From Candidatus Hydrogenedentota bacterium (lineage in GTDB: Bacteria > Hydrogenedentota > Hydrogenedentia > Hydrogenedentales > JAEUWI01), in contig JAXMOL010000006.1 in assembly GCA_034669905.1 (NCBI GenBank), positions 1 through 64,000 on the forward strand: a stretch of 64,000 nucleotides of DNA, in the 5' to 3' direction. The notes under the pieces were generated by a model, which saw nothing but the letters and a program-made list of their open reading frames with translations, was not told the origin of the DNA and did no database searches. Positions 1 through 64,000 of this stretch are shown piece by piece. Position numbers and translations under genes: made by a program. Positions within the stretch are counted from its first letter, which is position 1; each line of letters begins with the position of its first letter.

Positions 1-411
1 TGTTTTCGCGCGTGGCGACCCAATATGCTTGGTCTGAGTAGGGACGCCTCCACTACTTGTTGTATAGATGTCCCCCGTTCGCCAAAAAGTTCCATGAAAA
101 GGAGAAATTGCAGGAATTTATCCCATGAAACGATTTGATGCCACACAATTGGGACACACTTCATCCTATTGTACCAACCAAACGGCCTAACGTGACAGCC
201 GACGGGCACATTTTTGCGGAATTGCGGCACCAATCCGCCGGACGTTCCTTTGCCGGCACGCCTGATTTCCACTTCTAGCATCGCCCCCCGTCAACGTGTG
301 GTGGGGTTCAACCGTTCACTCATTGCATCGATCTCACAGCGGCGGGTACTATACCCGGACACGACCTGAGTGCAATACGAGTCGGCAGATGACTCGGAAG
401 GACCCCACTTT

Positions 412-2934
412 ATGAAGAAGACCCTGCTGAATCTCATCAGCACGATTCTCCTTGGCAGTATGCTGTTCGCACCCGTGACCTATGCTTCGGAGACCTGGCT
501 TTGGGCGGTGCCCCAGGCAAAGAAGCCGGCCCGCCATCTTGTGATGACGGTAACGCCGTCTTCAGAGACCCGAAACGCGGAGCGGGCGTTTTTTAATTGC
601 GACATCACCAGTGATTTCGGCTATCGGGGTGCTCAGGTCACCCTGGCGGTCCGCGACGAAAAAGGTGCGGTCATCAGCCAGGGCGTACTTCCCCTCGATA
701 TTAGCGCCGGGGCCAATAGCTGCTCCATTACACTGGACACCACCGATCTGCCCCTCGGCAGTTATGAGGCCGAGTTTTCCATTGCCCATACGCTGGTGTT
801 AAGCGAGCCCTCTCATACCTTCACCCTGCGACACGTCCGCGTCGACGATATGAAGTCCCGCCTCGCGGCGAATGAGACCCGGGCCGATGCGTTGGTCCAG
901 GCCCTGAAGGCAGACGGACGTCCCTTTCCGTATCTGCACCTGAAGGCCGCCGCGGCGCAGGATGTGCTTGCGCTGGCCCGTGAAAATGAAGCCCGCGGTG
1001 CCTGGGAGTCCCTGGAAGCCCAACTGCGCTATGTGGAAGAGCGTCTTGACGCGATCCACGCGGGACTGGTCTTCAGCGACGTGACGCGGGAGCAGACCCC
1101 CGATATCGAGATGCCGGAGCTGTCGAATCTGTTGATTCAGGATGGGGCGTTTTATGCGGGAGTCAGGCCCGTGTTTCTCTTTGGCGGGGCGCTGCTCTCG
1201 GGCGACCCGGAAGAGATTGCCCGATTGAACCGGTACCAGCTGCATGCGGCGACCCTCAGCGTTGGGCCCGACGCCAAGCCCGGTACCAGCAATTCGCCCG
1301 AAGCCCTGAAGGCCCGATTCGATGCGGTATTTGATGCGGCTGCCGCACACAACGTGGGTGTGACCATACAACTCAATCCGGAGTTGGTGGTGCGGGATGC
1401 GACCGAGGCGGCCCCTGCCCTGATGGCAGGCAACCGGGCCGACATTACGTCGGAAGCAGCGCTCGCGGCCTGGGAGCGTTATCTGCAAGCGATGGCCCCT
1501 GCCTTGAATGGACGTGCCCACTTGCTGGGTGTCAGCCTCGCCCAGGATCCCCACTTCTACTTTGATGGGGAATCGGTCAAGGCGGGATTCCTCGACTTTA
1601 TACGGGACCACTACCCCGATCGCCTGACCTTGAATCGGGCGTGGCGCTCCCACCTGGCGACCCTGGAGGACATTGAACTCCGCAGTAACAACCCCTATGA
1701 CACCTATCAAAATCACCGTTCTTTCCAGTTCGACTGGCTGACCTATCACCAGCGTCTGGGCAATGGCTATTTTAGCTGGTCGCTCGATCGGGCACGGAGC
1801 CACATGCCGGAAGTGCCCTTTACGGTGACCTTGCCCGCCACGGTTTTCGCGAAGGGTGAGTCGGTCTATGGGGTTGATCGGGAGGTGCTCTCCTCCGCGG
1901 TACAGCTTTCGGCAACGGCGGGTGTGACCGCGTCGACGGATCCCGTTTACGCCATGGCCTACCCGCTGCAGGCGGCCTACAACACGTTGCTGCGCTCCTT
2001 TGCGCCCGGGCAACCCATTCTGAATCTGAACAATGGGTGGGACTTCCCCGCGGAAGCGACGACCCAGGCTACCTATCGCTTTGTGCACAGTGGCGTGTGG
2101 GAAGGGGTCATGTCAGGATTGAGTGGTGCCACGGTGCCTATGGACTCCCTGCTGTTTCAAACGCCGGAGGCCCTCGAGGCCTTTGCCACGGCGGCCCTGG
2201 ACATCAATCGGCTGGCACCCATTGTACTTGCCTTTCAAAATGCCCCCACCGACGTGGGCATCCTGTTCAGTCAGTCTTCTAAAGTCTTTGATCAGGGCGA
2301 TCCCCACCTGAAATCGGCGCTCAACGCCTACGAAGGATCATCGTTCGGCGGTTACAACGTGCGTTTCATTACCGAAGCGCAGTGCAGCGAAGGGGGCTTG
2401 TCTGACGTCAAGATTGTGGTGATTCCCGATACGCCGGCCGTGAGCGATCAGACCTTCCGCGCCCTGAGTGACTACGTGGAGAGCGAAGGAACCGTCGCCC
2501 GGACCGGCGCGCCCATCCCCTACAACGAGCGGGGCTTCTCCCGGGACGACTTGATTCGTAACACCGGGAAGACGGTATTGGTCCGGGGTCTGAATCTCCC
2601 AACCGAATATCTCCACGCCATGGATGCGGCGAGTGTGCTGGGCAGTCTGCCCCAGATTCCGCGGACGATTACGCCCCAGGGGTATCCGCTGGAGGGTGTC
2701 CGTTCCCGCTTTGTGGAGCATGAAGGGGAACAGTATCTCTATGTCATCAACTTGCGCAAGGAACCCGCGTATTGCACCCTGGCGACCCCCACACGGACGG
2801 GCCGGGACCTGATCCACGGGCAGGATGTGACCTTCCCGACGACCCTCGAGCCCCTGGTGCCCATGCTCATCAAATTGAATCCGGTCCATCTGGAAATGAC
2901 CGTGACGGCCTCGGTATCTGACGAAGAATCCTGA
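412..2934 (+). CDS. Secreted GH42 beta-galactosidase-like protein (TIM barrel plus trimerisation domain) with N-terminal extension
   Basis: Signal peptide MKKTLLNLISTILLGSMLFAPVTYA. LNRAW..., FDW...HQ and C-terminal trimerisation-like VGILFS...YNVRFITE...IVVIPDTP segments. ATG 412 follows a GGAAGGA purine-rich element. Confidence 0.6.
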   Translation: MKKTLLNLISTILLGSMLFAPVTYASETWLWAVPQAKKPARHLVMTVTPSSETRNAERAFFNCDITSDFGYRGAQVTLAVRDEKGAVISQGVLPLDISAGANSCSITLDTTDLPLGSYEAEFSIAHTLVLSEPSHTFTLRHVRVDDMKSRLAANETRADALVQALKADGRPFPYLHLKAAAAQDVLALARENEARGAWESLEAQLRYVEERLDAIHAGLVFSDVTREQTPDIEMPELSNLLIQDGAFYAGVRPVFLFGGALLSGDPEEIARLNRYQLHAATLSVGPDAKPGTSNSPEALKARFDAVFDAAAAHNVGVTIQLNPELVVRDATEAAPALMAGNRADITSEAALAAWERYLQAMAPALNGRAHLLGVSLAQDPHFYFDGESVKAGFLDFIRDHYPDRLTLNRAWRSHLATLEDIELRSNNPYDTYQNHRSFQFDWLTYHQRLGNGYFSWSLDRARSHMPEVPFTVTLPATVFAKGESVYGVDREVLSSAVQLSATAGVTASTDPVYAMAYPLQAAYNTLLRSFAPGQPILNLNNGWDFPAEATTQATYRFVHSGVWEGVMSGLSGATVPMDSLLFQTPEALEAFATAALDINRLAPIVLAFQNAPTDVGILFSQSSKVFDQGDPHLKSALNAYEGSSFGGYNVRFITEAQCSEGGLSDVKIVVIPDTPAVSDQTFRALSDYVESEGTVARTGAPIPYNERGFSRDDLIRNTGKTVLVRGLNLPTEYLHAMDAASVLGSLPQIPRTITPQGYPLEGVRSRFVEHEGEQYLYVINLRKEPAYCTLATPTRTGRDLIHGQDVTFPTTLEPLVPMLIKLNPVHLEMTVTASVSDEES

Positions 2935-3043
2935 TCAGGATATCCCACCGCGCCCCATCCGGTGTGCGGTGGTCAACCGAATTTCAGCACAGACTTGGCA
3001 CGGGGGCACGTGCATTCCCCCCGTAGGTCGGAAGGAGCATGTT

Positions 3044-4528
3044 ATGCGTACGCTCACGATTTCCCTCGCCCTGGGTGCGATGGCCTGCACCGGCTTCGCC
3101 GAGCTGCAGAATGTGCAGATCGATATCGGTACACTTCCCCGCAGTGCGTCCCTGCAGTTGTCCGATACGTTGAAGGGGGCTATCAATGCGGGGGAGACCT
3201 CGCTGACGGATCAGACCGATGTGGCCGTGACGGCCTACAACAACAATCGGGCCCTGATTCGGGATCGCCGCACGATTAAGTTGCTCCCGGGCGAATCGAC
3301 CCTTCAGTTCATGGATGTGGCCGCCCAGATTCAGCCGGAAACGGTGAGTCTGCGCTCCCTTTCCCATCCGGGGGAATTGCATATCCTTGAGCAGAATTAC
3401 GAATACGATCTCATGAGCCCCGATGCCCTGATGAACAAGTATGTGGGCAAAGAGGTTCGGCTGATTAACAAGTCCTCGGAACTCACCTTCGTCGAACAGC
3501 CCGCCACCCTGCTCGGTAACAACAATGGCCCCATTTACGAAATCGGGGGCGAAATCTATTTGGGCCACCCGGGCTCGGTGGTCTTGCCGGAGCTGCCCGA
3601 GGAGCTGATTGCCAAGCCTTCGCTTATCTGGCTGCTCGACAACGCCGCCACCGATCACGACGTGGAAGTCACCTATCTTACCGGCGGGATTTCCTGGAAG
3701 GCGGATTATGTGGTCACCCTGGCGGAAGATGAAAAATCCCTTTCGCTTGAAGGTTGGGTGACCCTGACCAATGAATCCGGGGCCCAATATACAAACGCCC
3801 AGCTCAAGTTGGTGGCGGGCGATGTGAATATTGTGCAGCCTCCCATCGCTTTTGGGGGCGGTGGGGGCATGCGGCAGGAGATGGCCATGCGGGCCGCGCC
3901 TATGCAGGAAGAAAGTTTCGCAGAGTATCACCTCTATAGCCTCGACCGCCGTACCACCATAAAGCAGAACCAGACCAAACAGGTCAGTCTGCTTCGCGCG
4001 GACGACGTGGCGGTGTCCAAGGTTTACGAGTTCCGTGGACAAGGCTTCTACTACTCCCAGCCCCTGCCGACTCAGCAGGAGGAAAATGTGGGTGTTTATC
4101 TGAAGCTGAAGAATGAAGCGGCCAACCAGATGGGGATGCCCCTGCCGGGTGGCATCATGCGGGTCTACCAGCCGGACTCGGATGGGATGTTGCAGTTTTC
4201 CGGCGAGGATCGCATCGAACATACGGCCAAAGATGAAGAAGTCACGCTGCGACTGGGCAATGCCTTTGATGTGGTGGGCGAGCGCGTGCAGACGGACTAC
4301 AGCCGGATCGCGCCTACGGTTCACGAGTCGGGCTATACCATCACCCTCCGTAACCACAAGGAGGAGGCCATCACCGTGGAGGTGGTGGAGTCGTTGCAGG
4401 GGGACTGGAAGATGCTCGAATCATCGCTTCCCCATGTAAAGAAAGATGCACGGACGGCGGCTTTCTCGGTGCCGGTACCGGCGGACGGGGAGGTGGCGTT
4501 GAGCTACCGGGTGCGGGTGACTTTTTAG
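3044..4528 (+). CDS. DUF4139/DUF4140-domain secreted protein
   Basis: AAGGAG RBS and signal peptide. Motifs VTAYNNNRALIRD, LEQNYEYDL, YLTGGISWKADY, YHLYSL...TTIKQNQTKQV. Confidence 0.8.
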   Translation: MRTLTISLALGAMACTGFAELQNVQIDIGTLPRSASLQLSDTLKGAINAGETSLTDQTDVAVTAYNNNRALIRDRRTIKLLPGESTLQFMDVAAQIQPETVSLRSLSHPGELHILEQNYEYDLMSPDALMNKYVGKEVRLINKSSELTFVEQPATLLGNNNGPIYEIGGEIYLGHPGSVVLPELPEELIAKPSLIWLLDNAATDHDVEVTYLTGGISWKADYVVTLAEDEKSLSLEGWVTLTNESGAQYTNAQLKLVAGDVNIVQPPIAFGGGGGMRQEMAMRAAPMQEESFAEYHLYSLDRRTTIKQNQTKQVSLLRADDVAVSKVYEFRGQGFYYSQPLPTQQEENVGVYLKLKNEAANQMGMPLPGGIMRVYQPDSDGMLQFSGEDRIEHTAKDEEVTLRLGNAFDVVGERVQTDYSRIAPTVHESGYTITLRNHKEEAITVEVVESLQGDWKMLESSLPHVKKDARTAAFSVPVPADGEVALSYRVRVTF

Positions 4529-4566
4529 ATCCTCCCAAACTACCAAAACTGTGAAATAAGCTTACT

Positions 4567-4606
4567 TCGCCGTGTCGTGGCCCTTTCGACACGGCGATTT
4601 TCTGTT
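4567..4606 (+). terminator. Intrinsic terminator
   Basis: 11-bp stem TCGCCGTGTCG/CGACACGGCGA followed by TTTTCTGTTT, downstream of the DUF4139 stop. Confidence 0.75.
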
Positions 4607-4741
4607 TGGGTGAAAAAAAAATCCCTTCTCATGGAAGAAAACGCCACCTTCGGGCTACTCATTGTACAGATGCCCGGGTGTCGCGGCATCACCCCTCCAA
4701 TGTCCATGGTGGCGGTTTGACCGCCCGAAGGAGAATGTTCA

Positions 4742-5494
4742 ATGAATGCACGTGTGATGTCGTGGGATTCCGCGCTGGTGCGTGGCAGTGTGCTGATGGC
4801 GATGTTTTTGGTGCTCGGAGCAACGGTAGCCGAGGCCCAGCCCCGTCGTGGTGGCGGTGCGTCACCGGAAGCCTTGGCAAAGATACAGACGGCACAGGCG
4901 ACGGCGGTCGCGGCCTCTCTGAAGCTGGACGCCGAAAAGACGGCCAAACTGGTGTCAACCTTTACGACCTTTCAGGACGCCCAGGCGGACGATCGTCCGG
5001 GACGGGGTGGCCGTGGCGATTGGGAAGCCATGCGGGCCCAACAGGAGGCCCGTGCGAATGCCCTGACGACTGAATTCAAGACCTTTCTGGACGAGGCTGC
5101 GGCGAAAGAGGCCGGTTCCATCCTGGGTGGAAACACCCGAGGATGGGACCGCCTCGTGGGGCTCATTATGGGCTTCGGTCTCGAAGCGGCCCAGGAAGCC
5201 CAGGCCTTGGGATACACGCTGGACTATGTAAAGGCGACGGGTGCCGCCCAGGCCAGCCAGACCGGAGAACGGGATCTTGAAGCCATGCGCAGCGCGGCGA
5301 TGGCGGCCAAGAAAACGCTGGACGCCCAGGTGACGCCGTTGCTGAGCGACGCCCAGAAAGCCACCTGGTCCGAAGCAACGGAACGGGGTGGCCGTGGTGG
5401 CCGTCGTGGAGGGGATGCCGATCGGGGTGGACGCCGGGGCGATGATGGCGGCGATCGGGGTGGCCGTCGCCCGCGGGAAACGGGTCAGGAATAG
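4742..5494 (+). CDS. Secreted helical hypothetical protein with Arg/Gly-rich (RGG) segments
   Basis: AAGGAG RBS. Signal peptide ending AEA. Low-complexity RGGRGGRRGGDADRGGRRGDDGGDRGGRR tail. First gene of the exporter operon. Confidence 0.7.
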   Translation: MNARVMSWDSALVRGSVLMAMFLVLGATVAEAQPRRGGGASPEALAKIQTAQATAVAASLKLDAEKTAKLVSTFTTFQDAQADDRPGRGGRGDWEAMRAQQEARANALTTEFKTFLDEAAAKEAGSILGGNTRGWDRLVGLIMGFGLEAAQEAQALGYTLDYVKATGAAQASQTGERDLEAMRSAAMAAKKTLDAQVTPLLSDAQKATWSEATERGGRGGRRGGDADRGGRRGDDGGDRGGRRPRETGQE

Positions 5495-5590
5495 GTTAGC
5501 GGACATCGCGTCCGAATCGATACCCTCCTTCCCGGTGCGCGTCACTACGGCGCGTGCCGGGAAGGCCAACTGCATATAAGGAATCAGACT

Positions 5591-7558
5591 GTGAAATCCT
5601 CCAACACTTCAGTTGCACGTCGTGGCAAGCTTGCCCTCATCGCGGGTGCTGTCATCGTGGTCTTGCTGGTCATCGGCCTGCTCACACAGCGCTCAGGTAC
5701 GGTCGAAGGTTCGGTGAAGCGGGCCGAGGCCTTTACCGTGCGGGAAGGTCCCCTGACGATCAGCATTACGGAAGCCGGGACCATCCAGGCCAAGGACCAG
5801 ATCGTTTTGAAAAACGAGGTGGAAGGTCAGGCCCAGATCATTTATTTGATCGACGAAGGCACCGAGGTGAAGAAAGGCGACCTGTTGGTGGAGTTGGATG
5901 CGAGTCAGCTGGTGGATAGCCGGGTGGACCAGGAAATCCAGGTGCAGAACAAGGAGGCCCAGTATATCAGTGCCCGGGAGAATCTGGGGGTGGTGAAAAA
6001 CCAGGCGGAGAGTGATATTTCCGCGGCTGAGTTGGCCTATCAGTTCGCCCAGGAAGACTTGACCAAGTATGTGGATGGCGACTATCCCATGGCGGTGAAG
6101 GAGGCGGAAGCCAAAATCGCGCTGAGTATATCGGAGCAGCGTCAGACCAAAGAGCAACTACAGGGTTCCAAGCGTCTCTTTGACGAGGGGTTTCTGACCT
6201 CCATCGAATATGACCAGCACCAGGCCCAGGCCGAGCGCGCCGAGCTCGATTTGAAATTGGCCGAGTCGGCCATGGAGCTCTTGAAGAAATACACCTACGT
6301 TCGCCAGATGACCGAGTTGAAGAGTGCGATCGAAGAGGCCGAACGGGCCCTGGAGCGGGCACGACTGAAGGCCAACGCGGACGTGGTGCAGGCCGAAGCC
6401 AACCTGCGTGCCAGCGAATCGGAGTTTGAGCGTCAGAAAGACAAACTGGCCAAGCTCGATGAACAGATAGAAAAGACGAAGATTTTTGCACCGGCCGCCG
6501 GTCTTGCCATCCACGCAACCACAGCGACCGGGGGATGGCGTAGTCGTAACGAACCCCTCGATGAGGGGCAAACGGTCCGCGAACGTCAGGAGTTGATCTA
6601 TCTTCCGACGGCCAATCAAATGACGGCCGAAGTGCGGGTCCATGAGTCGAACCTGAACAAGATTCGTCCCGGCCTGGGCGTGCGGGTTACGGTAGACGCG
6701 CTCCCCGAGCTTTCTTTCAGCGGACACATCACGAAGATAGCGCCCTTGCCCGATGCGCAGAGTGCCTACATGAATCCCGATCTGAAGGTTTATACCACCG
6801 AGATCGATATTGAGGGCGCCAATCCGGCCCTGCGCACGGGGATGACCTGCGAAGCCGAGATCATGGTGGCCCGTTTCGAAAACGCGACCTACGTTCCGGT
6901 GCAATCGGTGTTTATGGTGCAGGGTAGTCCCACGGCCTTCGTAACGAAGGGTTCCGACGGATTCGAACAGCGCCCCGTGGAAATCGGGCTGGATAACAAC
7001 CGCATGTTGCAGATTGCCTCCGGTCTAACGGCAGGCGAAGAGGTACTCATGACGCCACCGCTCGATGTGGCCAGTTTGACGGCAGGCGATGGGGCCGAGT
7101 CGGTGAATGCGGACTTTATCGAATCCAAAGAGATTGTTGCGCCTGCGGTGACCCCGCCGGAACGCAGTGGTGGCCGCGGTGAACAGGCTGACCGCGCTGA
7201 AGGTGGGCGTCGCGAAGGCGGGCGTCGTGGTGGTGCTGATGGTGGCGAGGGTGGTGGTCGTCGTGGTGGTGCTGACGGTGGCGAGGGTGGTGGTCGTCGT
7301 GGTGGTGGTGACGGTGGCGAAGGTGGTGGACGTCGTGGTGGGGGCGAAGGCGGTGCTGCAGCCGCAGGTGGTCCGGGCGGTGGGGCTAACCTTTCAGACG
7401 AAGAGCGGGCGGCCATGCGGGAACGTTTCCAGAACATGTCGGAAGAAGAGCGCGCCAAAATGCGGGAAGAGCGCATGAAGAATATGACCCCGGAAGAACG
7501 GGCCGCGTGGGAGCAGCGTCGTCAGGGAGGGGGCAACCGTGAACGTCAGCCTCAGTAG
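5591..7558 (+). CDS. MacA-like periplasmic adaptor (membrane fusion protein) with long Gly/Arg-rich C-terminal tail
   Basis: N-terminal TM, lipoyl-like EGTEVKKGDLLVELD, long coiled coil, KIFAPAAG, VEIGLDN...IASGLTAGEEV. Upstream of ABC ATPase and permease. Confidence 0.88.
   Translation: MKSSNTSVARRGKLALIAGAVIVVLLVIGLLTQRSGTVEGSVKRAEAFTVREGPLTISITEAGTIQAKDQIVLKNEVEGQAQIIYLIDEGTEVKKGDLLVELDASQLVDSRVDQEIQVQNKEAQYISARENLGVVKNQAESDISAAELAYQFAQEDLTKYVDGDYPMAVKEAEAKIALSISEQRQTKEQLQGSKRLFDEGFLTSIEYDQHQAQAERAELDLKLAESAMELLKKYTYVRQMTELKSAIEEAERALERARLKANADVVQAEANLRASESEFERQKDKLAKLDEQIEKTKIFAPAAGLAIHATTATGGWRSRNEPLDEGQTVRERQELIYLPTANQMTAEVRVHESNLNKIRPGLGVRVTVDALPELSFSGHITKIAPLPDAQSAYMNPDLKVYTTEIDIEGANPALRTGMTCEAEIMVARFENATYVPVQSVFMVQGSPTAFVTKGSDGFEQRPVEIGLDNNRMLQIASGLTAGEEVLMTPPLDVASLTAGDGAESVNADFIESKEIVAPAVTPPERSGGRGEQADRAEGGRREGGRRGGADGGEGGGRRGGADGGEGGGRRGGGDGGEGGGRRGGGEGGAAAAGGPGGGANLSDEERAAMRERFQNMSEEERAKMREERMKNMTPEERAAWEQRRQGGGNRERQPQ
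7203..7350 (+). repeat. Coding tandem repeat (~33 nt unit, GGRRGGADGGE) in adaptor tail
   Basis: ggtggtcgtcgtggtggtgctgacggtggcgag-like units repeated about 4 times. Confidence 0.85.
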
Positions 7559-8279
7559 AACGCCCGTTACGGAAATGCCTGCGACCACCCGGGACGCAAT
7601 CATAACCCTCGACGCGGTCACCAAGCACTACATCATGGGCTCGACCGTGGTGCGTGCGTTGGACGGGGTAGACCTGCGTTTTGACCGGGGGGGCTTTTAC
7701 GCCATCATGGGATCGAGCGGCAGCGGGAAGAGCACCATGCTCAACCTGATTGGTTGCCTCGACCGGCCGACGGAGGGCGTTTACACGTTGGAGAACCGCA
7801 ACATCAGCACGTTGGACGACAACGAGTTGAGCGATTTGCGGCTCAAGTATATCGGGTTCATTTTTCAGAGTTTCAATCTGATCCCCCAGCTTACGGTGCG
7901 AGAGAATATTGAACTGCCGTTGTTCTATCAGCAAATCGCACCCGAAGAGCGGGCGCAGATTGCGGAGCATCATGCCGAGTCGGTCGGGCTGGCGGACCGG
8001 TTGAATCACCGGCCCACGGAACTCAGCGGGGGTCAGATGCAGCGTGTGGCCATTGCGCGCGCACTGGCGAACAACCCGACCCTAATCCTGGCAGACGAGC
8101 CGACCGGTAACCTGGACTCCAAGACGGGCGACCAGGTGATGGAGATTCTGCACGGACTGAACGAGGCCGGAAAGACCCTGATCATGGTAACTCACGAGCC
8201 CGATATTGCGGCTCATGCCCAGGTGATTGTACACATGAAAGACGGCAACGTCGAAGACATTGAGACGACCCGCCCATGA
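7539..8279 (+). CDS. ABC transporter ATP-binding protein (MacB/LolD type)
   Basis: Walker [40 protein letters not shown]. Start could be slightly downstream. Confidence 0.95.
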
Positions 8280-9553
8280 CCAAGCTGTATCTGATTCAGA
8301 ATATCGTCCTCGGAACCAAAAACCTCCTGCTCCACAAGCTCCGCTCCTTCCTGACCATGTTGGGCATGGTGTTTGGCGTGGCCAGCGTGATTGCCATGTT
8401 ATCCATTGGTGAGGGCGCGTCGGCCAAGGCCATGGAGGACATTCGCAAGCTGGGCAGTACCAATATTATCGTGAACTCCATGAAACCCATCGAAGAGGAG
8501 GGAAGCCAGAACCAGACGGGCAGTCGCGGGCGCGCGAGTATCTATGGGCTGCTCTATGAAGATGTGGACCGCGTCTTGAATACTTTCGACGCGGTGACCG
8601 CGGTGGTACCGGTGAAGTCCTTGCGAAAGGAAGGCCGACTGGGGGATAAGGCCCTGGATCTCCGGCTGGTGGGTACGGCTCCCGAATGGTTTGACCTCGT
8701 GCAGCGCCCCCTCATTGCCGGGCGGACCATGACGACGCGGGACAATGAAGACTTCGGCAACGTGGTGGTGCTAACCGAGTATGGGGCCCGGCGCGTCCTG
8801 GCGACCAAAGGCACGATCGGCCAGTCTTTACGGCTGGGTGGCGAATACTTCGAAGTTATCGGCATTGTGGAGAGTGAAGGCACGGCCAGCGGTGATATCC
8901 AGTCGCTGGACGAAAACGTGGATGCCTACATTCCCATCTCGGTGGCGAAGTCTCGTTTTGGCGATATGGTGACCATTCGCTCGACCGGCAGCTACCAGCG
9001 GGAGATTGTAGAGCTCCATCAGATGATCGTATCGGTGCGGACCAATGACGAGGTAGAGGGCACGGCCAAGGCGCTGGAATCCATGTTGCAGCGCTTTCAC
9101 ACCAACAAAGATTTTAACATGAGCGTGCCGCTGACCTTGTTGCGTCAGGCTGAGACGACCAAGCGAACCTTCAATATCGTGCTTGGTTCCATTGCGGCCA
9201 TCAGTCTGCTGGTGGGTGGGATTGGTATCATGAATATCATGCTGGCTTCCGTGACGGAACGTACGCGGGAGATTGGTGTGCGTCGGGCGATTGGAGCACG
9301 ACGGGCACAGATTATCCTGCAGTTTCTCATTGAAACCGTTGTGCTTTCGGTGGCCGGTGGGCTCATGGGTATCGTAATCGGATTTGCCATCCCCTGGGGG
9401 GTCACCTATTTTGCGGGCATGCCCACCATTGTCACGATGACGAGCCTGGTGATGTCGGCCGGTATCAGCGTGGCGGTCGGCATTGTATTCGGTCTGTACC
9501 CCGCCATTCGGGCGGCCAATCTGGACCCCATCACGGCGTTGCGTCATGAATAA
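8276..9553 (+). CDS. ABC transporter permease (MacB/FtsX type)
   Basis: KLRSFLTMLG, ISLLVGGIGIMNIMLASVTERTREIGVRRAIGA, YPAIRAANLDPITALRHE. Confidence 0.95.
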   Translation: MTKLYLIQNIVLGTKNLLLHKLRSFLTMLGMVFGVASVIAMLSIGEGASAKAMEDIRKLGSTNIIVNSMKPIEEEGSQNQTGSRGRASIYGLLYEDVDRVLNTFDAVTAVVPVKSLRKEGRLGDKALDLRLVGTAPEWFDLVQRPLIAGRTMTTRDNEDFGNVVVLTEYGARRVLATKGTIGQSLRLGGEYFEVIGIVESEGTASGDIQSLDENVDAYIPISVAKSRFGDMVTIRSTGSYQREIVELHQMIVSVRTNDEVEGTAKALESMLQRFHTNKDFNMSVPLTLLRQAETTKRTFNIVLGSIAAISLLVGGIGIMNIMLASVTERTREIGVRRAIGARRAQIILQFLIETVVLSVAGGLMGIVIGFAIPWGVTYFAGMPTIVTMTSLVMSAGISVAVGIVFGLYPAIRAANLDPITALRHE

Positions 9554-11468
9554 TTCTTCCCACGAGTTCAAAAGGAGTTTAGCGTTGCATTCACGATTGT
9601 TCCACGGCGGTATTGCTACGGCGGTGTCGGCCAGCTTGCTGGTGTCGGGATGTGCCACCAGTCACTACCGTGACGCGGCGGATAAGGAGTCTTATGGCAT
9701 CCTGGCCGAGAAAAAAGACCAGGTGCCCGGCATGGAATCTGAATTTACCATCGATTCCGATGAAACCTGGGACCCGTTGGCTGAGCTCCCCCTGCTGGAA
9801 GACGGTGGTCGACCCTTCTCGGATGAGGCGGACCAGGAACTGGGTCACCGCGTGCTGTCGCTGGAGAAGGCCCTGGAAATCGCCGTGCGAAACAGCCGGA
9901 CCTACCAGGATGAGAAAGAGCTCCTCTATCTTTCGGCCTTGTCCCTGACCTTGGATCGCCATGAGTTTGGCCCCCGCTTTTTCGGGGGAGGACAGGGCGA
10001 GTATGGTCGTAACACCACGGTGCGAGAAGGCGCGTCTGATTTGACGAATCATGTGGATGGCGCCCGCCAGATTGCCGCCGGGATCGACGGCCTCGCGGGG
10101 ACGCCGGCGGACCTCATCGCGGCATACGCCAATGTGGTGGAGAGTGCGGGCGCCGCCTCGGGCCTGGACGATACCCAGCACGTATTCGAGCATGATCGCA
10201 GTGTGGCGGGCCAGACCCAACTGGGGATGACCCACCTGCTCCGAGGAGGGGGCCTGTTTGCCCTCACGCTCACGTCCAATTTCTTACGATTTGTGACCGG
10301 TGACCCGGGAACGGCCACCGCATCGACGCTGGCAGCCAGTTTTTCGCAGCCCTTGCTTGCCGGGCGGGGTGCCAAGATTGCCGCCGAAAGCCTGACCCAG
10401 GCCGAGCGCGATGTGTTATATGCCCTCCGCGACTACACCCGCTTTCGCAAGGTGTTTATCGTCCGCATCGTCAACAGCTATTACGCGGTGTTGGAGCGCA
10501 AGGATATCGCGCGGAACAACTGGCAGAGCTACCAGAGCTTTCTTACGAGCGTGAAGCGGGAAACGGCCCACGCCCGGGAAGGTCGCAGTACCCAGGCGGA
10601 TCTGGGGCGTCTGGAACAGGCGTCGTTGGACAACCGCAACCGCTGGGTGGCCTCCGTGCAGAACTACCAGGAGGCGTTGGATCAATTCAAGATCGATCTG
10701 GGCCTGGCCACCGATGTGGCCCTGGTGTTGGATGATAGCGAGCTGAACTATCTCGTCGAACGGGGTATTGTCCATCCGGAAATTACGACGGAAGATGCCA
10801 TTGAGGTGGCGCTGGTATCTCGTCTGGACTACCTGACCGCCCGTGATCAGGTGGAGGACGAGGCCCGGCAGGTAACGGTCGCGGCCGACGCGTTGAAGCC
10901 GGGCCTGGATCTCATCCTGGCGGCCAATATCGACACTATCGGGCAGGATAACTTTCAGCGTCTCGATGTGCGTACGGCCGATTGGTCCGCCGGGCTGGAC
11001 CTGGACTTGCCGCTCGATCGCAAGGCGGAGCGGAATGCCCTGCGCACGGCACTGATCAACCAGGAGCGCAGCATTCGTGACTATACCCTGGCGGAGGACA
11101 GCATCAAATTGGATGTGCGTTCCGGGTGGCGTCGGCTGGAGCAGGCGCGGCTGGCCTACGAAATTGCGGAAGTCAGTGTAGAATTGAATAAGCGACGGGT
11201 TCGCGAGCAGGAAGTCCTGGCCGAGGTGGGCCGTGGTACGGCAATCAACCTGGTCGATGCGCAGAACGACTTGACGAGTGCGCAGAACGACCTGACCAAC
11301 GCCCTGATCGCCCATACCATCGCCCGTTTGGAGTTCCTGCGGGATATGGGTATTCTCTATATAAAAGAAAACGGAAGTTGGGAAGAGTTGTACGACGATA
11401 TGTCGGCTGAGGACGTTTCGGAAGGCGCGACGGAGGAGCTGGTGACGGAAGTTGCTGCGACCCCCTGA
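9546..11468 (+). CDS. TolC-family outer membrane efflux lipoprotein
   Basis: Lipobox LVSGC, LSLEKALEIA, two OEP-like halves, LDLPLDRKAERNA. ATG overlaps the end of the permease. Confidence 0.85.
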   Translation: MNNSSHEFKRSLALHSRLFHGGIATAVSASLLVSGCATSHYRDAADKESYGILAEKKDQVPGMESEFTIDSDETWDPLAELPLLEDGGRPFSDEADQELGHRVLSLEKALEIAVRNSRTYQDEKELLYLSALSLTLDRHEFGPRFFGGGQGEYGRNTTVREGASDLTNHVDGARQIAAGIDGLAGTPADLIAAYANVVESAGAASGLDDTQHVFEHDRSVAGQTQLGMTHLLRGGGLFALTLTSNFLRFVTGDPGTATASTLAASFSQPLLAGRGAKIAAESLTQAERDVLYALRDYTRFRKVFIVRIVNSYYAVLERKDIARNNWQSYQSFLTSVKRETAHAREGRSTQADLGRLEQASLDNRNRWVASVQNYQEALDQFKIDLGLATDVALVLDDSELNYLVERGIVHPEITTEDAIEVALVSRLDYLTARDQVEDEARQVTVAADALKPGLDLILAANIDTIGQDNFQRLDVRTADWSAGLDLDLPLDRKAERNALRTALINQERSIRDYTLAEDSIKLDVRSGWRRLEQARLAYEIAEVSVELNKRRVREQEVLAEVGRGTAINLVDAQNDLTSAQNDLTNALIAHTIARLEFLRDMGILYIKENGSWEELYDDMSAEDVSEGATEELVTEVAATP

Positions 11469-11557
11469 GAGGGAAGTCTCGCGGTCACGCGCTGGTCGGG
11501 CTACCCGGCTCTTCCTTCCGGCGCAGGTGGTTGTAGCGTACGTATTGAGGCGAATCA

Positions 11558-12154
11558 TTGCGGGATGAAACGGAATTGGTGGCCCGTGCTGCCAAAGGCG
11601 ATGTCGAGGCGTTTGGTGCCTTGTTCGATCGCTATGCCCGCGAGGTATATCGACTGGCCTGTTCCATGGGACATGGCGGTGGAGATGCAGAAGATCTCAT
11701 GCAGGATACATTCTTAGCTGCCCTCGAGGGGATTGCCCGCTACGAGGGACGGTCCACCTTCAAGACCTGGCTTCTGGGGATTCTGTTTCGTCAGTCGGGC
11801 CAGCGAATCCGCTATACCCGTCGGCGGGAGACGGAAGTCTTCGACGAGCGTCAGCTTTCGGGAGCTTCGGAAGGGCAGACCGCTGCGGCGATTCCCCGTC
11901 ACGAATGCCGGATGGATGTTCATGCCACGCTGGATACCCTGTCGCCCGAGCATCGCGCGGTGGTGGTTTTGCGGGAACTGGAAGGCTTTTCGTACGAAGA
12001 AATTGCGACGACCCTGGAAATCCCACGCGGAACGGTAGAATCCCGCCTCTTTCGCGCCCGTGCCCTGCTCCGGGAACAGTTGCACGAATATCGGAGTACC
12101 CCGGCAAATGGGCCTATTGCCCGACCGGAAACCGTGGAGTCACGCCATGAGTAA
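11558..12154 (+). CDS. ECF (sigma-70 group 4) RNA polymerase sigma factor
   Basis: DAEDLMQDTFL, STFKTWL, LRELEGFSYEEIATTLEIPRGTVESRLFRAR. Confidence 0.93.
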   Translation: MRDETELVARAAKGDVEAFGALFDRYAREVYRLACSMGHGGGDAEDLMQDTFLAALEGIARYEGRSTFKTWLLGILFRQSGQRIRYTRRRETEVFDERQLSGASEGQTAAAIPRHECRMDVHATLDTLSPEHRAVVVLRELEGFSYEEIATTLEIPRGTVESRLFRARALLREQLHEYRSTPANGPIARPETVESRHE

Positions 12155-12620
12155 ATGTTTCATCCAGGAATCCAATCAATTGCAACGCTTCCACGACGGC
12201 GAGCTCGACGCAAGCGCGGCAGCGGGGGTTCGCCGCCATCTGCAGGAATGTCCCTCCTGTCAGGCTGCACTGGGCGACTATACGGAAATCGGACAGGCAT
12301 TGCGGGCGACTTTTGAGCGGGAATTGCCCACAGGACTCACGGCCCGTCTTCAGGCGGCTGCGGTGGCACAGCGGGAATCGCGACGTCGCCGGGTGGGTTG
12401 GGGCCTGGTGGCCGCAGCCAGTGCGTTGCTGGTATCCTCCCTGTGGCTCGTGGGCTACAGTCAATGGAACGATTCCCCCCGGCCCGAGGTGATGGCCCAA
12501 TGGGAAGAATACGTGGTCTCCCCGCCGGTAGAGGAGGAAGAATTCTCCGATGTGAGTACCCGCACCCTGGTTGCCATCCACATCCCAACCCATACGACAA
12601 GAGAGAATGGCAATGAATAA
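12147..12620 (+). CDS. zf-HC2 (ZAS) transmembrane anti-sigma factor
   Basis: DGEL...HLQECPSC motif plus one TM segment. Overlaps the sigma factor stop. Confidence 0.88.
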   Translation: MSKCFIQESNQLQRFHDGELDASAAAGVRRHLQECPSCQAALGDYTEIGQALRATFERELPTGLTARLQAAAVAQRESRRRRVGWGLVAAASALLVSSLWLVGYSQWNDSPRPEVMAQWEEYVVSPPVEEEEFSDVSTRTLVAIHIPTHTTRENGNE

Positions 12621-13128
12621 CTTCAAGCTATTAGCGGCGGTCGCGTTGTGTATCGCCTATATTGCAGGGATTGCGACGGGGTGGGCGGGCTACACCCTGG
12701 TCGGTGCGGCGGCCCCAGCACCCGATCGAAATGGCTCCTGGCTCAGTCATACCCTGGGACTGACCGCGGAACAAGAGGCACAAATGGAAGCCATCTGGTC
12801 GCGGGAAGCCCCGGAAACGCCGGGCGATGATTCCCGGACAACGATGCGCATGCTCTATGACGAGCGCAATGCCGCGGTCCGTGCGCTGATGACGGAAGCA
12901 CAGCAGCGTGAGATGGATCGCATTTTCGAGGAATTTGAAGCGAAAAAAGCAGCCCATTCCGAGGCGCGGCGGCAGCGTCATGAGGAGGCAGTGGCCAAGA
13001 CAATGGCCATTCTGACGCCGGAACAACAGGAACAGTATCAGGAAGTGCTGTCCAAGTTTGGCCGGCGGGGTTCCAAGGGTGGCCACGGTCCGGCTCCCGG
13101 TGGGTGGCCCTCCAAGCCGCGAGACTAG
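12613..13128 (+). CDS. Periplasmic Spy/CpxP-like (LTxxQ) helical protein
   Basis: N-terminal hydrophobic segment. LGLTAEQ, MTEAQQ and ILTPEQQ motifs. Follows the ECF/anti-sigma pair. Confidence 0.75.
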   Translation: MNNFKLLAAVALCIAYIAGIATGWAGYTLVGAAAPAPDRNGSWLSHTLGLTAEQEAQMEAIWSREAPETPGDDSRTTMRMLYDERNAAVRALMTEAQQREMDRIFEEFEAKKAAHSEARRQRHEEAVAKTMAILTPEQQEQYQEVLSKFGRRGSKGGHGPAPGGWPSKPRD

Positions 13129-13341
13129 ACGGCTTTTCGGTAATCGCGGGATTTTGGCCTCCCGGACGACGCTCTGGGGGGGCGAAACACGTCTTTTCGA
13201 CATCTTCTGTGGCGTATATTGCGCAAATCGGGTACACTGTAGCTATGAAGACGTGTATCTGCGCGTTTGGAAGGCCTGAGTTGTGTCGTTGAGCGGTCGT
13301 TCGAACAGCGAGTCCCGAACCGAAAAAGAAGGGGGTACGCC

Positions 13342-14334
13342 GTGGCGATAGAGCCCGAGTTTGACCCGATTGGTATCGACGGTGCCGATGAAAACGCCGA
13401 CGATACGGGGGCCCCGTCCGTGCTCTCTCAAGAGCATCTGATGACCATCTTCAACGCGTCCCATGATGTGTTTTTCGTATTGGATGGTGAGCAGAACACG
13501 ATCTTGCATGTGAACGAGACGGTGGAGCGGGTCTTGGGCTTTGAGTGCGATACCCTTGTGGGGACCCAGTTTCCTGACCTGGTCTGCGAAAGCGTACCGA
13601 ACTACCTGGAGCACTGTCAGTTTTTCGATGGGGTCTTCGGGCCGGTCGCCTTTCGCCGGGCTAACGGCGGTACCTGTCAGGCCGATGTGACGGCCGCCGT
13701 GATTCCCTGGGATGGCGTGCCCGCTGTGCTCTATACCATGCGCGATGCCACGCAACGAACTGCGCTGGAAGAGGAGCGGGCGGCCCTTATTCATGATTTG
13801 CAACAGGCCCTCGCGACCGTACGACGCCTTTCCGGGCTACTTCCCATATGCGCGAACTGCAAGCGAATTCGTGATGACGAAGGCTATTGGGAGACCGTGG
13901 AGGGATATATTTCCGCGCATTCCAATGTGCATTTCAGTCACGGGATATGCCCCACGTGTCGGGAAGACCTGTACCCGGGGCTGAAGCGGAGCAATCTCGC
14001 GGAGGAGAAGAGCAATGGAGAAACCCTGGAGCGACGTTTCTGGACCTCCATGGAGCGCCTGGACCACCATCCCGTCCTCCCCGATCGGGTGACGCGGGCG
14101 CGACTCTACGCCTTGCGGCAGCAGGGAACCTTCGGAGATTATTCGTCGGAGGATTTTACGGTAGCGGAGGGGACGACCCGTGCCCAAATCGACAGCTGGA
14201 AAGCGCTTTATGGGATGTCGATGGAGAAAGCACAGGCCACCTTCGTGGACGAAGTAGCCGAATTCATTGCTTCCAAGAGTGTGTCATCCCAATCAGACGG
14301 GAAGCCGGGCACGGCCCCCGAGAATTCTGTCTGA
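13342..14334 (+). CDS. PAS-domain protein with CxxC...HGICxxC module and C-terminal acyl-CoA-binding-protein-like domain
   Basis: PAS (IFNASHDVFFVLD...NETVERVLGF...RDAT), LPICANCKRIRDDEGYW...FSHGICPTC, and ACBP-like LYALRQQGTFGD...DSWKALYGMSMEKA. Confidence 0.7.
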   Translation: MAIEPEFDPIGIDGADENADDTGAPSVLSQEHLMTIFNASHDVFFVLDGEQNTILHVNETVERVLGFECDTLVGTQFPDLVCESVPNYLEHCQFFDGVFGPVAFRRANGGTCQADVTAAVIPWDGVPAVLYTMRDATQRTALEEERAALIHDLQQALATVRRLSGLLPICANCKRIRDDEGYWETVEGYISAHSNVHFSHGICPTCREDLYPGLKRSNLAEEKSNGETLERRFWTSMERLDHHPVLPDRVTRARLYALRQQGTFGDYSSEDFTVAEGTTRAQIDSWKALYGMSMEKAQATFVDEVAEFIASKSVSSQSDGKPGTAPENSV

Positions 14335-14354
14335 CCGGATTCCGATAATCGCTG

Positions 14355-15932
14355 CTACAGGGGGATGTGGTCGTGGCGGGTCATCGTATTGTCGGGGGGG
14401 AATTTCAGGGTGAACGTGGTGCCCTGGTTTGGCGCACTTTCCACATCGATTCGCCCCCGGTGCTGCTCCATGATGCGAAAGCAGATGGCCAGCCCCAGCC
14501 CTGTCCCCTTATCTTCTTTCGTGGTAAAGAAGGGTTCGCCAATGCGCGCAAGGTGTTCCTCCGGGATGCCTTTTCCGGTGTCGCGGACGCGAATGAACGC
14601 CGTGCCCTCTTCGTTTCCCGTTTCGATATCGAGGCACCCCTGACCGCCCTCCATGGCATCCATGGCATTGCGTACCAGGTTAAGCAGCACCCGATACATT
14701 TGTTGCCCATCCATCACGATATTCCCCGGTTGTCGGGAATGGAAGCGCACGTCAATGGCCCGCTTCTGGGCCTCGGCGGCCACCGTGGCGAGCACTTCAT
14801 TGATCAGCTGTTCGGGGTCGGTAACCTTTAACTGCAGTTCGGAAACCCGGGAATAGGTCAGGAGACTTTCAGAGAGCGTCTTGAAGCGTTCGGCGGACTG
14901 TTTCAGAATGCGTAAGCCGTCCTTGACCAGTTTCCACTTTTCCTCCTGGCAGGCGTAGTCAATCATCTCCGTGCCCCCCGAGATACCCATGAGGATATTG
15001 CGCATGTCGTGGCTGGTGCCGGAAATGGTTTCGCCGATACCGGCCAGGCGCTCCTGACGAATCTGTTTCTCGTTGAGCACAATGTTTTCGATGCCCGCCC
15101 CGACGATTTGACCTACGATGGAAAGGAGCTGGAGGTGCTTCTGCGTCAGTGGTACGGGCACGGTTCGGGAGTCGACGTAAATGACCCCATAGGATTCGCT
15201 CTGGCCCGTAAGCGGTACACATATGACCGCCTTAATCTGGTATTCCGCGATGCTGGCCGAATCTTCAAAGCGCTCGTCCTGGCTGGCGTCGGTGGTCATT
15301 ACGCTGGCACGGGACTGGACCACGTGGTCGATCAGGGTGTGGCTTACCGGAGGGTCTGTATCCCGCCGCTGCCGCACCCGGGAGGCCATCAGTTTCAGGG
15401 GTTCCTTCAGATCTTGCCGCGCGATGACATACCCGCGTTCGGCAGGTATGTTGTCCATAATCGCGTCGAGCACCCCTTCCACGAGGGGGACAAGCTGACG
15501 TTTGGTGCACAGGCATTGGGAGACGCGGTAGAGAAAGGTGACCGAGGACTGATCGGCCTCCACGAGCTTCTCGTGGATGGGGGCCACCTCGCTGTACTCG
15601 ATCTCGGTGCGGCGGGTCATTTTGCGCTGGGCATTCGCATCGAGCAGTTCGACACGGATGGAATAACAGCCGATTTGAATCAGGTCGTTGGCCGAGAGCA
15701 CGGATTCCTGGACACGTTCGCCGTTTACGATAACGCCGTTGCTCGAACCGAGATCCTCGATGTGGAGTTCCTGTCCCACAACGGAGAGTCTGGCATGGCG
15801 ACGACTGACGCTATCTTCGGACAAGACCACGTCGGCCTTGGTGGAGCGTCCAATGACTTGTGGCGCTTCGGAGATCAAATGCTCCAACTGGGTATGCCCG
15901 ATATTTGAGAAGGTTACGCGATAGATGATCAT
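14355..15932 (-). CDS. FHA-GAF sensor histidine kinase
   Basis: FHA (IGRS...VSRRHA...DLGSSNG), GAF (ICVPL...GVIYVD), H-box SHDMRNIL, N/G1/F/G2 boxes (NLVRNA, DTGKGI, PFFTTK, GTGLGL). Confidence 0.92.
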   Translation of the reverse strand: MIIYRVTFSNIGHTQLEHLISEAPQVIGRSTKADVVLSEDSVSRRHARLSVVGQELHIEDLGSSNGVIVNGERVQESVLSANDLIQIGCYSIRVELLDANAQRKMTRRTEIEYSEVAPIHEKLVEADQSSVTFLYRVSQCLCTKRQLVPLVEGVLDAIMDNIPAERGYVIARQDLKEPLKLMASRVRQRRDTDPPVSHTLIDHVVQSRASVMTTDASQDERFEDSASIAEYQIKAVICVPLTGQSESYGVIYVDSRTVPVPLTQKHLQLLSIVGQIVGAGIENIVLNEKQIRQERLAGIGETISGTSHDMRNILMGISGGTEMIDYACQEEKWKLVKDGLRILKQSAERFKTLSESLLTYSRVSELQLKVTDPEQLINEVLATVAAEAQKRAIDVRFHSRQPGNIVMDGQQMYRVLLNLVRNAMDAMEGGQGCLDIETGNEEGTAFIRVRDTGKGIPEEHLARIGEPFFTTKEDKGTGLGLAICFRIMEQHRGRIDVESAPNQGTTFTLKFPPDNTMTRHDHIPL

Positions 15933-16219
15933 AAGTCTCCCTGCATCACGGCGCAGCCAGTTGCCGCATCCTTGTACGTCGTAACGCCTCAGCACGAGGT
16001 CCCTGTGTGTGGGGACGATTGCGCAATGACGCTACCCCGAGCAGCAGGGTGGGCCAGCGACTGAATGTGGGCCGTGAAGCGAAGCTTCCTCACCTCGTCT
16101 CACGACGCTGGCCACGCGTTTGCACATCTCCCAGCCTCCATTATTCCGAAAAAACGGAAGAATAGCAATTTCTTCCGATAGGGGGATGTGTAGAAACCGA
16201 CAGGCCGTGTTGGCGCCCC

Positions 16220-16253
16220 AAAAAAGCCCCCCGGAGCAGCAACTCCGGGGGGC
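16220..16253 (-). terminator. Intrinsic terminator of ppdK
   Basis: Stem GCCCCCCGGAG/CTCCGGGGGGC with an A6 run on the + strand (U-tract on the - strand). Confidence 0.85.
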
Positions 16254-16275
16254 GTAGTGTTAACAGGATAGGGGA

Positions 16276-19050
<2,775 letters not shown>

Positions 19051-19337
19051 AATGAGTATTCTCCTTCACGTTGCCAATAGAGATGACGCGGCAGAAAACA
19101 GGGCGTTTTGACCCAACGCACAGCTCAGCATTGGTTTACCGCAATCACAGGAAATGAAATGTCATCGACTCTCATCTGGACGAAGGTCCAGACAAACGCG
19201 CTAAGTATACTGTAAAACGGGAAATTCATGCAAATAGTGTCTCTAAAAGAAAATAGTGCTTTACCCCGTTGCGCACGATATGGAATAATTAGCCCGGCGG
19301 CCGCCCTTCCCCTGCGGCCCCATAATTCTCCCCATGC

Positions 19338-19414
19338 GCGCCAGTAGCTCAGTTGGATAGAGCAACGGCCTTCTAAGCCGTAGGTCGCGGGTTCGAATCC
19401 CTCCTGGCGCGCCA
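19338..19414 (+). tRNA. tRNA-Arg (anticodon UCU)
   Basis: Acceptor GCGCCAG/CTGGCGC, D arm AGCTCAGTTGGATAGAGC, anticodon stem ACGGC/GCCGT with loop CTTCTAA, TTCGAAT T-loop, encoded CCA. Confidence 0.97.
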
Positions 19415-19588
19415 TTTTTTTGTTCCACAGTCACCATTCGTCTGGTGCTTGGCGCTGGGCTTCACTTTTCTCTACTCTCACGAAAATAATGGCGCAGGGA
19501 TATTCTCGCCACGGCGCTGATGTAGAGGGTGGGGTGCGGTTGGCTTCGGCGACTTCGCGGGATGGCGGCTACGAGACGGTCCCCCCGG

Positions 19589-20734
19589 TTACACGCGCAG
19601 GAATATTTTTCGCGTGTATAAAAAGCGTGCGAACAGGGTCGCCAACAGGAGTGCGAGAATTGTCTCGGCGACACCATCGTAGGGGGTGAGCCACTGTTGG
19701 ACGGGACCTGCTACGATGCGACCGGTCAGTGCCTGGTAGGGGAGGATCCCCGCGATCAGATAGAGCACCAATGAGTTGGCGCCGATCCATACGAAGGGCA
19801 GGGCCCAGGCCCGGTACTTGCAGATGTCAATAAGGGCGTAAAAGAAGGCGAGGAAAAGACAGCTGTAGCCTCCGGCGACGAGGACATAGGAGGAGGTCCA
19901 AATACGTTTGATGACGGGGAATTGGAGGCCCCACAAAAAGCCTATGGCCACCAGTGCGATTCCGCTGCCGACGAGCAGTGCCGTCTTTCGCCACGGCGTG
20001 ACGGAACCCGCACGAATCAGCATGCCCGCGAAAAGGCCCAACAAGCAGGTTGAGATGGCGGGTACGGTACTGAGCATCCCTTCATTGCGCCAACCCTTCT
20101 CCTCCCGATCACCGGGCAGATAATGCCGATCGAGATAATTGGACCAGTTGGTATGCATGTCAAAGGTCGGCTGGCCCAGCTCTGGCACCGGAACAAAGGT
20201 CATGAGTGCCCAATAGCCAACCAGTATGGACACGCACACGACGACCAGGCCGCGTACATTAAAATTCAGATAGAGCAGGGAGGTAATCAGGTAGCAGTAG
20301 GAAATGCGCTGCAAAACGCCCGCGAAACTAATCTTTTCCTGAGCAAAGCCGCCGCTATAAATGAATGCCCAAAACCACAGGAAGGCGAAGCGGCGGAAAA
20401 TTCTGTAATAGGCGGCTTTCTTGCCTTCCGTTGTTACGGTATGCTCCAAAGAGAAAACGGTCGAAATACCGACCATGAATAAAAACAGGGGGAAGATGAG
20501 GTCGTAGAAACGAAACCCTTCCCATTCCGCATGGCTGAGCTGGTGGGCGAAAACGCCAAGTATTCCAATGGGACTGACCTTCGCCAGGGAGGCCACGAGC
20601 GCATCCGCGCCGATGATCCAGAACATATCGAAACCACGCAGGGCGTCTAACGACATGAGCCGTGGGGTGCGCTCACTGGGTGGTTTCTCCAACGAAGGGG
20701 CCGTCGTTGGGGTATCTGATCGTGGACTGTCCAA
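19589..20734 (-). CDS. Heparan-alpha-glucosaminide N-acetyltransferase-like membrane acyltransferase
   Basis: RLMSLDALRGFDMFWI, DLIFPLFLFMVG, GVLQRI, EGMLST, PVIKRIWTSSYVL. TTG start after GAGGAG. Confidence 0.88.
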   Translation of the reverse strand: MDSPRSDTPTTAPSLEKPPSERTPRLMSLDALRGFDMFWIIGADALVASLAKVSPIGILGVFAHQLSHAEWEGFRFYDLIFPLFLFMVGISTVFSLEHTVTTEGKKAAYYRIFRRFAFLWFWAFIYSGGFAQEKISFAGVLQRISYCYLITSLLYLNFNVRGLVVVCVSILVGYWALMTFVPVPELGQPTFDMHTNWSNYLDRHYLPGDREEKGWRNEGMLSTVPAISTCLLGLFAGMLIRAGSVTPWRKTALLVGSGIALVAIGFLWGLQFPVIKRIWTSSYVLVAGGYSCLFLAFFYALIDICKYRAWALPFVWIGANSLVLYLIAGILPYQALTGRIVAGPVQQWLTPYDGVAETILALLLATLFARFLYTRKIFLRV

Positions 20735-20905
20735 TTGAGCTGCTCTCCTCGTTGAAGCACCAAGTATGAATGCGCTGGTGGGGCAATGCAAAGGGGGTAC
20801 GGAAAGCGCTTCGTGTATGAGCTTCCGCTGGACTCGGCTTCTATGACTTGTCACCACGTCGCTACGACTGTTAGTCTCACACATACTGGAGCCACGAAAG
20901 TCACC

Positions 20906-21388
20906 ATGAAAAAGAGTGTAGCGAAACAGACCGCGATCCTTATACTTTTTCAGTTTGTATGCTTCGGCGCTGCAGCGATTGGAGGGGCATTCACCGCAAC
21001 TTCGGTCAGGACGTGGTATCTGGAAATTGCCAAGCCCACCTGGACGCCGCCCTCGTGGGTCTTCGGTCCTGTCTGGACCATCTTGTATGTCCTAATGGGC
21101 GTCTCCGCGTGGCTGGTCTGGCGTGCGGCTCCCTGGCCCAATGCACGGGTAGCACTTACGCTGTTTGGGGTGCAGTTAGTGCTTAATACGGCCTGGTCCA
21201 TTCTCTTCTTCGGTGCGCAAAATCCCGGCTTGGCGTTCCTGGAAATTCTTCTGCTCTGGTGTGCAATCGTGGCAACCATCGTCACCTTTTGGCGCCACTC
21301 CAAGACGGCATCGGTCATGCTGGCCCCCTACCTCTGCTGGAGTTCTTTCGCCGCGTTCCTGAACTACGCCATTTGGCAGATGAATTAA
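20906..21388 (+). CDS. tspO: TspO/MBR tryptophan-rich sensory protein
   Basis: WYLEIAKPTWTPPSWVFGPVWTILY, QLVLNTAWSILFFG, PYLCWSSFAAFLN. Confidence 0.95.
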   Translation: MKKSVAKQTAILILFQFVCFGAAAIGGAFTATSVRTWYLEIAKPTWTPPSWVFGPVWTILYVLMGVSAWLVWRAAPWPNARVALTLFGVQLVLNTAWSILFFGAQNPGLAFLEILLLWCAIVATIVTFWRHSKTASVMLAPYLCWSSFAAFLNYAIWQMN

Positions 21389-21444
21389 TCTGGGCATAGA
21401 ACAGACGGACGAGCTTGGGGGACCGTCGCAGCGGCAAGGCGTCC

Positions 21445-22497
21445 CTATTGCGGAGTCGCCGTCCGGGGTGCGAGCAAGAAGTCGGGGCTTTCGGTTACGA
21501 GGCAGTGGATTCCCGCGCTGGCGAAAACGGGGAAATGGGTGAGCGGGAGGGCGGTGGGCACCACGGCCTCGGCGCCGACGATGGTCTCCAGGACTTCCGC
21601 TACCGCATCATTACCACCGCTGATCACGACCGCTCCTTCGGGGGATTGGACGAGGCTGGTGGCATAGGGCAGGGCGGTGTCTGGAATCCCATGGACCATG
21701 ATGCCCGCTTCATCGCAGATGCGACGAACTACCGCCATCGATTCCGCCGCGTCGAGTGGTGCGTTCAGGGGGCCTGTTCGGTATCCGGGCCCCAGTATCA
21801 GGTGGCAGGTGCCATCCGGTCCACGGACGAGGCCTGCGGCCCGGTCGATGTGGTGGTCGTGAAAAATACCCGACAGGTGACCTTCCTGATCGATGGAGCA
21901 GAAAATTCCGGCGGGTATCTCCACGACCTGCAGACCCCGGTCCCGCAGGCGGTTGAGGACCCCTTGTTCCGGTGCCTCGTTTTTCTCGGGGTGGCGAAAG
22001 ACGATGAGGGTATCTTCACTGAACAGTACCCGCCCGCCTTCGGACCAACAGCTTGGCCAGCAGGAGACGTCCCCACGGTCTCCGACACCGGGTTTGAGCC
22101 AGGTGGGACTGGTCAGGGCGATGCCGTGGGCCGGGAGGTAGACCATCAAATCCCGGGGATAGAGAAAGGTGCTCCCCTCTTCGGGAGCGTCTATTCGAAA
22201 TGCTGGATAGCGGTCGGCGCGCAGTCGATCACTGAGTTCAGACGTTGCGGTGCTGAGATTCAGAATGCGAAAGGGCATGCCTGCGCGGAGGAGTGCGTCG
22301 AGAATCGACAAATACTCCGCATCGAAGCGACGGGTAAATTGGGCTTCATCACCGCTATCCGCGAGAACCGTGCGGGCAGTATCCAGATTTCCCAACAGGA
22401 CCCCCGGCACCTGCCGATTGGCGTGTTGCAGTTTATACTCGGGGAACCCGGTCAACCACAACCGGCCCGCCTGTGTTGACGTCATATCGTGCCCCAC
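21445..22497 (-). CDS. Pentein-superfamily (amidinotransferase / arginine or peptidyl-arginine deiminase-like) enzyme
   Basis: Ordered pentein motifs YPRD, SEGG, HID and C-terminal GIHC (Cys nucleophile). Start is GTG 22497 or ATG 22485. Confidence 0.72.
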   Translation of the reverse strand: MGHDMTSTQAGRLWLTGFPEYKLQHANRQVPGVLLGNLDTARTVLADSGDEAQFTRRFDAEYLSILDALLRAGMPFRILNLSTATSELSDRLRADRYPAFRIDAPEEGSTFLYPRDLMVYLPAHGIALTSPTWLKPGVGDRGDVSCWPSCWSEGGRVLFSEDTLIVFRHPEKNEAPEQGVLNRLRDRGLQVVEIPAGIFCSIDQEGHLSGIFHDHHIDRAAGLVRGPDGTCHLILGPGYRTGPLNAPLDAAESMAVVRRICDEAGIMVHGIPDTALPYATSLVQSPEGAVVISGGNDAVAEVLETIVGAEAVVPTALPLTHFPVFASAGIHCLVTESPDFLLAPRTATPQ

Positions 22498-22520
22498 TAC
22501 CGAACGGGTAGCTAACCGGA

Positions 22521-22763
22521 TTACTTCTTGAGCCAGGTATTTGCCCCACCGAGATTATTGATCTTGCGGATATCCCGAATGCCGACTCGAATCCCTGTAC
22601 GCGTAGCCGCCCGTTTACCGATCCGTTCCCCTACCCGTATTCCAATCCGTGCGCCACCCTTGATTTCCGATTCCGGGAGGGCTTGGGTATCCTGATCACT
22701 CACGTCTGCCGCAGCATCCCCCGGCAGGTCATTTACGGATATTTTCTTTGGTTGTTCGCTCAT
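22521..22763 (-). CDS. Double-glycine-leader precursor peptide A (80 aa), Arg-periodic core
   Basis: AAGGAGG RBS. Acidic leader ending EIKGG. Core ARIGIRVGERIGKRAATRTGIRVGIRDIRKINNLGGANTWLKK. Confidence 0.8.
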   Translation of the reverse strand: MSEQPKKISVNDLPGDAAADVSDQDTQALPESEIKGGARIGIRVGERIGKRAATRTGIRVGIRDIRKINNLGGANTWLKK

Positions 22764-23139
22764 GGTGAAGGCCTCCTTACAGCGTTTCCAGTCCGGCAAA
22801 TTGCGCGGACCGATACGGCTTGTTGCTTCAATGTCAAAATACTACCACAGAATTGAGATTTCTGCGTCCGCCGCCTTGGCATGCGCTCAGGGTAGGCCCC
22901 ATCGCATCGAGGGCAGGCCCATGATTGCAGGGGGCGTGCTCTGAAGCAACGTTGGGGGAACTAACTTTGCCGGTCTATGCGGCTGACTGCCCACAGGCGC
23001 TCTTCGTACCGGAATGAGGTCTGCAGAGTATCGTTACAGGACACAAGGGTATTGAAATGAAGTGCGCCCAGACAACCTGGTTCTTGCGGAAATATCGTAA
23101 GTGGTTGTATAAGAAGTGTTTGTAGAGATGGGGGTGTTT

Positions 23140-23155
23140 TGGCACGAGAATCGCT
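23140..23155 (+). promoter_or_regulatory. Sigma54 -24/-12 promoter upstream of peptide B
   Basis: TGGCACGAGAATCGCT with GG-N10-GC spacing, ~40 nt before the peptide ATG. Confidence 0.75.
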
Positions 23156-23192
23156 TTACCATGGCGCAGTCTTAATCATAAGGAGTATCGCT

Positions 23193-23399
23193 ATGAGCAC
23201 TAATAAACAGGATAACGAGATTAAAAACGGGCCAAAGAAACGCGTCATTCGTCTGGATGACCTGGATTCACTGGATGATGTGGTTGGTGGTAGCCAGGGC
23301 AAGCTGCTCTTTGGGGAAGAAGCGGCGCCTCAGAAGTCGCCTTTTGAGGGCGTGTTCAAACCCAACAACGGACGGGGGGGAGCTTCGGGTAAAGCCTGA
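23193..23399 (+). CDS. Double-glycine-leader-like peptide B (68 aa)
   Basis: AAGGAG RBS. PKKRVIRLDDLDSLDDVVGG leader with L(-7) and V(-4). Core SQGKLLFGEEAAPQKSPFEGVFKPNNGRGGASGKA. Confidence 0.7.
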   Translation: MSTNKQDNEIKNGPKKRVIRLDDLDSLDDVVGGSQGKLLFGEEAAPQKSPFEGVFKPNNGRGGASGKA

Positions 23400-23422
23400 G
23401 TAGCGCCAGACCTTTCTTTTGC

Positions 23423-23457
23423 GACCGCCGGAGTGTCTATTGGCGGTCTTTTTCTTT
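23423..23457 (+). terminator. Probable intrinsic terminator/attenuator after peptide B
   Basis: GACCGCCG/TGGCGGTC stem followed by TTTTTCTTT. Confidence 0.6.
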
Positions 23458-23614
23458 CATTCGCCCTTCGTAAACGAAGTGCACTCATCCATCGCGTTGA
23501 ATGGCAATGGGTGCCGGAAATTCGTGATAATCATGCGGAAACGAATTCGTTTCCAGAATCCCCACGGTGGCAATCGTCATGGTATTGCGGGGGGGGCAAC
23601 AGGAGGAAGCTGTC

Positions 23615-24706
23615 ATGACCGATGTGGATGTTTCGGCGGAGGTGGAAAGTTTGCCAATCCTCTATCAGCGATGGCTGGCGTCGATTCTGCCCGGGGGCAT
23701 GCCGCGTGAACGGATTGCAACGTGTCTGGATTGTGCCATGTGTGCCCGCACCCGGGAAGAGCATCAGACAATGTTGGGTGCCTATAATCCCGATACCAAG
23801 TGCTGCACGTATTTTCCCAACGTGCCCAACTACCTGGTGGGGCGGGCTATCGATGTGGATACTCCCGGGGCCCGGGTCATGCTCGGCTTCGTGGAATCGG
23901 GCACGACATCCGAAGCAAACGTGACCATGTGTGGGGTCGCGGCGACAGGCAAACGGTCGGCGTTGTATGATCTTGCGGGGCAGGGTGGCGGATTCGGGCG
24001 CGACCCTGATTTGCTCTGTCCCTATGCGATTGCGCGCGATACACAGGAGGGGCCCCTCTGCGGCATATGGGCGCATCGAAATTCCGTGTGCAGCACCTAC
24101 TTCTGCAAGCACGTAAACGGCGGATCGGGGCGCCACCTCTGGACGGCCATTCGGAATCTTTTTCGTCATATCGAGGCCTCCCTTTCCTGGTGGGCCATCG
24201 CCCAATTGATTCCAGAGATGGGTACCCTCATGCTCCGCCCGCCTGGCCAACAAGAAGAGCGCGTCGACAGCGTCCTTTCGCCAACGGCCTGGACCCGTTG
24301 GCCGGGCACGCGGGCCGATTTTTATCGGGCCTGCAGTGAAAAGGTGGAGGCGCTCTCCTGGGAGGAGGTCGTTGCTGTGGTGGGGTTCAAGGCCGCGCTC
24401 TATGTGGAAGAAGTGCACGCGAACTATGACCATGTCTATGGCGAAACCTTCCCCGACCCGCTACGCCCCACGACTTATACGACGATCCAGGCTGGCCATG
24501 AACGTACTACCATACAAGGTGGTGGCAGTGGTGGCAATGAACATGTCGAAGTACCGTCCATCCTGCTGCGCCTGTTGCCCTACTTTGATGGACGGTCCAC
24601 GCAAGAGGTGCTTTCCGACATTAAGGCGCGGGAGCAGGTCGGGCTGGACGTGGCACTGGTGCGCAAATTGTATGATTTTGGCATCCTGGAACGTGCCGAC
24701 GCATAA
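23615..24706 (+). CDS. Cys-rich YkgJ/FliB-like putative Fe-S/Zn protein with C-terminal winged-helix-like segment
   Basis: AGGAGG RBS. CLDCAMC...KCCTYFP...CPY...CGIWAHRNSVCSTYFC. C-terminal LLPYFDGRSTQEVL...LVRKLYDFGILE. Confidence 0.6.
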   Translation: MTDVDVSAEVESLPILYQRWLASILPGGMPRERIATCLDCAMCARTREEHQTMLGAYNPDTKCCTYFPNVPNYLVGRAIDVDTPGARVMLGFVESGTTSEANVTMCGVAATGKRSALYDLAGQGGGFGRDPDLLCPYAIARDTQEGPLCGIWAHRNSVCSTYFCKHVNGGSGRHLWTAIRNLFRHIEASLSWWAIAQLIPEMGTLMLRPPGQQEERVDSVLSPTAWTRWPGTRADFYRACSEKVEALSWEEVVAVVGFKAALYVEEVHANYDHVYGETFPDPLRPTTYTTIQAGHERTTIQGGGSGGNEHVEVPSILLRLLPYFDGRSTQEVLSDIKAREQVGLDVALVRKLYDFGILERADA

Positions 24707-24728
24707 GAGTTCAAAGGAGCAAGACGTC

Positions 24729-25790
24729 ATGAGCCCGCAGAGCAAGGCCACACCATACGACGGGACCTCACCCCCTTCCAGGGGCACCACGTCCAACAGC
24801 GTCTCCATGGAGAAGCTGGACGATTACAGCAGTGCCGATGCGTGCATGAATCGCTGCTTGCACCTGGCAAAGTTGGCGGCACGCACGGACCTCCCTGTCC
24901 TCGTACTTGGCGAATCGGGCACGGGAAAGACCGTCATCGCCCAGGCGATTCACCGATCGTCTGCTCGACATCAGGCGCCCTTCGTATCCTTCAATGCCGC
25001 GGCGTTGAGCGATACGCTGTTGGACAGTCAGTTGTTTGGTCACGAGAAAGGGGCGTTTACGGGGGCCGAGCGGCAGGTGAAGGGAAAGTTTGAGCTCGCT
25101 CACGAGGGAACCCTTTTCTTTGATGAAATAGCGGACCTTTCCTTGACCGGACAGGCCAAGATTCTACGTGCGGTGGAGGGGGGCGAGTTTGAGCGCCTTG
25201 GCGGAGAAGGTCTGCATCGGGCGGATGTACGGCTCATTACGGCGACCTGCCACCCGATTCGGGACTTTGTGGCGGGGCGCCAATTCCGGCGGGATCTGTT
25301 TTATCGGATCAAGGGGATTACTATCACGGTGCCGCCCTTGCGTGACCGCCACAAGGACCTTCCGCGAATGATACGGCGAGAAATCGTCCGGGCGGCCAAT
25401 AGCATGCGTAAGGTCGTGGCGGGCATTGAGGAAGATGCCCTGGAATTGCTCTTGAATCATCCATGGCCCGGCAACCTGCGTGAACTGAAGCAGGTGATTC
25501 AGGTGGCGGTCGCCCTCTCGGAAGGGGATACGATTACCCGCGACGGGGTGATCCTCGATACTTTTGCCTTTGAATCACCACCGGAGGCGCAGGAAAGGGT
25601 GTCTGAGCCGAAGGCCTCGCCATCCCCAACTCCTTCGTCCGCAGAACCCCTGACGCTGGGTGAGATGGAGAAGGCCCATATTGTTGCAGTAATGGACATG
25701 CACAACGGCAATAAGCGTCGCAGTGCCAAGACCTTGGGCGTCAGCCGGTCCACCCTCGACCGTAAACTGCTGCGCTATGGCCTGGAATAG
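24729..25790 (+). CDS. Sigma54-dependent transcriptional activator (bEBP) lacking an N-terminal sensory domain
   Basis: GESGTGKT, LFGHEKGAFTGA, FFDEI, FRRDLFYRI, WPGNLREL, Fis-type HTH (AKTLGVSRSTLDRKL). Only ~30 aa precede the AAA+ domain. AAGGAG RBS. Confidence 0.92.
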   Translation: MSPQSKATPYDGTSPPSRGTTSNSVSMEKLDDYSSADACMNRCLHLAKLAARTDLPVLVLGESGTGKTVIAQAIHRSSARHQAPFVSFNAAALSDTLLDSQLFGHEKGAFTGAERQVKGKFELAHEGTLFFDEIADLSLTGQAKILRAVEGGEFERLGGEGLHRADVRLITATCHPIRDFVAGRQFRRDLFYRIKGITITVPPLRDRHKDLPRMIRREIVRAANSMRKVVAGIEEDALELLLNHPWPGNLRELKQVIQVAVALSEGDTITRDGVILDTFAFESPPEAQERVSEPKASPSPTPSSAEPLTLGEMEKAHIVAVMDMHNGNKRRSAKTLGVSRSTLDRKLLRYGLE

Positions 25791-25798
25791 TATCTATT

Positions 25799-25816
25799 CG
25801 ATACCGTGGTATCGTT
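25799..25816. promoter_or_regulatory. Candidate bEBP upstream activating sequence
   Basis: Inverted repeat CGATACC-GT-GGTATCG about 110-125 nt upstream of the sigma54 site. GTATCGTT also occurs at 23028-23035 at similar spacing from the other promoter. Confidence 0.5.
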
Positions 25817-25924
25817 TTGCGAATCAGTTGGTCCTTGTGTTGGGTGTCCCCATGGGGTGGCTGTGTCCCCCTCCCAATACGTAAGTAACCGTCAGTCAAG
25901 TGGTTATTGCTTTGTGGCCGGGGT

Positions 25925-25940
25925 TGGCACAGCGTTTGCG
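25925..25940 (+). promoter_or_regulatory. Sigma54 -24/-12 promoter upstream of peptides C and D
   Basis: TGGCACAGCGTTTGCG: TGGCAC-N5-TTGC consensus with exact GG-N10-GC spacing. Confidence 0.82.
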
Positions 25941-26064
25941 TTACCGTTCGTATGCGACGTGATTCGCACGAGGAAATTTTAAGCGCAACCCAATACCCGA
26001 CTCATCGAAATCGCTTGGTCCGGGATAACGCAAGGCTCCCTGCACGGGGGTGGAGGAAATCACT

Positions 26065-26238
26065 ATGGCAACGATTGAAAACAACGATCTGAATGCTGAA
26101 GAGACCCTGAGCGAGGCCCAAGCCAAGGACGTGAAGGGTGGCGTTGCACTGCTGCTGCCCGCCGTGCAATCGGCGCGCGAAGCGGCACGTTCGAAAGACC
26201 CGAGCAGTTCGGTCGAATCCAAATCCGTCCGTCGTTAG
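26065..26238 (+). CDS. Double-glycine-leader precursor peptide C (57 aa), pilin/DUF1559-motif core
   Basis: GGAGG RBS. Leader ...ETLSEAQAKDVKGG. Core VALLLPAVQSAREAARSKDPSSSVESKSVRR. Confidence 0.82.
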   Translation: MATIENNDLNAEETLSEAQAKDVKGGVALLLPAVQSAREAARSKDPSSSVESKSVRR

Positions 26239-26284
26239 TAGCGATAGAACCCATTAACCCGATCAACGAAATGAGGAAGAAGCC

Positions 26285-26509
26285 ATGAGCAAGATCAACA
26301 ATGAAGACCTGAACGAAAAGAAAGACGAGAAGGAAACCCTCTCCGCCGAGGATATGGAGCAGGTGAAGGGTGGCGCTGGGTACTTGAAAATCGGCGATAT
26401 TAAGGGGGAGAGCCTGAAGATTGGCGACATCAAGGGAGAAAGCTTGAAGATTCCCGACATTGCGGGTGAGAGTCAGCGGATCTCCGATGTCACCTTAAAG
26501 CGTGGGTAA
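26285..26509 (+). CDS. Double-glycine-leader precursor peptide D (74 aa), Hcp/tail-tube-motif repeat core
   Basis: GAGGA RBS. Canonical leader ...ETLSAEDMEQVKGG. Core AGY(LKIGDIKGES)2LKIPDIAGESQRISDVTLKRG. Confidence 0.85.
   Translation: MSKINNEDLNEKKDEKETLSAEDMEQVKGGAGYLKIGDIKGESLKIGDIKGESLKIPDIAGESQRISDVTLKRG
26384..26473 (+). repeat. Three 30-nt coding repeats in peptide D
   Basis: ttgaaaatcggcgatattaagggggagagc / ctgaagattggcgacatcaagggagaaagc / ttgaagattcccgacattgcgggtgagagt. Units 1 and 2 differ only synonymously. Confidence 0.9.
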
Positions 26510-26570
26510 TCGGGAGTACCTGACAGGGACGATGCCTGGGTGAGAATCAACTGATTTTTCGGGGTGGGAG

Positions 26571-26606
26571 AGGCGCGATGGGTTACCATCGCGCCTTTGT
26601 GTTTTT
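26571..26606 (+). terminator. Intrinsic terminator after peptides C/D
   Basis: AGGCGCGATGG-GTTA-CCATCGCGCCT followed by TTGTGTTTTT. Confidence 0.8.
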
Positions 26607-26690
26607 GCGACCTGATGTCCTGATGCCCGGTATAGGAACGGACGTTGGCATGATGGCCCGGAAACTCTGCCGACCGCTTTGCGGCCACTG

Positions 26691-27887
26691 TTACCGGGGC
26701 GCCTCCTGGTCACGCATATTTTCCCGGAGACTACGGAGGGGTTCAAAGGCGTATTCGATAAGGGTGCGTCGCCCTACCTGGATTCGGGCTTTGCCACCCA
26801 TGCCCACTCGCAGGAGCTGGTCCGCTCCGAGACGGTCTTTTTCGGGGGTGACATGGGCCACGAAGCGCCCCTGGTCGTTACCGGGCAGGGCGGCGGGACT
26901 CAGCCAGGTCAGTTCACCATTGACCACGCCGAATCGTTGGTACGGGAAGGCTTCAAAAAGCAGTTTCGCCGACTGGCCTTCCCGGAGCTTTGCCATGCTC
27001 CGCTCTTCCAATTGAAGATGGGCGCGGGCCGGCGCATCGGCGGGGGCGATCTGACAGAGCTCTTGCCCCACGGAAACAACGTCACCGGGGCGTTTTCGGG
27101 AGACCGAAAGGATGACCCCGCGATAGGGGGAGCGCACTGCTATAACGTCGTCTGCCACATCCTTCAGGCGCGCGTCGAGCCCTTCGAGTTGCACCGTAAT
27201 TCGAACTTCCTCCAGGGCGATTTCTTCCATCATGTGTTGGTGATCCGCATCCAACCGGGCGAGGGTAAGCTGAGCGGCCTTGAACTGCTCATCGGCCAGT
27301 GCGGCATCGAGCTCGGCCTGGGCCTGTCCGAGTTGCTGTGACAGGAGGTCGACCGTAGAGTTCAGCCCTTCGGCGGTGAGGGCCTTCATACGGTCAGAAA
27401 CATCCTGGTAGACGCTCACATGCTGGATGCGATAGGAAACCTCCCGCTCCCGCTGCTTGATCTCCGCCTCCTGGATGCTGCGGTTAATGGCGTGGGATTC
27501 CATGGCGGCGTCGCGACGCTGGCTGAGGGCCGCCAGGTCTTTTTCGAGGGTGCGCTTTTGGACGGAGAGCTCGAGAATGAGTGGGGACCGAATGGTGAAG
27601 AGCAGGGCGCCGGCCTCAACCTCGCCCCGGGTGCTTGCATAGACCTGGTCGATTACGCCCGCAAAGGGGCTCTGTATCGGGTCGGAGCCGGACTCGGGCA
27701 GCATGATGAAGGGGGCCTCGACGGTTTCCGGCCAATCGATGATGACGGATGCGACGCCCACGGCACCACAGAAAAGGATGATGAGAAAGGCGATGACCCG
27801 CGCGCTACGGAAGGGCATCTCGTAGGGGAATAACTCCGTTACTTTTCCCGCCTTGGGTCGTTCCAGATTGCTTCCGTGGGTGCTCAT
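26691..27887 (-). CDS. HlyD-family type I secretion adaptor
   Basis: N-terminal TM, IQSPFAGVI, coiled coil, RSPYRGVI, FEAFPYQRFGVVNG, RTLIEYAFEPL. Confidence 0.9.
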   Translation of the reverse strand: MSTHGSNLERPKAGKVTELFPYEMPFRSARVIAFLIILFCGAVGVASVIIDWPETVEAPFIMLPESGSDPIQSPFAGVIDQVYASTRGEVEAGALLFTIRSPLILELSVQKRTLEKDLAALSQRRDAAMESHAINRSIQEAEIKQREREVSYRIQHVSVYQDVSDRMKALTAEGLNSTVDLLSQQLGQAQAELDAALADEQFKAAQLTLARLDADHQHMMEEIALEEVRITVQLEGLDARLKDVADDVIAVRSPYRGVILSVSRKRPGDVVSVGQELCQIAPADAPARAHLQLEERSMAKLREGQSAKLLFEAFPYQRFGVVNGELTWLSPAALPGNDQGRFVAHVTPEKDRLGADQLLRVGMGGKARIQVGRRTLIEYAFEPLRSLRENMRDQEAPR

Positions 27888-27890
27888 GGC

Positions 27891-30800
27891 TTAAAAGCCC
27901 CCCTGTTGGCTTTGGAGGTAGAAGTACAGCCCTTTTCGTGCCATGAGTTCCTCGTGGGAACCCATCTCGACCACGGCACCTTTTTCCAGCACCACGATAC
28001 GGTCGGCGTTTCGGATGGTGCTCAGTCGGTGGGCGATGACCACCGCGGAACGGTTGGCCAGAATCTGGTCGAGGTTTTCCTGAATGGCCCGCTCGGATTC
28101 GCTATCCAGGGCGCTGGTGGCTTCGTCAAAAATGAGGATGGGGGGATTGTTGTAGACGGCCCGGGCAATAGCCACCCGCTGTTTCTGGCCGCCGGAAATC
28201 GCAATGCCCGTCTCCCCGACCCGGGTCTCATAGCCCAATGGGAATCGGGCAATAAACTCGTGGGCATTCGCCACGTTGGCGGCCCATGCGGCCCGTTGCA
28301 TATCGGGCTCGGGGTCACCCAGGGCGATGTTTTCGAGAATCGTGCCATCGAAAATGTAGTTGTCTTGCAGCACCAGGCCAATCTGCTGTCGCAGGTCCCG
28401 GTAGTTCAGGGTATTCAAATCAACTCCGTCAAAGTGGAGGGAGCCGGAAGTGGGTTCCAACAGACCGGCAAGCAATTTGATGAGGGTCGTTTTTCCGGAG
28501 CCACTCCGCCCCACGACGGCCACCGTCTTGCCGGGCGGAATCTCCAGGTTGATGTTGTCCAGAATGAGGGGACTGCCCGGGCCACCGTAGTGAAAGGAGA
28601 CTCCCCGTAATTCGACCCGACCTTCCAGGGTGGAGACGGGCTGCAGTCGACTGCGGTCATGGCCCTGCTCCGGCTCAAACTCGAAGATGTCGTTGAGGCG
28701 ATTCATGAGCACGTCCGACATCTGGAACTCGTCCCATAGTCCGAGCACCGTCAGTATGGGGGCGTAGGCCATGGCGACGAGGGCATTGAAGGCGACAAAT
28801 CCACCGATCGTGATCTGGCCTTCCATGACCATGTGGGCGCCAAACCAGAGGAAGAGCACGGTAGACAGATAACCGACCGCCTGAACGGCGCTGTCATAAA
28901 ACATGATCGTAAAGTTGCTTTTGAATTGGGTCTTGGCCAGGCCCAGGAATTCGTTGAGCATGCGGTCCCGAAACTGCTGTTCCCCCGCACTCGCCTTCAC
29001 GGCTTCGATACCCCGAATGGAATCAATCTGGTGCGACTGATAGCGGCCATAGCTCTCTTCCAGGCGATTGAAGAGGGGCCCCAGGACCCGTCGCGAGATG
29101 AACATGAGTCCCACATAGAAGGGCATGGTGGCGAGAAAGACGAGGAGCAATTGGATGCTGTAGACGGCCATTAAACCCAGATAGGCGCCAACCTGAACCA
29201 AGGCCAGGAGGCCCATCAGCCCGCTCTGGACGATGAACTCACGGACCTGCCGTGCGCCGGCCAGACGGCGCTGGATATCGCCGATGCGGCGACTGTTGAA
29301 ATAGCTCATGGGCAGGGCGAGCATGCGGCGTGTCAGGTGATCGAGGATGGCCGCATCAATATGCACGGCCGCAAAACTCAGCATGAAACGCTGAAGCACA
29401 TTGGCGGACAGCATGAAGCCCAGGGCCACGATCATGGCAACCACCATGATGTGCAGGGTTTCCACATCGCCGTCTACGACCACGCGGTCCACGATGACCT
29501 GGGTAAAGACCGGGAGCAGAAGTTGCAGTCCGCTCGTGATGATGGCCAGGAGGAGAATCTGCACCAGGGTGCCGCGGAAAGGTTTGATGAACTGGAAGGT
29601 CCATCCCCAGGTGCGCTGATTCTCCGGTGCCGATTCGAACGACGGCGTGTAGTCCATGAGCGCGGCGTAGCCACTCCATTTTTCCGCGAAAGTCTTTCGC
29701 GGAATGCGCTCGTAGCCTGCGGCCGGGTCAACAATGTAGACATAGCGTTTGGTGACGCGCTCGGCGACGATCCAGTGGTTGCCTTCCCAATGAACGATGG
29801 CGGGCAAGGAAATGGAATCGATACTTTCGGGCTCTACCTTGACGGCGCGGGCGGCGAGTCCCAATTCGTTGGCGGCACCGACAATGGAGCGCAGGCTGGT
29901 GCCATCCAAGGCCGTATGGGCGAGTTGGCGAATACGCGGAAGGCTGACCCGCCGACCATGGTAACGGCAGATCATAGCCAGGGCAGCGGCCCCACAATCC
30001 ATCTCGTCAATCTGGCGAACGTAGGGAACCCGTTTGCCCCAGGCCCGGGCTTTTCGAGTCGCTTTCTTTTTCGTTTTTGCGGTATCGGACGGCGCCTCGG
30101 TGTGGATCCCATCGATATTGAGGGATTCGGAATGGGCGCTCTTCGGCAGGATTTCCTGGGAGAAGTCCAGCGGCACCTTGGCCTCTGTCTGGTAGGTGTA
30201 GGCGGCCATGCGGTCTTCCATGGCCTGGGCGAAGTCGGCGTGGCCGGCCATGAGCGCCTGCAGGGCTTCCCGATTCATGCAGAGCAGGCGGCACTCGGAA
30301 ACACTCTGAACCGTCGCCGTGCGTGGGGTGCCCTGCAGGGCCGATACTTCGCCGAAATAGTCCCCCGCGCGAAGGAAGGCGACATTACGCTCAGCGCCTC
30401 CTTCCGTGACGAAGACCCGGGCGCGGCCCTCTTCGATGATGTAGAAATCGCCGGAGACTTCGCCTTCACGAACGATGGTCTCGTTGGCGGCGACCGACAT
30501 GGGCGAGAGGTGTTCGAGAAAGTCTTGTAATGTGTTGGGGGGTAAGCTCCCGAAGCCCTCGGTGGCCCGTAGGAAGTTGTGAACTTTTCGGTGGCGAATA
30601 CGCAGTTGCTGAAGGTTTCGGAGTTCCGGCGCTTCACCGAGAATGCGGTGAAAATCTACCCGGTCAAGGCGGTAGAGCCGTACGTCACCACTGGCCCGGA
30701 CGGTTGCGGTGCGGGTGCCCTCCTCCAGCAGGGCCATTTCCCCGAATTCATCCCCCGGGCGCAATACGTTCAGGGGAATTTCTTCGCCCGTTTCCCCGCG

Positions 30801-30989
30801 CTTGAAGACCCGTGCCCTTCCTTCGACCAGAATATAATAGGCATCGCCGGGATCCCCTTCACGAACGATAACGTCCCCAAAGGTGTAGGTGACTTCCTTA
30901 CAGGACTCGGCAATACGCTCTCGTGCCTGGGGCGGAAAAAACTCCAGCAGTTCGAGTTTGGCGATGATGTTCAGTTTGTCCTGGGTCAT
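27891..30989 (-). CDS. Peptidase-containing ABC transporter (C39 PCAT) with two N-terminal cNMP-binding domains
   Basis: Two cNMP domains (GDEFGEMAL...RTATV; GDYFGEVSAL...RTATV). C39 QIDEMDCG...HWEGNHW...VDPA with Cys/His/Asp intact. TMD, GRSGSGKTT, ISGGQKQR, FDEATSALD. TGATG overlap with the upstream gene. Confidence 0.95.
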   Translation of the reverse strand: MTQDKLNIIAKLELLEFFPPQARERIAESCKEVTYTFGDVIVREGDPGDAYYILVEGRARVFKRGETGEEIPLNVLRPGDEFGEMALLEEGTRTATVRASGDVRLYRLDRVDFHRILGEAPELRNLQQLRIRHRKVHNFLRATEGFGSLPPNTLQDFLEHLSPMSVAANETIVREGEVSGDFYIIEEGRARVFVTEGGAERNVAFLRAGDYFGEVSALQGTPRTATVQSVSECRLLCMNREALQALMAGHADFAQAMEDRMAAYTYQTEAKVPLDFSQEILPKSAHSESLNIDGIHTEAPSDTAKTKKKATRKARAWGKRVPYVRQIDEMDCGAAALAMICRYHGRRVSLPRIRQLAHTALDGTSLRSIVGAANELGLAARAVKVEPESIDSISLPAIVHWEGNHWIVAERVTKRYVYIVDPAAGYERIPRKTFAEKWSGYAALMDYTPSFESAPENQRTWGWTFQFIKPFRGTLVQILLLAIITSGLQLLLPVFTQVIVDRVVVDGDVETLHIMVVAMIVALGFMLSANVLQRFMLSFAAVHIDAAILDHLTRRMLALPMSYFNSRRIGDIQRRLAGARQVREFIVQSGLMGLLALVQVGAYLGLMAVYSIQLLLVFLATMPFYVGLMFISRRVLGPLFNRLEESYGRYQSHQIDSIRGIEAVKASAGEQQFRDRMLNEFLGLAKTQFKSNFTIMFYDSAVQAVGYLSTVLFLWFGAHMVMEGQITIGGFVAFNALVAMAYAPILTVLGLWDEFQMSDVLMNRLNDIFEFEPEQGHDRSRLQPVSTLEGRVELRGVSFHYGGPGSPLILDNINLEIPPGKTVAVVGRSGSGKTTLIKLLAGLLEPTSGSLHFDGVDLNTLNYRDLRQQIGLVLQDNYIFDGTILENIALGDPEPDMQRAAWAANVANAHEFIARFPLGYETRVGETGIAISGGQKQRVAIARAVYNNPPILIFDEATSALDSESERAIQENLDQILANRSAVVIAHRLSTIRNADRIVVLEKGAVVEMGSHEELMARKGLYFYLQSQQGGF

Positions 30990-31969
30990 CACGATGTGGC
31001 ACCCACCCATTGAATATGCTCGTGGACAAGTGGCCGTATGGCGTCGGTCACGATCCGATCAGAGAGCAGGGAACAGGTGCGTTCGTCCGCGAGGTCGGGC
31101 TCCTTTTTTTCATGGACATACATGAGGATGTGGCGCCCCTCCTGCTCAAAGGGGGGGAGCACACTCCCGGGTGCTGCGGAGAGTGCCGCCGTCTGAAGGG
31201 AGGGGGAGGGGAGCTGATTAAGGAGTACCTCCTGACGCATAAATTCTCCCTTGGCCATTTCACACACCTTCTCCATGGAGAGTCCGTCTTCCGTAATACA
31301 AAGTACTGCTTCTCGCACGGCGGCGTCCGTATCGAAGATGCCGATCTCACAGCGGAGCAGGAAGAAGTTCTGATATTGTACGCGGAGGGCGCTTTTCAAT
31401 CGGGCGGTGCTCAACAGGTCGGTGCGGAATTCTTCATAGCGCTGGCCATAGGCGTTCAGTCGTTCGGGCCACGTGGCAAGATCAGCATCGATGTGGTCTG
31501 CGCCCTTCGACGAGCAGACGATTGCAACGATTTCCGCGAGTTGTTGGCACCATGGTTGGAAGCTGCCGGAGAAAACCAGGTCGGGCCAGAGCACCTCATC
31601 CACGTCTTGTGCAGTGATCGTTTCTGCTGCGGCAGGGCGGGTATGGGCGTTGGACGTGTAGTGTTCACGACAGGCTTCTCGCTCCAGATAGTCGCCAAAG
31701 GCCTCAATAGAAACACCGTGGGCATCCATCCATTCCTGGGTAGCCTGGGCGGAGCGGAGGCCGAGGTCTCTTCGAAAGGCTTCGGAACGGGCCTGCAACA
31801 GGTCGTCTGCCACCTGAAAGCCATCGGCCTGGGCCTGCGCCAGGGCGGACAAACGCTCTCGGGCCTGCAATCGCACCGAATCGAGTTGCCCCCATTCTTC
31901 TGCGGCGGCCAATACGTGTTCGGCGCAAAATACCACGCCGCCACAAGAAAATAGAGAAACACCGCTCAA
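30989..31969 (-). CDS. SurA/PpiC-related chaperone-like protein of the peptide export operon
   Basis: LQARSEAFRRDLGLRSAQATQEWMDAHGVSIEAFGDYLE resembles the N-domain of PpiC-related proteins found beside PCAT/HlyD. Degenerate parvulin-like C-terminus. Translationally coupled to the PCAT. Confidence 0.6.
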   Translation of the reverse strand: MSGVSLFSCGGVVFCAEHVLAAAEEWGQLDSVRLQARERLSALAQAQADGFQVADDLLQARSEAFRRDLGLRSAQATQEWMDAHGVSIEAFGDYLEREACREHYTSNAHTRPAAAETITAQDVDEVLWPDLVFSGSFQPWCQQLAEIVAIVCSSKGADHIDADLATWPERLNAYGQRYEEFRTDLLSTARLKSALRVQYQNFFLLRCEIGIFDTDAAVREAVLCITEDGLSMEKVCEMAKGEFMRQEVLLNQLPSPSLQTAALSAAPGSVLPPFEQEGRHILMYVHEKKEPDLADERTCSLLSDRIVTDAIRPLVHEHIQWVGATS

Positions 31970-32467
31970 GATTCACCCTGATGCCTATTGGTTGACACTG
32001 GTACGGTCTCCCGCTTCAAATAATCCCCACCCGGAAGCAAATTTGGGGGCACGCACGCCGCTTCAGGGATTATAGTCGCACATGGCGAATGAGTCAATCG
32101 CTCCCCCCTTTGTGAATAAGGGACTGTGGGGACGAAGGGGTCTGGGATTACAGGAGCTCGTGAGGCGGTAGTGGGTTGCAATCCCCGGGCGATGGGCAGG
32201 CCTTCCATCATCCGTGGCAGGTGTGTAAGCTGGTCTTGCGGGCGTGGAGTGCGCATAGATCGAATAGCGTTAGAGGAAGCTCGGATGGAGCGCGCCTGGG
32301 CGGGTAGCCGTTCTTAGAGCGCGTCTGCACCCTCAAGGCGATCCCGGTACGCTAACGTCATCATCAGCGCTTACGAAGGAACGAGGGGAATCGGGGGCGT
32401 CGCCGGAGAACGAGACGCAGATTTATTTGTTCGGGACTATGGCACAACCTGATCAGGGAGACATCAC

Positions 32468-33415
32468 GTGGTGGAAGACAAGGAAGACCGATTTCTGGGA
32501 TGCCTGCTGGGATTGGCCGCAGGCGATGCGCTGGGTACCACCCTGGAGTTTAAGCCGCCGGGCAGTTTCACACCCATCGCCGACATGGTGGGCGGCGGAC
32601 CCTTCGAGTTGGAAGCGGGACAATGGACCGACGACACGTCGATGGCCTTGTGTCTGGCAGAGAGCCTGATAGAAACCGGGCGCTTTGACCCCGGTGATCA
32701 GATGAAACGCTATACCCAATGGCGGGAAGCAGGGCATCTTTCCAGCACCGGACACTGCTTCGACATTGGAAACACCGTTGCGAGTGCTTTGTCCCGATTC
32801 GCTGGGACCGGTGAACCCTTCAGTGGCTCGACCTCACCGAACTCCGCCGGCAACGGCTCCATCATGCGCCTGGCCCCCGTTCCCATGGCCTATGCGGATA
32901 AGCCGGCAGTGGCGATGGAGAAGTCGGCGGAGAGTTCTCGCACGACCCACGGTTGTGAAGAAGCGGTCGATGCCTGTCGTTACTTTGGCGGACTGCTTGT
33001 GGGGGCCTTGAACGGCGCGACCAGGGAGGCGTTGCTCGCTTCCCGGTACGCACCGGTAGCGGGTTATTGGGAAAGCCATAGGCTGTGCCCAAAGATTGAT
33101 GAAATCGCTGCGGGTTCCTTTAAAGAAAAGGAGCCACCCCAGATTGCGGGGACGGGGTATGTGGTGGCATCCCTCGAAGCGGCCCTGTGGGCCTTTCGTT
33201 CCAGTGCGACCTTTGAGGAGGGCGCGTTGCTCGCCGTTAATCTCGGGGACGACGCCGACACGACGGGTGCGGTATACGGACAGATCGCGGGAGCGTATTA
33301 TGGGGCACAGGGTATTCCCGATTCGTGGCGGAAGAAGCTCGCCATGGGTGACCTGATCGAGGCGTTTGCGAAGAAACTTTGTGGATGGAGAGACGAACGA
33401 CTTGATACAGGTTGA
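32468..33415 (+). CDS. ADP-ribosylglycohydrolase (DraG/ARH family)
   Basis: GLAAGDALG, WTDDTSM, GNGSIMR, SRTTH, NLGDDADTTGAVYGQIAGA. Confidence 0.95.
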   Translation: MVEDKEDRFLGCLLGLAAGDALGTTLEFKPPGSFTPIADMVGGGPFELEAGQWTDDTSMALCLAESLIETGRFDPGDQMKRYTQWREAGHLSSTGHCFDIGNTVASALSRFAGTGEPFSGSTSPNSAGNGSIMRLAPVPMAYADKPAVAMEKSAESSRTTHGCEEAVDACRYFGGLLVGALNGATREALLASRYAPVAGYWESHRLCPKIDEIAAGSFKEKEPPQIAGTGYVVASLEAALWAFRSSATFEEGALLAVNLGDDADTTGAVYGQIAGAYYGAQGIPDSWRKKLAMGDLIEAFAKKLCGWRDERLDTG

Positions 33416-33419
33416 GTTA

Positions 33420-33468
33420 ATCGTTCCCACGCTCTGCTTGGGAGTGGGGATCGCGACGCTCTGCGTCG
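33420..33468. repeat. REP-like palindromic element
   Basis: ATCGTTCCCACGCTCTGCTTGGGAGT...GACGCTCTGCGTC: two small hairpins just after the ARH stop. Resembles intergenic REP families; single copy here. Confidence 0.5.
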
Positions 33469-33825
33469 ACAGTCCGCAGCGGGCCCTTGTCGTCTTGTGT
33501 GTGCCTTGCCTCGGACAGGTGGAAAACGCGCCGTAGCGGGTGTGTTCAAGCTTCTGGTGGGGTGTTGCCGTTTGATTCGAGCGCTGCCCCGACCGTAGTG
33601 GGGGTTGAGGTCGAATTTGGGATGCTTCCTGCACTAGACTTAAGCGATTGAGCGCGCATCGAAGAAAGACTTTGGGGGTATTGGGGGATGGGGGACGTTG
33701 AAGGGCTGCTCGCCCAACTCACTTGGCTCGCAAAGGCTGATTCTTACCATCCCACACCACAGTTTGGGAGCGGAACAGAATCTTAGCGACAGAACGTCTA
33801 TTGCGAATAGCGAACTTCCCAATCG

Positions 33826-33960
33826 ATGCACTCCGAAAAACTGCACTTGGATCTCGATAGGGTCAACGACACGGGGCGAAGCCCGCTAGAGATCGCGCAA
33901 CATACGGGCAACGAAGAAATGATTGCGCTTGTCGAAAGAATCATGAGGGAAACAGGTTGA
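33826..33960 (+). pseudogene. Single ankyrin-repeat fragment (44 aa)
   Basis: MHSEKLHLDLDRVNDTGRSPLEIAQHTGNEEMIALVERIMRETG matches the G-x-(T/S)PL-x-x-A-x-x-x-G-x-x-E-x-x-x-L ankyrin pattern. In-frame stop just upstream. Confidence 0.5.
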
Positions 33961-36665
33961 GTTATTCCATTTCGAGATACATCATTCCGTGCGTAGTCCT
34001 GATGGCCGGGGGACTCCTGCCGTCTATTTCTGCGACCGCCCAAACGGTGGTCACCTTCCCCGACCGTGCACTCGACGGACTTGTGCGCTGGGCGTTGGAC
34101 AAGGGGCCGGAGGATGTAATCCTGGACAGCGACATGGCGGAGCTCACGGAGTTGGTGGATATATTCCCCGGTGGGGAGCGAATTCGCCACCTTGATGGTC
34201 TCGAATCTGCCTCCAATCTTACCTTGCTTGCCCTGGAGGATAATTTACTGGAAGACTTGAGCCCATTGGCCGGATTGACACAGCTTCAAGAATTGTATGT
34301 CTCCGAGAATCGCATTTCCGATTTGACGCCCCTGGCCGAGCTGACCGCACTGAGAATTGCTATCGCGAACGACAATCGAATCTCCGATATATCCCCCTTG
34401 GCGAACTTGACGGCATTGACGGTACTTAGACTCAATGAAAATGCCATCCAATATCTGGAAGGGCTCACGAACTTAGAGCAGTTGACTTATCTGGGTCTTC
34501 AGGATAATCGCGTGTCGGACGTGGGGCCCCTTGAGGGGCTTGCCCAGCTCGAGGAGGTGAACGCCGGGGACAACGAGATCGTGGACCTTGCGCCCTTGTT
34601 GAACAATGCGCAGGCTGGCGTATTAGAGCGCATCTACGTCGGCCATAACCTGCTCGATGCTACGGCGGTGTGTACTATCATCCCGGAACTTGATGCGCTG
34701 GGCGTGTACGTTGGCTATTTGATGGAAGTAATCCCTACGCCCTATCCGCGTCCTGATCTTAGCATCGTTTGCGACGATCCCATGGGCGACCGCGATCAGG
34801 ATGGCCTGAGCAATCTGGATGAGGTGAACTTTGGTGCCAGCATGGACGTGGCCGATTCAGACAGCGACGGCTACCTGGACGGCGCCGAGGTGGCCGCCGG
34901 TAGTGACCCGATAGACGATGGCGCCTTTCCCGGGGCCGTCCCCGTAATTATCCCTGACCCGGATTTGGAGTCTGCGGTTCGGAATGACCTGGAGCGGTAC
35001 CGCGGCGACCTCTTCGTGCATCACCTGGAATCGTTGACCACATTGTTTGCTTCGGACCGGGATATCGTTTCGCTTGAAGGGATCGAGTACGCGGCAAATC
35101 TGGAAGTGTTGCATTTGGGCGGCAATAGGATTGGGGACGTTTCGCCACTGAAGGGCCTCGGAAAGCTGCGGACCTTGGACTTGTCGGACAATGGTATAAC
35201 GGACGCGGCCCCGATTGCCGAGTTGAAGCGTATCAGAAGTCTTCATGGCCTGGACCTGTCAGGCAATGCGATTGTGGATGTGGAGCCGATTACGGAGTTG
35301 GAAGGTCTTAACAGCCTTACGCTCCATGATAACCGGATTGAGGATGGGGCCCCGCTGGGCCGTATGAAGGCCTTGGTTTCTCTGGGCTTGAACCAAAATC
35401 CACTGCAGTCTATAGATTTCATCCGTGAACTCAATCCACTCATGATTCTGCGCTTGTCCGGCGTAGGTTGTAGCGACATCTCCGCCGTAGCTGCCCACCC
35501 CGGACTCCAGATACTGGAACTTGCGGACAACGGCATTGTGGACATCAGTCCGCTTGAAGGACTCTATCTGTCGGAGCGGCTGGATCTCCGAAACAACCGT
35601 ATTCGTGACATCAGGCCCCTTCGAAACAAGTTTCTCCTGGCCAGACTCGAGTTGGATGGGAACGAGATATTTAACCCGGGGCCCTTAGTTACCCTGCAAA
35701 CGCTCAGAGGGCTCTCAATCGCAGACAATAACATCACCGGGGCCAATGCGATTGGTACGCTTGGCCGTCTCATCTCCATTAACCTCCGCGCCAACGAACT
35801 GCGTGACGGTGGTTTTGTACGGGGACTTCGGAATAGTTGGAGGTTGAATCTTTCAAAGAACCGACTGTCCGTCCTTCCGCCGGTGAATGCACTGAGTGAG
35901 CTGCGGGAACTCGACATCAGCGACAACGAGATATCAATCATGGAGTCGCTCGACGTGCCTTTTGTCGATGATAGTCTGGATCTGAGTGGAAACCAGTTCA
36001 CGGAAATTCCGCCGCCCCTGGACACCAATCTGGCTGTCGCCGTAGTGGAGCTGTCGCGAAATGCCGTGCCGCTGGACACCATCTGCGCCTACGTAAACCA
36101 GGCGTTCGCCGGTTCCGAGCCGATGACATTGCCCGACGAAACGGTGCGGTTGCTCGACATATGTGCCGCCCCCGATGCGGATATTGATATGGATGGTCTG
36201 GGCGCCTATGACGAATTGGTGGCGGGCAGTGATCCGGAAGCGTCCGACACCGACGGCGATGGCTTCTCTGACGGCGAAGAGGTGGCCGCGGGGACCTATC
36301 CCTACCTGGCGGACAGCTACCCCATCGAGCATCCCAGCACGATGGCCCCCGGGGAGATGGCCGAGGTGTTGCTCGGTCAGTTTGAGACGCTCCATAGCGG
36401 AGGGACGGGCTACCGGCTGGAGTACGGGGAATGCCAGCAGGCTATCGACGGCTTGACCTATGCCCAGTTTGAAGTGTTGGACGCGAACCAGAGCGGCGGC
36501 CTCAGTGAGCTGGAGCTGGAAAAGGCTCTGACGGCGGCGGTGGGTTGTAATCTGGAGATGGACAGCGCCAAGCATGCATTCCATGACAACAAGAGCGACT
36601 TGGCGGTGCTGGGGCTGGCGTTGATGACCTTGGTTGCCATGGGGCGCCGTGGTGGGGATATCTAG
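33957..36665 (+). CDS. Internalin-like leucine-rich-repeat surface protein with Ca-binding DxDxDG repeats, EF-hand-like motif and C-terminal TM anchor
   Basis: Signal peptide. Two LRR blocks each capped by (F/I)PDxxL. DSDSDG/DTDGDG repeats, DANQSGGLSELEL, hydrophobic C-terminus followed by RR. Confidence 0.9.
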   Translation: MSYSISRYIIPCVVLMAGGLLPSISATAQTVVTFPDRALDGLVRWALDKGPEDVILDSDMAELTELVDIFPGGERIRHLDGLESASNLTLLALEDNLLEDLSPLAGLTQLQELYVSENRISDLTPLAELTALRIAIANDNRISDISPLANLTALTVLRLNENAIQYLEGLTNLEQLTYLGLQDNRVSDVGPLEGLAQLEEVNAGDNEIVDLAPLLNNAQAGVLERIYVGHNLLDATAVCTIIPELDALGVYVGYLMEVIPTPYPRPDLSIVCDDPMGDRDQDGLSNLDEVNFGASMDVADSDSDGYLDGAEVAAGSDPIDDGAFPGAVPVIIPDPDLESAVRNDLERYRGDLFVHHLESLTTLFASDRDIVSLEGIEYAANLEVLHLGGNRIGDVSPLKGLGKLRTLDLSDNGITDAAPIAELKRIRSLHGLDLSGNAIVDVEPITELEGLNSLTLHDNRIEDGAPLGRMKALVSLGLNQNPLQSIDFIRELNPLMILRLSGVGCSDISAVAAHPGLQILELADNGIVDISPLEGLYLSERLDLRNNRIRDIRPLRNKFLLARLELDGNEIFNPGPLVTLQTLRGLSIADNNITGANAIGTLGRLISINLRANELRDGGFVRGLRNSWRLNLSKNRLSVLPPVNALSELRELDISDNEISIMESLDVPFVDDSLDLSGNQFTEIPPPLDTNLAVAVVELSRNAVPLDTICAYVNQAFAGSEPMTLPDETVRLLDICAAPDADIDMDGLGAYDELVAGSDPEASDTDGDGFSDGEEVAAGTYPYLADSYPIEHPSTMAPGEMAEVLLGQFETLHSGGTGYRLEYGECQQAIDGLTYAQFEVLDANQSGGLSELELEKALTAAVGCNLEMDSAKHAFHDNKSDLAVLGLALMTLVAMGRRGGDI

Positions 36666-36900
36666 GCGGATGGTGCCCGCGGTCTTACCTCGCCAACAAC
36701 GGGGCGGGCACGCCCTTTCGCGTGTAGGTCTGTACAGCGACGACAGGGAAAGTCCATCGAGGCCGATTTCAGTCCAGTCCTACGTTGGCCAGCCCCTGGG
36801 TCTCATGGGCGAGGCCGTACTTCTATTGGCCTTCTGTAGGCATTCGCGGACCCCTCCGAAACCAACGGCTTGTATTTGATCGAGGGCCACCTTCGCTTAA

Positions 36901-38085
36901 TTAGAATCCCATGATGGATTCAAGATCAAAACTCCGTTCAATCAGCCATACGACCGCGATGAGACCGATGACGGCGGACCCCAATTGGAGGATCCAGCGC
37001 TGATAGAATAATTGTTTTCGCAGGAGAAAGAGCGGGGGGAAGCAGACACATACAAGGGCAAGTTGTCCGAGCTCCACGCCCGCATTGAAGCCGACGAGGG
37101 CGGAGACGAGGGCCTTGGTCTGGGTCGTCAAATGTCCCAGCACCGATGCGAATCCAAAGCCATGAAAGAGACCGAATACAAAAACAAACCCGTAGAGATA
37201 GTTAACATAGCGGGGGAAGAAATTCAGCAGGGCGGCGGCCACAATCGAAGCCGCGATTACCGACTCGACAACACGGGAGGGCAGGGTAATTAGATCGAGG
37301 GCCGCAATCGAAAGGGTGAAACTATGGGCCACCGTGAAGATGGTCACGATTTTCGCAACGTTGATAGAGGCCGGGCGAAAGCCCTCGGCGGCTTCCCAGG
37401 TGTCTTCCCGTCTTACCAATACCGATTGGAGGAGCAGGGTGACCAGAAAGAGGATATGGTCGATGCCAATCCAGATATGCCAGACGCCGTGCTTTATGAA
37501 GGCCAGGACGTTGGCCTTGGGAATCGGCGCCAACAAATCGAGGGTTTGGACAGGCGCTTTGGGGGTGAGCACGAGGGAAATCGCCTCGGTCGTGTTTTCC
37601 TCTCCGGTCAGCGCATTGCGCTTCACGAGGACCAGTCCACGGTGTTGCGGATTTTCCTCGAAGAGCAGGGTGTATTTCAGGCGGAGAAATTGGGGCGGGG
37701 GCTCGGGCAAGGTGATGGTAAAGGGAAAGAGGGCATGTTTTCCCGAGGAATCGCTGACCACGGTCGCATTGCTGCGGTCGAGGGAATACCACGTGGTGTT
37801 GGTGCCCAGGCCTACGTGCGTAAATATATAGTCCGCAGCAGCAGCCGCGTTTTCTGTGAATTCTGCATCAGATACCTTGCCGTCCTGATCGGCGTCCATG
37901 GGCACCACCGCATTTAAGGTCGACAGGGCGAGCTCCACGTGGCCGACGATTTTGGCCGTGTCGATCTGAAGTATGACGAATCCTTCGTCGAGTTGATGGG
38001 CGTAGGCGTGGGGGGTAAGCCCGGTAAAGAGGACAAACAGGAAGGTGGATAGCCGTGCGGGTCCCCAACGCGAGATTACTTGCAT
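36901..38085 (-). CDS. HupE/UreJ-family membrane protein with periplasmic N-terminal domain
   Basis: Signal ending AYAH. GVWHIWIGIDHILFL, FTVAHSFTL, VESVIAASI, FGLFHGFGFA, FNAGVELGQ. Confidence 0.9.
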   Translation of the reverse strand: MQVISRWGPARLSTFLFVLFTGLTPHAYAHQLDEGFVILQIDTAKIVGHVELALSTLNAVVPMDADQDGKVSDAEFTENAAAAADYIFTHVGLGTNTTWYSLDRSNATVVSDSSGKHALFPFTITLPEPPPQFLRLKYTLLFEENPQHRGLVLVKRNALTGEENTTEAISLVLTPKAPVQTLDLLAPIPKANVLAFIKHGVWHIWIGIDHILFLVTLLLQSVLVRREDTWEAAEGFRPASINVAKIVTIFTVAHSFTLSIAALDLITLPSRVVESVIAASIVAAALLNFFPRYVNYLYGFVFVFGLFHGFGFASVLGHLTTQTKALVSALVGFNAGVELGQLALVCVCFPPLFLLRKQLFYQRWILQLGSAVIGLIAVVWLIERSFDLESIMGF

Positions 38086-38476
38086 GTGCTTCCCTTCATT
38101 CAACCAACTCGTGGTGACGGATGCAGCCACCCAGCCTGGCACCGAGCACGGCATTGTGTACTTTGGACGACGGTCTTTGCCTACGCGCGCTGCGGCGTAC
38201 AGGCTGCTCCAGCGCGCCCTACGGGGCACAGACCGACACCACGGGTTTGAATAACACGTACGCCGCCACGGTGCAAGAAGAATGCCGCTGACCCCAAGAA
38301 CGCCCTTTTTCGGCGATCGCCCTCTGTCTACATACTACATGGTATCGCGAGATCGGAATCGCGTCAAGAGTAGTATGGCCTGAGCGCCGGTTCTTGTAAC
38401 CATGTGAGCACGTACGACTACGCTTTTTCTGTATCCATGGACACGGTCGTCGTACTCCGCGATAGCAGGCGAGCTG

Positions 38477-39739
38477 CTATGGTGCGTCCCCCGACCCTTC
38501 GATACGGTAGAGGTGAGTCTTGCTACGCAGGAGCAGGGCATTTCCGGCCACGGCGGGTGACGCCCAGAGTTCGGCATCGAGTTCGCTGGTCGCGAGTACC
38601 TGAAAGCTTCGGCCCGGTGCGATGACCGTGGTCTTGCCCTTCTTATCCGAGATATATATCCGGTCCTTCGTTGCCAGTAGGGACGCCGAGTAATTGCCCC
38701 GTAGTTGCTCGGTCCACACCGGTGTGCCGGTCTTCGCCTCCATACAGAGGAGGGTGCCGCGGTCGCTCATCGTGTAGAGCAGGTCACCGACGAGTACCGG
38801 GGAGGATTCGTGGGGGGCATCTTCGGTCATTTTCCAGACCACGTGCGTATCGGTGACATCGCCTTTGCCCCCTGGCCGTATGGCCCATAGTTCACTCTTA
38901 CCGGGCGAGCCGCCGGTGTTGACGAAGAGGAGGCCCTGCCCCGTAATGATGCGCGAAATCGTGCTGTCATCGCGATAGCGTACCCGCCAGATTTCTTCGC
39001 CGGTGTCGGGCACATGGCCCGTGACCAGGAGGGCGCCATTGCTGATCATCTGCGGTTCGCCGTTGGATTCGATAAAGACGGGCGTCTGGTACGACTTGAT
39101 GTAGACGCCCGCGATGCCTTCATAAAGGTCGTTGGGCCGATCGTAGCGCCAGATGGTTTCACCCGAGGTCTTGTCCAGTGCGACAATGAAGGGATCGGCG
39201 ACGCCTTCCAGATGGAGAATGACCAGGTTCTTGAACAACACCGGGGAGGAAGCAGGGCCCTGCATGTGATCGCAATTCAGGTCGGTGCGCGTCCAGAGGA
39301 TTGCGCCCGATGCGGTGTCGATACAGGCCGTGCCAAAGGTGCCATAGTGGACGTAGACCCGCCCGGCTTCGATGGTGGCCGAGGGGGTGGCATAACTGTT
39401 GTGGGGATTGATGCGCTGAGGCTCGTCCACTTCGAAGACGAGGATGTCATGGACGATGGCACCTGTGTTCAGATTGACGCAAAGGGCGTAGAGCGCCGTG
39501 CCGTCTTTGCGGGCGGTGGTGAGCCACACCTGGTCTTCCCAGATAACGGGGGTCGAATGGCCCAGATCATGGAGGGCCGTTTTCCAAGTGATGTTTTCCG
39601 TCTCCGACCAATGGAGCGGGAGCGCGGTGGCGGTCGTCTGGCCGTCGTTCGTAGGGCCACGCCAATCGGCCCACTCTCCGTGGGCATAACAAGTGACGAC
39701 AAAACACAGGATGGTCACGGAGGATTGAAGGATTCGCAT
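38477..39739 (-). CDS. PQQ-like (BamB-type) beta-propeller repeat protein
   Basis: WADWRGP...LPLHWSETENITWK, GHSTPVI, SSPVL, ASPAV repeats. Signal peptide. Confidence 0.88.
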   Translation of the reverse strand: MRILQSSVTILCFVVTCYAHGEWADWRGPTNDGQTTATALPLHWSETENITWKTALHDLGHSTPVIWEDQVWLTTARKDGTALYALCVNLNTGAIVHDILVFEVDEPQRINPHNSYATPSATIEAGRVYVHYGTFGTACIDTASGAILWTRTDLNCDHMQGPASSPVLFKNLVILHLEGVADPFIVALDKTSGETIWRYDRPNDLYEGIAGVYIKSYQTPVFIESNGEPQMISNGALLVTGHVPDTGEEIWRVRYRDDSTISRIITGQGLLFVNTGGSPGKSELWAIRPGGKGDVTDTHVVWKMTEDAPHESSPVLVGDLLYTMSDRGTLLCMEAKTGTPVWTEQLRGNYSASLLATKDRIYISDKKGKTTVIAPGRSFQVLATSELDAELWASPAVAGNALLLRSKTHLYRIEGSGDAP

Positions 39740-39917
39740 TGGGTTCACACTCCCTTTTCGGTAGGCCTCAGTAGACCAGAAATCCGTCGAAGGGTCAACC
39801 GACAGGTGCCTCTTTCGGGGACCGGGAATGGGCGTGATTGGCCGGCAGGGATTTATTGCCGACTTCCGCGTATAGTAGGAGGCCTGTCGCAGGAACCGTA
39901 TATCAGGAGGATTCGTC

Positions 39918-41027
39918 ATGCCGGGTATTCACAGATTGTGGTCATGGGGGGTGGCCCTGGGCTTCTTGGTGTTGACGTGCACCGCGCGGGGAGTAAGTCC
40001 GCCGTCCACTGTCGCGGTGATTACCAATGAAACGGGCGCCCATCTGGGGGCTTACTTTCGCAGTCTGGCCGCGGCGCCTGAAGTAGGCCGGGTGGTTCTC
40101 GCCGATCCCGACGGTGAGGCCGAAGAAGGGGCGCGGAAATTACTCGGTGAGAAGCTGACGGCCGTGTATTCCGGGGAGGCCGCCCTTTATGCCGCCGAGT
40201 CGCCTGTTATGGCACTGGTCACGATGGAGGCCCGGGAAGCGCCCCGTGCCGTTCGTGCGGCCCTGGAAGCGGGCTGTCACGTGTTGGCGGAGAAGCCAGC
40301 CTGTGTTTCGGTGGCGGATTTCGAAGCGCTGGTGGCGCTGGCGGAAAGGAAAGAACGCCATCTCATGCTGGCCCTGGCCAATCGACTCAATCCCGAAATT
40401 CAGAAGGCGAAGACGCTGGTGGAGACGGGTGCACTGGGCCGTATTTACGGCCTGCAGATGAATCTTATCGACGAGCAGTCCCGGCTGCGCTCCACGGCCT
40501 ATCAACAGTCCTGGTTCGCCGACCGAAAACGGGCTGGCGGGGGCCACCTGACCTGGCTTGGGATCCACGGGCTGGACCTCACCATGTATGTGACGGGTGC
40601 CGAGGTGACCGATGTGACCGGGTTTGTGGGCAACATCGGTGGGGAGCCCGTGGCGATTGAAGACGGCGCCGCCTTATCACTGCGTTACGACAATGGCGTC
40701 GTGGGTACCGTGTTGTCAGGCTACTTTCTTGATAAGGATTCGGGCACCTTCTTTAAGGTATGGGGTTCAAAAGGGTGGCTCGAAATCACCTCCGAACGCC
40801 CCCGTCAGGTGCGATGGTTCAGCACGGCGGAGCCGACTCCGGTTTCGGAGGTTTTTGATGGCGCGGCGGACCATTCTCCCTATGCGGCATTTGTCCGCGC
40901 CTGCGTTCGGGCCAGCCGCGGTGAGGAGGCGGCGCCCATTACGGGCCGGGAGTGCCTGCGGGTGTTGCAGGTGATCTTCGGGGCTTACGGGGCGTCGGAT
41001 AGTGGGACGACTGTCACGCTGGAGTGA
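39918..41027 (+). CDS. Gfo/Idh/MocA-family oxidoreductase
   Basis: ALEAGCHVLAEKP, GGGHLTWLGIHGLDL, VWGSKG. Confidence 0.88.
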   Translation: MPGIHRLWSWGVALGFLVLTCTARGVSPPSTVAVITNETGAHLGAYFRSLAAAPEVGRVVLADPDGEAEEGARKLLGEKLTAVYSGEAALYAAESPVMALVTMEAREAPRAVRAALEAGCHVLAEKPACVSVADFEALVALAERKERHLMLALANRLNPEIQKAKTLVETGALGRIYGLQMNLIDEQSRLRSTAYQQSWFADRKRAGGGHLTWLGIHGLDLTMYVTGAEVTDVTGFVGNIGGEPVAIEDGAALSLRYDNGVVGTVLSGYFLDKDSGTFFKVWGSKGWLEITSERPRQVRWFSTAEPTPVSEVFDGAADHSPYAAFVRACVRASRGEEAAPITGRECLRVLQVIFGAYGASDSGTTVTLE

Positions 41028-41036
41028 TGCCCGGAC

Positions 41037-42266
41037 TCACGTGGCGGCGCGGCGCAGGGATTTCCAATAGGCGGCCTGGAGGTAGAAAATCCCACAACTG
41101 GAAACCCGCGTAGGGTCCAGCCGGGTGATGGCCTGTTCCAGCAGCGCCTGTTGGGCCTCAGGGAATGGCTGGTGGGCCACCATAAGCTGGCCCAATGCCG
41201 CCTCGCCACTTTCCCGAATGCAATACCAGATGGTGCGATAGTGCCCCTCGGAGGAGAGCCCTTCTTCCGTCCGCCAATCGGTGCACAGGCGGGTAAGGTC
41301 CAGGTCTTTGGCCCGTTTGTCGGCCGCTATGGCCCGCTCGGCACACTGGGCGGAAACCTTTTCCAAGGTCTGCTCCATTTCTTCCTGCAACGCGGAGTCT
41401 TTCTCCAGGGACAAAAGCAATTCCAGGGAGGCCTGCATCTGAAGGAGGGCATAGGTGGGATGGCCACCCCCGATGGTCGCCGACTGGGCCACGGCGGGCG
41501 CGATGTAGTGTCGGTAGCGCTCATAGTAGACCGGATTCTTCGTCACGTCCCAGGCCGCCGCATAAATCATGGGGAGGCGGGCCGCTTCGTGGGCATTCAC
41601 TTCCCACATGCGGCTGATGCCCCGGGTGTCGCGGCTGCCATCGGCGCGGAGGGAATCGTAGTTGTTTTCGGGTGTCACGTTGCGTGTCATACGATCGGCG
41701 ACTGCGGAAAGGAGCACCCCGATTTCTTCTCGGGTTTCCGCATTGCACAAGGGGCTCTGGGCGTAAAGCCAGAGTCCATGGACCGCGTGGGTGTATTGGT
41801 CCCGCGAACTGTTGGGATAAATGCTTGTGAGGTCTTCGGGGCAAACGGCGCGGGCGATAAAGCCGGGCACGCCGTGGGCCGTCGCACTCCGGTGGATGCC
41901 CCGGTAAACGTCCAGCGCGCGGTCCCGAAGGAATTCCTCCTGGGTTACGGCATAGCGGTCTACGATGAGGGAAAGCATGACGCCGGCGGAAATCATGCCG
42001 TCCTCCATGCCCGTGTCGTAGCCGCACTCATTGGGATATTGGCGCTTTACCTCCGCTGCGGTGGGGAGGTGGGCCAGGCCCTGGTCGGCTTCGTAACTGG
42101 TCAGGTAGTCGTAGAACTGATTGGTCCGGGAAAGATAGAAGCGCTCCCAGGTGGCCTTCCAGAGGCCCTCCACGGTGTTCGCCACGGAGGCGTCCGCCGC
42201 AAGGGCGGGGAGGGAAAGGGAGACAGCAAGACAACAAAAGCATACACGTCGGACGAATGGAATCAT
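41037..42266 (-). CDS. Secreted hypothetical protein, possibly an alpha/alpha-barrel enzyme
   Basis: Signal peptide ending ALA. Helical pattern with GFIARAV...SSRDQYTH. No family confidently recognised. Confidence 0.6.
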   Translation of the reverse strand: MIPFVRRVCFCCLAVSLSLPALAADASVANTVEGLWKATWERFYLSRTNQFYDYLTSYEADQGLAHLPTAAEVKRQYPNECGYDTGMEDGMISAGVMLSLIVDRYAVTQEEFLRDRALDVYRGIHRSATAHGVPGFIARAVCPEDLTSIYPNSSRDQYTHAVHGLWLYAQSPLCNAETREEIGVLLSAVADRMTRNVTPENNYDSLRADGSRDTRGISRMWEVNAHEAARLPMIYAAAWDVTKNPVYYERYRHYIAPAVAQSATIGGGHPTYALLQMQASLELLLSLEKDSALQEEMEQTLEKVSAQCAERAIAADKRAKDLDLTRLCTDWRTEEGLSSEGHYRTIWYCIRESGEAALGQLMVAHQPFPEAQQALLEQAITRLDPTRVSSCGIFYLQAAYWKSLRRAAT

Positions 42267-42350
42267 GGTGGCGTAGCGGTTCCTGAGGGAGTGTTAATAC
42301 GGGGTAGCCATTGAACGGGGGAATGGGGTGCGAGCCCCTGCAGCTCCTTA

Positions 42351-42578
42351 TTATTCTTCTTCGTCAAAGGAGTCCAGAATCTGGTTGGCCCGCTTGGCAT
42401 CGGCCTCTTTTACGATTAACCGGACACCGCCGGCGATGTTGAGTTGGGGCTCCATGCCGCCACAATCATCCCGGGACACGATGGCTTGAATGTCTTCCGA
42501 TTCCAGGGCGGAACTTGCCATACCCGCAAGCATTTCATCGGGGTAGGTGCGTAACGTTACGAGCTTATCGTCGTTCAT
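42351..42578 (-). CDS. DUF2007-like small protein
   Basis: LVTLRTY..EMLA...LESEDI...GVRLIVKEADAKRANQIL. AGGAG RBS. Confidence 0.8.
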   Translation of the reverse strand: MNDDKLVTLRTYPDEMLAGMASSALESEDIQAIVSRDDCGGMEPQLNIAGGVRLIVKEADAKRANQILDSFDEEE

Positions 42579-42657
42579 GGGATGCTCCTGACGGGTTCGA
42601 TGGGAAGGTTGGCTTTATAGTAGCAGAACGGGATGGGGAGATGATTGGCAGTTCGGT

Positions 42658-43416
42658 CTATTCAGCAGCACCCACGATGGCCTGCAAGAACTGGGTGCGC
42701 TCGTCCACCGGGGCCCAGGGATCGAAAGCCGCGTAGGTATCCCGGTCCAGCGTCAGCAGAATTTCTTTGGCGGCAATGCGGTCCCCGAGATAATCACTCG
42801 TCAGCCCTTTCTCCATCCATTGCCGGAGCAATTTCTTATCCAGCGCCAGCACCGCTTCCTGTGCCTTCGCTCGAAGTTCGGCTTCCGGATTGGAGAGTAG
42901 AGCCATCACTTCCGTGAAGTCGGCATCGGGCGCGATGCTTACCGTTTCAGGTACCGCTGCAGGGACGGTGATTACCGTGCCATCCACCTGGGTATGGGTG
43001 TACTCCGATACGTCCTTGAGATAGGCCAGGTAGGATTCGACCTCCATGAAGCCCACCCGGTCCCCGACCATTTCTCCAAAAGTGTTGATGACCACCGTCC
43101 GGGGTATGCTCCGCACGCCATAGGCAAAGGCCGTTTTCTCATCCACATCGATATTGACCTTGACGTTCACGAAGTCCGTCATGGCGGAGATGACTTCGGG
43201 GTCGGTGAAGGTCTGCTCATCCATCAGATGACAGGGGCCACACCAGTCGGCGTAGAAATCGACCAGAACCGGCTTGCCCAGTTCCTTGGCCCGGGCGATG
43301 GCCTCGTGGTAGTTGGTCATCCAATCAATAGCGGGTGTCGCGGGTTGGGGCGCTGCCCCGAAAAGGGGGAGGGAGAGCAACAGGAGCACTGCGCTCAGGG
43401 CCTTATTCCTTACCAT
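42658..43416 (-). CDS. Secreted thioredoxin-family protein with helical C-terminal extension
   Basis: Signal peptide. KPVLVDFYADWCGPC, YGVRSIP. Confidence 0.88.
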   Translation of the reverse strand: MVRNKALSAVLLLLSLPLFGAAPQPATPAIDWMTNYHEAIARAKELGKPVLVDFYADWCGPCHLMDEQTFTDPEVISAMTDFVNVKVNIDVDEKTAFAYGVRSIPRTVVINTFGEMVGDRVGFMEVESYLAYLKDVSEYTHTQVDGTVITVPAAVPETVSIAPDADFTEVMALLSNPEAELRAKAQEAVLALDKKLLRQWMEKGLTSDYLGDRIAAKEILLTLDRDTYAAFDPWAPVDERTQFLQAIVGAAE

Positions 43417-44779
43417 GCTTGATCTGCTCCCAATAGGTTTCGAAATTGAACTCCGGGCTGTTCTCCGGGTCATGGCACGACTCACACGCGATGGTGCGGA
43501 GCTTGGCCGTCCGTTCGGGGACGTCCTGTCCCTGGTGGAATTGCACGTGGTAGTCGCCCCGGCCGTGGCAGTTCTCACAGCTCACGGCACCGAGGGTGGG
43601 GGTGAGGCGTTGGTTGATGTAGCCATCGGAGGCACCATAACCCACCGTATGGCACTGGAGGCACCGGGGATTGTGTTCATGCTTTCGGGCCACGAGACTT
43701 TCAAAGCTGTGGGCGTGCTTCTGGGCCTTCCAGCCTTCCACCGCCATGGGGTGACAGGTGCTGCAGCTCGCTTCGCCTATGTAGGCATTTGCGGTGCGGC
43801 TGCGGGCGGCGGTGATGGTGGTGAGCCCCTCTTCGTCGTCCCGGTGGGGCTGAAAATCCATTTCGGCCAGGCGCAACTTAAACTCGTCAATGATGGGCGT
43901 GATTTCCGTGGCTTCGGCCATGGTGTCTTTCAGCATGTGGATGTCGTTGGTGTAGGTCGCTTCGCCTTCGCCGTTAAACGCGATGTCGAGCTTGCCCACC
44001 GCTTTGCCCTTGTCCGTGATATAGACGATGTGTGATTGGTTGGACTCAATGGGCGTATGGGTGGGTTGGAGCACACGGCCCCCCACGATGACATCCACCT
44101 CGAAAAAGCGCTCGGCAATCTGTTGCATCAGGGGTTCTTCGGCGAATGCCAGGAGGACGACAAAGTCACATTGGGGCGTTAACTCGGGCAGGTATTTGCC
44201 CACCGCATCGATGGGCGGGGAGAGGCGTAAGCCTTCGCCCCCGTCTTCCGGTGCGAGGTCGTCATCGGTGACGCCGAGTATGCCCATCCGAAATCCGTTC
44301 GGGAGCGTGCTAACCCGATAGGGCGGGAAGAGCAGCGCCCCATCGGCCCCGTGCAGGTTGGCCGAAACGAAGAGGTCGTATTCTCCGCCAATCTCCCGCA
44401 GTTTTTCGGCGCCCAGCGAAATTTCACGGTGGCCTACATTGACCGCGTCATAGCCCATGGCTACATAGCCCTTGAGGATGTAGGCCATCTCAAAGACTTC
44501 CCAGTTGCGCGGGCCCGCCGTGACATCACCGGCGTCTACCAGGAGGTGGGGGCCCTTCACCTGGCTCTTCAGGAAGGTCATGCGGCGGGAAATACCACCG
44601 GCCTGGCCCGATGCACAGCCACAGGGCTCGATGTGTCCCCGGGTGTCGCAGGAGTAGATGATGGAGAGGGTATCCGGCGGCGCGATGGATACCGTCTTTT
44701 CTTCGCCCCCACAGCCCGCCAGGGCCATGAGCAGGAAGGCCACGGGGGCGGCCGTCCGAAGGGTCTGAATCCAATTCAT
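43403..44779 (-). CDS. Lipoprotein: UshA/5'-nucleotidase-like domain fused to a tetraheme cytochrome c554-like domain
   Basis: Lipobox LAGC. DTRGHIEPCGC...GGISRR, VDAGD, YDAVNVG. Four CxxCH motifs (CSTCH, CLQCH, CENCH, CESCH). Confidence 0.85.
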   Translation of the reverse strand: MNWIQTLRTAAPVAFLLMALAGCGGEEKTVSIAPPDTLSIIYSCDTRGHIEPCGCASGQAGGISRRMTFLKSQVKGPHLLVDAGDVTAGPRNWEVFEMAYILKGYVAMGYDAVNVGHREISLGAEKLREIGGEYDLFVSANLHGADGALLFPPYRVSTLPNGFRMGILGVTDDDLAPEDGGEGLRLSPPIDAVGKYLPELTPQCDFVVLLAFAEEPLMQQIAERFFEVDVIVGGRVLQPTHTPIESNQSHIVYITDKGKAVGKLDIAFNGEGEATYTNDIHMLKDTMAEATEITPIIDEFKLRLAEMDFQPHRDDEEGLTTITAARSRTANAYIGEASCSTCHPMAVEGWKAQKHAHSFESLVARKHEHNPRCLQCHTVGYGASDGYINQRLTPTLGAVSCENCHGRGDYHVQFHQGQDVPERTAKLRTIACESCHDPENSPEFNFETYWEQIKHGKE

Positions 44780-44794
44780 AGACGAGTTTCCTGA

Positions 44795-45511
44795 TCAGTG
44801 GGTCAAGGAATAGGTGAGGACGTTGACATTGATTTCCTGGCTATTCCGAATTTCGTTGCCGCCACAGCAGCAACAGCCGCCCCCGGCATTGGCCGTGTCG
44901 TTGAGCCCTTCGGGACTGTAAATCAACACAATGCGTCCGTCGAGTACGAGGCCTTCGAGGGTCGCCGTCCCTTTACTTTTCTTCAGCCGCACGGAGGTGA
45001 CATCGAAGACCGTGCTGAATATCTTGTGCTCCATGGGGATTTTTTCCAGGGCGACCTCGGGGAAAATGCGTTTTATCTCACGGCGAAAGGCCTGATCCCA
45101 CTCTTTCGAAGAGCACCCGGCCGAGGCGAGGAGGAAGCCACCCCGCTCCAGATAGGCCCGCAGGTTAATCCGCTCCTGCTCTAAGAGGGTGAAGACCCCT
45201 TCGCCCGTCATGACGGAGAAGGGATACTCGAAGAGTTCGTCTTTCGCCAGTTTTACCGGCTGGAAGGCCGTGCGGGTCTCAATGTTGGTTTCCACGTGGG
45301 TTGTGGCCAGGAATTTGTCGCTGAAACATTTGGAGCTCTTGGAGCCGGCATAGATGAGATTGGCACATTGGACCGCGTCGCTGGCTTCGCGATTGGAAAG
45401 GCGCTTCGGCGTGTCCCTGGATGCGTTGTTGCTGCCGGCCGCGAGTACGACGGGGGTGAGGGAGGCCATCGTCAGGCCCAGCACGAATACGAGCTTCGTA
45501 CGCGTATTCAT
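44795..45511 (-). CDS. DUF4159-domain protein
   Basis: LFEYPFSVMTG...LRAYLERGGFL...HKIF...GRIVLIYS. GCCCCGG tail. Confidence 0.8.
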   Translation of the reverse strand: MNTRTKLVFVLGLTMASLTPVVLAAGSNNASRDTPKRLSNREASDAVQCANLIYAGSKSSKCFSDKFLATTHVETNIETRTAFQPVKLAKDELFEYPFSVMTGEGVFTLLEQERINLRAYLERGGFLLASAGCSSKEWDQAFRREIKRIFPEVALEKIPMEHKIFSTVFDVTSVRLKKSKGTATLEGLVLDGRIVLIYSPEGLNDTANAGGGCCCCGGNEIRNSQEINVNVLTYSLTH

Positions 45512-46236
45512 GGGGCGGCCTCCTCGGCGGCGATGCGCTTGAAGTAGTCATTGACCTGTCCCCGGTATTCTTCCAGCACCCGTTCGCCGCCGGAGGCATT
45601 GAACTGAATGTCCGCTTTCTTGGCTGCGGCGACTTCATCCACGTTGCGGGCCAAATCGCCGGGCCCCTCTTCGGCGGCGTCGGAATTCTTCTTTCGGTTT
45701 CCCAGCAGCCGCGACTTTTCGTTATTCTTACCGTTCAGGTCATCGGGCCCGTAGACGCCAAAGTTCTGTCCGCCGCTACTACCGGAACTGCCCCGACCGC
45801 TCATACCGCCCAGACCACTGGAGCCGGGCCGCATACCGCTACGGAGTTGTCCCAGGGTATTGCCCGCATTCATGCCCATTTTGATTTCGAGTTGAAACTT
45901 ACAGGCCGCACCGGCACCCCCTCCGGTACTCTCACAGACCTTAATCATCTCTTTCATGTCGAGATAGGCCGCCTCCGCCTGTTCATGGCCCGTGGGTGCG
46001 TCCTTTACCGCCAGCTTGTCGGCGGCATCCGTCATGTGGGATTCGATGAGGCGGCGGTCAATTTCGTCGGCGATCTTACGGGCGTCCGCGGCGACCACGG
46101 CGTAATCGGGTTCTTCCACCGCTTCGTCCTCCGTAACGGAAGGCAGTTTTTCAATGAAGGGCGAGGCCTGACCGTGGACGGTGGCAACGAGGAGGATGGC
46201 CAGGACACCGACGCTACTTTTTCTGAATAAACACAT
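45508..46236 (-). CDS. Hypothetical protein with signal-like N-terminus and Gly/Ser-rich region
   Basis: ATG after a GGGA purine run. Hydrophobic VGVLAILLVATV. Ends EEYRGQVNDYFKRIA, typical of C-termini of large coiled-coil partners in these operons. Confidence 0.6.
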   Translation of the reverse strand: MCLFRKSSVGVLAILLVATVHGQASPFIEKLPSVTEDEAVEEPDYAVVAADARKIADEIDRRLIESHMTDAADKLAVKDAPTGHEQAEAAYLDMKEMIKVCESTGGGAGAACKFQLEIKMGMNAGNTLGQLRSGMRPGSSGLGGMSGRGSSGSSGGQNFGVYGPDDLNGKNNEKSRLLGNRKKNSDAAEEGPGDLARNVDEVAAAKKADIQFNASGGERVLEEYRGQVNDYFKRIAAEEAAP

Positions 46237-48541
46237 CGCTATTCCCTTTCTGTTTAGACGCCAGGGCGTCGAGCTCATCGGCGTGACTGCGGATGCGCTC
46301 TTTCAGGGCGGCCAGAGATTCCATGACCGTCTGCTGTTCTGCGGAGAGCTCATCGAGACGAACCTGATCGTCCGGACTGATGGTCTCCATGTCTTTATAG
46401 TAGCGGATGCTGCGCTCCAGACTTTTCTGGAGCGAATAGAGATACTTGAACTCTTCCGTGTCGGCCATCACGTTGGCCACGTTTTCCAGGTTTTCGTTGG
46501 CCTGCTGGATGCCTTCCTGGAATTCCTGCACGTTCTGGCCCAGTTCTTCCAGGGCTTTTTGTTGGGCCTCGGCCGCCCGTTGGAGCGCTGCGCTGCTGGA
46601 TTGGGAAGGGGAACTCTCGCCAGAGCTCCCGGCTTCGGCTTCCGACGGCTCCCCGGTTGGGTTGGCTGCTTCTGCCATCTCCTGTCGGGCCTGCTCCATC
46701 TGCGCGTTGGCTTCGTCCAGGCGCTCCGCGAAATCACGGAGGGCGTCCTTGTACGCTTCTTCAATGTCGAAGACCACCGGCCGCTCCGCCATCTCATTCA
46801 ACCGCTCCGCCATGGCGTTCGCCTCTTCCGCCAGGGCCGCCTGTTCCGTTTCGGCCTGGGCGAGCTGCTCCTGCTCGGATTCCGATAGGCTTCCTTCCGC
46901 CGCCAGTTTCTCGCGGAGGGCGTCCGTCTCCTGCTTCAGGGCTTCCTGCGCCTCGGCGAGGGCGGTCATTTCGTCGAGGACGCGCTCATACTTTTCCCTC
47001 AGGTCCTCTGCCGTCATCTGGGACTGGGCGTATTCCCGATATTCTTCGTAGGAAATGATGAGTAGCCGAAATTGCTCCGAGCTTGCCGTCTGGGGCGCAC
47101 CGGGACGGCTGTCCGTGGCCGTGACGTAGTAGTCGATGGTGTCGCCGGGGCGGAGTCCGAGGTCTTTCAGGTTCAGGGTTTCATCCACGGTGACAAAGCT
47201 GTTTCGCCCCGCGTCTTCATAGAGGTCCTTACGCTCATCCCGGGACTCGTTGTGCCGACGATAAATGGTCACGTTGGCAATGCCGAGATCGTCCGAGGCG
47301 TCGACCAGAATAGGAACTTCCGTGTCCACCACGGCGAAGGAGTCCATGCCCGGCGCTGCGATGACGACTTCCGGTTTTTCGTCCGGGGTGATCTCGATGG
47401 TGCCACGGGGACTGCTGTCCGCCACCACGCCTTCGACGTCGTGCACTTCCGTGTGAAAGGTGCCGGGCTCCGTCAGAGGGAAATTCGCTTCTACCGTGTT
47501 GGCTTCCGCGTCGGCTTGCAGGGGGTAGGAAGTGCCCGCCACCACAATCTCGCCGCCACCCAGGGGGCGATTGGAGCGGAGGCGCAGGTTGACCATCGTA
47601 TTTTCGTATCCGACGAGGACGTTGTCAGAGAGAAGGCGCGTCTCGGGGTCGCGGTTGGTGTAGGCAGGATAGGTGAAGGTGACGACGCTCTCTTCGATGC
47701 GGGGAATGGTGTTAAGCCCTATCGTGTGCCGTCGCGTGCGGCCCCCTTTGGTCGTCGCATAATAGCGCAGGGGTTCGCGCAGGTTTTCCAGGGTCTGAAA
47801 AAACTGGCCTTCGCCGCCATTATGCATATCAATGGCGTCGGTTTCATTTCCGTCCACATCCAGAAGTACAAGGCGTAAGGTTTCGGGGATGTGGTGGGTC
47901 GTGCGCACTTCGATCTTGAGGTCGTCCCCGAAATCTACGGTCGTGTTTCCCGGGTTCACCGCGAAGTGGATGGCGGAGTAAGGCGGGAAGTCTCCAAAGG
48001 GCAGCAGAAAGCGGGGGACCACGGCGGAGAATACCGCGAAGAAGAGCACTGTGGCGGCGATGGTGGCCACCGTCAGCCCCACCAGGAGATTGCACTCCCG
48101 TTTTACCGTAGGGGGCGTGAGGGCCTCGTAGGTCTGGATGCCGCTGATGCGTTCCGACGCGGTGTCGATTTCCTGCTGCATCAGGGCCTCCGAAAACCGC
48201 TCGGCACCTTCCTTATCCAGGCGTTCTTCAAAGTCCAGCGCATTTGTCAGGCTGTTTTCCAGGGCCGGGTTGCCTGCTTCCATCATGCGAACCAGCATGC
48301 GGCGATAGGCCCGGGAGTGGAAGGCCCTACGGGCGGACCAGGCCACCACCAGCGTCAAGAGGAGCAGGGCCAGGCCATCCATCGTCAAACGTGCGAGGGG
48401 GCTGAACGCGAATAGGGCATCGAGGGCCACATAGAGAAGGACGACGGCGAGGAAGGCCCAGGCCAGCCGAACGACGAGCAAGACGGCGACCCGTTCGAGG
48501 TAGGCCGTTTCGAGTTCGCTGATGTAGGTCTTCACATTCAT
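46214..48541 (-). CDS. DUF4175-like membrane protein with Ig-like domains and coiled coil
   Basis: Three N-terminal TMs, YPAYT, DEKPEV, ASDDLGI, LRPGDTIDYYVTATD, long EQ-rich coiled coil. Confidence 0.75.
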   Translation of the reverse strand: MNVKTYISELETAYLERVAVLLVVRLAWAFLAVVLLYVALDALFAFSPLARLTMDGLALLLLTLVVAWSARRAFHSRAYRRMLVRMMEAGNPALENSLTNALDFEERLDKEGAERFSEALMQQEIDTASERISGIQTYEALTPPTVKRECNLLVGLTVATIAATVLFFAVFSAVVPRFLLPFGDFPPYSAIHFAVNPGNTTVDFGDDLKIEVRTTHHIPETLRLVLLDVDGNETDAIDMHNGGEGQFFQTLENLREPLRYYATTKGGRTRRHTIGLNTIPRIEESVVTFTYPAYTNRDPETRLLSDNVLVGYENTMVNLRLRSNRPLGGGEIVVAGTSYPLQADAEANTVEANFPLTEPGTFHTEVHDVEGVVADSSPRGTIEITPDEKPEVVIAAPGMDSFAVVDTEVPILVDASDDLGIANVTIYRRHNESRDERKDLYEDAGRNSFVTVDETLNLKDLGLRPGDTIDYYVTATDSRPGAPQTASSEQFRLLIISYEEYREYAQSQMTAEDLREKYERVLDEMTALAEAQEALKQETDALREKLAAEGSLSESEQEQLAQAETEQAALAEEANAMAERLNEMAERPVVFDIEEAYKDALRDFAERLDEANAQMEQARQEMAEAANPTGEPSEAEAGSSGESSPSQSSSAALQRAAEAQQKALEELGQNVQEFQEGIQQANENLENVANVMADTEEFKYLYSLQKSLERSIRYYKDMETISPDDQVRLDELSAEQQTVMESLAALKERIRSHADELDALASKQKGNSDVFIQKK

Positions 48542-48542
48542 C

Positions 48543-50786
48543 TCAGAGGAGCCCCGTCCGTCGTCGAATAAACCATTCCAGGCCCAACACCAGTACCAGC
48601 GCCGCGAACAAATCACCCCGGTCCCAGGCGTCCTCTGGTTTGGATTCTTCCGTCATGGATTCTTCGTGTTGGGTCAGACGGCCGGGCAGGCTGTCCCAGG
48701 CGTCAAAATCGAGCACGGCACCGCCACTGGTCGCGGCGATTTGGCCCATGAGATCGGGGTCGGCCCCCACGAAGCGGCTCTCGAGGTCGTTGGAGTAGAC
48801 CGAGAACTCCGTGACCAGTTCGCCCTGGCCGTGACCATTGTCCACCAGCGTAGCGGTGAAGGCCCCTTCCCCATCGGGGAAGTAGGTCGCCCGGAAGAGG
48901 CCCGGCGTCTGTTCGCTTTCTGTGGCGTCCACGCGGACCGATTGGCCACCGGGTGTCGTGATGACCACTTCAGGCTGGATGGGGTGGGTCTCCATTTCTT
49001 TGGATTGGATCAGGAGCGCTACCGAGTCGCCGCTGTTGTAGGTATAGCGGTCGGTCTTAAAGGAGATGTTCTGGCCCGGCAGGAAGTCGGAGTCGTAGAC
49101 GAGCCAGCGAATGGTCTGTCCCCAGAAGCGGGCGTAGACCGCATCGTATTTTGCCAGTTCATTTTTCATGAAGGCCCACTGCCAGAGGCCCGAGGAACCC
49201 ACCGTCATGACTTTTCCCTTGCCATAACGTTGATAGGAAATGGCCGCAATCTCTTCGTCGGTGCCGGCACCCACGCCCTTCGCCAGGACGATAGACAGGG
49301 ACTTTTCTTCCTTGACCCGCGTGATGCTGATCATTTCCGGCAGTTCGCGAATGATGAGGTCGGAGGATTGGGCGGGGTCCAGGTTGAAGATGGGGTTGGC
49401 GTTGCCTGCACTGGTGAGCTCAAAGCGGATGTTCTCGAGATTTCCTTCGTCCCAGATGAGGGGCTCCATCTCCGACAGGGTTTCATTGCTGTCCGCATAG
49501 GCCTTGCCCCGCGCGAAAATGAGGCCGCCACCGCGCACCTCCACATACTCCTTCAGCAGCGCAATCTGCGTCGCATCAAAAATCTGTTCCACATCGCGCC
49601 CGAGAATGATGCAGTCATAAGAAAAGAACTCTTCCCGGGTCCGGGGCACCCGCAATCCCGAGCTGCCCGATGGGTCACCCGCCTCGCCTTCCGGCAGGGC
49701 CTGGGTCACGTAGATCATCTTGTCCCGTTGGCTGCTCATGCCGAAGATGGCCGACACTTCGAGATTGGGGTCGGCCTGCAGGGCCCGCAGCAGGAATTTG
49801 CTGTCCCAATAGGGTTCGGCCTCCACCAGCAGGACTTTGGCCCGCTCATCCACAACCTGCACAAAAACGGTGCGCTCGTTGTTGTTCGGATCGGCTTCAC
49901 CGGCCAGGGGATCGACCCGGACCGTGTACCGGTAGGTTCCCCGGGTATCTTCGACAATCGGAAAGGTGAGCTGTTCGGTTCCTTGATTCAGCATGGCCTG
50001 CTGGACACCGACGGACTCTCCGTTTCGGAGCAGTTCGACTTTTCCATACCAGCCGTCAAATCCCTTTTGATGGAGGGCCACGTTGAGTTCGGAAGGCTGA
50101 TCACGAAAAAGGAAGCTCTGGTCAAAGCGGGCGGTCACCACGAGATCCTTGGTCTCATCGGTGGTGCCCACGGTGGTCGTCCAAACGGGAATGCCCGATG
50201 CACGGAGATAGGTGGCTGCCGCCAGGGGATCGCGGCCATTGTTGTCGCGCCCGTCGGAAATGAGCAAGATCCCGGCATGACGAACGCCCGGGGCCTCTTG
50301 TCCAGCGTTCATCAGTGTGGTGGCGATATCGGTGTGGGCACTTTGGTCGGGGTCACTGACGAGTATCTGGTCGAAGGGTGCGCGCCCCAGGGAATCGGAA
50401 AAGAGGGCGAAGCGTACATCGTAGTGATTGCGAAGGGCGAGGAAAAGCTCCCGCTCGGATTCTTCGAGTTGCTCCCGGACCACTTCAAAGCGGGCGCGGC
50501 CCTCCACATCCGTCGTGGCCATACTCCGGGAGCCGTCGACGAGCACGGTAAAGACGGACTTACCGATCTTTGCCGGGGCCGGGGTGATGACCATAGGCCG
50601 CAGCAGGATAAGGGTCATGACGGCGACCACGGCCAGGCGCAGGGCGGTCAGCACCACACGGCTGAAGGCACCGGCTTCGTTGCGGGTGCGGACATAGTTG
50701 GCAACCGTCAGCACGGCCACCACCGCACCGAGCAGGAGGATATAGCCGGCGGAGAAAGGCGGGTCGAAAACGAGGTGGTCCCACAT
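48543..50786 (-). CDS. Membrane protein with vWA and glutamine-amidotransferase-like domains
   Basis: VLVDGSRSM (MIDAS), LISDGRDN, YGKGKV...LWQW, C-terminal LEWFIRRR. Confidence 0.8.
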   Translation of the reverse strand: MWDHLVFDPPFSAGYILLLGAVVAVLTVANYVRTRNEAGAFSRVVLTALRLAVVAVMTLILLRPMVITPAPAKIGKSVFTVLVDGSRSMATTDVEGRARFEVVREQLEESERELFLALRNHYDVRFALFSDSLGRAPFDQILVSDPDQSAHTDIATTLMNAGQEAPGVRHAGILLISDGRDNNGRDPLAAATYLRASGIPVWTTTVGTTDETKDLVVTARFDQSFLFRDQPSELNVALHQKGFDGWYGKVELLRNGESVGVQQAMLNQGTEQLTFPIVEDTRGTYRYTVRVDPLAGEADPNNNERTVFVQVVDERAKVLLVEAEPYWDSKFLLRALQADPNLEVSAIFGMSSQRDKMIYVTQALPEGEAGDPSGSSGLRVPRTREEFFSYDCIILGRDVEQIFDATQIALLKEYVEVRGGGLIFARGKAYADSNETLSEMEPLIWDEGNLENIRFELTSAGNANPIFNLDPAQSSDLIIRELPEMISITRVKEEKSLSIVLAKGVGAGTDEEIAAISYQRYGKGKVMTVGSSGLWQWAFMKNELAKYDAVYARFWGQTIRWLVYDSDFLPGQNISFKTDRYTYNSGDSVALLIQSKEMETHPIQPEVVITTPGGQSVRVDATESEQTPGLFRATYFPDGEGAFTATLVDNGHGQGELVTEFSVYSNDLESRFVGADPDLMGQIAATSGGAVLDFDAWDSLPGRLTQHEESMTEESKPEDAWDRGDLFAALVLVLGLEWFIRRRTGLL

Positions 50787-50788
50787 GG

Positions 50789-52891
50789 CTAGCGCCTCCA
50801 CACGAAGGCGGCGGTCTGTTCCAGGGCCAGGAAGACGAGGGCGGCCGTCAGGAAGAAATACCACAGGGGTACGCCTTCACGGAGCGTCCGTAGGGTGCCC
50901 ACGTCGGAGCCGGTCCGCGCATAAAAGGTCTCGCGGGATCGCTGGGCCAGGGACTCCAATTGTTCGACGGTCAGGGCCTCGAGGTTACTCTCCCGGGCGT
51001 CCACATTGACCGCCATGGCGCCCAGTTTCTGCTCTTGGGTGAAGACGGAATAGAAGCCGGTGGTCGGCGTATCGGGAATGATGACCGAGCCCGTGTGACC
51101 GTTCATATCAAGGACCGCGTTAATGGCCTCACCGGCCGGATTGGTGAAGCGCACGGGGGTGGTGGGGTCCTTCAAGGTAACGGAGGTCGAGCAGGGGAGA
51201 CCCGCCACAAAATCGGGGCCCCGTCCGCCACTGTAACCGAGGGCCTTCAGCATTTCATGGACCAGCGGCAGGAAGACCGTACTCTTCTGCAGGTCGCTGC
51301 CTTCGAGTCCGGGGGAGAAATTGGCCAGCAGGAGGGTGCCAAGGCCCAGGGTCGTCCGTGCCAGGGCGATGCTGTCATTGTCGTATTTCAGCAAGACCTG
51401 CCCCTGAGATTCCTCGCGCCGGGTTTCAAAATAGCTGAAGAAATGGAGCTCGGCCAGCGCGCTCGTATCGCGGAATTTTCGGAGCATAGGCTCTTCATAG
51501 TTGGCGGAGGTGAGCATGGCATAGCCCCCCGATTCCGGTGTGATATAGGCACCGGGCTGGAAGGGGAGCTTGACGCCGTTTTCGGTGTCTTTGGACAGGA
51601 GCGCGAGGTTGTCGCGATCGGCCGGTCCGTCGAGGAAGTAGATGATGCGCCCCCCATTGTGGAGGTAGTCGGTCAAAAGGGCTGCGGTGCTGTCCCGAAG
51701 TGCGGCGGCCTGGCAGAGGATGATGGCGTGGGATTGGGCGGTCACGAAGCGGTCCAGGGCATCGGGGGCCATGACCGTAGGGATGAAGACCGCCCTTTCG
51801 TCTCCAGTGGGGTCGAGGGCTGCACGGAGAAAGCGGTGACTCGCCCCCCGTGCGCTATCGGGGGCATCGGTCAGCAGGGTAATGGGGAAGCGGTCGGAGA
51901 CCTGGACACTGACATGGCGTTGGTCGTCTTCCGGCAGGGCTCCGTCGTCCATGGAAAAGGTGCCCTCATAGAGCCCCGGTGCCCCAAAGCGCACGGGGAA
52001 GCTGGCCGTGGCCGTGCTACCCGCCGCAATCTGGAGCTGCCGTTCCTGGTCTTCTTCACCGTCGCAGGCAAAGCGCAGCGCAATTTGTCGGTCCACGGGC
52101 CCGAAATTACTGATGCTGCAGGACATCTCCGCCATTTCACCGACGGCGGGTGTGGTGGGTCGAATGCCCGCTTCCGTGATGGCGAGATTCGTCGTGTCAT
52201 CCGCGGCGACCGAGACAAAGACCGTCTTAACGCTTTCCGGAATGGCCGAAAAGTCCACTGCCGCCCAGTTGCTTCGCTGGAAGTCCGCAATGAAATGGAG
52301 CTCCAAATCGTGGCCCTTCAACGCGTCGAACTGCTCGAGCGCCAGCGCAATGGCCCCGTCAATATCCGCGCGGGCCGCGGTGGCCTGGGACTCCGCGAGG
52401 AAGCGACGCAATGCCGCACGATTCTGTTGGGGCTGGGGAGTTGCCGCACGGGGGACGGCCCCCGCAAGGATGACGTTGGCGAGATCGCTGGCGGCCAGTT
52501 GTCCCAGGGTGGTTTCGGCGGCCACGGTCGCGCGGGCCAGGGGTGAAATGCCTTGGTGGCTGTAGGCCATGCTGAGCGAGGTGTCTACGAGGAGTAGGAC
52601 GGCCCGCGTGCCTTTGGGCGAGGTGCTCGCGGCGAGGGTGCCCTTGGTAAGCACGGGGCGAAGAAAGGCGGCGAGGAGGAGGAGCACAACCAGGGAGCGC
52701 AGCAGCAAGAGCAGGTAATGGCGAATGCGAAAAAGCCGGGACTGGTTGGCCTGGGCCTTCTGGAGAAAGCGCAGGGTGGGGAAGACGACCAACACGGGCG
52801 TCCGCCGTGTCAGCAGATGAATGGCGAGGGGAATGCCCAGGGCCAGCAGGCCTACGAGCAGAAAAGGATTTATGAGCGTGATGCCACCCAT
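50789..52891 (-). CDS. BatA-domain / vWA membrane protein
   Basis: NPFLLVGLLALGIPLAIHLL...FPTLRFL...LLLLLR...FLRP, VDTSLSM, ADFQ. Confidence 0.88.
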   Translation of the reverse strand: MGGITLINPFLLVGLLALGIPLAIHLLTRRTPVLVVFPTLRFLQKAQANQSRLFRIRHYLLLLLRSLVVLLLLAAFLRPVLTKGTLAASTSPKGTRAVLLLVDTSLSMAYSHQGISPLARATVAAETTLGQLAASDLANVILAGAVPRAATPQPQQNRAALRRFLAESQATAARADIDGAIALALEQFDALKGHDLELHFIADFQRSNWAAVDFSAIPESVKTVFVSVAADDTTNLAITEAGIRPTTPAVGEMAEMSCSISNFGPVDRQIALRFACDGEEDQERQLQIAAGSTATASFPVRFGAPGLYEGTFSMDDGALPEDDQRHVSVQVSDRFPITLLTDAPDSARGASHRFLRAALDPTGDERAVFIPTVMAPDALDRFVTAQSHAIILCQAAALRDSTAALLTDYLHNGGRIIYFLDGPADRDNLALLSKDTENGVKLPFQPGAYITPESGGYAMLTSANYEEPMLRKFRDTSALAELHFFSYFETRREESQGQVLLKYDNDSIALARTTLGLGTLLLANFSPGLEGSDLQKSTVFLPLVHEMLKALGYSGGRGPDFVAGLPCSTSVTLKDPTTPVRFTNPAGEAINAVLDMNGHTGSVIIPDTPTTGFYSVFTQEQKLGAMAVNVDARESNLEALTVEQLESLAQRSRETFYARTGSDVGTLRTLREGVPLWYFFLTAALVFLALEQTAAFVWRR

Positions 52892-52899
52892 GCCGTGTG

Positions 52900-53919
52900 T
52901 TACCCCCGTCCCCGTTGGGCCAGAAAGCGCCCCAATACGTCCTGATAGGGCGTCTCTGTCGTAATAAAGGTGTATGCGATATTGCGCGCCCGACAACGGG
53001 CTTCGATGTCTTTCCGGTAGGCCTCCAGCAGGTCCCCATAAGATTGGGCCACATCGTTGGGCTGACAGATGATTTCGTCCCCGGTTTCGGCGTCGATGAA
53101 GTTGGCGTTGGGCACATCGGGGAGCGTCACCTCCTGGGCATGAAGGAGGTGAAAGACGATGATTTCGAAACCCCGGTGCGTATATTGACGGAGGGCGTTG
53201 AAGATGTCATCGGGCTCATCCAAAAGATCCGATACGATGATGACGACACCCCGCTGTTTCAACAGTCCGAAGGCCTTGCGCAGGGCCACCGCCGTGGCGG
53301 TGCCGCCGCCCGGCTTACAGGTTTCCAAGGAGTTAAGCAGGTTGTAGAGATGGCGTACCGTGCCACCCGGTGGCGTAAAGGAGCGGACGTGTTCATCAAA
53401 GAGCACCATGCCCGTCTTGTCACCCTGTTTGATCAGCACATAGGCCAGGGCTGCGCTCAGGTAGCTGCCATACTCCAGCTTGGTAAAGCCCCCGTCGGGA
53501 AGGGCCGGTTGGTTCACCGTGCCACCAAAGGCCATGGAGGCGCTTACGTCGAGCAAAATGGTGGCCGTGAGGTCCGTCTCTTTTTCGAAGAGCTTGACGA
53601 AGTGGCGGTCCGTTCGCGCGTAGGCTTTCCAATCGATACTCCGCAACTCGTCGCCGGGGTAGTACTGCCGGTAGTCCACGAATTCGGGGGAGGCCCCTTT
53701 GAATCGCGAGCGGTGCCGACCGCTGTAATACCCCTCCACGATGGAGCGTGCCGCGAAGAGCAGATTCTTCATGCCGCGGAGCTCGGCGGGCTTCAGGTAT
53801 TTGAACTCCCTGGGCTTCCGCTCCGGCAAGGGTGGGGGGCCCACCTTACGCCGGCGATTCAGGGCAGCGCGCCCGACTTCGATGCGGTTCTTAATGCTTG
53901 TAAGACGGCTGGTCAACAT
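52900..53919 (-). CDS. DUF58 (vWA-like) protein
   Basis: GRHRSRFKGASPEFVDYRQYYPGDELRSIDWKAYAR, LDVSASM, VSDL. Confidence 0.92.
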   Translation of the reverse strand: MLTSRLTSIKNRIEVGRAALNRRRKVGPPPLPERKPREFKYLKPAELRGMKNLLFAARSIVEGYYSGRHRSRFKGASPEFVDYRQYYPGDELRSIDWKAYARTDRHFVKLFEKETDLTATILLDVSASMAFGGTVNQPALPDGGFTKLEYGSYLSAALAYVLIKQGDKTGMVLFDEHVRSFTPPGGTVRHLYNLLNSLETCKPGGGTATAVALRKAFGLLKQRGVVIIVSDLLDEPDDIFNALRQYTHRGFEIIVFHLLHAQEVTLPDVPNANFIDAETGDEIICQPNDVAQSYGDLLEAYRKDIEARCRARNIAYTFITTETPYQDVLGRFLAQRGRG

Positions 53920-54922
53920 GCTCGAGCACCCATTTCACGATATGCCGCGCGGTCAGATCTTCCCCGGTGGCGTTGTAATTGGGGATGACCCGATGTTGGA
54001 GTACCGGCAAGGCCACCTGTTTGACCTCTTCTGCGGAGGGGGCGGATTTCCCTTTGAGCAGGGCCAGGCACTTGGCGCCCAGAATAAGGTACTGGGAGGC
54101 CCGGGGGCCCGCGCCCCACTCGACATAATTCTTGATGTAGGTGGGTGCGTCGGGCGATTTTGGCCGGGTGGCCCGGGCCAGCCGCACGGCATATTCCGTC
54201 ACGTGGCGGGAGACCGGTACGCGGCGCACAAGGCGCTGGTAGGTCATCACGTCTTCGGGACTGAATATGGGCTGGACGACTGCCGGGTCCCCCGTCGTTG
54301 TTTCTTCGACGATAGCACACTCTTCCTCTTCCGAAGGGTAGCCGATATTGATGCTGAACATGAAGCGGTCCAGCTGGGCCTCGGGAAGGGGGTAGGTGCC
54401 CTCGTGCTCGATGGGATTCTGGGTGGCCACCACAAAGAAGGGCTTGGCCAGTGGATAGGTGGTGCCCGCTGCCGTCACCGTGTATTCCTGCATGGCCTCA
54501 AGCAAGGCGGCCTGGGTCTTGGGCGAGGTGCGGTTAATTTCATCGGCCAGAATGAGGTGCGAAAAGATGGGGCCTTTGACGAAGTGCATTATCCGGTCAC
54601 CGGTCTGGGGATCGGTCTGGAGGATTTCGGTGCCGGTAATGTCCGAGGGCATGAGATCGGGCGTAAACTGAATGCGCTTAAAGTCCCAACCCAGGGCCTG
54701 GGCCAGGGTGCGGACCAGGAGGGTCTTGGCCAGCCCGGGGACCCCAATGATAAGCGTGTGCCCCTGGGCGAACATGGCGGTCAAGAGTTGGAGGATTATC
54801 GTTTCCTGGCCGATAACCACCTTGTGGATTTCAGCCCGGAGGAGGTCAAAACGTTCCTGGAAGGCCTTCGCCTGTTCCAGATCGGCCTCCGTAGAGACCG
54901 CGTCCAGTTGCGGTGACGACAT
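53891..54922 (-). CDS. moxR: MoxR-family AAA+ ATPase
   Basis: GVPGLAKT, RIQFTPDLMPSDITG, LADEINR, ATQNPIEHEGTYPLPEAQLDRF, GAGPRA. Confidence 0.95.
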   Translation of the reverse strand: MSSPQLDAVSTEADLEQAKAFQERFDLLRAEIHKVVIGQETIILQLLTAMFAQGHTLIIGVPGLAKTLLVRTLAQALGWDFKRIQFTPDLMPSDITGTEILQTDPQTGDRIMHFVKGPIFSHLILADEINRTSPKTQAALLEAMQEYTVTAAGTTYPLAKPFFVVATQNPIEHEGTYPLPEAQLDRFMFSINIGYPSEEEECAIVEETTTGDPAVVQPIFSPEDVMTYQRLVRRVPVSRHVTEYAVRLARATRPKSPDAPTYIKNYVEWGAGPRASQYLILGAKCLALLKGKSAPSAEEVKQVALPVLQHRVIPNYNATGEDLTARHIVKWVLEHVDQPSYKH

Positions 54923-55168
54923 TGCTACCCTCCATTCGATATGCGCCAAGATGGCGGTTTCAATAGACGGGACCCCGTGTGTGCCCCTGGTGCATGGAAT
55001 CAATACGCTTTGCGATGCCCTTTTATTCGTTTGCCTGCCGACTTCTCCCTAGCATATAGATAAACGGTGGGATTGGCAAGAACGTTGACCTGTGATGGCA
55101 TGGTGCTGATATGGCACATTGGGGCGTGTGACGATCAACCCGATGGAGGCGCGGTGGTCATCAAGGCG

Positions 55169-55354
55169 CTACTGCTCGAGGGAGCGTGCCTCGCAGTACA
55201 CAATCTCTCCGCCCTCGGCCTCGTATTCGACCTCCAGGGGATTGCAGCAAATCTCGCAGTCGTAGACAAAAGTCTGCGTTCGGACGGAGAGGTCCAGCGG
55301 CACGGCAAAAATCTGCCAGCAGTGGGGACAGGCAATATCGTGGTGGGCTACCAT
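55169..55354 (-). CDS. CPXCG-motif-type small cysteine-rich protein
   Basis: CPHCW...LDLS...YDCEICCNP. GGGAG RBS. Confidence 0.8.
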   Translation of the reverse strand: MVAHHDIACPHCWQIFAVPLDLSVRTQTFVYDCEICCNPLEVEYEAEGGEIVYCEARSLEQ

Positions 55355-55410
55355 GGTGTGCTCCCGAGACAGGTGGAAGGGTGATGCAGGGGATTTAAGG
55401 TCAGGCTACC

Positions 55411-55442
55411 AAAAACGGGGAGGATGTGACCATCCTCCCCGT
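55411..55442 (-). terminator. Intrinsic terminator of the RND operon
   Basis: ACGGGGAGGATG-TGAC-CATCCTCCCCGT with an adjacent A-run on the + strand. Confidence 0.8.
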
Positions 55443-55467
55443 CGGGTACGTTATCGCTTCTGGGATA

Positions 55468-57054
55468 CTATTCGCTAACGGCGATTGCTTCCCCGGTCGT
55501 CTCGATGGCGTCCGGGTCCCAGCCACCTCCCAGCGCCTTGTAGAGGGAAACGAGATTCACGAGGACGATGCTCTCGCTCTGGACCAGTTGGTCTTCGGTG
55601 GTGAAGAGGTCGCGCTGGGCCTGCAGGGCGTTCAGGAACCCTTCCAATCCGCGGGTGTACCGTTCGTTGGCGAGGAAGACGGAGCGCTTGTTGGCGGCTA
55701 CGGCTTCTTCCAGCGTGCCCCGGAGCACTTGCTCCTGGTTGAAGGCCACGAGGGCGTTCTCTACTTCGGCGAGGGCCAGCATGACCGATTGTTCATAGCG
55801 GATAGCGGCCTCTTCCTGACGGGCATTTTGCACTTCGATGTTGGCGCGGATACGTCCGCCCTGGAACAGGGCCCAATTGACGCTGGGGCCTACGCTACCC
55901 AGGATACTGCCCCCTTCGAGGAGGTTGCCCAGGACATTGCTCTGACTGGAAACCCCACCCGACAGGAAAAATTTCGGGTAGAGATCCGACATGGCCACGC
56001 CGATACGGGCATGCTGTGCCGCCAGCTGACGTTCCGCTACCCGGATGTCGGGACGACGGCGAAGCAGCTCCGTGGGGAGTCCCACGGGAACGGCCGCCGG
56101 TGCCGCAGGCAGGGGGGCGACGGGTTCCAGTTCGGCGAGGAGAAGGCCGGGCTCACCGCCGAGCAAGACTCCCAGACGATAGATGGCACTGGCCACCTGT
56201 TGCTCCAGACGGGGCACCTGTCCCTGGAAGGTCGCCAGAAGCGCCTTGGCGCGGACGGCGTCCAATTCACTGCTGATACCCGCGTCAAAGCGGGCGCCGG
56301 TGAGGTTGACGGTTTCGGCCTGGGCGTCAATGTTTGCCTGGGTAATGGCAAGGCGCTGTTGGGCGGCCCGGAGGTCGATATAGTTCAAGGCCACTTCGGC
56401 CACCAGAGAGACCATGACCTGGCGCTCCGCTTCGATGACGGCTTCCAGGTCGGCGTCCGCCGCTTCCACACTGCGACGGTTTCCACCGAAGACATCCAGC
56501 TCCCATGAAGCATCAAAGCCCGAAGTGAAGAGATCCGTGGTGCGACTGGGCGTACCGCCGGTGGGACTGATGGTCAATGCCGTCGTCCCCCCCCCGGGAG
56601 AGGCCGTTTGGGAGACGGTCACATTTTCACCCCGCACGGTAAGGGTGCGGGAAAGGCCCGTGGGTCCGAAGCCGAGCGTGCCAGAGACGGGCGAGCCGGA
56701 ATCGAAGCTTTGCTCCGGTCCGCGGCTACGGGTGGCCGAGGCGTCAAACCCTACACTGGGCAGGAGGCTCGACGCGGCGATGCCCCGGGCAGCCCGGGCT
56801 TCCCGGACCCGCACCCGGGCGATCTGGAGGTCGAAATTGTCCTCCAGGGCGCGGGCGATAAGTCCGTCGAGTACGGGGTCCTGAAACTGGGTCCACCAGG
56901 TGGCAATATTTACCGGGGTGGCCGTAACACTATCGGCCTTTTCCGATGCCCAGTCGTCGGGCGTGGCAATATCCGGGCGGACATAGTCCGGCCCCGTCAT
57001 GCAGCCCGTGGCCAGGAGGCCCAGGGTTGCGGTTGTGGCTATGAGTCGTTTCAT
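55468..57054 (-). CDS. NodT/OprM-family RND outer membrane lipoprotein
   Basis: LATGCMTGPDYVRP, WWTQFQDPVL, SWELDVFG, ELLRRRPDI, LYKALGGGW. Confidence 0.95.
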   Translation of the reverse strand: MKRLIATTATLGLLATGCMTGPDYVRPDIATPDDWASEKADSVTATPVNIATWWTQFQDPVLDGLIARALEDNFDLQIARVRVREARAARGIAASSLLPSVGFDASATRSRGPEQSFDSGSPVSGTLGFGPTGLSRTLTVRGENVTVSQTASPGGGTTALTISPTGGTPSRTTDLFTSGFDASWELDVFGGNRRSVEAADADLEAVIEAERQVMVSLVAEVALNYIDLRAAQQRLAITQANIDAQAETVNLTGARFDAGISSELDAVRAKALLATFQGQVPRLEQQVASAIYRLGVLLGGEPGLLLAELEPVAPLPAAPAAVPVGLPTELLRRRPDIRVAERQLAAQHARIGVAMSDLYPKFFLSGGVSSQSNVLGNLLEGGSILGSVGPSVNWALFQGGRIRANIEVQNARQEEAAIRYEQSVMLALAEVENALVAFNQEQVLRGTLEEAVAANKRSVFLANERYTRGLEGFLNALQAQRDLFTTEDQLVQSESIVLVNLVSLYKALGGGWDPDAIETTGEAIAVSE

Positions 57055-60000
57055 GCATCATTCTCCGTGGCCGGTTTTTCAGACGCGGCTTTCGGTTGAG
57101 AATCAGCCTTCGAAGCGGACGTGTCTGCGGACTTGGGTTCCGCTGTGGTTTTCGGCAGGGCCTTCGTCGGGTCGTGCCCGGAGGGCGTGCCTTCGGCGAG
57201 GGCCGGTTTCCGACGGAACCGGAATTCACTGAGTTGCTGGATGATTACGAAAAAGAGGGGCACGAAAATGATCGCCAGGAAGGTGGCCGCAACCATACCG
57301 CCCAGGATGCCCGTGCCGATGGAGCGCCGACCTTCCGCGCCTGCGCCCGTACTGATGGCGAGGGGCAACACACCCAGCGTGAAGGCCAGGGACGTCATCA
57401 GGATAGGACGGAGTCGCAGGCGGGCCGCTTCCATGGCCGCTTCGACCACGGTCTTTCCGCCTTCGTGTTCCGACGCCGCGAATTCCACCAGAAGGATGGC
57501 GTTCTTCGCGGACAGCCCGATGAGGGTCAGCAATCCGATTTGGAAGTAGATGTCTTTGGGCATGCCCAGGACATAGACGGCACCAATAGCGCCAAAGAGG
57601 CCAAAGGGCACGGCCAGAATGACCGCCAGCGGCAGGGACCACTTTTCATACTGGGCTGCCAGCACCAGGAAGACCAGCACCAACCCGAAGGCGAGCACGT
57701 AGGGGGCCTGGTTGCCGGCTTCCACTTCCTGATAGGAAGCACCACTCCACTCAAAGCCATAACCTGCCGGGAGGTGTTCCGCGGCCAGCTCCTTAATGCG
57801 TTCGATGGAGTCACCCGTGCTGAATCCTGCGGCCGGTGTGCCGGTAATCTGCACACTCGGATAGCTGTTGAAACGGGTCACGACGTTGGGGCCGGATTTA
57901 AATTCAAGATCGAGTACTCCGGAAAGTTCCACCATGTCGCCCATGGAGTTTCGTGCGTAGACCCGGCGGATGTCGTCGGGGCTCTGCCGGAACTCGGGCT
58001 CGGCCTGGACCTGTACCCGGTAAATGCGCCCGAACTTCGTGAAGTCATTCACATAAAGAGCACCGAGATAGGCCTGGAGGCTGTCGAAAATTTCCGTCAT
58101 CGGGAGTCCCATGGCTTTCGCACGGGTACGGTCCACATCCACATAGACCTGGGGCTGTCCGATGTTCAGCACGGAATTCAGATTTTCCAACTGGGGATCA
58201 CTCCCCATGGCCGCCATGAATTCCTGCGACACTTCGGCAAGCTTGCGGATATCGCTGATACCCCGGCTTTCGAGCTGGAGTTCAAAGCCTTCGCGCACAC
58301 CCAGTCCGCGGATGGCGGGCGGATTCAGGGCGAGGATGAGGGCGTCTTTATTGCCGCCGAAGCGGCCGAACATGCGCCCGACGATGTTGTTGACGTGATG
58401 CTCCTCGCCGGGTCGGTCCCTCCAGTTCTTGAGATTGACAAACATGACGGCACCGTTTGTGCTTGGTACGAAGCCGGACAGGAAGTCGATGCCGACCAGG
58501 GCCACCATGTGCTCCACTTCATCCTGTTCTTTCAGGAAGGATTCGATCTCTTTGACGACTTCACCGGTGCGGTTCAGGGCGCTACCCTGGGGCAGCTGAA
58601 CGGCTACAATGAAATAGCCCTGGTCTTCCTGGGGCACGAATCCGCCCGGTACCATCCCGAATAAGGAATAGGCCGCGAAGATGACCCCGGCAAACACGAG
58701 GAGGGTCAGGTAGCGGAGCTTGATGGCTATTCCCACGACGGAGACATAGGCCTGGTTGCCCTTGTTGAAGAACCAGTCGAAGGCGCGGAAGGGCGCCCAC
58801 TTTTCGTGGTTGGCCCGCAGCATAATGCGGCACAGGGCCGGGCTCAGCGTTAGGGCCACGACACCGGAGATGGCCACCGAAACGGCAATCGTGATGGCAA
58901 ACTGTCGGTACATGACACCGGTGAGTCCGCCGAGGAAGGCCACGGGGAGGAACACAGCGAGGAGCACGAGCACACTGGCTACCACGGCCCCGAAGATTTG
59001 CTCCGTGGCCTTGATCGTGGCCTCTCGTCGCGAGAGCTTGCCCTCGTGCATGACGCGCTCGACGTTTTCCACCACGAGGATGGCGTCATCCACCACAATA
59101 CCGATGGCCAACACCAACCCGAAGAGGGTGAGGGTGTTGATAGAGAAGCCAAAGGCCATCATGCCCAGGAAGGTACCGATAATGGAGACCGGCACCGCCA
59201 GCAGGGGGATGAGGGTGGCCCGCCAGCTTCCCAGGAAGACGAATACCACCAGGACCACCAGCAACGCCGCTTCAAGCAACGTCTTGATTACTTCCTCGAT
59301 GGAGGCATTGATAAAGCGGGTCGTGTCAAAGGGGATTTCATAGGTCAGCCCTTCGGGGAAGCCTTGCTTCAAAACCAGGAGCTCTGCCTTGACCGCTTCA
59401 AAAGTTGAGAGGGCGTTGGCACCGGGTTGGAGGTAGACCAGGATAGGGACGGTGGGCTGACCGTTGTATCGGCCAAAGGAGTCATAGCTCAGGGAGGCCA
59501 GCTCGACACGGGCCACATCACCCAGGCGAAGAATGGAACCGTCGGGCTCCGCACGCAGGATGATTTCTTCATAATCTTCGGGTTCCGAAAGGCGCCCTTC
59601 GGTAATGACGGGGATGGTAAAGGCCACTTCGCCGTCGTTGGGTGCGGCACCAATACGTCCCGCCGCGAAAAGGGCATTCTGCTCGCGGATGGCGTTGGCC
59701 ACGTCACTGATAGTGAGGTCTTTGGCCGCGAGTTGGTTGGGGTTAAGCCAAACCCGCATGGAGTAATCCTTGCCACCGAAAACGGTGACGTCACCCACGC
59801 CGGGCACCCGCTTGAGGGCATCGAGCATATAGATGGTGGCGTAATTACTCAGGTAGAGGTCGTCCAGGGTGTCATCGGTCGCGCTCAGCGCAACGACCCC
59901 GAGGATGTTATTGGATCGCTTGCTGACCGAGATGCCCTGGCGGGTCACCTCCTGGGGGAGACGGGGCTCGGCCCGCTTCAGGCGGTTTTGCACCTCCACT

Positions 60001-60314
60001 GCGGCAATGTCCAGGTTGGCACCAATCTCAAAGGTACAGACAATACTGAGCTGCCCATTGTTGGTGGTGGTGGACTGGTAATAAAGCAGGTGCTCAATAC
60101 CACTCAGTTCCTGCTCGATCGGGGTGGCGATCGACTCAGACACGGTCTCGGCATCGGCACCGGGATAGTTGGTTTGAATGACGACCGTGGGCGGAGCAAT
60201 CTCGGGCGATTGCTCGACCGCCAGGAAGAGTATGGCTACGGCACCGCACAGCGTAATCACGATAGAGATTACGGCGGCGAATACCGGTCGGTCAATGAAA
60301 AATCGGGCTAGCAT
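57051..60314 (-). CDS. HAE1-family multidrug RND efflux permease
   Basis: FFIDRPVFA, GIVVDDAILVVENV, ALTLSPALC, KNAIL, RLRPILMTS. Confidence 0.97.
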   Translation of the reverse strand: MLARFFIDRPVFAAVISIVITLCGAVAILFLAVEQSPEIAPPTVVIQTNYPGADAETVSESIATPIEQELSGIEHLLYYQSTTTNNGQLSIVCTFEIGANLDIAAVEVQNRLKRAEPRLPQEVTRQGISVSKRSNNILGVVALSATDDTLDDLYLSNYATIYMLDALKRVPGVGDVTVFGGKDYSMRVWLNPNQLAAKDLTISDVANAIREQNALFAAGRIGAAPNDGEVAFTIPVITEGRLSEPEDYEEIILRAEPDGSILRLGDVARVELASLSYDSFGRYNGQPTVPILVYLQPGANALSTFEAVKAELLVLKQGFPEGLTYEIPFDTTRFINASIEEVIKTLLEAALLVVLVVFVFLGSWRATLIPLLAVPVSIIGTFLGMMAFGFSINTLTLFGLVLAIGIVVDDAILVVENVERVMHEGKLSRREATIKATEQIFGAVVASVLVLLAVFLPVAFLGGLTGVMYRQFAITIAVSVAISGVVALTLSPALCRIMLRANHEKWAPFRAFDWFFNKGNQAYVSVVGIAIKLRYLTLLVFAGVIFAAYSLFGMVPGGFVPQEDQGYFIVAVQLPQGSALNRTGEVVKEIESFLKEQDEVEHMVALVGIDFLSGFVPSTNGAVMFVNLKNWRDRPGEEHHVNNIVGRMFGRFGGNKDALILALNPPAIRGLGVREGFELQLESRGISDIRKLAEVSQEFMAAMGSDPQLENLNSVLNIGQPQVYVDVDRTRAKAMGLPMTEIFDSLQAYLGALYVNDFTKFGRIYRVQVQAEPEFRQSPDDIRRVYARNSMGDMVELSGVLDLEFKSGPNVVTRFNSYPSVQITGTPAAGFSTGDSIERIKELAAEHLPAGYGFEWSGASYQEVEAGNQAPYVLAFGLVLVFLVLAAQYEKWSLPLAVILAVPFGLFGAIGAVYVLGMPKDIYFQIGLLTLIGLSAKNAILLVEFAASEHEGGKTVVEAAMEAARLRLRPILMTSLAFTLGVLPLAISTGAGAEGRRSIGTGILGGMVAATFLAIIFVPLFFVIIQQLSEFRFRRKPALAEGTPSGHDPTKALPKTTAEPKSADTSASKADSQPKAASEKPATENDA

Positions 60315-60323
60315 GGGCGATTC

Positions 60324-61550
60324 CTACTGCGTCTTCGCGTCGGAGGCTGCGGCTTCCAGCGGCGATGGAACGACGGTGATACCGGGCTGCACTTTGATCA
60401 GCCCGTCCACGACTACCTTTTCGCCGGCCTCCAGGCCCGACTCGATAATCCAGTCGGCACCACTCCAGTCCCCGGGTTCGACGATGCGAAGCGCGACGGA
60501 GTTGTCGTCTTTGATGACATAGACGAAGGCGCCCTGGGGGGACTCACTGACGGCCTTCTGGGGGACCGAAATCGCATCGGGTCGCACATAGCCGCGCATG
60601 TGGGCCCGCACAAACTGGCCGGGTTTGAGCTGGCGGTTAATGTTGTCAAAGGTGGCCCGCATTTCGACGGAGCCGGTGTTGATGTCTACGGCCGTGTCTT
60701 CAAAATCAATCTTGCCCTGGGGCGGATATTCCGTACCGTCGAGCAAGGTGATTTCGAGGTAGGGGTTGTTCGTCCCATCCAGGACGTAGCCCCCCTCCGC
60801 AGCCAGCTTACGCCAGTTCAGATAGTCCCGTTCTGTCATCTGGTAGCTGACATAGATGGGGTCAACCTGCTGCATGGTGGTGAGCAGACCATTGGAACCT
60901 TCATCCACCAGGCTGCCGATCTCCTTCTGGGTCTTACCCACATAACCGGTCAGCGGTGCTTCCACGAGCGTATAGCCCACTTCCAATTCGGCCTTGGCCA
61001 ACTCCGCTCGGGCCAGGTTCAGCGCCGCCGTGGCATTGGTCCGCTCGGCAAGCTGCTTGTCCAGATCACTCTGGGCAATGGCACCCGGCACCTTGACCGA
61101 CTCCATGCGGTTCACTTCCTTCTCGGCGAGCGAGAGCGCCGCCTGCGCCTGGGCCACCCGGGCCTTGGCAATTTCCCGATCGGCTTCGAAGGGGCGGGGG
61201 TCAATCAGATAGAGGCGGGTACCCTGTTCGACCAGGGTGCCTTCCTTGAAGTCACGGGATTCCAGGAAGCCGCGGACCCGGGCCCGCACTTCGACGATTT
61301 TGGACGCTTCGGTCACACCGACGAAATCGAAGGAAACGGGCATGCTCTTGGGCGTCACGGTGACATAGGTTACTTCCGGCGGTGGGGGCGCAGGGGGTTG
61401 GGCTGCCAGCCGGTCCGCCGAGAGGAGGGCCAGACAACTCATCAGCAAGGGGGTCAATCGCTTCAACTTCATCTTATCGACCTTTCGAAAAGTGGGGGTT
61501 GTATAGGAAAACCGAGGTAGACACACCCCGGGTGTATTGGTTTTGTTCAT
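60324..61550 (-). CDS. RND efflux membrane fusion protein
   Basis: VEVRARVRG, IDPRPF, APLTG, VDPIYV, LKPGQFVR, GLEAGEKVVVDG. Start may be the downstream Met (MKLKR). Confidence 0.93.
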   Translation of the reverse strand: MNKTNTPGVCLPRFSYTTPTFRKVDKMKLKRLTPLLMSCLALLSADRLAAQPPAPPPPEVTYVTVTPKSMPVSFDFVGVTEASKIVEVRARVRGFLESRDFKEGTLVEQGTRLYLIDPRPFEADREIAKARVAQAQAALSLAEKEVNRMESVKVPGAIAQSDLDKQLAERTNATAALNLARAELAKAELEVGYTLVEAPLTGYVGKTQKEIGSLVDEGSNGLLTTMQQVDPIYVSYQMTERDYLNWRKLAAEGGYVLDGTNNPYLEITLLDGTEYPPQGKIDFEDTAVDINTGSVEMRATFDNINRQLKPGQFVRAHMRGYVRPDAISVPQKAVSESPQGAFVYVIKDDNSVALRIVEPGDWSGADWIIESGLEAGEKVVVDGLIKVQPGITVVPSPLEAAASDAKTQ

Positions 61551-61642
61551 ACTGATAGAACTTCTATGCGTACTGTGGAACTTCGGGTCTGCCCCGACCG
61601 GAAATGCGTTGTGTCAGGCTGCGCTTAACTGCGTTCGTTGTA

Positions 61643-62200
61643 TTACGAGACCGGTGCCTCGGCGAGGCGCGCTGCCATACGGAGCATCGTCTGTACCAGC
61701 GCGTCGCGTTGTTCTTTCGTGAAGGGGGAGACATTCAAGGTCTCCATCAACATCAGGCCGTCGGCCGCGAGTAGCAGCACGGCGGATTCATTCTGATCGA
61801 TGTTCAAGGCTTCCAAATCGGCGAATCGGCTCTCATGAAACGAGCGAATAGGCTCCTTCAAATGAGGACAGTTGGCGAGCGCGGAAATCAGACCGGCACA
61901 CAACTGGAGATCCCGTTCCTCGTCAAGCAGGGATGTCTCTACATCCGCTCTCAGAATGGCGGCCGCATCGGCATCTTCGCCCCGGCGCTCATTCCGCCGC
62001 TCTGTGGCATGGGTCATCAGCCGGGCTACCATGGCCTGGAGGAGGGCACGTTTGGTCGGAAAGTGATATAAGAGTCCGCCCTTGCTGACCTGTGCTTGCT
62101 CCGCTACTGAATCCAAGGTAAGGCGCCACGCTCCCTGCTCCGTCAATACGACCTCTGCCGCATCAAGCATCGCTTCTTTTCCGCTGGGACGTACCATCAC
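61643..62200 (-). CDS. TetR-family transcriptional regulator
   Basis: LTLDSVAEQAQVSKGGLLYHFPTK. Heads the RND operon. Confidence 0.93.
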   Translation of the reverse strand: MMVRPSGKEAMLDAAEVVLTEQGAWRLTLDSVAEQAQVSKGGLLYHFPTKRALLQAMVARLMTHATERRNERRGEDADAAAILRADVETSLLDEERDLQLCAGLISALANCPHLKEPIRSFHESRFADLEALNIDQNESAVLLLAADGLMLMETLNVSPFTKEQRDALVQTMLRMAARLAEAPVS

Positions 62201-62218
62201 TCACCTCCAAATCCTGTA

Positions 62219-62269
62219 GTTACTAAACCGTCTGGTCGGTATAGTAACACCATAAAGACGACACGTCAA
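62219..62269 (-). promoter_or_regulatory. Sigma70 promoter overlapping a TetR operator palindrome
   Basis: - strand TTGACG-N17-TACTAT. Imperfect 30-bp palindrome GTTACTAAACCGTCTGGTCGGTATAGTAAC (62219-62248) covers the -10. Confidence 0.75.
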
Positions 62270-62335
62270 GTAATTGGAGCAACTATTTTTTGAAGGGTTC
62301 CATTGCGGGGTTGTCGGGGTAAGCGGGCTAGGCGG

Positions 62336-63208
62336 TCAGGAGCGGGCGGCCCGCTCCTGCAACATGGCCACAAAGGCCTGCTGGGCCTTGGATTGATAAA
62401 CACCCCGACGGGATATAGCGCCCAGGGTCACTTCGGGCAGCCCCGTCATGGGTATGGACTGGAGGGCATCGTCGGGCCGCACCACCATCTCCGGCAGGAG
62501 CGAAATGCCCACGCCCTCGGCCACGAATCGTTTAATGACCTCAAAACTGCCACTGTCCACCACGATCTGGGGTGAAAACTCGTATTCCGCGAAGTAGCGG
62601 CGCAGCATGGTGCCCGTGCGGGTAGCCTCCTCGAGCAAGACAAAGGGCTCTTGTCCCAAGGATTCGAGAGAAACGGCGCGTTTCGAGGCCAGGGGATGGC
62701 TCCGGGGCACGACGAGCACGAAGCGCTGGCGAAAGAGCGGGGCTTCCACCAGCTCGTCGTGGTGGGTGGGCAGGGTCACGATGCCCAGGTCCAGGGTGCC
62801 GTCCAGCACCTGTTCCACAATGGCCCCGGAATTTCGGTTGACCAGCACGACACGGGTTTCCGGCATGCGCTCGGCATATTCCCGTACCAAAGGGGGGAGC
62901 ACATAAAGGGCCGTCGTATCACTTGTACCTACCCGCAGTTCCCGGCTGGCTACGGCATCAAAGTCCGCCACTTCATGGGAGAGGCTTTCCACCTGCTGCA
63001 AGATCGTGGTGCCCTGGGCGTAGATCAATTCCCCCATGGGCGTGGGACGGCAGGTCTTTCGTTCGATGAGCGAATGGCCCACTTCGCGCTCCAGGGACTT
63101 GAGCTGCTGACTCACCGCCGGCTGGGAGCGATGGAGCCGCTCCGCCGCCGCGCGGAAGCTGTGGGTTTCGATAATGGCGCAAAGGCAGCGCAGGGATTCA
63201 AGGGTCAT
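62336..63208 (-). CDS. LysR-family transcriptional regulator
   Basis: SFRAAAERLHRSQPAVSQQLKSLEREVG, LDLGIV, FVAEGVGISLLP. Confidence 0.95.
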   Translation of the reverse strand: MTLESLRCLCAIIETHSFRAAAERLHRSQPAVSQQLKSLEREVGHSLIERKTCRPTPMGELIYAQGTTILQQVESLSHEVADFDAVASRELRVGTSDTTALYVLPPLVREYAERMPETRVVLVNRNSGAIVEQVLDGTLDLGIVTLPTHHDELVEAPLFRQRFVLVVPRSHPLASKRAVSLESLGQEPFVLLEEATRTGTMLRRYFAEYEFSPQIVVDSGSFEVIKRFVAEGVGISLLPEMVVRPDDALQSIPMTGLPEVTLGAISRRGVYQSKAQQAFVAMLQERAARS

Positions 63209-63271
63209 GGTGTTGCTCCCAGGGTGATTTCGTTGCTTATATAAATCCCTGGTCGTTCCTGTTGCGTGAAT

Positions 63272-63560
63272 CTACCACGGAATGCACGGAATAGCACGGA
63301 AGGAGAACTAAGGGGTAACCCCTTGTTTCGCGTGTATTGACACGGCCCGCGGGATGTTGTCGGACTGGCTTCCTCAGTTCGGCCGAATCGGTGTCTGGAT
63401 TGTTTTTATTTCCGTGTAATTCCGTGTCTTCCGTGGTCAACTCACTTAAACGGCACTACCACGGAAAACACAGAACCGCACGGGAGGAAAAGGTTCGAAT
63501 CTCGTCCCGCAGGCCTTCCGTTTCTTCATTCGTGTCTATTCGTGTACATTCGTGGTTAAA
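63272..63560. repeat. Cluster of inverted ~10-nt periodic CACG(G/A)A repeats
   Basis: TACCACGGAATGCACGGAATAGCACGGA; TCCGTGTAATTCCGTGTCTTCCGTGGT; TACCACGGAAAACACAGAACCGCACGG; TTCGTGTCTATTCGTGTACATTCGTGGTT. Confidence 0.75.
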
Positions 63561-63775
63561 AACGGGTCAGCATGCAGACTTGGTTGATAAGAAAGTCTTA
63601 TCGCTTTCATTATATCATTTCATTGGACTTATTCAAGGGGTCCGTCGTATGCTTCCCTTGTGCGCTTTGGGTGACTTCTACGCCACGACCTTCGCGCGCG
63701 CCCAGTTTTCTCTCTCCACGGTGCCGCGGGATTGCCCCCGTCGGCCCTGTATACCATGACCAAAGGAAATCCACC

Positions 63776-64000
63776 ATGACCGAAGAAAAGTCGGGGTTGA
63801 GTTACCGTGACGCGGGCGTCGATATCGATGCCGCAAACACGGCCATGAAGACGGTAAAGACCCTTGTGAAACGTACCTTTACCGGCGGCGTACTCCAGGA
63901 TATTGGTGCCTTTGGGGCCATGTTCAGCCTCGACACCAAGGGCATGACGGAGCCGGTGCTCGTATCCAGCGTAGACGGGGTGGGCACGAAGCTGAAGCTC
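63776..64000 (+). CDS. purM: Phosphoribosylformylglycinamidine cyclo-ligase (5' part, runs off window)
   Basis: Own translation MTEEKSGLSYRDAGVDIDAAN...IGAFGAMF...PVLVSSVDGVGTKLKL. AAGGA RBS. Confidence 0.95.
   Translation, partial: MTEEKSGLSYRDAGVDIDAANTAMKTVKTLVKRTFTGGVLQDIGAFGAMFSLDTKGMTEPVLVSSVDGVGTKLKL

What the first reader, a model, noticed from the sequence alone, without database searches (positions are those of the whole stretch)
21445..31969. Sigma54-linked multi-peptide export/RiPP-like locus with four dissimilar double-Gly cores
Seen: four small ORFs with strong RBSs and acidic leaders ending (I/V)xGG, sharing an upstream I-x(2-3)-(N/D/E)-D-L motif (KISVNDL, VIRLDDL, TIENNDL, KINNEDL) but with unrelated cores. 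They cluster with an intact C39 PCAT, HlyD, a PpiC-like chaperone, a pentein, a Cys-rich protein and a bEBP. Established: C39 PCATs cleave after GG and export the core. Inference: this is one regulated system secreting a peptide cocktail. No lanthipeptide, YcaO, radical-SAM or lasso enzyme is present, so it fits no RiPP class I recognise.
Basis: partly seen in the sequence, partly recalled or inferred. Interest (0 to 1): 0.92.

Follow-up and report, generated by a model that had tools for sequence, protein, structure and literature searches.

The report
Exported peptides copying rival weapon fragments
This gene cluster appears to modify and export a set of short peptides, many of which copy conserved pieces of other bacteria's injection-tube and pilus proteins, an arrangement that may let cells jam, decoy or signal about their rivals' machinery.

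Summary
In detail: four double-glycine precursors sit beside an intact cNMP2-C39 exporter, HlyD, a MirC-like chaperone, a pentein, a Cys-rich protein and a sensor-less sigma54 activator, in a Ca. Hydrogenedentota genome. Three corrections. (1) There is a candidate enzyme: the Cys-rich protein ends in an RRE fold (best Z 8.3), and a model docks the leader on it (0.71, best control 0.00). (2) The cores are not random. pepC copies the DUF1559 pilin motif; pepD repeats the Hcp N-terminus and ends in a phage-tube motif. Across related loci in four or more phyla, 34 of 117 cores match Hcp (unrelated donor sets: 0-1 of 117). In one locus six precursors tile Hcp end to end. Others match subtilase, RTX, PATR and DUF5908 motifs. 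(3) The pentein and its Arg-rich peptide form a separable two-gene module (4 of 4 genomes). No capture machinery or DNA-level trace of recent capture was found. Half of the Cys-rich relatives stand alone. Expression, chemistry and function are untested. No description was found in ten literature searches.

The parts
21445..22497 (-). Pentein-fold amidino enzyme (likely start 22485); candidate peptidyl-Arg deiminase or hydrolase for pepA
   Evidence: AF2 pLDDT 87; Foldseek DDAH/amidinotransferase/agmatine deiminase, best E 2e-6; P114-R115-D116, E153-G-G, H216-x-D218 invariant and C332 in 90% or more of 17 homologues
22521..22763 (-). pepA: GG precursor with Arg-rich xGxR-repeat core
   Evidence: Homologue directly upstream of the pentein in 4 of 4 genomes and in metagenome loci L144, L145, L149
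23140..23154 (+). sigma54-like promoter (1 mismatch), 39 nt before pepB
   Evidence: same position in relatives L024, L025, L027, L028
23193..23399 (+). pepB: conserved precursor family (LxDL...GG.xKxxFG), travels with the bEBP; possibly regulatory
   Evidence: 11 of 80 loci, 10 of them with the bEBP; alignment
23423..23448 (+). terminator-like hairpin after pepB
   Evidence: 13 found against 10.3 expected, so the scan alone is weak
23615..24706 (+). Cys-rich protein: N-terminal CxxCxxC/CC metal-binding domain plus C-terminal RRE; candidate modifying enzyme
24729..25790 (+). sigma54 bEBP without N-terminal sensor domain
   Evidence: RpoN present in the genome
25925..25939 (+). perfect sigma54 -24/-12 site, 126 nt before pepC
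   Evidence: only perfect match in the window (0.42 expected per 64 kb from genome density); conserved in L013, L024, L144
26065..26238 (+). pepC: GG precursor whose core begins with the DUF1559 pilin motif
   Evidence: 3 of 3 plasmid hits are Planctomycete DUF1559 proteins, 81-88% over 16 aa, E 0.2-4; own-genome DUF1559 pilins are the next hits after the paralogue
26285..26509 (+). pepD: GG precursor, core = three Hcp N-terminal motifs plus a gp19-type tube motif
   Evidence: z 4.1 against Hcp donors (at threshold); z 3.2 against gp19 donors, its orthologue 5.7; Pfam T6SS_HCP E 0.5
26569..26598 (+). 13-bp terminator hairpin after pepD
26691..27887 (-). HlyD-type adaptor
27891..31010 (-). PCAT: 2x cNMP + C39 + ABC
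30989..31969 (-). PpiC/SurA-like partner protein, distant MirC (TIGR04500) relative

Best explanation
A sigma54-controlled, RiPP-type system that exports a library of protein-mimic peptides. Precursor genes share a leader ending (V/I)KGG. Their cores are short copies of conserved segments of other proteins, mainly the contractile-injection tube Hcp, but also gp19-type tubes, DUF1559 pilins, subtilases and RTX/PATR repeats. Proposed order of events: (1) the bEBP switches on the precursor genes (inferred from conserved sigma54 sites); (2) the Cys-rich protein binds the leader through its RRE and holds the KGG junction at its cysteine cluster, where it probably makes an Fe-S-dependent modification, such as FliB-like Lys methylation (fold and model shown; chemistry inferred); (3) the MirC-like protein chaperones the enzyme or substrate (analogy); (4) the C39 PCAT cuts after GG and exports the core through HlyD (established for the family); (5) outside, the cores most likely act by mimicry on other organisms' tube or pilus assembly, or on receptors that sense such fragments (inferred). 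In this lineage an added module, pentein plus pepA, most likely converts Arg to citrulline in the xGxR repeats and uses the same exporter.
For: RRE: VIA-align rows 1-5, 7, 9, 11-14 and 16 are RiPP enzymes or RREs, best TigE Z 8.3, rmsd 3.0, 82 aligned; a homologue is fused to PqqD domains. Complex model: 0.71, best of 3 controls 0.00; the mark was reached by 116 of 157 solved and 2 of 215 mismatched pairs; runs agree in at least 73% of contacts; partner pLDDT at least 55. Leader residues 17-26 sit on the RRE strand and helix, and residues 27-33 touch the Cys domain. Likeness to solved RRE-leader complexes may help this pass. Cores: 34 of 117 distinct cores beat all 60 shuffles with z of 4 or more against 26 Hcp proteins; three unrelated donor sets of similar size gave 1, 1 and 0 of 117. 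Six L036 cores align to Hcp residues 2-23, 8-27, 50-71, 64-85, 87-107 and 131-153, five of them to one donor, in a genome where no full Hcp or VipB was found. Pfam hits at E<0.01 for 5 of 53 cores: S8, RTX, Hcp, DUF5908, PATR. The window's cores differ from the host's own Hcp and pilin versions. Lys at -3 in 84 of 113 leaders.
Against: No activity, expression or mature product is shown. 41 of 80 Cys-rich loci have no GG precursor nearby, and 4 of 5 such genomes gave no full-length PCAT match, so the family also does something else. Similar winged helices occur on non-RiPP protein methyltransferases (rows 6 and 15). The PF03692 link is weak (10 of 49 members, best E 0.011). The window's own pepD is only at threshold, and pepA and pepB match no donor tested. 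The 34 cores include close relatives, and the Hcp donor set was chosen after I noticed the likeness. About two thirds of cores have no identified donor. Hcp tubes assemble inside the attacker (recalled), so an outside peptide would need uptake.
Confidence: 0.55

Rival explanations
1. Scavenged raw material, not mimicry: precursor genes picked up fragments of other genes by ordinary recombination, and the peptides act as generic bacteriocins or signals, as with hypervariable prochlorosins. The likeness to donors is history, not function.
For: Donors are mixed and include an EF-Tu-like piece (E 0.09). Some cores are mosaics of several motifs (L085, L101). Most cores have no identified donor.
Against: The same conserved Hcp and pilin motifs recur in separate phyla and distant branches of the enzyme tree. 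Identical codons are at chance level (51 of 83 against 48.2 expected), so the likeness is kept at protein level only.
Confidence: 0.25
2. The Cys-rich protein is not an enzyme but a leader-binding sensor or chaperone that controls the sensor-less bEBP (with pepB as signal) or feeds the exporter; the cores leave unmodified.
For: It is directly upstream of the bEBP here; the bEBP lacks a sensor domain; pepB tracks the bEBP; it also occurs beside LanC-like, ATP-grasp and B12 radical-SAM enzymes in other loci.
Against: The bEBP is in only 12 of 80 loci. Six Cys are invariant among 49 homologues, and the model puts the leader-core junction at them.
Confidence: 0.25
3. The peptides regulate the producer's own T6SS and pili (self-signalling or self-inhibition).
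For: This genome has a T6SS with Hcp and 45 pilin-type motifs.
Against: VipB found in only 1 of 5 genomes carrying such precursor loci. In a 201-genome Acidobacteriota sample only 1 of 9 Cys-rich carriers had an Hcp match, against 27 of 201 overall. Cores resemble foreign versions more than the host's. These genomes may be incomplete.
Confidence: 0.1
4. For the pentein: it acts on free Arg or agmatine, or makes ornithine or transfers an amidino group, rather than making peptidyl-citrulline.
For: The fold hits cover DDAH, agmatine deiminase and amidinotransferases about equally; no PAD Pfam hit; the context of most of the 244 distant relatives is unchecked.
Against: An xGxR peptide is directly upstream in 4 of 4 genomes; the only 2 of 117 cores with three or more GxR are pentein-linked.
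Confidence: 0.3

Closest known systems
Double-glycine bacteriocin/RiPP export by C39 PCAT + HlyD (NHLM-type TIGR03796, HlyB-like)
   Same: GG leaders, intact C39 catalytic residues, ABC exporter, adaptor
   Different: Two cNMP domains; below every NCBIfam cut-off (TIGR03796 549 vs 853 bits); no second ABC subunit; no NHLP or Nif11 leader hit
Prochlorosins (ProcM/ProcA); abstract of 10.1101/2020.03.09.984088 and listing of PMC10783134 seen
   Same: Many precursors with a shared leader and variable cores, some far from the enzyme (orphans on contigs C28, C38, C47 here)
   Different: No LanM; only 13 of 117 cores contain Cys; cores resemble parts of other proteins; no recurring transposase among neighbours
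Rosaritide cluster, MirC (TIGR04500); PMC13097080 section 9 and passages read
   Same: PpiC/SurA-like partner beside a PCAT and a peptide enzyme
   Different: Only 48.8 bits against 180; no ATP-grasp synthetase in the window
FliB / PF03692 CxxCxxCC proteins; PMC8598068 passages read
   Same: Cys-rich N-terminal domain; FliB is a [4Fe-4S] protein Lys methyltransferase with 8 conserved Cys
   Different: Motif is CxxCxxC-x19-CC; only weak profile hits; extra RRE; no FliB structure appeared in the fold searches
Citrulassin PAD (PF03068); abstract of 10.1101/2020.07.16.207027 seen
   Same: Pentein proposed to act on Arg of a ribosomal peptide
   Different: Small DDAH-sized enzyme without a PAD Pfam hit, encoded beside its linear GG precursor, which has several xGxR sites

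Membership tests
C39 PCAT double-Gly export system | C39 domain with catalytic Cys/His on an ABC exporter | tested here: met
C39 PCAT double-Gly export system | GG-ending leaders and HlyD adaptor that co-occur with the PCAT | tested here: met
   20 of 20 PCAT loci carry precursors
C39 PCAT double-Gly export system | cleavage and secretion of these peptides | not testable with these tools
   needs biochemistry
NHLM/NHLP system | TIGR03796/03797/03794 above cut-off; NHLP leader | tested here: not met
   549/853, 402/709, 38/156 bits; no leader hit
Lanthipeptide, YcaO, radical-SAM, lasso, graspetide classes | class-defining enzyme in the cluster | tested here: not met
   none in the window cluster; such enzymes occur as extras in some related loci
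RRE-dependent RiPP enzyme | three-strand/three-helix RRE fold | tested here: met
   residues 277-363, Z 8.3 to TigE, many RREs in the top rows
RRE-dependent RiPP enzyme | leader binds along the RRE strand | tested here: inconclusive
   model supports it, 0.71 vs best control 0.00; a model, not a measurement
RRE-dependent RiPP enzyme | installs a modification | not testable with these tools
   needs MS
PF03692 / FliB | CxxCxxCC domain above cut-off | tested here: inconclusive
   10 of 49 members hit weakly, best E 0.011; the window protein does not
TIGR04500 (MirC) | score above curated cut-off | tested here: not met
   48.8 vs 180 bits; relatives 18-56 bits or no hit
Pentein superfamily | alpha/beta propeller fold and Cys-His-Asp/Glu motifs | tested here: met
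PAD (PF03068) | Pfam match | tested here: not met
Sensor-less sigma54 bEBP | AAA+ with GAFTGA, HTH, no regulatory domain; RpoN and target sites | tested here: met
Hcp (PF05638) | full 129-position domain | tested here: not met
   cores match only 10-25-residue segments

The most novel reading that the evidence does not exclude
A heritable peptide 'memory': bacteria have repeatedly fused fragments of rivals' contractile-injection tubes, pili and secreted proteins to a common export leader, building libraries (one tiles a whole Hcp). These are modified by a new RRE/Fe-S enzyme class and secreted as natural dominant-negative decoys or alarm signals against those machines.
Probability: 0.3. Interest if true: 0.97.

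Novelty: categorically new. Interest (0 to 1): 0.87.

Why it matters
Two things would be new. First, RiPP cores built from conserved pieces of other proteins. I found no description of this in ten full-text searches (open-access library only, supplements not seen). A designed mimic peptide is known to block T6SS assembly (PMC8406304, abstract seen), so natural versions would point to an overlooked form of anti-T6SS or anti-pilus defence, or to fragment-based signalling, in widespread uncultured soil and sediment phyla. Second, an uncharacterised Cys-rich RRE protein (235 matches in GTDB species genomes) and a small pentein, each with named candidate substrates, can be tested directly by co-expression and mass spectrometry.

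Tried and rejected
Expression: no RNA holder was listed, which is no evidence either way. Capture machinery: no recurring reverse transcriptase, Cas1 or transposase among 107 neighbouring genes scanned, chosen from 200; one integrase fragment near L033. Recent DNA capture: no excess of identical codons (donor from another genome, so a weak test). Viral contigs: no Cys-rich relative. PHROGs on 18 cores: nothing informative. NCBIfam on 30 cores: only E 0.01-0.1 hits (Hcp, EF-Tu, mycosin). gp19 donors: only 3 of 117 cores passed, one of them probably spurious. The N-terminal domain of the Cys-rich protein found no fold match, but it was not folded alone, so this is inconclusive. PDB sequence searches were blank. 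An attempted out-of-sample replication on 15 further regions found precursors only in one Hydrogenedentota region, and those two cores show no Hcp or pilin motif by eye; the 13 Acidobacteriota regions (some overlapping loci already counted) were stand-alone Cys-rich genes. Two of the 53 references, and the query, were given on the wrong strand, so those blanks mean nothing; several short cores included a few leader residues to reach 20 aa. Earlier-finding look-ups returned nothing. Rejected: annotation artefact (RBS, conservation, null tests); degraded hcp pseudogenes (each piece has its own leader, RBS and stop). Labels such as FG-GAP, BNR, eCIS ATPase and H-X9-DG for other cores are recalled and come from no call.
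Full report
Observation. The cluster at 21445-31969 is as described. The nearest named relatives are Ca. Hydrogenedentota. Transcription units inferred from strand and signals: ppiC-like>PCAT>hlyD (-), pepC>pepD (+), pepB and Cys-rich>bEBP (+), pepA>pentein (-). The only perfect sigma54 site in the window lies 126 nt before pepC, and a one-mismatch site lies 39 nt before pepB. One perfect site per window is not unusual by itself (0.42 expected), but both positions recur in relatives, before an orphan precursor of this genome (L021) and before a precursor in an Acidobacteriota locus (L036).

Conservation. The PpiC-like gene matched 11 of 41 genomes searched, one weakly. The Cys-rich gene matched 10 of 135 phylum genomes, the same ten. 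Fetched loci show the same gene set with pepB-, pepC- and pepD-type precursors. The genome holds a second Cys-rich gene beside a pepD-type precursor (C3) and five more orphan precursors (C28, C38, C47). A scan of GTDB species genomes gave 235 Cys-rich relatives, of which 80 were returned. Of these 80, 20 hold the PCAT, 21 HlyD, 12 the PpiC-like gene and 12 the bEBP; many contigs are short. An iterated leader HMM, thresholded on reversed sequences, found 103 precursors in 34 loci, and inspection added five loci. All 20 PCAT loci have precursors. The other 41 loci have none nearby; precursor-linked copies cluster on the tree (12 changes against 27 shuffled, quick tree) but do not form one clade. 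Leaders are acidic in Hydrogenedentota and Blastocatellia and Lys-rich in other Acidobacteriota, Gemmatimonadota and Methylomirabilota.

The candidate enzyme. The Cys-rich protein folds with pLDDT 87. Residues 277-363 match RREs of TigE, MibB, MccB, PbtF, ThcOx, TbtB, TbiB1, NisB and others; one homologue carries extra PqqD domains. The N-terminal part has CxxCxxC, KCC, CP[HY], CxIW and CxTxFCK motifs in 95, 119, 115, 119 and 115 of 120 homologues and a weak PF03692 link. FliB, described with a similar motif, is a [4Fe-4S] Lys methyltransferase (PMC8598068, passages). A model with pepD 1-44 scored 0.71 against a best control of 0.00 (mark reached by 116 of 157 solved and 2 of 215 mismatched pairs; contacts agree at least 73%; partner pLDDT at least 55). 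It places the leader on the RRE and the VKGG junction on the Cys domain. The pass may draw on solved RRE complexes. Lys is at -3 in 84 of 113 leaders. The chemistry is inference. The PpiC-like protein is a distant relative of MirC, which a graspetide synthetase needs as a partner (PMC13097080, section 9).

The cores. pepC starts with the DUF1559 pilin motif in its Planctomycete form (3 of 3 plasmid hits, E 0.2-4), not the host form; 8 of 117 cores carry it. pepD repeats the Hcp N-terminal motif and ends in a gp19-type motif. Against 26 Hcp proteins (24 from an Acidobacteriota sample, plus L111 and the host's L112), 34 of 117 distinct cores beat all 60 shuffles with z of 4 or more; three unrelated donor sets gave 1, 1 and 0. 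The matches come from 17 loci plus the window, in Hydrogenedentota, Acidobacteriota, Gemmatimonadota and Methylomirabilota, and cover different parts of Hcp. In L036 six separate small genes, each with leader, RBS and stop, cover Hcp 2-23, 8-27, 50-71, 64-85, 87-107 and 131-153 (z 10-24), while that genome gave no full Hcp or VipB. The single plasmid hit of one such core is an annotated Hcp (E 10). Pfam independently hit 5 of 53 cores at E<0.01: subtilase, RTX, Hcp, DUF5908 and PATR. Some cores are mosaics, for example pilin plus Hcp-like in L101 (by eye). Limits: the cores are not independent, the donor set was chosen after the likeness was noticed, the window's pepD is at threshold, and most cores have no named donor. 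Codon identity is at chance, and no capture machinery recurs, so how the cores arose is unexplained; old capture followed by selection at protein level fits best.

The pentein module. Fold and catalytic motifs are clear. It was found in 4 of 135 phylum genomes, all one genus, each time directly behind a GG precursor with xGxR repeats; in two genomes the pair lies away from the exporter. Of 6 metagenome loci, two are near copies of this cluster, one (L149) shows the peptide upstream, one (L148) puts a 43%-identical pentein directly before the PpiC-like gene and PCAT, and two are too short to tell. Arg deimination is the likeliest reaction, by analogy with the citrulassin PAD (10.1101/2020.07.16.207027, abstract), but the family differs.

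pepB. Its family keeps both leader and early core across phyla and occurs in 11 of 80 loci, 10 with the bEBP. It lacks the -3 Lys and matches no donor tested. A regulatory role is plausible and untested.

Mechanism and odds. Best reading (0.55): sigma54-induced precursors are bound and modified by the RRE enzyme, cut and exported by the PCAT, and act through their likeness to foreign machine parts. Rivals: scavenged sequence without mimic function (0.25); Cys-rich protein as sensor or chaperone (0.25); self-regulation (0.1). These address different steps and do not sum to one. Against self-regulation, Cys-rich carriers are not enriched for Hcp (1 of 9 against 27 of 201). A designed mimic peptide can block T6SS assembly (PMC8406304, abstract), which shows feasibility only.

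Novelty. The exporter is a known kind. The enzyme family, the pentein module and above all the borrowed cores were not found in ten literature searches. That library lacks most subscription papers, and supplements of RiPP-mining papers, which I did not see, may list these clusters. The closest analogue, prochlorosins, has variable cores but no reported donor proteins in the abstract I read. Verdict: real, widespread and strange; function untested. Interest 0.87.

Noticed in passing
G000 C47 63318-63684 and C38 80894-81257 (L021, L022): Tandem near-identical pepD-type orphan precursors at two contig ends, with repeated intergenic DNA; probably one longer array broken in assembly
   Followed up: partly
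G000 C3 176243-177750 (L020): Second Cys-rich gene (44% identical) followed by one Hcp-motif precursor, without exporter
   Followed up: partly
G000 C9 around 42985 (L112): The host's own T6SS (sheath, Hcp, TssE/F-like genes); its Hcp differs from the cores
   Followed up: partly
L030, L043: Cys-rich gene and PCAT beside a LanC-like protein and Cys-containing cores; L043 also has an ATP-grasp enzyme
   Followed up: no
L067, L068: Six and nine precursors interleaved with two B12 radical-SAM genes and a vanadium haloperoxidase-like gene
   Followed up: no
L034 3888-4517, L070 8357-8689, L075 8465-8677: Polyprotein precursors with several leader-GG-core units in one ORF
   Followed up: no
L069, L093, L053, L094: A recurring core type ending in K-A-D-A-x-x-A-Y/F-I-R/K-G with no donor identified
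   Followed up: no
L011 18836-19252, L028 9530-9946: An extra small SurA/TIGR04500-like gene upstream of the Cys-rich gene in several same-genus genomes, absent from the window
   Followed up: partly
41 of 80 loci: Stand-alone Cys-rich/RRE genes, mostly Myxococcota, Acidobacteriota and others, with no nearby precursor; substrate unknown
   Followed up: partly
window 33957-36665: 902-aa secreted LRR protein with TSP3 and EF-hand repeats and a C-terminal anchor-like tail; unrelated to the cluster
   Followed up: no
window about 26040-26060, L021, L022: A shared short GC-rich element (CCCTG..CA.GGGG.GGAGGA) overlaps the RBS of several precursors; possible translational control
   Followed up: no

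What the first reader, a model, noticed from the sequence alone, without database searches (positions are those of the whole stretch)
21445..22763. Arg-every-fourth-residue precursor paired with a pentein enzyme: candidate poly-citrullinated (or ornithine) RiPP
Seen: the 43-aa core has Arg at positions 2, 6, 10, 14, 18, 22 and 26 (mostly R-x-G-x units) plus 29. The next co-oriented gene, 23 nt downstream, has pentein motifs PRD, EGG, HID and GIHC. Established: penteins use Cys/His/Asp to hydrolyse or transfer guanidino groups (ADI, PAD, amidinotransferase). Inference: a dedicated peptidyl-arginine deiminase or amidino-transferase iteratively modifies the periodic Arg residues before export.
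Basis: partly seen in the sequence, partly recalled or inferred. Interest (0 to 1): 0.82.

Follow-up and report, generated by a model that had tools for sequence, protein, structure and literature searches.

The report
Arginine-repeat peptide with dedicated pentein enzyme
An uncultured bacterium carries a small export-type peptide with arginine at every fourth position next to an unnamed enzyme of the arginine-modifying fold that is predicted to grip the peptide's leader, most likely turning those arginines into citrulline, which would be a kind of peptide maturation not yet described.

Summary
The 80-aa ORF has a double-glycine leader and a 43-aa core with Arg at 2, 6, 10, 14, 18, 22, 26 and 29 (such a run in 2 of 200,000 shuffles). 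The next gene has no Pfam or NCBIfam match, but its model is a pentein (Z 16.6) with Asp112, Glu149, His212, Asp214 and Cys328 conserved. Peptide and enzyme occur together in the same 4 of 9 genomes of the genus, twice as a lone cassette away from the exporter. A complex prediction supports binding through the leader (0.82 vs best control 0.00). The enzyme's clade also sits in RiPP clusters of other phyla, where the adjacent precursor is Arg-enriched (13% vs 3%) and the enzyme itself begins with a leader-like sequence; checked relatives outside the clade have no peptide. Best reading: a cluster-encoded, leader-guided peptide-arginine deiminase giving a poly-citrullinated exported peptide (0.55). 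Ornithine formation is the main rival (0.2). No chemistry or expression is shown, and the product's function is unknown. It is not a PF03068 PAD, a PF04371 deiminase or a peptide arginase.

The parts
22521..22763 (-). Precursor peptide gene, 80 aa
   Evidence: ORF; called protein P0169 with homologues; found in 4 of 9 genomes of the genus
22772..22777 (-). Ribosome-binding site AGGAGG of the precursor
   Evidence: sequence
22653..22763 (-). Double-glycine leader, residues 1-37
   Evidence: ends in [IV]xGG in all 6 aligned precursors; same ending as 11 other small ORFs of the genome; cleavage inferred
22707..22742 (-). Conserved leader motif I-x3-D-L-P-x2-A-x-A (residues 8-19), predicted enzyme-binding site
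   Evidence: invariant columns in alignment A5; lowest-error contacts in the complex model
22524..22652 (-). 43-aa core: x-R-[AVI]-G units, then a conserved IRK segment and a Trp-x-x-Lys end; 8 Arg, 4 Lys, 2 acidic
21445..22485 (-). Pentein-fold enzyme, 346 aa, unnamed family (alternative GTG start at 22497)
   Evidence: model pLDDT 87.8; Foldseek and VIA-align top hits all penteins; no Pfam/NCBIfam family
22150..22152 (-). Asp112 of PRD, inferred guanidinium-binding Asp
   Evidence: 103 of 104 family rows
22039..22041 (-). Glu149 of EGGR, inferred triad acid
   Evidence: 17 of 17 clade rows, 79 of 104 overall
21844..21852 (-). His212-Ile-Asp214, inferred general acid/base and second guanidinium-binding Asp
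   Evidence: His 103 of 104, Asp 104 of 104
21502..21504 (-). Cys328 of GIHC, inferred nucleophile
   Evidence: 104 of 104
27891..31010 (-). Peptidase-containing ABC transporter (two cNMP-binding domains, C39, ABC); likely shared leader peptidase and exporter
   Evidence: Pfam; orthologue in 8 of 9 genus genomes; its action on this precursor is inferred
26691..27887 (-). HlyD-type adaptor
30989..31969 (-). PpiC-related protein, weak match to TIGR04500 (48.8 bits, below the cut-off of 180)
23193..23399 (+). Divergent small ORF with a GG-type leader and an Arg-poor core; other likely cargo of the exporter
26050..26509 (+). Two further GG-leader peptides (26050-26238, 26285-26509); other likely cargo, not part of the pentein cassette

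Best explanation
A two-gene RiPP maturation cassette. (1) The precursor is made with a 37-residue double-glycine leader (sequence shown). (2) The pentein binds the leader's I-x3-DLP-x2-A-x-A motif on a surface near its N-terminus (residues 66-73 and 91-100) and brings the core to its active site (predicted). (3) Cys328 attacks the guanidino carbon of a core Arg held by Asp112 and Asp214; ammonia leaves; His212, backed by Glu149, activates water, giving citrulline (+0.98 Da), repeated over several of the x-R-[AVI]-G units (inferred from pentein chemistry; not shown). (4) The genus-wide C39 ABC transporter cuts after GG and exports the core (inferred). Full conversion would take the core's side-chain charge from about +10 to +2, leaving a near-neutral Ile/Val/Gly-rich repeat. 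Most likely use: keeping a cationic membrane-binding peptide neutral and resistant to trypsin-like proteases, as an extracellular signal or self-assembling peptide (guess). That the enzyme acts on the precursor's Arg at all I put at about 0.8; that the product is citrulline, 0.55.
For: Fold: the top 18 of 48,161 chains are all penteins (Z 16.6-11.0), then eIF6 at 8.9, then 3.8. The residue order Asp-Glu-His-x-Asp-Cys matches ADI's Asp204/Glu257/His313/Asp315/Cys440 (PMC3474736). Asp214 is invariant where DDAH has Lys (PMC11659421). Enzyme in 4 of 135 phylum genomes, all one genus; precursor in the same 4 of 9, directly upstream each time; in G063 and G069 the pair lies beside beta-oxidation-like genes with no exporter within the 15-17 kb fetched. 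Arg spacing is kept while units are gained and lost (runs of 5-8 in 6 of 7 full-type homologues; Gly two after Arg in 32 of 37 units). The 11 other GG-leader cores of the genome hold 19 Arg in 359 residues against 8 in 43. Complex model: score 0.82, best of 3 controls 0.00; the mark was reached by 116 of 157 solved complexes and 2 of 215 mismatched pairs (counts hold only roughly, as my own alignments were used); runs agree in at least 65% of contacts; partner pLDDT at least 51; the interface lists leader 3-22, core 59-70 and enzyme residues 112, 149, 152, 208-212 and 328. Peptide-linked enzymes form one branch (SH-aLRT 100, length 0.81). In distant loci the adjacent core has 35 Arg in 263 residues against 23 in 685 for other cores of the same loci, with Lys equal at 3.8%. 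The genome has a separate ordinary agmatine deiminase.
Against: No biochemical or expression data. The fold match does not rank the reactions: DDAH, AgrE/ArgZ dihydrolase and agmatine deiminases lie within 1 Z unit, at 11-15% identity. In distant loci the cores are not periodic; the nearest core has 0 Arg in L031 and 2 in L007, L032 has no precursor within 2 kb, and 3 of 12 loci show none (contig ends). Three of the 8 adjacent cores are close kin, leaving 6 independent cases, of which 4 exceed every non-adjacent core. Most of the family (87 of 104 aligned rows) lies outside the peptide-linked branch, and the 8 outside members with checked neighbourhoods have no precursor, so the ancestral substrate is something else. 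The leader is longer than, and differs from, the other GG leaders of the genome, and cleavage was not tested. The four genomes are congeners and not independent.
Confidence: 0.55

Rival explanations
1. Same dedicated maturase, but the product is ornithine: the enzyme is a dihydrolase (like ArgZ/AgrE/AstB) or an amidinotransferase that strips the amidino group from core Arg (-42.02 Da), possibly passing it to core Lys (+42) or a small amine.
For: AgrE and ArgZ are tied with the best fold matches (Z 15.9, 15.8); amidinotransferases also match (Z 13.5) and share the PRD and HID motifs (recalled). Arg-to-Orn is an established RiPP outcome, by arginase-fold enzymes (PMC12703449). The core has 4 Lys.
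Against: Dihydrolases are recalled to carry Asn at the position of Asp112; I could not read the two structure papers, so this is unverified. Lys is not enriched in adjacent cores, which argues against a Lys acceptor. No acylating or ligase gene lies beside the cassette in three genomes.
Confidence: 0.2
2. The enzyme uses the Cys-thiouronium intermediate to join an Arg to an amine of the peptide (Lys or the new N-terminus), giving guanidine cross-links (-17 Da), or acts only on one Arg in the conserved GIR-x-IRK segment while the repeat serves another purpose.
For: The confident core contacts in the model are residues 59-70, the conserved segment; IRK is kept in the four genome-linked precursors. 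His precedes the Cys in 17 of 17 clade rows but in only 23 of 87 outside rows, a clade-specific active-site trait.
Against: No precedent that I know of (recalled); spacing of four is kept through gain and loss of units, which fits repeated action on equivalent sites.
Confidence: 0.08
3. The enzyme acts on a free guanidine (Arg, agmatine, a methylarginine) or on other proteins; the peptide is an unmodified cationic exported peptide that merely travels with it.
For: Outside the branch the family stands without peptides, among housekeeping genes of Patescibacteria-type genomes. Bacterial PF03068 PADs act on distally encoded substrates (10.1101/2020.07.16.207027). The unmodified core (+10) could be an antimicrobial by itself (inference).
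Against: Strict pairing, predicted leader binding with controls at 0.00, Arg enrichment of adjacent cores in other phyla and leader-like N-termini on those enzymes, and a separate agmatine deiminase in the genome.
Confidence: 0.12
4. The small ORF is an arginine-sensing leader peptide (attenuator) controlling a catabolic enzyme.
For: Arg-rich ORF 35 nt upstream of an Arg-fold enzyme; a small hairpin (-10.6 kcal/mol) overlaps the enzyme's ribosome-binding site in this genome.
Against: Arg codons are ordinary (no AGG/AGA), the hairpin is not kept in the three other loci folded, no terminator-like site lies between the genes, and protein-level features (leader motif, GG, Gly two after Arg) are conserved.
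Confidence: 0.03

Closest known systems
Citrulassin lasso peptides and their PAD (PF03068; Harris et al., 10.1101/2020.07.16.207027)
   Same: Pentein-fold Cys/His/Asp enzyme turning a RiPP Arg into citrulline.
   Different: [quoted passage not shown] Here the enzyme has no PF03068 match, is a single 346-aa domain, lies directly behind its precursor, is predicted to bind the leader, and faces up to 8 Arg.
Peptide arginases OspR, FlmR, OhkR (pfam12640) and KgrD (PMC12703449)
   Same: Cluster-encoded maturases acting on several core Arg of leader-bearing precursors; the closest match in logic.
   Different: Mn-dependent ureohydrolase fold with DXHXD/EEH/LDIDLDY motifs, releasing urea. This enzyme is a pentein with a catalytic Cys.
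Agmatine deiminase / Porphyromonas PPAD (PF04371), ADI (PF02274), DDAH, ArgZ/AgrE/AstB, amidinotransferases
   Same: Same propeller fold (Z 12.5-16.6) and catalytic residue order.
   Different: 9-15% identity in structural alignments; none of 104 family members matches these Pfam families; EGG is followed by Arg; Asp214 where DDAH has Lys; none of those is known (recalled) to use a leader peptide.
Amidinotransferases in pheganomycin and thiovarsolin (VarS) clusters (PMC6511847, PMC8939145)
   Same: Pentein genes inside RiPP-related clusters, in the thiovarsolin case with repeated Arg-containing cores.
   Different: In pheganomycin they are listed with the genes for a non-proteinogenic building block; deleting varS did not affect thiovarsolin production. 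They go with an ATP-grasp ligase, absent here.
Double-glycine peptides exported by C39 peptidase ABC transporters
   Same: Leader ending in [IV]xGG, C39-ABC transporter and HlyD adaptor 4-8 kb away.
   Different: No curated leader model matches this precursor; the transporter has two cNMP-binding domains and serves many dispersed peptides.

Membership tests
Pentein / guanidino-modifying superfamily | alpha/beta propeller fold | tested here: met
   Z 16.6, rmsd 3.7, 237 aligned to DDAH 3bpb; ranks 1-18 all penteins
Pentein / guanidino-modifying superfamily | Cys, His and two acidic guanidine-binding residues (PMC8826395) | tested here: met
   Cys328 104/104, His212 103/104, Asp214 104/104, Asp112 103/104; roles assigned by motif order, and by a non-significant hhalign to the genome's agmatine deiminase that puts the three motifs in register (probability 0.6%)
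Pentein / guanidino-modifying superfamily | catalysis on a guanidino group | not testable with these tools
   needs an assay
PAD (PF03068), citrulassin type | PAD_C domain match | tested here: not met
   0 of 104 members match at E 0.05; PADI6 is the weakest pentein match, Z 11.0
Agmatine deiminase / PPAD (PF04371) | Pfam match | tested here: not met
   only a lead from the Atlas at 0.87; the genome's true member is on contig C39
Arginine deiminase / amidinotransferase (PF02274) | Pfam match; ADI's extra helical domain | tested here: not met
   346 aa with no large helical insertion in the model
DDAH | Lys two after the catalytic His (PMC11659421) | tested here: not met
   Asp214 in 104 of 104 rows
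Dihydrolases (ArgZ/AgrE/AstB) | Asn in place of the first guanidinium Asp (recalled) | tested here: inconclusive
   Asp112 here, but the signature is from memory; papers not held; fold match tied
Peptide arginase (pfam12640) | ureohydrolase fold and Mn-binding motifs | tested here: not met
   pentein fold; no Pfam match; motifs
RiPP | ribosomal precursor with conserved leader and core | tested here: met
RiPP | maturase encoded with, and recognising, the precursor | tested here: met
   co-location; recognition predicted only
RiPP | post-translational modification and leader removal | not testable with these tools
   needs mass spectrometry
PCAT substrate | double-glycine leader and a C39-ABC transporter in the genome | tested here: met
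   (transporter present in all 4 cassette genomes); cleavage itself not tested

The most novel reading that the evidence does not exclude
The founding member of a new RiPP class: an unnamed pentein family, recruited once from peptide-free relatives in Patescibacteria-type genomes, became a leader-guided maturase that rewrites many Arg of an exported peptide (poly-citrulline, or guanidine cross-links), with the x-R-x-G repeat forming an ordered, charge-switched assembly. In other phyla the same enzymes, and neighbouring radical-SAM, glycosyl- and methyltransferases, carry a copy of the precursor leader at their own N-terminus, as a built-in activator or an export tag.
Probability: 0.45. Interest if true: 0.85.

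Novelty: new variant of a known kind. Interest (0 to 1): 0.74.

Why it matters
The citrulline-forming RiPP enzyme in the papers I could search is a distally encoded PAD that changes a single Arg. A small, single-domain, leader-guided enzyme that edits many Arg would define a new RiPP class, add a function to an unnamed branch of the penteins (218 clusters at 50% identity), and give a programmable tool for site-directed citrullination or ornithine installation, useful for making defined citrullinated antigens and protease-resistant peptides. The test is cheap: two genes and a mass spectrometer.

Tried and rejected
Profile comparison with the genome's agmatine deiminase was not significant. Plasmid collection: no match. 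No RNA holder was listed; no evidence either way. No sigma-70-like promoter in 21200-23600. Source names for the distant homologues could not be obtained, so most of the 150 listed relatives have no taxonomy or context. The broad alignments were too diverse to fetch loci, so collection scans used one 9-residue pattern and under-sample the family. Phylum samples: 1 of 401 genomes around G138 (the seed only) and 3 of 301 around G135 (seed included). Rejected: chance or DNA-repeat origin of the spacing; housekeeping agmatine catabolism; DDAH-type activity; attenuator; the Cys-rich protein at 23567-24706 as part of this cassette (not beside it in G063 or G069; its paralogue lies beside an Hcp-like peptide). 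Earlier scan findings held nothing by sequence or place.

Full report
Observation. Window 22521-22763 (-) encodes an 80-aa peptide behind an AGGAGG site. After a leader ending ESEIKGG comes a 43-aa core, ARIGIRVGERIGKRAATRTGIRVGIRDIRKINNLGGANTWLKK, with Arg at 2, 6, 10, 14, 18, 22, 26 and 29. A run of seven at spacing four appeared in 2 of 200,000 shuffles. Among 138,594 six-frame segments of the genome 61 hold such a run; of the 40 printed, most are low-complexity frames, and only this ORF also met a filter for a GG site and R-x-G units. The 12-nt units share 48% identity on average, so the pattern is held at protein level. The next gene most likely starts at ATG 22485 (346 aa, 35 nt gap) rather than GTG 22497 (23 nt). 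Relatives are labelled Candidatus Hydrogenedentes/Hydrogenedentota.

The enzyme. It matches no Pfam or NCBIfam family, alone or as 104 aligned relatives, and no solved sequence. The AlphaFold2 model from 18 close homologues has mean pLDDT 87.8. All rows printed by Foldseek are penteins. Against 48,161 chains the first 18 are penteins: DDAH Z 16.6 (rmsd 3.7, 237 aligned), AgrE 15.9, agmatine deiminase 15.8, ArgZ 15.8, down to PADI6 11.0; then eIF6 8.9 and unrelated folds at 3.8 or less. Identities are 9-15%. Across 104 rows Asp112, His212, Asp214 and Cys328 are kept in 103, 103, 104 and 104, and Glu149 in 79 (17 of 17 in the near clade). The order matches ADI's Asp, Glu, His-x-Asp, Cys (PMC3474736, passages) and the superfamily core (PMC8826395, passages). 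DDAH has Lys at the Asp214 position (PMC11659421, passages), so a dimethylarginine hydrolase is unlikely. The tied Z-scores do not choose between hydrolase, dihydrolase and transferase. Five residues before the Cys, where P. aeruginosa ADI has Arg, the near clade has Ser/Ala/Gly in 13 of 17 rows and never Lys/Arg, against Lys/Arg in 32 of 87 outside rows: a weak hint of a more open pocket. The genome has its own ordinary agmatine deiminase elsewhere and no PF02274 match.

Pairing in close relatives. The enzyme was found in 4 of 135 genomes of the phylum, all of one genus. The precursor profile found the same 4 of 9 genus genomes; those four built the profile, so the information lies in the five negatives, one of them a single-contig genome 96% complete. 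In each positive genome, and in metagenome loci L001 and L002, the precursor is the gene directly upstream. In G063 and G069 the pair lies beside genes that look like fatty-acid beta-oxidation genes (my reading of their N-termini), with no transporter in the 17 and 15 kb fetched, while the transporter orthologue is on other contigs and in 8 of 9 genus genomes. So the pair is a portable cassette and the exporter a shared machine. A protein search gave 9 precursor hits: the query itself, one fragment, a second weakly periodic peptide of G069, and six others. Of the seven full-type sequences, six have runs of 5 to 8 Arg at spacing four and one has a five-residue gap; in 37 units the residue after Arg is Ala/Val/Ile in 31 and the next is Gly in 32. 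The 11 other GG-leader peptides that I found in the genome hold 19 Arg in 359 core residues.

Predicted binding. ESMFold2 on enzyme plus precursor scored 0.82, best of 3 controls 0.00; that mark was reached by 116 of 157 solved complexes and 2 of 215 mismatched pairs, counts that hold only roughly as my own alignments were used; the runs agree in at least 65% of contacts and the partner's pLDDT is at least 51. The surest contacts join leader residues 8-18 to enzyme residues 66-73 and 93-97; these include columns invariant in each alignment. The interface also lists core residues 59-70 and enzyme residues 112, 149, 152, 208-212 and 328; that these touch each other is my inference from the lists. 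No solved chain resembles either partner in sequence, but pentein-peptide complexes have been solved (recalled), so some memory effect on the active-site part is possible. The model supports binding and does not show it.

The wider family. A full search gave 218 clusters at E 0.001, of which 150 were listed. A quick tree of 132 rows puts all peptide-linked enzymes on one branch of 37 rows (SH-aLRT 100, length 0.81), with the genus-level group as a sub-branch; 111 rows have no known context. Scans with one nine-residue pattern gave 19 metagenome and 11 genome loci. Distant members of the branch, at 32-36% identity, come from records titled Aminicenantes, Deltaproteobacteria, Desulfobacteraceae and Thermodesulfovibrio, in clusters with B12-radical SAM, SPASM, YcaO/TfuA, GT41 and GT2 glycosyltransferases, a PF02636 methyltransferase, PPIase, outer-membrane efflux and transporter genes. 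I scored 12 such loci, leaving out four near-duplicates (L008, L011, L015, L019) and four contigs under 1.6 kb with no peptide found (L004, L005, L006, L012). Nine held GG-leader precursors, eight within 500 bp of the enzyme. The nearest cores have 35 Arg in 263 residues, the 16 others 23 in 685 (Mann-Whitney p 0.002), with Lys at 3.8% in both. Against this: three of the eight are close kin, L031's nearest core has no Arg, L007's has two, and none is periodic. Of six independent cases four exceed every non-adjacent core. These distant enzymes also carry an N-terminal extension like the precursor leader: a leader profile run on 232 N-termini ranked P0020 first (E 7.8e-7), and most of the top 19 rows were these penteins or other cluster enzymes, many with weak scores. 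Outside the branch, 8 of 8 members with checked neighbourhoods (some only 1.5 kb each side) had no such precursor; one record is titled Berkelbacteria, and 3 of 301 genomes of that phylum sample carry the family.

Mechanism. Shown: the anatomy, fold, residue conservation and pairing. Predicted: leader binding. Inferred: Cys-thiouronium hydrolysis of several core Arg to citrulline, then cleavage after GG and export through the C39 transporter with its HlyD adaptor. I give about 0.8 to action on the precursor's Arg, split into citrulline 0.55, ornithine 0.2 and cross-link or single-site chemistry 0.08; a free substrate gets 0.12 and attenuation 0.03 (ordinary Arg codons, unconserved hairpin, no terminator). 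What the product does is not constrained by the data; full deimination would remove 8 of 12 positive side chains.

Comparison with what is known. Citrulassin's PAD is a PF03068 enzyme encoded far from the cluster, changing one Arg; the authors found no PADs inside lasso operons (10.1101/2020.07.16.207027, passages; its supplements were not seen and list PAD neighbourhoods). Peptide arginases make ornithine with a Mn-ureohydrolase fold (PMC12703449, abstract and introduction). Homocitrulline is installed by a carbamoyltransferase (PMC13174530, passages). Amidinotransferase genes occur in thiovarsolin and pheganomycin-like clusters without a shown role on the peptide (PMC6511847, PMC8939145, passages). 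I found no description of this family or of a cluster-encoded pentein maturase in searches (pentein with ribosomally synthesized: 0 papers), 70 and 83; the library lacks most subscription journals. The ArgZ and AgrE structure papers were not held.

Verdict. Real, conserved and well supported as a RiPP cassette with a maturase from an unnamed pentein family; the reaction is open. It works like a peptide arginase cluster with PAD-type chemistry but is a member of neither family. New variant of a known kind; interest 0.74.

Noticed in passing
window 26285-26509 (+); G000 C3:177568, C47:63321 and 63568, C38:80855 and 81078, C1:240941 and 241604; L033:2956-3135: Dispersed GG-leader peptides whose cores look like pieces of the type VI tube protein Hcp (YLKIGDIKGES, three times in the window copy; YKLKNVVVSS). 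The L033 peptide hits Pfam T6SS_HCP at E 5.5e-6, the window core only at E 0.5. No paper found; earlier scan notes describe the same family.
   Followed up: partly
window 26050-26238 (+); G000 C28:43650-43847: GG-leader peptides with the core motif LLLPAVQxxREAAR, which I recall from Planctomycete prepilin-like (DUF1559) proteins; no Pfam hit.
   Followed up: no
window 23567-24706 (+); paralogue G000 C3:176111-177337; L033:5171-6256: Conserved Cys-rich protein of about 360 aa (CxxCxMC, KCCTY) with no Pfam family, beside the Hcp-like peptides; Atlas neighbours are unnamed Myxococcota clusters (0.97), with a weak YkgJ lead. A candidate unknown maturase or receptor.
   Followed up: partly
L033:3372-4949, L007:2095-3534, L032:5047-6846 and the penteins of L005-L010, L031-L034: Modifying enzymes (GT41 glycosyltransferase, B12-radical SAM, PF02636 methyltransferase, pentein) begin with a sequence like the precursor leader of their cluster, without the GG site.
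   Followed up: partly
L007:8139-8324, L009:1627-1806, L013:639-818, L034:1256-1435: Precursors facing the enzyme gene tail to tail have cores with an S[LF][ND]YG[RG]I motif that I recall from the C-terminal strand of Hcp.
   Followed up: no
window 23193-23399 (+): Small ORF ending its leader in RLDDL...VVGG followed by KLLFG, conserved in L001, L002 and L022; heads the divergent operon with the Cys-rich protein and a sigma-54 activator.
   Followed up: no
L024:4506-4721 (G069): A second, degenerate precursor upstream of the periodic one, with the same leader motif but only 3 Arg.
   Followed up: partly
L035-L037, L039-L042, L016-L018: The larger part of this unnamed pentein family appears to sit in small Patescibacteria-type genomes, patchily (3 of 301), with intact catalytic residues and no peptide; substrate unknown.
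   Followed up: partly
window 33957-36665 (+): 902-aa leucine-rich-repeat protein with TSP3 repeats and a C-terminal hydrophobic tail, next to an ADP-ribosylglycohydrolase (32468-33415).
   Followed up: no

Follow-up and report, generated by a model that had tools for sequence, protein, structure and literature searches.

Boxes resembling the tube protein Hcp in a putative exported peptide of Hydrogenedentota and in a phylum-spanning family of double-glycine precursors

Background

The cargo of peptidase-containing ABC transporters (PCATs) is normally seen as consisting of bacteriocins, pheromones and RiPP precursors, with cores that are specific to each family. Among the exporters, HetC of Nostoc has been proposed to release an exported cue, and we know of no substrates for exporters of the HetC type. 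The rings and tubes of the T6SS protein Hcp polymerise in the cytoplasm, on the baseplate. In the case of HetC, the published account describes a domain that binds ppGpp and is needed for function (PMC10986499). In the case of the rosaritide cluster, two reports (PMC13097080, PMC8939145) place a TIGR04500 protein together with a TIGR03796-type exporter and describe TIGR04500 proteins as the partners of graspetide synthetases. As for the common tube fold, a review of tail-tube structures (PMC8718954) describes strand beta2 as pairing with beta5.2, i.e. at the subunit-subunit seam of the ring, ring-to-ring contacts as being made mainly by the beta2-beta3 loop, beta1 as lying in the outer sheet and, in the T6SS of Vibrio, the beta1-beta2 loop as touching the sheath.

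The precursor described here resembles class II bacteriocins, competence pheromones and NHLP/Nif11 cargo (TIGR01847; TIGR03796/TIGR01193) in having an acidic leader that ends in V-K-G-G, a C39-ABC exporter and an HlyD adaptor. It departs from known double-glycine cargo in that its core is a tandem tube-protein strand, instead of a membrane-active or cysteine-bearing bacteriocin, and in that an immunity gene is absent; its exporter departs from those of known double-glycine cargo by two cNMP-binding domains and a TIGR03796 score below cut-off. With Hcp (TssD, PF05638) it has an N-terminal box of 11-13 residues in common, whereas it counts 44 residues against about 160, has a leader that directs it to another export route, and its gene lies outside any T6SS cluster. 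Its sequence and surroundings indicate that it is very probably an exported PCAT cargo made from Hcp-derived modules.

Results and discussion

A two-peptide operon with its own activator

The precursor gene lies on the forward strand of the window (i.e. the whole stretch of DNA that was analysed, 64,000 nucleotides), in the following arrangement:

23615..24706, + strand: cysteine-rich conserved protein, partner of the activator, 363 aa from ATG 23615 (homology only)
24729..25790, + strand: sigma-54 enhancer-binding activator, 353 aa from probable start 24729 (Sigma54_activat 1.4e-59, HTH_8 6.8e-11)
25925..25940, + strand: sigma-54-type promoter-like site TGGCACAGCGTTTGCG, ~125 bp upstream of the first peptide gene
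26065..26238, + strand: first peptide gene, double-glycine leader followed by the core VALLLPAVQSAREAARS..., a copy of a helix segment of prepilin type
26273-26279, + strand: ribosome-binding site GAGGAAG (direct reading)
26285..26509, + strand: 74-aa precursor gene, read directly from the sequence as MSKINNEDLNEKKDEKETLSAEDMEQVKGG (leader) and then AGYLKIGDIKGESLKIGDIKGESLKIPDIAGESQRISDVTLKRG (core)
26285..26374, + strand: 30-residue double-glycine leader, ending LSAEDMEQVKGG (direct reading, weak HMM matches)
26375..26509, + strand: 44-residue core and stop codon (translation)
26384..26473, + strand: three tandem 10-residue Hcp boxes, LKIGDIKGES, LKIGDIKGES and LKIPDIAGES (codon comparison, alignment to the Hcp profile)
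26486..26506, + strand: C-terminal DVTLKRG, kept in four of five homologues
26569..26608, + strand: intrinsic terminator, 13-bp stem followed by a T-run (sequence)

The interval from promoter to terminator holds two peptide genes only, the 74-aa precursor being the second, and an immunity-like gene is absent from it. The site TGGCACAGCGTTTGCG is one of only 3 matches in the window to TGGCAC-N5-TTGCW at ≤1 mismatch. At ≤2 mismatches the window holds 27 matches where 29.8 are expected, i.e. no excess over chance, so that the promoter call was weighted by position and by the adjoining sigma-54 activator. By sequence, the precursor gene is part of a sigma-54-controlled two-peptide operon bounded by a sigma-54-type promoter and a strong terminator.

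The activator, whose start MSPQSK is preceded by an AAGGAG site, consists of AAA+ and HTH_8 domains without a receiver or sensor domain on Pfam. Homologues of 339-374 aa adjoin family peptides in four of the 22 related loci described below (L010, L017, L019 and L023). Its cysteine-rich partner has no match in Pfam or NCBIfam; it is 46% identical over 360 residues to the activator-adjacent protein of L023, and the Atlas puts it into unnamed clusters with scores of 0.97. Further upstream, a tentative pentein/amidinotransferase assignment of a 350-aa protein (21445-22497), which had been based on the sequence 'GIHCLVTE' in its C-terminal part, found no support in Pfam, NCBIfam or a sequence search of the PDB.

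In the first peptide, a stretch of 17 residues (GVALLLPAVQSAREAAR) recurs unchanged in the N-terminal region of P0156, a protein that carries PF07963 (N_methyl).

The precursor and selection on its repeats

The open reading frame, the double-glycine leader and the core sequence of the original prediction agree exactly with the translation. After the leader, the 74-aa precursor continues with AGY, two copies of LKIGDIKGES, one LKIPDIAGES and a final QRISDVTLKRG. Read directly, the leader has the length (~15-30 residues), the Gly-Gly end and the pattern L-x2-E-x3-V-x-G-G of its class. Its HMM matches are weak (ComC of Pfam, 13 bits; the bacteriocin signal TIGR01847, 13 bits against a cut-off of 15.7), and the leader part of the family profile aligns with a Nif11 leader that ends in ELEAVAGG. 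In the AF2 model of the precursor a helix occupies residues 21-29 of the leader, and the core has no fold and no strands (mean pLDDT 48). The core is hydrophilic and Gly-rich, with 6 K, 2 R, 4 D and 3 E in its 44 residues, and its composition includes no membrane-active segment.

Between box 1 (26384-26413) and box 2 (26414-26443) seven of the ten codons differ, all 7 synonymously and 0 non-synonymously, and in 0 of 200,000 Monte Carlo sets of 7 random substitutions was the outcome entirely synonymous. The protein sequence of the Hcp box is under purifying selection, which bears out the earlier reading of these two repeats as selected at the protein level.

Five homologues of the precursor were found (69-86% identity). 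Four of them (P0001-P0004) keep the three boxes and the C-terminal (D)[IV]TLKRG; in the fifth (P0005) the boxes are degenerate and TLKRG is absent. The Hcp motif is conserved in homologous precursors, as the original prediction required, and also across the wider family. The source genome holds six Hcp-box paralogues. In the ESM Atlas the nearest clusters to the 74-aa peptide, which serve as leads only, are short 'Hcp domain' and 'putative bacteriocin' proteins with scores of 0.79-0.82.

The shortness of the motif, and a core that is by itself not significant on Pfam, would suit a chance ORF or a decaying, functionless fragment of an Hcp gene. The ribosome site, promoter and terminator speak against this, and it is contradicted by the synonymous-only difference between the repeats, the architecture kept in orthologues and a family of 250 clusters; its probability is negligible.

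Resemblance to Hcp

On the Pfam profile T6SS_HCP (PF05638) the core scores 11.1 bits (E 0.5), with core residues 3-15 on profile positions 1-13; this is below the gathering score of 23.5 bits and covers 13 of the 129 model positions. On a local Hcp profile the boxes align at positions 6-18 and the summed score of 9.8 bits is reached by 0 of 20,000 shuffles, whereas 28 of the 20,000 equal or exceed the 4.8 bits of the best single stretch. Hcp sequences were taken from genome searches. Because the core is sub-threshold on Pfam and its best single stretch is matched by shuffles, the case for Hcp stands on the repeats and on the family.

At the family level the evidence is broader. Among the six sequences that the family profile lists from the PDB at E<=10, four are Hcp1 of P. 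aeruginosa (1Y12, 'IKIGDVKGESKDKTHA') and three Hcp1 fusion chains, in agreement with the N-terminal strand motif that the original prediction had given for Hcp1. The core of one related locus (L018) scores 27.9 bits on T6SS_HCP, i.e. above the 23.5 cut-off; 10 of 25 family cores match this profile, at positions 1-34 or 104-129, and 48 of 128 short family members match the local Hcp profile, with matches clustering at positions 4-32, where up to 39 members align, and at 116-135, with 8. These alignments indicate that the resemblance to Hcp is real at the family level, and that the Hcp box is the counterpart of strand beta1 of Hcp together with the beginning of the beta1-beta2 loop. The beta-sandwich fold of a tube protein is not what the 44-residue core shows, its AF2 model having no strands. 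A complex prediction of the source genome's Hcp with the core (residues 31-74 of the precursor), run without controls, gave a score of 0.00, which carries no weight for or against binding.

The C-terminal DVTLKRG resembles the strand 'N-I-T-L-K-K/R-G' of T4 gp19/Afp1-type tubes in the same phylum, whose gp19-type tubes do carry such a motif ('KYPNVVLKRGL', 'KFEDITLEKGV'), and it had been taken as a gp19/Afp hallmark. Aligned to 'NITLKKG' of a local gp19-type tube profile, however, it scores -1.0 bits, a value reached by 2,482 of 20,000 shuffles (12%); PF06841 (Phage_T4_gp19) is not among the Pfam matches of the core at E<=10, TLK[RLI] ends similar to it occur in 6 of 128 short family members, and a gp19-type tube was found in 0 of 8 relatives within the genus and not in the source genome. 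The gp19/Afp likeness is indistinguishable from chance. Of the two tube signatures that had been proposed for the core, the Hcp part is thus supported and the gp19 part is not.

A large family of Hcp-box peptides

The family was defined by a leader ending in G-[GAS], followed within a few residues by [YF][LIM]K[LI]GDIxGE, a definition into which the 74-aa peptide fits (first row of alignment A1). Among 1.84 billion representatives, 250 clusters combine a leader with a 'Y[LIM]K[LI]GDIKGE' box at E<=0.001; 99 of the 150 clusters listed are short peptides in which the box follows G[GAS] at a distance of two residues. A search of genome contigs found 22 related loci. Other GG-leader peptides with the Hcp motif, for which the original prediction had proposed to search, do exist. 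We found no description of an Hcp-box peptide family in the full text of open-access papers and preprints.

Many members run on into strand 2, the helix motif or the C-terminal strand of Hcp, and the conserved Hcp segments in use are beta1, beta2 ('HKxWI..S.S'), the helix 'DKSSPxL' and the C-terminal strand ('E.vSLNyEKI.w.Y'); many copy beta1, loop and beta2 together. The box is nearly invariant across Alphaproteobacteria, Acidobacteriota and Hydrogenedentota, and a genome may hold several paralogous precursors with different tails. Among the relatives are proteins secreted via Sec that carry 4-15 boxes in tandem, and some of these have dockerin-like ends.

These multi-box relatives, and 10-residue strand-turn repeats that have no independent fold in AF2, would be consistent with a self-assembling material in which the repeats, once exported, form beta-sheet fibrils or a matrix by stacking and fold upon assembly. 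As the core is highly charged and Gly-rich, and no amyloid-type accessory gene was found at the locus with Pfam and NCBIfam, we hold this to be quite improbable.

The relation to T6SS and to tube assembly

At none of the 22 related loci does a T6SS gene occur within 4 kb, nor was one found at 19.5-33.4 kb of the window; the true Hcp of the source genome is encoded on another contig (C9) with TssC and TssE, away from the peptide locus. In a survey of 135 genomes of the phylum, 9 carry the peptide pattern, all 9 of them among the 15 genomes that encode Hcp. This co-occurrence comes down to some two independent lineages, namely genus g1 and G090, and in one g1 genome Hcp is present but the peptide pattern is missing. 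Among 18 other carrier genomes, most of which are MAGs, a full Hcp is absent in 8, one of these 8 being an isolate draft. Because of these Hcp-less carriers, which lie outside the phylum, a link between the peptide and the producer's own T6SS is rejected as a general rule, with the reservation that most of the 18 genomes are MAGs.

These data bear on the proposal that the peptide mimics tube or sheath assembly, i.e. that it pairs with a strand or groove of an Hcp fold or sheath and blocks ring closure, stacking or sheath docking in the T6SS, eCIS or phage tails of rivals, or in the producer's own machine prior to export. Its attractions are that the copied segments are the most conserved ones of Hcp, that many family members copy beta1, loop and beta2 as a unit, that the sister peptide of the operon copies a pilin helix segment and one related core (L003) joins both motifs, and that all 9 carriers in the phylum have Hcp. 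Moreover, according to PMC8718954, beta2 forms the ring seam and the Vibrio beta1-beta2 loop contacts the sheath. By the same account, however, this core copies beta1 only, which lies in the outer sheet, and not the beta2-beta3 contact loop. The idea of a tube poison is also topologically awkward: the peptide is made for export whereas Hcp assembles in the cytoplasm, and an entry of a 44-residue charged peptide into the cytoplasm of a rival is not evident. With 8 of 18 carriers outside the phylum lacking Hcp, no T6SS linkage at 22 loci and a gp19 component at chance level, we consider assembly mimicry improbable.

The pilin segment of the sister peptide and the joint core of L003 point to a theme of polymer-subunit segments. 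It is conceivable, if rather unlikely, that the Hcp-box peptides and the pilin-helix sister peptides form a natural class of secreted 'subunit-segment mimics', in which exported short copies of the best-conserved assembly or docking segments of polymerising machines (the T6SS tube, pseudopili) would jam, titrate or sense such machines in neighbours or in the producer, the three tandem boxes being the multivalent form.

The exporter module

Next to the operon, on the reverse strand, lie the genes of an exporter module:

26691..27887, - strand: HlyD-family periplasmic adaptor (HlyD_3 1.6e-18; TIGR01843 124.7 bits, below cut-off)
27891..31010, - strand: peptidase-containing ABC transporter, 1039 aa, with two N-terminal cNMP-binding domains (Pfam and NCBIfam)
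30989..31969, - strand: 326-aa protein, distantly like TIGR04500 (PpiC-related peptide-maturation partner; NCBIfam)

The transporter matches cNMP_binding (1.5e-49, in 2 stretches), Peptidase_C39 (5.2e-38), ABC_membrane and ABC_tran of Pfam, reaches 549 bits on TIGR03796 (cut-off 853) and has an intact C39 triad, namely Cys339 (DCG), His412 (NHWIV) and Asp428 (VDP). The sequence thereby supplies what double-glycine cargo would be expected to have nearby, a C39-ABC exporter with its adaptor, and the leader-bearing peptide of the original prediction finds its processing exporter next door. In 8 of the 22 loci the family peptide has an exporter and/or adaptor less than 4 kb away, and the exporter/activator module is met again in other lineages, beside orthologous or related peptides and with conserved accessory proteins; most of the 22 loci are orphan peptide genes.

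As compared with HetC of Nostoc PCC 7120 (PMC10986499), cNMP-type domain(s), C39 and an ABC core occur in both exporters; two cNMP domains and adjoining candidate substrates are found here, whereas the context of HetC is heterocyst differentiation. This likeness, the dedicated sigma-54 activator with its conserved cysteine-rich partner, the operon without an immunity-like gene and the hydrophilic cores without a membrane-active segment would all accord with a signalling peptide, i.e. an exported cue that leaves via the nucleotide-gated peptidase-exporter, with the box as the receptor-binding part and an Hcp origin that is historical. Pheromones usually diverge between species, whereas the sequence of this box hardly changes between phyla as distant as those named above; a linked receptor kinase is absent, single genomes hold several paralogues with different tails, and the Sec-secreted proteins with 4-15 boxes fit poorly. 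We consider this signalling reading unlikely.

The third gene of the module raises the matter of modification. Its product is 25% identical over 318 residues (E 4e-22) to the neighbour of a cNMP exporter in L006, and its TIGR04500 match amounts to 48.8 bits against a cut-off of 180, over residues 48-103 only (56 residues). The rosaritide cluster MirA-D (PMC13097080) shares with the peptide locus the PCAT cut site, the TIGR03796-type exporter and the TIGR04500-related protein, whereas no ATP-grasp synthetase was found among the 13 ORFs scanned around the peptide gene and the TIGR04500 match is far under the cut-off. Methyltransferase/PCMT-like genes flank the family peptides in six of the 22 loci (L002, L005, L007, L009, L015 and L016). 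Given this and the conservation of the TIGR04500-like protein, the mature product may be modified.

A stronger version would make the peptide a RiPP precursor, with the Lys, Asp, Glu and Ser of the boxes cross-linked or methylated by enzymes encoded elsewhere, with the TIGR04500-like protein as a partner. The box is repeated and K/D/E/S-rich, as are some graspetide cores, the methyltransferase/PCMT-like genes would fit, and TIGR04500 proteins accompany graspetide synthetases (PMC13097080, PMC8939145). Nevertheless, no ATP-grasp or other maturase family was found among the 13 ORFs scanned with Pfam or NCBIfam at 19.5-33.4 kb, nor among the top five families shown for each of 130 ORFs at the 22 loci, the TIGR04500 similarity is confined to 56 residues, and most family loci are orphan peptide genes. 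This makes a RiPP precursor unlikely. The graspetide reading in particular was rejected, there being no ATP-grasp ligase (e.g. TIGR04187) among the 13 ORFs and a TIGR04500 score below cut-off.

A proposed mode of action

The reading that we prefer is that of an exported cargo of Hcp modules which acts as an epitope ligand. The C39 domain is predicted to cut after Gly30, upon which the transporter, gated by a nucleotide ligand, would expel a linear 44-mer together with the adaptor and a putative outer-membrane channel. The 44-mer, without a fold of its own, would act outside the producer and could offer three copies of one Hcp epitope to a recognising partner via strand pairing; it would then be a multivalent ligand (a decoy, a competitor-directed agent or a signal) and no tube subunit. 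The epitope-ligand mode of action, taken separately, is a tentative proposal on which we place less than even weight. Weighed jointly, PCAT cargo from Hcp modules with epitope-ligand action appears somewhat probable.

Conclusions

The Hcp-box peptides form a large, phylum-spanning family whose cores appear to derive from the best-conserved parts of a subunit of a secretion machine and are under strong purifying selection. If the copied epitope is functional, the family would be a source of natural ligands for the partners that bind Hcp, or of T6SS inhibitors or reporters, and would likewise supply a set of candidate substrates for HetC-type exporters with cNMP gating. If the likeness reflects ancestry only, it would be a clear case of secreted peptides born from fragments of structural genes.

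The peptide gene and its operon

The peptide gene at 26285..26509 (+), for which the sequence and coordinates of the original prediction were exact, consists of 74 codons (MSKINNEDLNEKKDEKETLSAEDMEQVKGG followed by AGYLKIGDIKGESLKIGDIKGESLKIPDIAGESQRISDVTLKRG) and comes second in a pair of small genes. The features of the locus are:

23615-24706, +: conserved cysteine-rich protein of 363 aa, of no named family, upstream
24729 (probable start): sigma-54 activator without sensory domain, upstream of the peptide genes
25925-25940: sigma-54-type site TGGCACAGCGTTTGCG upstream of the two peptide genes, among only 3 matches in the window with at most 1 mismatch
26065-26238, +: opening gene of the operon, encoding a double-glycine peptide whose core is VALLLPAVQSAREAARS
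5' of 26285, +: ribosome site GAGGAAG, as read from the sequence
26384-26473, +: three 30-nt units encoding LKIGDIKGES, LKIGDIKGES and LKIPDIAGES
26569-26598: terminator with a 13-bp stem, downstream of the peptide gene
downstream, opposite strand: HlyD adaptor
downstream, opposite strand: ABC exporter of 1039 aa that combines a C39 peptidase domain with two cNMP-binding domains
downstream, opposite strand: protein of 326 aa, distantly TIGR04500-like (48.8 bits, cut-off 180)

Units 1 and 2 differ in 7 codons and, as had been claimed, every change is synonymous; when 7 random substitutions were simulated, the protein remained unchanged in 0 of 200,000 runs. Among five homologues of the peptide (identity 69-86%), P0001-P0004 retain the three Hcp boxes (i.e. 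the 10-residue units that resemble strand beta1 and the first beta1-beta2 loop residues of the T6SS tube protein Hcp) together with the C-terminal (D)[IV]TLKRG, whereas in P0005 the boxes are degenerate and TLKRG is missing. The gene is genuine, and selection acts on the protein that it encodes.

By its membership features the peptide is classed as double-glycine cargo of a peptidase-ABC exporter, with cleavage predicted. The Cys, His and Asp motifs of C39 were all found in the 1039-aa exporter, which, by analogy with known double-glycine cargo and peptidase-ABC exporters, would cleave the precursor after Gly30 and secrete the 44-mer. It may be gated by a ligand of its two cNMP domains; HetC of Nostoc, a studied exporter of the same build, is described as binding ppGpp in vitro (PMC10986499). 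The peptide lacks the tested defining features of Hcp and of gp19-type tubes, and its locus lacks those of a graspetide cluster, and we therefore rejected assignment to any of these classes. No ATP-grasp, other maturase or T6SS gene was detected (Pfam and/or NCBIfam) among the 13 ORFs scanned at 19.5-33.4 kb.

With at most 2 mismatches allowed, the number of sigma-54-type sites in the window is not above chance. The cysteine-rich protein, which is 46% identical to L023:2327-3463 (a protein from another locus), is conserved beside the sensor-less sigma-54 activator in related loci and possibly regulates this activator; in the Atlas it falls in unnamed clusters, mostly from Myxococcota, with a distant YkgJ-type lead at a score of 0.82.

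Elsewhere in the window, 22521-22799 (-) encodes a double-glycine-type peptide in which …ESEIKGG is followed by an arginine-rich repeat (ARIGIRVGERIGKR…TGIRVGIRDIRK). It is directly adjoined by a 350-aa protein (21445-22497, -) with no sequence match in Pfam, NCBIfam or the PDB, and the two may constitute a pair of peptide and modifying enzyme. In a small ORF at 23139-23399 (+), a leader-like …LDDLDSLDDVVGG is combined with a tail rich in Gly and Lys. Where this ORF starts there is a further sigma-54-type site (23140-23155; TGGCACGAGAATCGCT, 1 mismatch), and the true start may be an internal Met (MSTNKQ…) downstream of that site.

A large family of Hcp-box peptides

From the core alone, the evidence for a resemblance to Hcp is thin. 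Against Pfam T6SS_HCP the core scores 11.1 bits (E 0.5), below the cut-off of 23.5 bits, though core residues 3-15 align with profile positions 1-13, in agreement with the claimed position of the box on the N-terminal strand. On a local profile of 23 Hcp sequences from our genome searches, in which both matching stretches fall at positions 6-18, the summed score of 9.8 bits was equalled by 0 of 20,000 composition-preserving shuffles, whereas the best single stretch (4.8 bits) was equalled by 28 of 20,000. In a six-frame translation of the 7.44-Mb genome a regular expression for the box matches in four places, namely the true Hcp, which starts MANAFFLKIDGVTGES, the peptide itself and two of its double-glycine paralogues. 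The peptide box is similar to that of the genome's own Hcp, not a copy, and is closer to peptide boxes from other phyla.

The search for other GG-leader peptides with the Hcp motif, proposed at the outset, was productive. A degenerate DNA pattern (GG-xx-Y-[LIM]-K-[LI]-G-D-I-x-G-E), applied to one genome per species for 185,579 species, recovered 26 peptide genes at 22 loci, in records titled Alphaproteobacteria, Acidobacteriota, Hydrogenedentota, Phycisphaerales, Polyangiaceae and Lysobacterales. The own genome holds six Hcp-box peptide genes. Orphan paralogous double-glycine peptide genes are scattered over its contigs (C3:177568-177780, C38:80855-81257, C47:63321-63750, C28:43650-43847 and C1:240941-241075), some of them arranged in tandem at the ends of contigs. 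The Hcp box is present in five, of which three add a tail GYTEVEWT(Y) that is like the C-terminal strand of Hcp; one is of the pilin type and one has the core YKLKNVVVSS twice.

A family profile built from 30 precursors (alignment A1) and searched against 1.84 billion representatives yielded 250 clusters at E<=0.001, 36 of which reach E<=1e-10. Among the 150 clusters listed, 128 are at most 120 aa long, 99 have the box two residues past G-[GAS], and 19 are longer proteins with at least 2 boxes, several having Sec-type signal peptides and one having 15 repeat units. In many cores the box is followed by another conserved part of Hcp: strand beta2 ('TDxxHKxWI..LS.S') in 18 of the 150 clusters listed, the helix motif 'DKSSPxL' in 10 of them, or the C-terminal strand in the form 'E.FSLNYEKIRY' or 'GYTEVEWTY'. 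T6SS_HCP is listed for 10 of 25 family cores (a 17-residue core was excluded as too short); the L018 core reaches 27.9 bits at positions 1-26, above the cut-off, that of L009 20.7 bits at positions 1-34, and those of L007, L016 and L022 (three cores) align at positions 104-129. On the local profile a stretch with i-E<=0.05 was obtained for 48 of the 128 short members; up to 39 of them coincide at positions 4-32, and 8 do so at 116-135. In the PDB the family profile matched six sequences: four belong to P. aeruginosa Hcp1 or Hcp1 fusions, and a fifth is a Nif11 leader, matched via the leader part. These matches show the family cores to be mosaics of Hcp segments, the window peptide being the variant with the first segment three times. 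Further multi-box double-glycine peptides exist (e.g. P0011).

Several long proteins (P0009, 936 aa; P0010, 745 aa; P0013, P0015, P0018, P0019 and P0040) contain 4-15 tandem Hcp boxes, several with Sec-type signal peptides. P0009 repeats 'box + IDKSSxILM', with the Hcp helix motif, 15 times, and P0010 has ahead of its boxes a stretch with 'KRNITLT…DCFPTSW' that is like gp19-type tubes. An Hcp-domain protein in a Falsiroseomonas genome (L025, G002:C9, ORF 1420-2289, -) carries the peptide-type box 'AIYMKYGDIKGT' in place of the usual 'F.KIDGI.GES'.

The C-terminal motif and the sister peptide

The original prediction also traced the TLKRG ending to gp19/Afp-type tail tubes. The motif itself is real, since gp19-type tubes of the same phylum contain 'KYPNVVLKRGL' or 'KFEDITLEKGV', but the match of the peptide is at chance level: on a profile of 23 such tubes SDVTLKRG scores -1.0 bits, equalled by 2,482 of 20,000 shuffles, and we rejected DVTLKRG as a tube motif. 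Pfam lists no gp19 tube family for the peptide, and no PF06841 gene was found in the own genome or 8 congeners. Since a TLK[RLI] end recurs in 6 of the 128 short members, it may be a feature of the peptide family itself.

In the sister peptide encoded by the first operon gene, 17 residues are identical to part of P0156, a protein of the prepilin type (PF07963), in the segment behind its hydrophobic N-terminus. It has a paralogue on contig C28, and a six-frame search of the own genome for the prepilin motif returned only these two peptides. In an alphaproteobacterial peptide (L003:3899-4096, +; title Falsiroseomonas sp.) the Hcp box and 'GLLLPAVQK' occur together within one core of 30 residues. 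In view of both, the export system seems to have a recurrent theme, the copying of conserved segments from the N-termini of polymerising subunits, and it is mainly this that keeps the idea of a tube-assembly mimic alive. That the peptide interferes with tubes we nevertheless consider quite unlikely, because beta1 and the start of the loop are all that it copies, and because it is predicted to be exported, away from the cytoplasm in which tubes are assembled. According to a review of tube structures (PMC8718954), beta1 lies in the outer sheet and beta2 makes up the seam between ring subunits; most ring-to-ring contacts are made via the beta2-beta3 loop, and the Vibrio beta1-beta2 loop touches the sheath. 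For members with beta1, loop and beta2, competition at the ring seam or at the contact with the sheath is therefore conceivable.

Genomic context and proposed action

In a scan of 130 ORFs, with the five best families taken for each protein, no T6SS family came up within 4 kb of any of the 22 related loci, and the own genome's TssC, Hcp and TssE, on contig C9, are unlinked to the peptide locus. With the same five best families, an exporter and/or adaptor was found at 8 of the 22 loci; a sigma-54 activator is present at four, and a cNMP domain also at four, fused to the C39 exporter in L006, L014 and L019 and, in L005, forming a protein of its own next to an ABC transporter. A methyltransferase or PCMT-like gene occurs at six, and the remaining loci are orphan peptide genes. 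Methyltransferases adjoin peptides in L002, L005, L009 and L015 and PCMT-like genes in L007 and L016, in records titled Alphaproteobacteria, Paracoccaceae and Pseudomonadota plus one Blastocatellia; three SAM-dependent methyltransferases beside family peptides have a PF10119 regulatory domain. This adjacency hints that peptides are modified in some lineages; that modification accounts for the window peptide is unlikely.

A full Hcp gene is present in 10 of 18 other carrier genomes, most of the 18 being MAGs, and absent from 8, one of which matches Hcp solely via its own peptide. Within the phylum, 15 of 135 genomes encode Hcp, and the 9 genomes that have the peptide pattern are all among these 15: the own genome, 7 of 8 congeners, and G090, the sole one of three genomes in its genus with either. 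This co-occurrence amounts to about two independent lineages and can only be called suggestive.

No fold is predicted for the core, which also lacks a hydrophobic segment, and for this reason we favour a model in which it would act as a displayed epitope in triplicate, pairing with a partner. A role in signalling is a minor possibility, and self-assembly is very improbable. Apart from the gp19 motif, the original observation is confirmed. Its interpretation is partly supported: the peptide is very probably exported and is made of Hcp motifs, while interference with tubes would face a topological obstacle.

We found no published description of such peptides in the open-access literature and no model for them in NCBIfam or Pfam; nearby short clusters in the Atlas are auto-named 'Hcp domain-containing' or 'putative bacteriocin', with scores below 0.9. 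The Hcp-box peptides form a large, conserved and unexplained family, which gives cNMP-gated exporters a defined, albeit predicted, cargo.
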